NCBI GenBank assembly: GCA_964016885.1
Contig: OZ024761.1
Coordinates: forward strand, 24,676,001-24,740,000
Origin: Eledone cirrhosa
Lineage: Eukaryota
Reading direction: 5' to 3'
DNA length: 64,000 bases
Position numbers and translations under genes: made by a program. How positions within the stretch are numbered: the stretch's first letter is position 1; each line of letters opens with the position of its first letter. Shown one piece after another: positions 1 to 64,000 of the stretch. The notes beneath the pieces are model-generated. The model searched no databases. It was not told the DNA's origin and saw only the letters and a program-made list of their open reading frames with translations.

Positions 1-146
1 GAAATATATATAATGAAATAAATATGGTTTTATAAATATAGTTTCCATTTATTTAATATCGTAAATATACTCCAAATACTTGTTGAGTGCTTTTATATCA
101 GTTATAAATATTTACTCGTTGTAACCCAACAATTTAAATAAAACTT

Positions 147-204
<58 letters not shown>

Positions 205-324
205 GTGTGTGTGTGCATATATATATATATATATGTGTGTGTATATGTGTGTGTGTGTATGTATATATATATATATATGTGTGTGCATATATATATATAT
301 ATGTGTCTGCATATATATATATAC

Positions 325-370
<46 letters not shown>

Positions 371-467
371 ACATATATATATGTATATATATACGTTATT
401 CCGGGTTGAATCGGAGGTAACCACAGTAAGTAAGGTACTCAATACATAGCAGAGTATAACAGTTTTA

Positions 468-579
468 ATATAGATGAGATTCTACAGGACTAGAACTGTT
501 TCATTCATTAGAAATCATCAGGAGATTCCTGATGATTTCTAATGAATGAAACAGTTCTAGTCCTGTAGAATCTCATCTA

Positions 580-582
<3 letters not shown>
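468..582. repeat. Perfect 56-bp inverted repeat (3-nt spacer) with hammerhead-like core
   Basis: 468-523 is the reverse complement of 527-582 and contains CTGATGA..GAAAC. Related unfolded copies at 24813-24940 and 31918-31970. Confidence 0.9.
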
Positions 583-2845
<2,263 letters not shown>

Positions 2846-3015
2846 CTTTTCAAAAGTAGAGATGAGATGGATGGTCTGTAGTTTTTCTCACATCAGAAAA
2901 ACCACAGACCCTCCATCTCAACTCTAATTTTGCAAAGCAGAAGAACTGCGAAACCGGTAAAGGAACCAAATAAATATATATATTTAATAAAAAATAAGAC
3001 TCCAGTAGCATTTTC

Positions 3016-3215
3016 NNNNNNNNNNNNNNNNNNNNNNNNNNNNNNNNNNNNNNNNNNNNNNNNNNNNNNNNNNNNNNNNNNNNNNNNNNNNNNNNNNNNN
3101 NNNNNNNNNNNNNNNNNNNNNNNNNNNNNNNNNNNNNNNNNNNNNNNNNNNNNNNNNNNNNNNNNNNNNNNNNNNNNNNNNNNNNNNNNNNNNNNNNNNN
3201 NNNNNNNNNNNNNNN
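3016..3215. other. Assembly gap (200 N)
   Basis: Run of N. Confidence 1.
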
Positions 3216-3251
3216 AGTTAAAAGAATAGAGGTGTAACACACAAGTTATTA

Positions 3252-3562
3252 TATATTGGTAAACGGAATAGAAAATGCTGACAAATTGTTCACAGTTGAA
3301 AAATAGTTTAATTAGGAATAAAAGAGTATTAGTGATTGTATGGGTTAGTATTCAGTTGTGGTTTTAAGTTTTTAAGTTTTTACCGGTTGCGCATTTCTAA
3401 ATGCTTTTCAAAAATAATTTTGAGATAGAGTGTCCGTGCTGTTTGCTTAAAACCACAACTGAATACTAACCCATACAATCACTAATACTCTTTTATTCCT
3501 AATTAAACCATTTTTCAACTGTGAACAATTTGTCAGCATTTTCTATTCCGTTTACCAATATA
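3252..3562. repeat. ~115-bp inverted repeat
   Basis: 3252-3368 vs 3446-3562, near-perfect. Confidence 0.9.
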
Positions 3563-3726
3563 TATATATATATATATAGATTTTGAGTTTATGTTGGTTG
3601 TATACCAACACCTCAGTATGCATGCTGGACCACTCGACGAAGTGCGCAGGTTGGTTTGGTTACTCCGGAGTAGTGTAAAATAAAGGCAAATAAAAGTCAA
3701 ATGATTAAAATTTAGATTCGTTCATT

Positions 3727-3781
3727 ACTGCTATATATATTTCAGTGACAGCCATCTTTGGCTGTGACCTCTTCAGGCAGT
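3727..3781 (-). ncRNA. Minimal type I hammerhead ribozyme motif (Penelope-type)
   Basis: actgc-CUGAAGA-ggtcacagcca aaga tggctgtcact-GAA-ATATATAT-A|gcagt: helix I actgc/gcagt, helix II paired, palindromic helix III. Confidence 0.75.
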
Positions 3782-3914
3782 TTGAATTAGTATGGTATAG
3801 ACAAGTACATATGTTGTTTAGGTGTATGATATTGTCAATACTCTGATATGCCCAGTTCCTTGTTGGGTTGTTAATTCACTGGGGAACTGGAGTCATATGA
3901 CTCCAGTTCCCCAG

Positions 3915-7570
<3,656 letters not shown>

Positions 7571-7949
7571 TTAATACAACTATAAATATGGAGTGTAGTC
7601 CTAATTACTTGCCTGTATTTTTTTGCATGTACTTTTCTCTTATACCTCTTACACTTCAACCAGTGCTGCCTGTAATTTTGTTCTTTCAAGCAGAACATAT
7701 TTTACATATTTTTAACTCCTGACTCTCCACTTGATACCTATCACACTAACAGCAATTATGTACCCTAAATGTTCTAAATGACTAGGATTTTAGTCACATG
7801 TTTCGACATTCCCTATGCCTCGATGAATCCAGACTTCCCTCTGGAAGAAACAATTGTCAGCAAATAAATGATCTAAACTAATAGTTTGATCGTTTTAACA
7901 CTTTGTATACACACACACACATACACACACACACACATACACACACACA

Positions 7950-8043
<94 letters not shown>

Positions 8044-8191
8044 TATATAGGACCAGGTTGTGTTGTGATGTGTAACTCTATATATGTGATTTGGGTGTGT
8101 CGGGGGAGGGGGGTAATAATGACTTTGTGGTGAAGGGACGTTGATTAAGATTTGAAGGAATTAAAGCATATATATATATATATATATATAC

Positions 8192-8700
8192 AGAAATATA
8201 ATTGTTTCTACTTTTTGCACAAGGCCACCAATTTACCAGTGCATTAGTGTCACTTTATTTATCGACCCCGTAAGGACGAAAGGCAAAGGTAACCTCGACG
8301 GGATTTGAACTGAAACCGTAAAGGGACGTAATTATTCATTATATTTCCACCAGAAATATAATTGTTTCTACTTTTGGCACAATGCCACCAATTATCTCAC
8401 TGTATTACTGGTACTTTATTTTATCGACCCCGTAAGGATGAAAGGCAAAGTTAACCTCGGCGGGATTTGAACTCAGATCATAAAGAGACTTAACTCTATG
8501 CTTCAAAGCATGGTGTCCGACTCTCTACCGATACTGCAAATCCACCCAGAAATATAATTGTTTCTACTTAAGGCACAAGGCCAGCAAATGCCGGTGCATT
8601 ACTGGTACTTTATTTTATCGACCCCGTAAGGATGAAAGGCAATGTCAACCTCGGCGGGATTTTAACTCAGATCGTAAAGGGACGTAACTATGCTGGAAAT
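8192..8700 (-). mobile_element. Three tandem tRNA-derived Nin-domain SINE copies
   Basis: Three repeats of ...tttatcgaccccgtaaggatgaaaggcaaag..aacctcggcgggatttgaactcag (reverse of the B-box gagttcaaatccc and the Nin core gcctttcatcc..ggggtcgataaa). Confidence 0.75.
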
Positions 8701-9272
8701 AATTGATTGGGAGTCTAGTTGAGAGGTGTTGGGGGTATTTAAGGAGTGTTTTAGAAGGGTTTGTGAAAGAACCCTCCTGCTGGTACCATTTCAATAGATG
8801 GCCTTTAATGAATTAAAGATAATGGCCAGATGCTTTTCAAATTCTTTTCTTATATCTGAATCAACTATCTTAAATTTATAAAGAAAAGCTTCAACACTTT
8901 TCTATATTAAAGAGGAATCTGGGTGTGAGTCATTATTTAGAAAAATATGGTTAGTTTTGGAATATCTGTTGATAGGAATGTATGTTGTTGATATTGGTTA
9001 GGGAGGGGAGGTGGTGGGGGATCATGCTAGCTCACATATTTACTTCCCTACTTGTAAACATACATACAGTCCATATATATACATATTCTAGTTCATACAT
9101 AGCGATATATTTACACATGCATATGCACTCACACATATATACTTCTATATACATATGTAAACACAGACATATATATATATACATAATAAACAACACCATA
9201 TAATTGTTCCATTAGGTTTCACGAAGTTAGGCGATTCTAACAGAAACGTCTGATTACGTTTCGGCTACTTAC

Positions 9273-9312
9273 CAATGAAGAGAAGGAAGAGAAACATCGC
9301 AGCTTTCATCAT
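9273..9312 (-). CDS. Gene A exon 1 only (signal peptide [14 protein letters not shown]); downstream exons not found in window
   Basis: ATG ATG AAA GCT GCG ATG TTT CTC TTC CTT CTC TTC ATT G|gtaag, the same coding sequence as gene C exon 1, with conserved upstream sequence to about 9541. Confidence 0.75.
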
Positions 9313-9541
9313 TGATGTCTACGTTAAATTTAACTCTACAATATGTAATAGTCCCTTTTGGAAGTTCATCTTAAATACTTTACTCCATTGTGCCAGATGT
9401 TTGTCCACGTTAAAACAATATATTTATTGTACATATATTGTGATGTTTTAGTGACATATTTTGACGTTTTAACTGATTTACGTTGCTTTGTTTTCTGATA
9501 TATTTTCATAAAATATAATTTATAGATACTTTATCGAATTT
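9313..9541 (-). promoter_or_regulatory. Conserved 5' flank / putative promoter-5'UTR of the family (also about 28552-28790, 39786-40020, 52773-53010, 63336-63595)
   Basis: About 230 bp immediately upstream of ATGATG is conserved in all five copies. It includes TATA-like TATTTAA about 60 nt upstream (TATTTAC in copy E) and CTATAAA about 210 nt upstream. The TSS cannot be determined from sequence. Confidence 0.45.
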
Positions 9542-9732
9542 AGCCCGCAGGCTTGCAATGCAGAGAAGAACCGTCTAGAGGTTTGGTGGGTGTCTACAAT
9601 CTGGAGAGGACCTGAAATGTCTTTAGAACTTTTTACATTAGGTGTGGCAAACTTTAGCAAAACAAGTATTTCGGATTCTGACAAAAGTGAGAACATAAGA
9701 CTGATTTCAGTGAGAGGAACAAATATCTTTAT

Positions 9733-28551
<18,819 letters not shown>

Positions 28552-28882
28552 GGATGTCTACGCGAATTTCAACACCAGAATATGTAATAGTCACCCTTGG
28601 AAGTTCGTCTTAAATACTTTATTCCAATGTGCCAGATGTTTGTCTACGTTAAAACAATATATTTATTTCATATATATGTTGTGATGTTTTAGTGATATAT
28701 TTTGACGTTTTACTGACTTATGTTGTCTTGATATCGCATACATTTCATGAAATATAATTTATAGATACTTTATCGAATTTAAGTATGTAAATGTTTTCGT
28801 TATCTTGCTCCTACATATATAGACATGATGGGCTCTCTCGTCCATTTAACCTATGAGGGTTCAACAGTCTTTACAGTTTATT

Positions 28883-29066
28883 GTGGATTGGCAATATCGG
28901 TAGAGGGTCGGACGCCATGCTTTCCAGCATAGTTACGTCCCTTTACGATCTGAGTTCAAATCCCGCCGAGATTGACTTTGCCTTTCATCCTTACGGGGTC
29001 GATAAAATAAAGTACCAGTAATGCACTGGATAATTGCTGGCCTTGTGCCTAAAGTAGAAATAATTA
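28883..29066 (+). mobile_element. Nin-domain SINE
   Basis: Same tRNA-like head and Nin core. Older degenerate copies lie at about 19270-19430, 36770-36915, 48175-48295 and 58155-58272 (intron 3 of every gene). Confidence 0.75.
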
Positions 29067-29299
29067 TATATATTCAGAGTGATAAATCTACGAAGGTCGG
29101 CTAAAACCTTCATAGGCCGTTTACGGAGGATTTATGCTAGGGCTGTGAAATCTTACATGCATCAAGTTCAATTCTTCTTATCAAGAACATCATTGATTAT
29201 TTTAAGGGACTACATTGCCTAAAGTAGAAACAATTATTATATCTTTATACTTCAATTTTCACATTAATCTAGCTGCTGATTTCTACATCAATCTCTATT

Positions 29300-29948
29300 T
29301 CGTGTAAGTGACAGGATTTCGAACAGAGCAGGCTGGAATGCCTGACCAGTCTCTCGTGTTAGATCATATCCCACAGAGGTGGGCTAAACGAGATTTCTCA
29401 AATTCATTACACCTTTGCGGCAGATAATTCTCCATATTTGAGGGCTGGCAGTCATGGCTTCAAAAGAAGAAAGAGGTACGTTGACAGATTTTAGATTGTA
29501 CTTCAGTTTGTCCTTATACCACAGTAGTGGTCTGACCCCACTATGCTGACCATCGTGGAACTGACTGTGCAACAGTATCTTAGGTGTGAAACGCGTTCAG
29601 CATCATTAGAAAACAGTAAACCACATATGATACTCGTTCGTGTGAGTGTTTTAGCCTTAAAGCGCTGATGGTTGAATAGCTCACCTGATGTACGGATCTA
29701 CAATCTGACACCATTGTCTAAACCACCAAATGCATTATGGAGAATTACTGAAAAGAACAAAGCAAAGAGAACAGAAGCCATGACACAACCATGTTTCGCA
29801 CCATTTGCAAAGGGTTCAGAGCATTCGCCATCTGACATAACTGGTACTTCCATGCCCTGATGGAAGGTTATGATGATATTTAACATATTATCAGGTATAC
29901 TAAGCTCTTTCAGCCTTTTCCAGAGAGCTTAGCGTTTGGCAGTGTCAA

Positions 29949-29950
<2 letters not shown>
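29300..29950 (-). mobile_element. RTE (BovB-like) LINE fragments upstream of exon 1 (homologs about 40130-40250, 53100-53710, 63680-64000)
   Basis: FHQGMEV...SEPF..GAKHGCVMASVLFALFFS (RT motif GVKQGCV.AP.LF) and YKDKLKYNLK C-terminal motif. Confidence 0.75.
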
Positions 29951-30025
<75 letters not shown>

Positions 30026-30477
30026 AGAGTATTGAAGTTTGCTTGAAGCATTGTGGAATAATAAGGTAAACTTCTTTAAGTCGTTTGGAAGCCTCGGCAA
30101 TGCAGATGGGTAAATCTCCGGGTAACAAGATCCGGTGGTGCAGAAAGAGATGTAAGTGGGTGTACGTTGAGATGTGTGGCTTGTAGAAGACTGTAGCGTG
30201 TAGAAGAATGTAGGAAAGAGCATAAAGGATAAAAATAATAACACGAGATAGAGTTACCTTGGTAGAGATTTAACTGTCCCTATATATTTCTGGATATCCA
30301 GACAGCTTCCATAAATAATGGTTGCATTTAATAGGGTACGTCAAAATTATTTATAAAACTGTTTATATATTGTATTTTGTCTGATAAAGGCATACCATAT
30401 TTTAATTTTGTATCCCTGAAATATGTATAATGAAATAAATATGGTTTTATAAATATAGTTTCCATTTATTTAATATC

Positions 30478-30555
<78 letters not shown>

Positions 30556-30769
30556 CATTGTCAGAAATAATAACAGAACAAACTCACTGTTTGGTTTTTG
30601 TTGCTTTTCGCTTCTGTATCTTTTATATCTTCATACTAAATTTTTTGACAATCAGTGTTTCTCATTGATTGCCATTTTCTATGACAAACTTTAGGAAAAC
30701 AAGTATTTCGGGTGCTGACAAAAGTTACAACATAAGGCCGATTTCTGTTAGAGGAAAATATATGTTTAT

Positions 30770-31963
30770 TTACATAAGCGTAAGTGTTATAACAGCAGCT
30801 GCAGTGAGAAATATTGAAGACATCTTGACCTGTAAAAGAAATATATATTTGTTTATGTCAATATATATTGTGTTACAGATTCTCGTAACTTAAACCGATA
30901 ATTTCACTTCATATGTATGCCCAATATGGGCGCCTGCTCTCTATGTTCAGAAGCTAGATCCCGCCCTCACAGGCTTGCTTAAATCTACATCTACGGACCG
31001 TCTACATAGCCTGGGATGTATAGCCCCACCCGAGACACGACGAAGTGCAGCAAGCAAGAAATAATAGTCTACAGATCAAAAGCATCCTCTCTTTGGCATT
31101 GTCCAGCTAAAAGCCGCCTTAAATGCAGGAAAAATCTAAAGATCGCCAAGCCACATCTAGCCAAGCTCTGTATATGACACTATCATAGTATAACTAAAAC
31201 ATTTAATCATTGATTAAATGGTTTGAAGGGTTTTAATATTTTAATATTCAATGTTGATATATTGATATATTGGAAATATATTCCATGTAAAATATATTTG
31301 GTTACTGCATTAACGGAACAATAAAAACATCAATGTGAGAATGTAGTGTTATAGATATTTATATTAAGTTTAGAATAGGCTAAAAGAAAGAGTTTTTGAC
31401 GGTATATTGACAGAATCTTTAGACCGTCAGATAGAATACTTGAGGTATTAATTTCGGGCCTCACCGTTTTGTGAGTTCAAATATAGAGGCGCCTTTAGCT
31501 TTCATTCTGTCGAAGTCGATAAAACGTATCAGTCCGATACTTGCGTCGATATTTCGTTTATATCTCTTTTTCACTTCCTCTCTTTCAATGTCACACTCGT
31601 TGCATTTATACTTTGGCAGACATCACCCGTGATCAGACATGGAACAGGGAAGTGCTACCGAAAGGACTATAGTGCCCAAGACACGCTGTATATAACAATA
31701 TGTCGTAACGACTCCATTCTAACTGATGTTCTAACAACGCTACTAATTCGACGCCCCTAATAGTGAAACATATGATATAATACATGTATCAATATAGAAA
31801 TAATGTCGATTGATTAGTGATGTAATTCTGTTACGTACCTTGTCCCTGCTACCGCCATTTTTCTTCTGAAAACAAAAGAGTTGAGAAAATATAAATGTCA
31901 TTTGCTAAAGACTTATATGATGATTTCTCCCGAATGAAACATTTTTAGTCCTGGAGAAGCCAT

Positions 31964-32052
<89 letters not shown>

Positions 32053-32228
32053 AACTAGTTTGTAGTGTCCTGTGCTGCACAAGTTCTATATATATTTAGA
32101 AGCAATGACGAATGCAAATGCTCATGTATTGTCACACATAGATATATTAGATATATACATAAATACATGAAACCTTCCACACCAACACCCACCCACATCA
32201 ACACCATCCCACCCACCCACACACAAAC

Positions 32229-32280
<52 letters not shown>

Positions 32281-35219
32281 ATAGTAATAAATATGAAGAC
32301 AAAAATCCAAAGAGGGCTCGATAAGGATAGATATATATCAAATATATAAGAACCCTAGAGCAAATATTTATTAAAATAACAGATTAAAGTAAAAAATCGC
32401 TGCTTTCACCCTTAAACTTTAATCTGTTATTTTAATATATATATACACATATATGATGGCTGCAAACTCAGGTGGGAGTATTGCAATCGCTTGTCACATT
32501 ACAAAATGGTACACGTTTAGGTTATGGTGAGATACACAAACCTATAACACATCCTGAACAAGCAATGCCTTTGCTTTGAAAGTTTTTTAAGTGGGGAAAG
32601 GCTACCGAAAGGACTATAGTGCCCAAGACACGCCGTATATAACAACGAAGTCGTAACAACTCCATTCTAACTGATGTTCTAACAACGCTACTAATTCGAC
32701 GCCCATAATAGTGAAACATGTGATATAATACATGTATCAATATAGAAATAGTGTCGATTGATTAGTGATATAATTATGTTACGTACCCCGTCACTGTTAC
32801 CTCCATTTCTCTTCTGAAAACAAAAGAGGTGAGAAAATGTAAATGTAAATATAAATGTCAATTCCTCAAGCCATATATTCAGTCAAGAAATAGCCGTTGG
32901 AACGGCTTGAGCGGTGCTGTCGGGATCTTGAACATTTTCATATATATATATATATATATATAAGCCTTGAGTTATTTAATTTGAATATTCAAACAGAACT
33001 CAACACGTTAAGTTCTAGTTTTGAATATGTCACTATCTGTAAAACAACTTTTGTATTTTATCTGATGAGGGCGTACCAAAATAACTAAGCTCTCAAACTA
33101 GTTGAATGCGCAATAAAAAAAACAAGTAGCAATTCTATTTGAAATGCGCACTACTTGACATTGAAACTGCTCTCAAACATTCCAATGAAAAGGAGAGAGC
33201 AGAGAGAAAAATCAGGGCCATAGAAAATATTAAAACAAATCCTAAGGCCGTCTTTAAATTTGCAAACGAGACTGCCTCGGTACGCTGCAGGATTGGACCG
33301 CTCTTCCATAAAGATGGTTCATTAACCGAGGATCCCCAAGGGATAAGCGAAATACTGAACGAACAGTAGAAAAGTGTGTTCACACGTCCACTGAGGCACA
33401 TGCAAATAACAAAGCCAGCGGGTTTATTTGGTTCTAAGGCACCCCATGAATAAATGGCTACCATCAAGCACATAGACATAAAGGAGGAGGATGTGGTAAC
33501 CGCCATAGACGAAATTAGACGAAACTCAGACGAAACTCAGCTGCTGGACCTGATGGATTCCCAGCAGTCCTCCTAAAAATATGTAAGCTTGCATTAGCAA
33601 CTCAACTGACGAACCTCTTCAGAAGCTCCTTGCTAGCGGTAGACTACCCAGAGAGCTGCAAGTAGGCACACTATGCCCTATTCATAAAGGAGGAAGCAGA
33701 ACGGAGGCCAAATACTACAGGCCAGTCTCCCTGATGTCACATATCAGTAATGTCATGGAGCGAATTATCAGAAAGAATCTAACCACGTTCCCCGACCGCC
33801 TGACTAGCATGCAGCATGGCTTTCGCCCAGGAAGGAGCCACCTTACACAGCTCTTACACCATTATGACTGGGTACTGAAACAACTGCTAGACAACGCACA
33901 TGTGGACGTGATATAGATTTGACAAGGTCGCTCACGGAATGAGATGTCGCAAACTGCATAGACTCGGTATAACTGGAAAATTATGTGAGTGGTTGCATGA
34001 CTTCTTAAAGAAGGAGATAAGCTACTGGGAGAGGCTAAAAGAGAGAAGCCAGACAGTTGCAGAAAATAGGGCCCTCTCAAATGAAACATCAATAACAAGT
34101 GGGGTGTCCCAGGGGACAGTCTTGGGACCACTACTGTTTTTGGTGGCTCTCCCAGACATGCCCTCTCTAGTACATACAACATCCCTCACTAGCTATGTTG
34201 ATGACACTAAGGTAGCACAGGCAATCAAAAACCCGACTGACGGTGCCCATTTACAACAAGATCTGGATGCCATATACAAATGGGCTGAGGACAACAAAAT
34301 GAAGTTTAATGCTGGAAAATTGCAAGTCCTACAATACCAACCTGCAAACACAAATACAGTACAACACAGCTACACTGGACGAAGGGGTCGACATTCCCGT
34401 GTCGAAATCGATACGAACCTGGGAATAGACATGAGCGACGATGCATCATTTTCCTCACACATCATGAAGGTGGCGATAATGTCCAGACGACTCGCTGGCT
34501 GGATCTTGAGGACTTTCAAGACAAGAGACTGCGAGACCATGTTGGTACTATGGAGGACACTTGTCCTAAGCCGACTGGACTATTGCTCGCAGCAGTAGTC
34601 ACCCTATGGTGTCAAACTAACCACGGAGCTTGAGGCAATCCAATGAAGCTACATCAAGAGGATTGCGTCGATGAAAGAGATGAGCTACTGGGAGAGGCTA
34701 AAAGAACTGAACCTCTACTCCTTGGAACGAAGATGCGAGAGATACGCAGTGATATACATATGGAAAATCCTGGTAGGACTAGCACCAAACTTTGGTATTC
34801 GGAGCTGGACCAGCCGTCGAATAGGACGTCACTGGGTGGAGCCAAAGTTCCCGACTTCCACATCTAGAATAAGGAGTAGAAATTGCAATAGCCTAGCGTT
34901 CAAAGGATCTCCAGTCTCCAACAAACCGTAATATATATATACATATGTATTACACATATATATATATATAAGTCTACATATTTATACATATGTATTACAT
35001 ATATATATATATATAAGTCTACATATTTATACATATGTATTACACATATATATATATATAAGTCTACATATTTATACATATGTATTACACATATATATAT
35101 ATATAAGTCTACATATTTATACATATGTATTACATATATATATATATATAAGTCTACATATTTATGCATAGATACACACATATGCAATAATCATATATAC
35201 ATATATATATATATATATA

Positions 35220-35317
<98 letters not shown>

Positions 35318-36617
35318 AATTAGTTCTCAAGGAGATTCAATACGACACAATATCATGCAAGCTGTCTCCTTGAATTACATATACTACACATGTCCAGATA
35401 TCGAATTCACCATCCTGACCCCAACACCCTAACCATTACGCTACGTGGCTTCACTGAAATCATAAGTGAAATAAAATATCTTTGTATCTATATATAAATT
35501 TGAGTGACTTCCGTCTGTCACACAATGTGTGTTTGTGTGATTGTTTCTGTGTGTGAATGTCTGTATGCGTAAAGAGTAGTAGGGGGATGGTGAAAATTGT
35601 CTGAGAAAACATTGGCTGGCGTTCCATTTGCTACGCTGTGTTTGAGAGAATGTGTGAGTGTGTGTAAATCTATGTGTGTGTTTGTGTGAATGTATGTGTG
35701 TTTGTTTGTATAAATGTATGTGTTTTTGTTAGATTGTATGTCATGAACGTGTACTTTTTGTAAGTTTGTCTGTGTTTGCGCTTATATATTTATATACTCA
35801 TACACATATACGCATACATATACCCATACACACACACACATACCTATACATATATGAGTGAGCGTGCTGGAAAAAATTCTTAATTACAATTATTAATTTT
35901 TCAATACTAAGACAGCAACCTTATGTAAGGTTCTTATATAAAATTATGTTGAAACATTTTGATATAAATTAATAAACTTTAAAGATGGTGGTTTTATTTC
36001 ATAGAACAAGAGCCGGTTTTAGCGAGGTTGGTAACTAAATGGTTAAAACTGTTTCATAAAAATAGAAATAAACCTGAGAGTAACTTACTTCGCAAGTGCT
36101 CAGAAATAAATATATGTAGAAATAATCACACACCGTATCCCTTCCCTCGAAGCATATCCAAAAGTCTGGGAAATATCTGGAATAGGTTTAAAATGACAAT
36201 CTCATTAAAAAAAATTGCATGTTTTCACGTGTGTGTGTTTACAAGGTTCGACTGAATTTTTCATAGGCGGAATATGAAGGGGTGATGCTAGAACTGTGAA
36301 ATCTTGCGTGCGTTACTTTCAAATATAATCATTAATAACTACTATGTTCCTTCCGAAGGATTATATTTAAAAATAAACCTCATTTCATCATTCCATGAGT
36401 GTATCTTGGCCAGCCTATACAAATTTAAACAGACTCTCGTATGCCATATTTTTAATATGGTATCCCCGAAATATGTATAATTAAATAAATATGGTTTTAT
36501 AAATATAGTTTCCATTTGTTTAATATCGTATATCTACTCCAAAACTTGTTGAGTGCTTTATATCAGTTATAAAATATTTACTTGTTGTAACCCAACAATT
36601 TAAAAAAAAACTTTTGC

Positions 36618-36655
<38 letters not shown>

Positions 36656-37199
36656 TTGTATGTCACAATTAATTTTCTAATGCATTTTATAGTTTTTGAA
36701 ATTTACAAATTTATATATATTTATATAGAGAAGAATAGAGAAGTTAGGAGATATAGAGGTAGATTCAACCCCAGTATTAGTCTGGTACCTTTTTTCATCG
36801 AAAGGATTTAAGGCAAAGTTGATCTCGATGGGATTTGAACTTAGAGGGCAACAAGCCGAAACTAATATTCCAGAGGATTCTATCAAACTCCCGCACTACT
36901 CTGCCAATGCGTCAGCCAACACCAGGAGTTAAGAGATCTAAAAGAAAGTGGTATATACCTGCAGAAATTATTCATTATTTTTTTCCCACTTATAGGACAG
37001 TGAGAAATCCCGGATTGCCTGCATTCCTTCTGTGTTTCAAAGGGTCCTTTTGTGGGTAAGTTATAAGCTAAAATGAAAATTTGTTAAGATTTCAATGCAT
37101 ATGAATATTGAAATTTCATCACACACGCACTCACTCTCACACACACGCATATACACATACCCCCCCCCCCCACACTCACACACACACAGACACACATAC

Positions 37200-37287
<88 letters not shown>

Positions 37288-37288
37288 G

Positions 37289-37323
<35 letters not shown>

Positions 37324-37356
37324 GTATTTATATATATATATATATATATATATACG

Positions 37357-37415
<59 letters not shown>

Positions 37416-37416
37416 G

Positions 37417-37457
<41 letters not shown>

Positions 37458-37886
37458 TTGTTTAAATATATATAAACACATTCTTTTTAAATTTCGCTCT
37501 ACATGGCTGAATACATTAAATGTAATCTGAGTGTTTCGAATATTAATAATAATAATAATCGATTCGTTTGCAATTATGCAAACAAGCCTCAATTTTTAAA
37601 GCCATGTCAGTAGAATTAACCCCTTATTCTTGCTCTCGTTTTGGCATGCAAACAGAGTGGCAGACACTAATATTTCTAGGTTATACCCTTCATCAGTACA
37701 GTTCACTTTTTACCTGCCAACTGTCAGAGCTAGTGAAAATATATATTTTCTAAAATATACAGTGACTGACGGGCCTGATTTGCATTTAAGCAGACTGGCT
37801 GATCAGTCACTCCTGCATATTAGCAGATCCAGTGATCAGCCAAATTTACATATCAGCAGACTGGCCAGTCAGTTTCTTGTATACGA

Positions 37887-37929
<43 letters not shown>

Positions 37930-39095
37930 CACACACACATACACACACATATAGATTTGTATATATAAATATATATATATATGTATGTGTATATATATAT
38001 ATATATATACACACACACGTACATATATCTATTTGAGGCATGTTAGGCTCAGGTTGATAAAGGTACAAGGGTTTGCTGAAACCTTCATGGACTATCTATA
38101 CAGGATTGGTGCTAGGGCTGTGAAATCTTACATGCATTAATTTCAACTTTTCTTATCAATGACCGCATTGTTTATTTCAAGGGACTATATTGAAAAATAA
38201 ACCACATTTAGTAATTCCACGAGAGTATCTTGGTCAGTCTATGAACATCTCAGACTAAGAAAGATTAAGCTGCCCCTCGTGCTACTCGCCCAGTGTAACA
38301 ATATCTCCTGAATGAAATAAAAAGAGTTGTTCGGTATAAAAACAGAGAATATAAGAGAACAGGTAATTTAGTGACGTTGATTAGATAGAAAACATGGAAA
38401 ATATACTTACGGTTAAGGCAAAGAGAAGATCCTGAAATAAAACAGAGGGTCGATGTGTGAGTTGTGGTTAATCAATGAGGTATTGTTTTTGTATATAGGA
38501 GTATGGGTGTAAGTGTGAGCATCTAGCAAACAATAGATTCACCCACCCCACCCCACCCTCTCACATTCAACCCAATCTCCCCCACCCCTTGTCGTCACCA
38601 CACGCCACGACCTCCCCATTTCCGCACACGAACGCTCACTCCTCAGTAGAGACCCGCGCTTCATACCCCACACCCCGTACAGCGACGAGTATATATATAT
38701 ATATAAACATATAGACTTTGAAGGTAGACAATCGAGAGAAAAAGAGATTGGTTGAGAGTGAAATGGATAGATTAAGAGAAAGACAATTTGCTCGATAGCA
38801 ACTACTCAAAGATAGTAATGGAAATCACACAGACATCCATACATGCGCACCCTCCCACAAACATACACACACACATATATATGTATATGCATATATATAT
38901 ATATATAGTAATAATAATAAAATTGAAGACTAAAATCCATAGAGGGCTCGATAAGGAAAGTATATATCAAATATATAAGAACCGTAGAGCAAATATTTAT
39001 TAAAATAACAGATTAAAGTTTAAGCAAAGAATCGCTGCTTTCACCCTTAACGGGATAGCAGCGATTCTTTGCTTAAACTTTAATCTGTTATTTTA

Positions 39096-39145
<50 letters not shown>

Positions 39146-39785
39146 AAGTTTATATATATATATACATACATACATATACGTGTTTTGCAACGGGTCACTT
39201 TGTGGCTCAATAAAAAGTTAATAAATTATATATATATATATGGCCCGAACGTGGAAGAGCCGAACTCCCACTGTCATCGCCTCCATCTCACTCGCCCTCC
39301 CCCATCTCTCCGTATGGTGAGCAAATGGGATCCCACGTGCGAACCTGTCGGAGAGTGACAAGTACTTGGAGAGTTTGGCCTCCTCAGCCCGACGTGCAGC
39401 AGTACCTGGGTTGGTCGCAGACTGCAGGACATTTTGGAATATCTGTTGATAGAAATGTTTGTTGTTGATATTAGTTTTGGAGGGGAGCTGGAGGGGGCTC
39501 ATACTAGCTCACATATTTACTTCCCTACATGTAAATATACATATAGCCCATATATATATATATAATCTAGTTCATACATACCGATATGCTTACACATGCA
39601 CTCACACACACACGCACGCACACACGCACGCACGCACGCACCCCCCACACACACAATAAGAAACAACACAATACAGTTGTTCCATTAGGTTTCACGAAGT
39701 TAGACGATTTTAACAGAAACGTCAGATTTCGTTTCCGCTACTTACCAATGAAGAGAAGGAAGAGAAACATCGCAGCTTTCATCAT
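30770..39785 (-). CDS. Gene C: paralog, 114 aa with one exon 5 ([95 protein letters not shown] and/or [28 protein letters not shown])
   Basis: Exons 39746-39785, 38411-38431, 36959-37067, 36089-36176, 32787-32813 (5a) and/or 31839-31865 (5b), 30770-30829. GT-AG ends, same phases as gene B, no stops. Confidence 0.87.
32590..32870. repeat. Local duplication of the intron5/exon5/intron4 junction in gene C (partner about 31645-31910)
   Basis: The block gggaag(g)ctaccgaaaggactatagtgcccaagacacg...ctgaaaacaaaagag occurs twice within 1 kb; both 27-nt exons are intact. Confidence 0.85.
33105..34920 (+). mobile_element. Degenerate CR1/L2-group LINE ORF2 (RT) fragment in gene C intron 4
   Basis: [60 protein letters not shown] motifs; multiple stops and frameshifts. 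Confidence 0.9.
34930..35170. repeat. ~45-bp minisatellite
   Basis: Unit catatgtattac(a)catatatatatataagtctacatatttata repeated about 5 times. Confidence 0.85.
39240..39435 (-). mobile_element. Non-LTR retrotransposon fragment, restriction-like endonuclease region (CRE-like)
   Basis: [31 protein letters not shown] matches the AA..AE..K..KY motif of RLE-bearing elements. Confidence 0.5.
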
Positions 39786-41264
39786 GGATGTCTACGTTAA
39801 ATTTAACGCCAGAATATGTAATAGTCACATTTGGAAGTTCATCTTAAATACTTTGTTCCAATGTGTCAGATGTTTGTCAACGTTAAAACAATATATTTAT
39901 TATACATATATTGTGATGTTTTAGTGACATATTTTGACGTTTTAACTGATTTACGTTGCGGTGCTTTCAGATATATTTTCATGAAATATAATTTATAGAT
40001 ACTTTATCGAATTTAAGTATGGAAATGTTTTCGTTAACTTGCCCCTACATATATATACATGGTGGACTCTCTCGTCAATTTGATTTAGGATGGGTGAACA
40101 GACTTTAGAGTTCATTGTTTTATGTTTATACCTTAATTTTCACTTCGAACCAGCTGCTGGTTTACACATCAATCTCTATTTCGTGCGAGTGACACGATTT
40201 CAAACTCAGCATGCGAGAAACCCTGACCGGTCTTTGGTGTTAGATCATATTCCATTATCTATTTATCAAATAAATAATATATATAAATTATTTATCTATT
40301 AAATAAATATTATATATATTCACCAAAAATGTTTATATATACAACTAACCCTCTTATACGGAAAACATGAAACGAAATTTCATTTCTCACTCTTCGTACG
40401 GCTGTTACTTAAATATAAGTATGTATACAGACGTACAGTAGTATGTATATATATATGCATACATGCACACTTATATAAATGTACGTATGGATTCACCGAA
40501 CATTTATTATAATGATCGGTGTGTTTGTAAATAAACATCCCGTATTAAGCCGTACAGTGTCCAGCAGCCATTGTTGCTTGTATTCAACACTGACAAAGGA
40601 ACGCTGTACTAGTTTCAAGCTTATTAGCTATCGTCAGCAACGTATACCTTCCTGCCAGATGATTGAACATCTGAAAGTATATACTTTCCTTATGCATATT
40701 AACCCTCTTATAATATAATAAAATATACTTATAACTGCAATCTTCATATTATAACACACCATTAGAATAGACCCAATCGTATAAATTCAAGATACCTTTC
40801 ACATTTTAAATTAATATTCTCTCACTTTAACACATTTATTTATAATTCACACATTAAATTATAAATACTTCCAAAATATATAATTAAATAATATATTAAA
40901 TAAACATAAATATAATTATTTCATTCTCTCTACACCCTTACAAATACGTACAGGACAATTATATACGTACATTCCTATAAATATTCTGTTAGTAGCTTTA
41001 ATATAATTTTTCTTACAATCTTTCCTTAAATTTTCAACCACCCTAATATAAAACCCTATTTCCTTTTCTTATAAAACAAAAAAAAAAATTGTAATACTTA
41101 TTTAAATTTACCTAGCGTCTAAACATAACGATCTTTTTCAGGTTTAATGTTATCCTTATTAGCATATTCATCTTGTAATAAGAAGTTTTTCTTAACTATT
41201 CAAATATAACTGACAACATTGAGTTGCTGAATATGTCATGTCACTATCTGGAAACCAACTTTTG

Positions 41265-41325
41265 TATTTTATCTGATGAGTGCGTACCAAAATGTTGGTA
41301 CCCTTGAAATATATATAATAAAATA
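41265..41325 (+). ncRNA. Minimal hammerhead motif
   Basis: tattttat-CUGAUGA-gtgc gtaccaa aatg ttggtac cctt-GAA-ATATATAT-A|ataaaata; perfect 8-bp helix I. Confidence 0.72.
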
Positions 41326-41368
41326 GATATGGTTTTATAAAGATAGCTTCCATTTATTAATATTCTTG

Positions 41369-41460
<92 letters not shown>

Positions 41461-42078
41461 GTTTTTTTTTTGTTTTTTTTTACCTGTTTCATCCATCCGG
41501 CTGAGGCCATGCTGGGGCACCGCCCTTATATATATAAACATATTATTTCACCGTTGAAAAACGTCTGTCATATTACACTTAAATATTTCAAATGTGGGCC
41601 ATTACATTATCTGGTGTTGATATGTCCATAATGAAAATTTCAAGATCTATGCAGACACACTTCTTTGGTAAACACCTCTGTGATATAGATACATACATAT
41701 ATACATACACACACACACATATATATTCAAAAATACACACATATACATTCAAAAATTCTAATTTAGTCCAGAAATAGCCGTCGAAAGTGCTTGAGCTCTG
41801 CCTGCGGGGTCATACTTTTTCCTATATATATATATATGTAATTATTGGAATTCTAGCTTCTATAATTCTCGGTATAAGTATTGGTGGGAGTAGTCTTGCG
41901 AGAAACAGGAATGTCGATTTCTCCATTTTGTTTTTGCCGAGAATAAGTAACTGACATTGTCATTACTTTAAAATTCAAAGCGAATGTGCTTCAAAACGTT
42001 TTAAATTAAACATTCAGTATATTATCAAATATATTATACATACATTTATATGTATATCGCTATTTCAGAGCAGCGATA

Positions 42079-42129
<51 letters not shown>

Positions 42130-42137
<8 letters not shown>

Positions 42138-42467
42138 ATACTTGGGGAGGGTCATATTTGTGTAATATTGCCAGAATTAATAACAGAACACACTCACCCT
42201 TTGGTTGGTTTTCGCTTCTCGCTTCTGTGTCTTTTATATCGGTAATCTAACTTACTCGGTCCTCAATGTTGCCACTGACTGACCGACGGTCAAAAATAAT
42301 AAAGATACAATATAGACACAAATGGCAACATTGAGGACCGAGTAAGTTAGATTACCTATATAAAAGACACAGAAGCGAGAAGCGAAAACCAACCAAACAG
42401 TGAGTGTGTTCTGTTATTAATTCTGGCAATATTACACAAATATGACCCTCCCCAAGTATAACAATAT
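42130..42467. repeat. ~145-bp inverted repeat
   Basis: 42130-42273 vs 42322-42467. Confidence 0.9.
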
Positions 42468-42621
42468 TTGTTTCGACACACGATTTCATATAAGAAACCT
42501 CGCAAAACTATATATATATATATATATTTATTAAAATAACAGATTAAAGTTTAAGGAAAGAATCGCTGCTTTCACCCTTATCGAGCCCTCTATGGACTTT
42601 AGTCTTCAATTTTATTATTAT

Positions 42622-42659
<38 letters not shown>

Positions 42660-43097
42660 GTATATATGTGGCTATGTGTGTATCTGTGCGTGTATGTGTG
42701 TGTGTGTGTGAAATAGTCGTGAAGAGAATGGCTTGGCTCTTCAACAGCAAAAGGCTGTTCCAGTACTAGTCTGGAACAGCAAAATTTAAGCCACAGCGAT
42801 CCCGACACATTATATATAAATCATACACAAAACGCCAGCATCAACAGTTTTCCAAGAGATGTCGACATGAATAGACCTGTTATTCATATCTAAAGCCATT
42901 TTTTCCAATTCTAACAGGACCGTCTCTTCTATCTATCTTATTTCTCGTTCTTTCTTCTGAAGAAGGACTAGCGTCCGAAACGTTATGACCCTGTTCCTGC
43001 TATTTCAAGCGTTAACCCAATATATTCCTTCCATACACTGTACTGATTGTGTTGTTATTTCTGTTTCCCTTTTGATACACACACACACACACACACG

Positions 43098-43198
<101 letters not shown>

Positions 43199-43309
43199 TT
43201 ATTAAAATAACAGATTAAAGTTTAAGCAAAGAATCGCTGCTTTCACCCTTATCGAGCCCTCTTTGGATTTTAGTCTTCAATTTTATTATTATTACTATAT
43301 ATATATATA

Positions 43310-43353
43310 TACATGAATGTGTATATATGTGTATATATATACATGAATATGTT

Positions 43354-43389
<36 letters not shown>

Positions 43390-43511
43390 GATACATGAAT
43401 GTGTATATATGTGTATATATATACATGAATATGTTCACACACACACACACATATATATATTTATATATACATGAATGTGTATATATGTGTATATATATAC
43501 ATGAATATGTT

Positions 43512-43549
<38 letters not shown>

Positions 43550-43655
43550 CATGAATGTGTATATATGTATATATATATATACATGAATATGTTCACACAC
43601 ACACATATATATATTTATATATACATGAATGTGTATATATATACATGAATATGTT

Positions 43656-43687
<32 letters not shown>

Positions 43688-43740
43688 CATGAATGTGTAC
43701 ATATGTGTATATATATACATGAATATGTTCACACACACAC
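43310..43740. repeat. ~75-bp minisatellite
   Basis: Unit tacatgaatgtgtatatatgtgtatatatatacatgaatatgttcacacacac repeated about 6 times. Confidence 0.85.
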
Positions 43741-43742
43741 AT

Positions 43743-43788
<46 letters not shown>

Positions 43789-44197
43789 TTTAATTTCTGG
43801 GTGCCTACCGTAGATCACAGAAAATTGATTACTCTAATAATAATTATTTTATAAATAGTTGTTCCGTAATTAATTAATTATTTCATTAGTATAACATCCC
43901 TTGTGAAACAGGTTTATGTTTTGAAGTTCTGTCCGATCTGCTGAAAAGGTTTGAATTTTGAAATTTAAACTTGTCTAGGCACCAGGCAGTTTCCATTTTA
44001 CGTCTGTAAGTATAGATTTAATATTTAAAATTCTCTAGATCGATACAGACGGACTATATGTACTTGAATTAAGGTATTTCTATCTGGCTAAAAAATTATT
44101 GTAAGTTTGCAAAAAAAAAAAAACACAGTAGTGTTGATCATATATTTTTTAATTTTTAATTTCTAAATTGTAATATATATATATATATATATATATA

Positions 44198-44430
44198 TGG
44201 TGCGAAAACTGAGATACTCCTCCTCTCACGGAAGTCTCTGCAGTTCACGTTACATGTGACTGGAGTTCCACTGAAGCAGGTAGAGGAGTTTAAGTACCTC
44301 CGTGCCGTGTACAAGAGTGGTAGAAGGCTGGGGCTGAATTAAGTGCAAACATTGCAAAAGCGGGTGAAATAATGCGCCAGCTTCAATATTCATTAATCAG
44401 AAATGAGATAGGCGTAAAGCCAGGATGAAT
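44198..44430 (+). mobile_element. RTE-type RT fragment
   Basis: KTEILL...VPLKQVEEFKYL...IAKAGEIMRQL (post-YADD RT region). Confidence 0.65.
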
Positions 44431-44543
44431 AAACATTAATATCTGCAGAGGTGTGACAAACCTTTCAGCAGAACAAGTATTTCGGTTTCTGACAAAAGTT
44501 ACAACATAAGACTGATTACAGTTAGACGAACAAATATCTTTAT

Positions 44544-52772
<8,229 letters not shown>

Positions 52773-54028
52773 GGATGTCTACACTAATTTCAAAACCGAA
52801 GAATGTAATAGTCACCTTTGGAAGCTCATCTTAAATACTTTACTCCAATGTGCCAGATGTTTGTCCACGTTAAAACAATATATTTATTTCATATATATAT
52901 ATTGTGATGTTTTATTGATACATTTTGACGTTTTAACTGATTTACGTTGCTGTCTTCGGATATATTTTCATGAAATATAATTTATAGATACTTTATCGAA
53001 TTTAAGTATTTACATGTTTTCGTAAACATGCTCCTACATATATAGGCATGATGGACTCTCGTGTCGATTGGACCTATGAGAGTTCATTGTTCTATGTTTA
53101 TACCTCAATTTTAACTTCCGTCTATATTTGGTGCAAGTGACAGGATTTCGAACAGAGCAGGCTGGAATACCTAACCAGTCTTTGGTTTTAGATCTTATCC
53201 CACAGAGGTGGGCTGAATGATATTTTTCAAAGTTCATTACACATTCGTTGGCAGCCATGGCCTCAAACGAAGAAAGAATTACTGGTATGACCACACTATG
53301 CGCAACATCGTGGAACTGACTATACAACAGTATCTTAGGTGTGAAACAAATGCAGCATCATCAGTAAACAGTAAATCGCGAATGATACTTGTTCGTGTGA
53401 GTGTTTTACCCTTAAAGCGCTGACGGTTGAATAGCCCACACGATGTACGAGACTAAAATCTGACACCAGTGTCTAAATTGCAAAATGCATGTTGGAGCAT
53501 TACAGAAAAGAACAAAGCAAAGAGAACAGGAGCCATGACACAACCCTACTTTGCAACATTTGTTATAGCAAAGGGTTCAGAGTATTCAGCATGTGACATG
53601 ACTGGTACTTCGAAGCCCTCATGGAAAGACATCATGATATTTAACATATTAGGTATGCCAAGGTTTCTCAGGATTTTCCAAAAAGCTTTGTGATTGACAG
53701 TGTCAATATATGATATATATAATATATACAATATATATTATATAATATATATGCAAATCCATTAGAAGAGAGGGCCTCAATATGAAACTAGCTCACTCTG
53801 GGCCTTGCCTGCGAAGATACCTCTTCATAAGACGAGGATAACGGATGTAGCCTAGCCAATTGCCCAATCCACAACACATATTGTTCTCTCTACAATCTGG
53901 AGAGGACCTGAAATGTCTTTAGAACTTTTTACATTAGTTGTGACTAACTTTAGCAAAACATGAATTTCGGTTACTGACAAAAGTTACAACATAAGACTGA
54001 TTTCAGTTAGAGGAACAAATATCTTTAT

Positions 54029-56376
54029 TTACATAAGCGTAAATGTTACAACAGCAGCTGCTGTGAGAAATATTGACGAAATCTTGATCTGTATGGGATA
54101 TATATATATTTTTTTATTTAAATATACATTGTGTTATAGATTCATGTAACTTATACGGATAATTTTACTCTATATGTATGCCCAATATGGGAGCCTGCTG
54201 TCCATGTCCAAAAGCTAGATCCCGACCTCAATGCTACATGCCGCCTCATCACAGCCTGCCTGAAATCTACAGCTAAGGAACGTCTACATATCCTGGCAGG
54301 TATAGCTCCACCAGAGATACGACGAAGTGAATCAAGCAAGAAAGACCGTCAACAATTGACTACAGATAAAAAAATATCCTCTCTTTAGCCGAGTGCCAGC
54401 AAAAGGCCGCCTTAAATCCAGTAAAAGTCTCCAAAAGGAGCACCATGTCACATCTAGCACAGCTCTGTAAATGACACTTATGTAGACACGATAAGAAGAA
54501 GAAGAGTCTATATGATTGTAGCAATGTTCATTAGTGTGACTATTAACAAAAGTAGTAAAAGAAAGGGTATCATATTGATATCATAATAGTTATTGCAATG
54601 CTATCATAGTATAACTAAAACATTTAATCAATGATTAAATGTTTTGATGGGTTTTAATAATTTAATAATATTCAATGTTGATATATTGATATACTGGAAA
54701 TATATTCCATGTAAAATATATTTGGTTACTGCATTAACGAGACAATAAAAACATCAATGTGATAAAGTAGCGTTATGGATATTTATATTAAGTTTAGAAT
54801 AGGTTAAAAGAAAGAGTTTTTGACGGTATATTGACAGAATCTTTAGACCGTCTGATAGAATACTTGAGGTATTAATTTCGAGCCTCACCGTTTCGTGACT
54901 TCAAATATAGAGGCGGTCCCCTTTAGCTGTAAGGAAGTCGATAACATGTATCAGTCCGATACTTGGGTCGATATTTCGTTTATATCTCTTTTTCACTTCC
55001 TCTCTTTCATTGTCATAATCGTTTCACTTATTATTTGGCAGACATCACCCGTGATCAGACGCGGTATAGGGAAGGGCTACCGAAAGGACTATAGTGCCCA
55101 AAACACGCCGTATATAACAACGATGCCATAACAACTCCATTCTAACTGAAGTTCTAACAATGCTAATAATTCTACGCCCCTAATAGTGAAACATGTGATA
55201 TAATACATGCATCAATATTGAAATACCTTTGATTGATTAGTGATATAATTATGTTACTTACCCTGTCTCTGCTACTTCCATTTTTCCTCTGAAAACAAAA
55301 GAGTTGAGAAAATAGAAATGTCAATTGATAAAGCCTTATGTATATATATATATATATATAATGAAATTATTGTGTACAGTGCTCAGGTGCACTACAACTC
55401 ATCAAAGGTGCATGTATATTACATAGAATAATGTACAAATGTCAGGAAAATGAACAGTGTATGAGTCATGATATAATAATAATAATAATAATAATAATGA
55501 AATATTGTGTACACTGCCCAGGTGCACCACAACTCATCAAAAATTGCATGTACAGTACATAGGGCAATGCACAAACATCAGTAAAATGAACAGTGCACGA
55601 GTGATGATACACACATGTGTGCATGTGTGTGGAAGGGGTACATCAGGTGTAGTTTTGGCGTATTTCGGGAAGCATGAGTGTCTTAAAGGATGCAGTGTCT
55701 CGGCAGCTAACAACTGACGCAGGCTGTTTGTTCCATGCTTCAGCAACTCTGCGCGTGAAAAAATGTCTACGAAAGTCATGGGAGCTGTGTTGTTTTCTGA
55801 TTGTGTAGGCATGTCCACGTGTGTTAGACACATGGAGATCAAAAAGAGGCTCAGGGTTACAATTGGCGAGATGGGTAATAACTTTGTGGGTATTCACCAA
55901 GTCCATTGCCAGACGTCTCAGCTTCAATGAATCCATGCCCAGGGAAGCAAGCCGTTCAGAGTATGGTAGGTGTCTGATGGAGGGTATGCGCTTGGTTGCA
56001 CGTCTCTGAACAGTTTCCAGGATGTCAATGTTCTGAGAAAGATAGGGGTCCCAGACTAATGATGCGAATTATATATATACAATATATTAACAAATGGAAA
56101 CTATATTTATAAAACCATATTTATTTCATTATACATATTTCAAGGGCCACCAAGGAAAATTATGGTGCGCTTTCATCAGATAAAATATGTGAAAGCGCAC
56201 CATAATTTGCCTTGGTGGTCCTTGAAATATGTATAATGAAATAAATATTGGTTTATAAATACAGTTGCCATTTGTTAATATATTGTTAATAATTTATTGA
56301 GTGGTTCATATCAGTTATAAAAATATTTTGCTTGTTGTATCCCAACAAATTAAATATAACCTCTACAAACACACAA

Positions 56377-56448
<72 letters not shown>

Positions 56449-56549
56449 GTAGTATACCGTTCTGCTCCAGTTCTAAAGTTATTTAGTAGCAATAACAATT
56501 CAAATGCGCAAGTATGTATACTCATACAATAGATATATACAGATACACC

Positions 56550-56613
<64 letters not shown>

Positions 56614-56664
56614 TATATGTTTATATATACTTACATATGTATTACATATATAAGTCTATATATT

Positions 56665-56696
<32 letters not shown>

Positions 56697-57836
56697 GACA
56701 TGTGTATATATACATATGTATTACATATGTATAACATATATAAGTCTATATATTTATATAGATACATACACATAAAGAAATCATATACTTATATACATAC
56801 ATATATCTTTACATATATATATGCATATATTCTTATACTTGGTAAGGCTCATATTGTCATAATAGTGTCCTCTGTGCTGTCAAATATATCTGGGAACATC
56901 TCAATTATGGGGCGTATAATCATCGATAGAAAGTAGATCCTGTAGTTGCCAGCAGTATTAGCTCCGCATACAGGTCTTGTTGGTGGTTCTGTCGTCGGTT
57001 TGTTGTTTGACTTATGGTCTTTGCGGAGGCCACATAAGTGTGGTATGTTGTTTTTAGACGCATGGAAGTTGTTGGTCGAGCGTCTACTTGGCTTTAGGAT
57101 GTTGGTCCACATCATCATGTCAGCGTTGATGGTCTTTTCTCTCTCCTCATATGTTTGTTGTATTGTGTCGCTCGGGTTGATGATGTGGGCTTACATAGCC
57201 TCGATATAGGTCGGAATGCTAGCTATTGACATCCTACTAGACATCTGCGCTGCTTGAGGCTAGGTAGGCTTCTACAGGTTTTCCTCCATGTATATATACA
57301 TATACATTACTGAAAATAAAAATAAACCTAACAGTAACTTACCGCACATTCGAGTTTCTTTCTGTTTATGTACCAATCTTCACAAACCCGATAAGCTCCG
57401 ATGACGCACCACATAAATTGTTTGGCGTTACTGTAATACGATTGAAATGACAATCTCCTTCAAAAAATAGCATATAGGCGCGTGTGTGGGTCTATGAAGG
57501 AGTGATGCTAGGGCTATGAAATCTTGTGTGCGTTAGTTGCAACTCTTATTAATAACGACATTGTTCCTTACCAGATAAACCTCATTTGATCATTGTGTAA
57601 GAGTATCGTGCTCAGCCTATAAAACATTCAGTCTACACAAGTATATATTTTTATCTAAAGAAATATTTCCCAAATCCACTCCGCCCGGGCCTTCAATCTA
57701 TCTAATTTCAGATTCTTTCTTCCGATGAAGAAACGTTAAGGCTCTCTTCCTGTTATTTACAGTGCTAAACTAATATATTGCTTCCTTATACTGTACCGAT
57801 TGTGTTGTTATTTCTGTTAACCCTTTGAATATATAT

Positions 57837-57869
<33 letters not shown>

Positions 57870-58601
57870 CTATCAGAACTATACATTTCAATATAGGTGC
57901 ATATACGACGATATAATTTTACGTTAACAAGTTTAATTATTCCAAATATTTTCGGGCTTAAAAGAGTATCCCTGTGAAGTTCTTAAAGGACCATTATGAG
58001 GTGAGTTGTGTATTAGAATGGCAGATGTTTTGATATTGGGTCTTTAAACCTGATAATATCTTCGATAATTAAATTTGCTACGGTAAAATACTATCGTTAT
58101 CTTGACACATTTAGTTTTCTAATGCATTTTAGGGTTTTAAAATTATTAAATTTCATCGAAAGGATGGAGGGCAAAGTTGATCTCAGCGGGATTTAATCTA
58201 AGAGGGCAAAATGCCGAAACTAATATTGCAGAGCATTCTATCCAAAGGTCGAAAAAACTGCCAATGCGTCGCCTTACATCATAAAAAATAAAGTGGTATA
58301 TACCTGCAGAAATCTTGAGTTAATGGCATCACCGATTGAGGGCAGCGAGCAGTCATCATTTGCGGACATATTGAATCAACATCACCTTTAAGACGAAAGA
58401 AAATATAATATTTGTTTAGATTTCAAAGTTTTCAAATAATCGTATTACTCACACATTCATACGCACACACACACACACTCGCGCGCGTGCGCGCACAAAC
58501 ACTCATGTGTAAATGCATATGAGTATATATGCATTTATTTAAATATTCATATATTCATATATATATATATATACATATGTATATATATACAAGTATAACA
58601 A

Positions 58602-58632
<31 letters not shown>

Positions 58633-58679
58633 ATATGTATATATGTATATATATATGTGTATATGTATATATATATGTA

Positions 58680-58732
<53 letters not shown>

Positions 58733-58815
58733 ATATATATATACATATAGATACATATATACTGTATGTATACACACACACACAAATACACACACTCACA
58801 CACACACACTCACAT

Positions 58816-58866
<51 letters not shown>

Positions 58867-58988
58867 AGAATTGAAATACTAGAGTGTGTTGGAGTTAAAC
58901 ACCCTCTTCGTATTATAGAAATGACAGTAAAGGTATAGCTCAATGTAATTAAACAGAGCCGAAGAATTATGAAAATAAACCAAAGAAC

Positions 58989-59029
<41 letters not shown>

Positions 59030-60010
59030 GAATTATACATATATAAAGATAATTGTAGCTATATATAAATATATATATATAGAGATAAATCTACCAAAAT
59101 ATACGGTATTGTCCAATCCGTATGAAGAACTCAATGTACTCCAAATATCACGAACAGAGAAGATGCATTCAAACATTTTCGATGAAAATCATAGGAAAAC
59201 AGATTCAAGATAAATTAATAAGTATAATGAATAAAAACAAAGAACAATATTTTTATATGAAAAAATTCATCATTTTACGATCGTTTCTAGGATATATATG
59301 TGTGTTGGTGTGTATATCATATAGATCAATGTAAAAATATTACAAACTATCAGACGAAATATACATACCTTCACATATATATGCTGTCTTCAGAAATGAT
59401 GAGATTTGTTAATTCCATATGAATGAATATAAATTTATCCCTATAAGTATACCTATCAATTAATTTAATTTCTTGGTATAGATCTAGATTCCTTGTGGTT
59501 TAAATAAGATTGATATTTCTCACTAATACCCTTACCCTAAAATTTTACTTTCCTTCGTTTTTAACATTATTCTTTAATAACATCACATTTTCGTGTACCC
59601 TTCACCGTCTTGACCTCTTTTCATCCCCCAAATATTCATTTAATTCAAAGTATTCTTTCCATTCAAAAGATAAGTCTGCACTCCTCTACCCCTAAATTAA
59701 ATTTCTACTATTACTATTCTATCAACTTGGCCTCTTACTACTTTTCTATTGGTCAATTCAAAACCTGTTCCCAAACAGACCTATTAAATTAAATCTTTGT
59801 TGGTTTTTTTCAATAAACAAATCTCATCACTCTGAAGACAGCATATATATGTGAAGGTATGTATATTTCCTATGATAGTTTGTAATATTTTTACATTGAT
59901 CTATATGATATACATACCAACACAAATATATCCTAGAAACGATCGTAAAATTATGGATGTTTTAATATAAGGAAGTTGTTCTTTGTTTTTATTCATTGTT
60001 TTTATTAACT

Positions 60011-60045
<35 letters not shown>

Positions 60046-60326
60046 GTAATAGCAAATATTACTTAATTACTATTATAAAAATAGCTCAATGTAAAGTAAT
60101 AAGTATACTACAGAGCCGGAATCCGGGGTAGTGCACTGTATATATTTATATTTTATTAAAGGATACAGTCATATTGCAGATATTTTTTATTACATCAATT
60201 GTTTAATTCTTTAATACGAGGTAATAACAAACACTTGATTTGATTCGGTTGACTTCGGTTAAACGAATTTTATCGTTACAACGAATTTCTCTAAAACCCT
60301 GCGAATTTCGTCATAACTGAATTTCA

Positions 60327-60374
<48 letters not shown>

Positions 60375-60494
60375 ATAAATGGGAAGACTAAAATCCAAAG
60401 AGGGCCCGATAAAGATAAATATATATCAAATATATAAGAACCATAGAGCAAATATTTATTAATCTGTTATTTATATATATAAAAGCCTCAAGTA

Positions 60495-60561
<67 letters not shown>

Positions 60562-61063
60562 TACAACTACTTAAGGCTTTTTATGCTCAGGTTGACAAAG
60601 GTACGAGGGTCTGCTGAAATCTTCATGGACTATCTATACATGATTGGTGCTACGGCTGTGAAATCTTACATGCATTAAGAGTATCTTGGTCAGTCTATGA
60701 ACTTCTCAGGCTAAGAAAGATTAAGCTGTCCCTCGTGCTACTCGCCCAGTGTAACAATATCTCCTGAATGAAATAAAAAGAGTTGTTCGGTATAAAAACA
60801 GAGAATATAAGAGAACAGGTAATTTAGTGACGTTGATTAGATAGAAAACATGGAAAATATACTTACGGTTAAAGCAGAGAGAAGATCCTGAAATAAAACA
60901 GAGGGCCGATGTGTGAGTTGTGGTTAATCAATGAGGTATTGTGTATGTGTATATTAGAGTATGGGTGTAAGGGTGAGCATTTATCAAACAATAGATTCAT
61001 GGATGGATAGACGCGCGCGAACGCACACACGCACACATACACGCACACACACACACATACACG

Positions 61064-61100
<37 letters not shown>

Positions 61101-61383
61101 CCACTAACATACATACACACACATACATACATACACACAGAGCTCAAGCCCTTTCGACGGCTATTTCCAGAAATAGCCGTCGAAACGGCTTGAGCTCTGC
61201 CGTCGGGATTAAGCATTTTCCTATACACGCACACACACACATACATATACTTACAGATACACACGAGCTACTGGCCAAATATATTGAGTCGCCAAATATT
61301 CTTTATACAAGTTGAAAGTATGTATGTATACATATATATAAATATATACATACACATGTACATGTACACACATACACACACTC

Positions 61384-61432
<49 letters not shown>

Positions 61433-61575
61433 TATATTTACACATACACACGAGCTACTGGACAAATATATTGAGTCGACAAATATTGTTTATATAAGTT
61501 GTATATATTTATATATATGTATACATATATATAAATATAAACATACGCATGTACATGTACACACACATACACACA

Positions 61576-61613
<38 letters not shown>

Positions 61614-63335
61614 TATTTAATACATTAACAGAGAAAGCTTTAAGCAATACTCCGACCGGCTTCCGTCTCACTCAACAAACACTAGGATATACCTTAGTAT
61701 AATCCCAATTATACGTTTGGGGTGCTAACTATACGTATTTTGCGGATAGCCAGTTGTATTATTTTATATGAGACATAATTAAAATACATCTCTCTTTCCA
61801 AACGATCGTTTCATTATAAGTTTCCTACAAATTGGGAAAATAATATCCTGGTTATGTAGAAGCCTACACATAGTCCGTAGGAATATATGTAGGTGGGCAC
61901 TTATAAATCATCAGTGGATGCCTGACAAATATCGATATAAAAAAAAACCTTACCGATATAATGTCCAGCGATGGTACCCCTCCTTGCTAGAATGACCGCC
62001 AAATTTGAAATTCCTGCAGTCTCACAATGAGAAATCTCACACTGCCATCAAGCGGAAATGGGGGGTCATCGCAAAACATAAAATAATAAAATAATATGCA
62101 CGCGGGCCAATTAAATCTTTCAATAATTTTAACCATGCGTGAAGAACTCAATTGGATATAAAAAAATAAATATATGCATGTAGTATTTATACACGTATAT
62201 AGGTATTTTCTTAGGCTAAAAACAGAGATAAGATACCGGAAGAACAATCAATATTTCATACAAAGGATAAATACGGAAAGTCATACCTAAAAGGTATCTG
62301 TAAATATCATCCCTGGCCAAATCACGAGTATAATATTGAATACATTAACAGAGAAAGGTTTAAGCAATACTCCGACCGGCTTCCGTCTCACTCAACAAAC
62401 ATTAGGATATACCTTAGTATAATCCCAATTATACGTTTGGGGTGCTAACTATACGTATTTTGCGGATAGCCAGTTGTATTATTTTATATGCGACATAATT
62501 AAAATACATATCTCTTTCCAAACGATCGTTTCATTATAAGTTTTCTACAAATTGGGAAAATAATGTCCAGGTTATGTAGAAGCCTACACATAGTCCGTAG
62601 GAATATATGTATGTGGGTACTTATAAATCATCAGTGGATGCCCGACAGATATATATATATATATATATCGAGTGAGTGTGAAAGACCAAATGTCATTGTT
62701 GAATGGCTCTGTGTGTATATAATTTTTATTGGAGAAGGTAACAACGCTCTCTTCCACAGTCTATTCTAAATAATAGTATACTATACATTCACAATTATTT
62801 AAAAATTCAATTATAACATTCTGTATTAACATTTAGTATTAATGTATGCTGCCTGTAATATGTATCGTATATATACACTATAATTAGTAAAAATACATAT
62901 TTTTTCCAGCAAAACCTTGATTGCACTGTTTTGTTCTCTCTTATGTATTTTTTAAAAATGTTATTTATTCATTATAAAAATTAAATGATAGCAGTCTATA
63001 TGTGGTGGTGGGGACCGTTGTCTCCTGGTAACCAATATCTTTAGACCCAGTCCGCCACTGAATATAGTACCATATAAATATTCTAGTTCATACATACCGA
63101 TATATTTACACAAGCACATGCACTCACACATATATACTTATATATACATATATACACAGAAACACGCAAACACACACACTTATATATACATATGCATACA
63201 TCTGTACATACACACGCCCACTTATCTATACCGAGGATTTCACACATTTTCCAATATATATATATTTATATATACACATACACTTTACTACTTACCAATG
63301 AAGAGAAGGAGTAGAAACATTGCAGCTTTCATCAT
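54029..63335 (-). CDS. Gene E: paralog, 105 aa ([105 protein letters not shown])
   Basis: Exons 63296-63335, 60867-60887, 58304-58385, 57343-57430, 55262-55288, 54029-54088. GT-AG ends (exon 5 donor is the perfect GTAAGT), 318-nt open frame. Confidence 0.87.
55360..56068 (-). mobile_element. CR1-type LINE 3' end with tandemly repeated 3' tail, inserted in gene E only
   Basis: [13 protein letters not shown]...YSERLASLG...TRGHAYTI...[11 protein letters not shown] motifs. Repeated tail at 55361-55470 and 55497-55610. Absent at the homologous site in gene D (about 46080). Confidence 0.85.
57907..58012 (-). pseudogene. Relic pseudo-exon (C-type exon 3) in intron 3 of gene E
   Basis: Duplicate of 47933-48038; reads [15 protein letters not shown]...; acceptor lost, stops present. 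Confidence 0.6.
61620..62650 (-). mobile_element. Non-autonomous Penelope/retrozyme-like element: two ~310-bp direct repeats (61620-61930, 62340-62650), each with a hammerhead (61797-61918, 62517-62638)
   Basis: Exact 720-bp period. Each repeat reads tcca-CUGAUGA-tttataagt[long structured loop]acttataat-GAA-ACGATCGT-U|tgga on the minus strand. It is flanked by (TA)n and absent from the gene D copy. Confidence 0.75.
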
Positions 63336-64000
63336 GGATGTCTACACTAATTTCAACACCGAAGAATGTAATAGTCAGCTTTGGAAGTTCATCGTAAATA
63401 CTTTATTCGAATGTGCCAGATGTTTGTCCAGGTTAAAACCATATATTTATTTCATATATGTATTGTGATGTTTTAGGGACACATTATGACGTTTTAGTGA
63501 TACAGTTTGACGTTTTAACTGATTTACGTTGATGTGTTTTCGGATATATTTTCATGAAATATAATTTATAGATAGTTTATCGAATTGAAGTATGGAAATG
63601 TTTTCGTTAACCTACTCCTACATATATAGACATGATGGACTCTCACGTCGATTTGACCTATGAGAGTTCAACTGTTTTTTCAGCTCATTGTTCTATGTTT
63701 ATACCTCAATTTTAACTTCCGACTATGTTTGGTGCAAGTGACAGCATTTCGAACAGAGCAGGCTGGAATACCTGACCAGTCTTTGGTTTAAGATCTTATC
63801 CCACAGAGGTGGGCTGAATGATATTTTTCAAAGTTCATTACACATTCGTTGGCAGCCATGGCCTCAAACGAAGAAAGAATTACTGGTATGACCACACTAT
63901 GCGCAACATCGTGGAACTGACTATACAACATTATCTTAGGAGTGAAACAAGAGCAGCATCATCAGCAAACAGCAAATCGCGAATGATACTTGTTCGTGTG

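Follow-up and report, generated by a model that had tools for sequence, protein, structure and literature searches.

Paired Penelope-type hammerheads with a large, branched helix II domain in an intron of a putative secreted-peptide gene

The pseudo-LTRs (pLTRs) of Penelope-like elements (PLEs) carry minimal hammerhead ribozymes in which helix I spans 4-5 bp and has an ill-defined loop 1, helix II spans 7-8 bp, an extra base follows A9, and helix III is palindromic (Cervera and de la Pena 2014, PMC4209133). The published descriptor for these motifs has a loop 2 of 3-10 nt and a consensus G10.1-C11.1 pair. Minimal dimers of the S. mansoni hammerhead cleave weakly (PMC4209133), and in Anolis the PLE hammerhead requires protein for cleavage and is not needed for in vitro insertion (PMC11167929). 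Partial tandems are known among PLE insertions, as are 5′ junctions with microhomology, targets of (TA)n, and non-coding stretches between the pLTRs (Arkhipova et al. 2013, PMC3846280; Craig et al. 2021, PMC8557442). Targeting of AT-rich and (TA)n sites has been described (PMC8557442, PMC11167929), and the 30-40-bp PLE tail is optional (PMC8557442, PMC3846280). Animal retrozymes have been argued to be derivatives of PLE pLTRs (Li, Clavereau and Pollet 2026, bioRxiv 10.64898/2026.07.22.740005), so a PLE tail and a retrozyme, the two readings weighed most closely below, fall within one known continuum. Both PLE pseudo-LTR hammerheads and PLE-derived retrozymes are in print, and the class of the element described here is thus known.

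Within the window (the whole 64-kb stretch of DNA analyzed here), positions 61613-62658 form a non-coding repeat-spacer-repeat block of 1.04 kb set in a (TA)n tract. An earlier model reading of the letters (the sequence-only reading) had described direct repeats of ~310 bp with a 720-bp period. A repeat finder returns a period of exactly 720 (97% over 300 bp), and comparison of 61613-61930 with 62333-62650 shows 12 differences over 318 positions (96% identical). The locus comprises 1.44 repeat units (1040 bp/720), with the following layout:

60764-63295, minus strand: first coding intron of host gene E, a small secreted Cys-rich peptide gene of a tandem family (inferred model)
62651-62668, unstranded: right (TA)n target tract, matched in paralogue D by a single (TA)n
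62333-62658, minus strand: repeat R2, the 5′ pseudo-LTR-like copy, starting ~16-24 nt before the hammerhead core, with AT microhomology to the target (TA)n
62517-62638, minus strand: hammerhead A, type I and PLE-type, with CUGAUGA at 62634, a 95-nt helix II domain, GAAA at 62532, palindrome ACGAUCGU, and a predicted cut 3′ of 62521
62533-62627, minus strand: branched helix II domain of hammerhead A, with a U.U mismatch, a 7-8-bp stem, and two hairpins
61939-62332, minus strand: spacer U, non-coding, single in the window and multicopy in organism A, a related species
61613-61938, minus strand: repeat R1, the 3′ pseudo-LTR-like copy, whose 3′ end adjoins (AT)n
61797-61918, minus strand: hammerhead B, laid out as A, with CUGAUGA at 61914, GAAA at 61812, and a predicted cut 3′ of 61801
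61801-62520, minus strand: predicted RNA of 720 nt that double cleavage would release
61580-61612, unstranded: left (TA)n target tract

The host gene model was inferred from the sequence using splice signals common to the paralogues. The gene runs on the minus strand; its signal-peptide exon extends to 63296 and the exon after it begins at 60763, so both hammerheads are sense to it, in the first intron, as first proposed. When the intron of paralogue D is aligned, the block is missing and an empty (TA)n site is found at its position, which bears out the claim that the element is absent from the sister gene. The flanks consist of (TA)n, and no TSD is discernible. Pfam recognizes no family in the block in five of five stop-to-stop frames tested, and neither these searches nor tblastx, among the matches listed, reveals an ORF with RT and GIY-YIG domains, in line with the RT-less interval reported earlier. 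The longest ATG ORF around the 720-nt unit encodes 49 aa. The block is therefore not an autonomous PLE, and that candidate was rejected. The spacer is likely to be either the 3′ UTR of a PLE or the body of a non-autonomous unit.

Each repeat does contain the type I hammerhead, with a palindromic helix III and a GUU site, that had been assigned to it. The core elements CUGANGA, GAAA, A15.1-U16.1, and an NUH triplet are complete in both copies, the last U of the GUU triplet (H17) lies at 62521 and 61801, and the helix III palindrome of both copies is ACGATCGT. The type I descriptor finds no match at any of three stringencies in 3000 dinucleotide shuffles of the 720-bp unit. As in PLE minimal hammerheads (PMC4209133), helix I falls within 4-5 bp (here 4 bp, without loop 1), helix II is 7-8 bp, an extra base follows A9, helix III is palindromic, the motifs lie in two direct repeats, and dimer pairing is predicted to be necessary. 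The present motifs differ from these in lacking the G10.1-C11.1 pair, which is replaced by a U.U mismatch followed by U-A, in having a loop 2 of ~77 nt rather than 3-10 nt, and in having no ORF between the repeats. Rfam returns no match at gathering score in the whole window; in 61000-63200, 47 matches up to E 10 include no hammerhead family.

The ribozyme variant with its 95-nt branched helix II is the unusual part of this locus. Core boxes are separated by 95 nt in each copy, and this domain folds into a basal stem carrying two hairpins, with z-scores against shuffles of -4.8 (0 of 200 as stable) and -3.8 (1 of 200); the large, structured helix II that the sequence-only reading pointed out thus stands. 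One hairpin of copy A is shortened by a change private to that copy. In Naiad, core halves are 35-50 nt apart in eight cases (Craig et al. 2021, PMC8557442). The literature searched, which included passages of PMC3088659, PMC13725137, PMC10085705, and PMC13282606, showed no PLE hammerhead whose helix II domain comes close to 100 nt; the newness of such a domain is provisional because this search did not cover the survey of PLE hammerhead variants by Lunse et al. 2017.

Ensemble folding of the whole block places the two palindromes in contact with each other (p 0.96-0.97) rather than folded within a copy (p 0.01), and the helix II stems form at p 0.65-0.91. Helix I forms at p ≤0.02. The predicted palindrome pairing over-extends into the core and breaks helix I, giving an inactive register. 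Constrained folding puts the double hammerhead 10.4 kcal/mol and two monomers 15.3 kcal/mol above the minimum, so that the double form is 4.9 kcal/mol better than the monomers; these energies leave out the tertiary contacts of the core. The models thus predict docking of the two palindromes in cis without predicting activity, and the in-cis pairing first proposed holds as a predicted contact but not as a cleaving arrangement. As a predicted fold, the 720-nt circle is 64% paired with a z-score of -3.65 (1 of 60 shuffles), and spacer U alone reaches -2.45 (2 of 100 shuffles), a value bettered by one of six control stretches.

Seven of 12 listed sequencing runs contain part of the stretch, none contains half of its words, and no RNA run is listed. 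Four of the 12 were aligned to 61890-63100 at 85% likeness. In organism A, 2032 contigs and 3382 reads aligned, most of them 85-95% alike and part of them on a separate right-flank repeat. Distinct variant contigs number 60-64 per position over R and 13-35 over U; because many distinct contigs cover single positions, both R and U are multicopy in this organism. Read depth was not used as a copy number. Among the matches listed, R terminates at 62333 against (AT)n in 160 reads, as R1 ends in the window, defining a fixed 3′ end. The U-R junction is present in 25 reads that extend 66 letters or more to either side of the 720 joint, and cover at 61939 is continuous. Reads cover U over its full length; 147 of them include 62325, which lies 8 nt short of the R-U junction. 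Some contigs, among the matches listed, leave the stretch at 61922 or 61946, and R is therefore also used behind other upstream sequence. Organism B contributed 15 contigs, together with 2 reads from ~1% of one Hi-C run.

The commonest organism A variants replace one helix II hairpin with a different 25-nt stretch, which, read by eye, contains a perfect 8-bp stem with a 6-nt loop. This comparison lends modest support to the shape of the helix II domain having been kept in relatives. A module 3′ of the hammerhead (62387-62500) occurs in relatives with other flanks, its loose ends at 62387, 62430, and 62435 appearing in 167-509 reads among the matches listed, which suggests mosaic subfamilies of the element. 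The intron flank at 62741-63078 is likewise multicopy in organism A, where numerous variants carry internal deletions and are joined at 62741; the right flank, intended as a single-copy control, is repetitive from ~62741. Metagenome scans with two family patterns gave no matches with either. A viral scan with a gapped core pattern gave 32; by blastn at E 0.01 none of these resembles the element, and they were taken as chance.

Divergence between R1 and R2 (12 of 318) equals that between the flanks of D and E (16 of 420; Fisher p 1.0). Relatives share the R1 base at four of the differing positions and the R2 base at one, so each repeat copy has private changes. These figures are consistent with repeats that were identical at insertion, at about the time D and E split, and then drifted. 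None of the 12 differences falls within the 45 core and helix positions, which is not significant (P 0.15).

The reading that we favor, at slightly above even odds, is that a PLE family supplied the block as its 3′ tail, which a PLE RT/endonuclease acting in trans inserted in partial-tandem form and which has since been drifting. Direct pseudo-LTRs with a sense hammerhead, an AT-rich (TA)n target, and, in the relative's data, a dispersed family with a fixed 3′ end are all features of PLE insertions. The block shares with partial-tandem and non-autonomous PLE insertions (PMC3846280, PMC8557442) the pLTR-spacer-pLTR order, the (TA)n target without a discernible TSD, 5′ microhomology, and non-coding sequence between pLTRs, and the Penelope-type, pLTR-like character given to it by the sequence-only reading is upheld by this architecture and by the predicted pairing of palindromes between copies. 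It differs from them in having no 30-40-bp tail, R1 exceeding R2 by at most ~4 nt before (AT)n. A second locus in the window provides a local point of comparison:

25680-27192, minus strand: 3′ part of a PLE that ends at a long (TA)n array, comprising a GIY-YIG frame, 533 non-coding nt, and a hammerhead whose helix II domain is 36 nt

The GIY-YIG remnant within it (26267-26845) scores 0.95 to GIY-YIG clusters in the Atlas and is followed 533 nt downstream by the hammerhead; Pfam and PDB sequence searches do not recognize it. Given these 533 nt, the ~425 non-coding nt before the core in our block are normal for a PLE 3′ end here, and a missing RT cannot separate a retrozyme from a truncated PLE tail.

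Under the PLE-tail reading, an endonuclease would nick the AT-rich target and reverse transcription would begin at the fixed 3′ end of the family, ~188 nt past the hammerhead cut. R and U would be copied first and a shorter second R afterward, either off a multimer or circle or by jumping between templates, and the 5′ end would join through ATAT microhomology. The insertion overshoots both cut sites, by ~130 nt on the 5′ side of the first and by 188 nt on the 3′ side of the second, so a linear cleaved monomer was presumably not the template; an uncleaved multimer, a circle, or two joined templates would serve. Once the host intron is transcribed, the palindromic helix III of each R is predicted to pair with the other copy. 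Cuts at 62521 and 61801 may then occur, probably slowly or in dependence on protein, and the 720-nt RNA would arise as a by-product, not as a function of the host. Several observations count against this account: the lack of a tail distinguishing the R ends, the whole-length cover of U in organism A, which also fits a unit that moves whole, the predicted folds of U and of the 720-nt circle, and the confinement of all 12 differences to positions outside the core and helices.

A true non-LTR retrozyme is a possible but doubtful alternative. The block would then belong to a 720-nt non-autonomous family that is cleaved twice, ligated into a circle, and copied through 1.44 turns by a PLE RT. Like metazoan retrozymes (Cervera and de la Pena 2020, PMC7229834; bioRxiv 10.64898/2026.07.22.740005), it is a non-coding, low-GC unit with one type I hammerhead per period, here two in tandem, with cleavage predicted to depend on the dimer and with helix II starting from a U.U, a feature shared with axolotl HHR_Amex2, which is weakly active (PMC7229834). 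The two hammerheads are intact and in register, the inter-copy helix III and the advantage of the double fold over two monomers are predicted, the putative circle is well paired, U and its junction with R exist in organism A, and 720 nt lies inside the 51-972 bp range of vertebrate families (bioRxiv 10.64898/2026.07.22.740005). Metazoan retrozymes differ, however, in having two or more complete units in succession, or arrays, where only 1.44 units occur here, in expressed invertebrate circles of ~170-400 nt (PMC7229834), and in lacking a PLE-type hammerhead with a large branched helix II. The hammerhead is moreover of the slow PLE type, without a loop 1 for loop-loop contact or the G10.1-C11.1 pair; its active fold lies well above the minimum, with helix I rarely formed and the palindrome over-extended. 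Xenopus dimer elements showed no cleavage in 8 of 9 cases (bioRxiv 10.64898/2026.07.22.740005). Excision of a 720-nt RNA, as the sequence-only reading had it, is accordingly conceivable but not favored. That reading had set against its own proposal a simple PLE truncation without independent copies: related copies of R and U do exist in organism A, and a simple truncation may still apply.

Plant LTR retrozymes resemble the block in having two hammerhead repeats of ~300 bp flanking a non-coding middle and circles of 600-1000 nt (PMC7229834; bioRxiv 10.64898/2026.07.22.740005). Their hammerheads are type III and they have PBS/PPT and 4-bp TSDs, whereas the hammerheads here are type I, in a microsatellite target of (TA)n flanks without a discernible 4-bp TSD; a plant-type element was rejected on these grounds.

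It is improbable that the tandem arose purely as DNA and had no RNA stage, a single U-R insertion later having its R duplicated locally through repair or unequal exchange within the microsatellite. Other local tandem duplications do occur in the region, such as 187-bp and 163-bp dimers adjoining (TA)n, but a local duplication would give R beside R rather than R flanking U, and partial tandems are a standard PLE product (PMC3846280, PMC8557442).

Less probable still, and rejected here, is an intronic ribozyme adopted by the host to regulate gene E by cutting its pre-mRNA. The sense orientation, the position in the first coding intron, and a core unaltered in both copies would suit such a role. 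Against it, the element is missing from paralogue D, its repeats drift at the rate of the neutral flank, a private change has shortened one hairpin of copy A, and similar motifs are scattered over the window on either strand; in Xenopus, introns in any case harbor 42-44% of retrozyme copies (bioRxiv 10.64898/2026.07.22.740005). As a feature of the host gene, the element is probably inconsequential. A chance motif or assembly artifact, to which the silence of Rfam on hammerheads might point, is rejected as next to impossible given the shuffles without a match, the family in relatives, and the 12 differences between R1 and R2, which show that they are not a duplicated read set.

On the favored PLE-tail reading, the 95-nt branched helix II domain is a trait of the element's RNA family and not of this locus. 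Enlarged helix II domains are present in at least two families within the window. A relaxed scan of all 64 kb finds 13 palindromic type I motifs, on both strands, whose helix II domains measure 12, 14, 26, 27, 31, 31, 36, 45, 95, 95, 99, 99, and 99 nt; such motifs are common mobile-element debris in the window. Since domains of 95-99 nt exceed the 3-10 nt loop limit and escape Rfam, hammerhead counts in such genomes would be too low. The locus, a natural dimer in cis whose large domain could be removed, offers an accessible handle on the purpose of PLE hammerheads and on their poor cutting without protein. More speculatively, and in our view unlikely as a whole, the PLE-linked hammerheads of this lineage might have helix II grown into a structured domain of 95-99 nt, branched or rod-like, forming a large uncounted class invisible to Rfam and published descriptors. 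The domain, kept in relatives with a rewritten hairpin, might be a docking site for an element protein that switches the docked, inactive dimer to cutting, with a 720-nt circular retrozyme released from host introns.

The second of these families, at 59212-60011 and 49555-50360, has a rod-like helix II domain of 99 nt and a GUA site, shares the palindrome ACGAUCGU, and is arranged as outward-facing inverted pairs around a ~400-bp spacer. It is older than the duplication of D and E because it is present in both paralogues. By blastn it has no similarity to R, and none of its 31 pairs shows covariation, the four copies being too alike. Further palindromic type I motifs of several families, with helix II of 12-45 nt, lie at 3776, 6924, 16208, 22601, 27599, 40637, and 49243, and more degenerate hammerhead motifs lie at 521/529, 33062, 41273, 46229, and 56179. 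A retroelement remnant at 33587-34931 on the plus strand includes an RVT_1 match at 33912-34598. Three minus-strand segments (55643-56068, and 46891-47232 with 56849-57190) resemble by motif LINE ends and Penelope-type RT fragments, which we presume them to be.

The tandem family to which the host gene belongs comprises about five genes for small secreted Cys-rich peptides at 9312-63335 on the minus strand; two exons of the gene family have no Pfam match. In each of the three copies found (60746, 51263, and 38290), an 18-nt micro-exon of this family apparently uses a GC donor. Both paralogous introns also contain a near-perfect 58-bp palindrome, a small inverted-repeat element, at 61140-61197 and 51669-51729.
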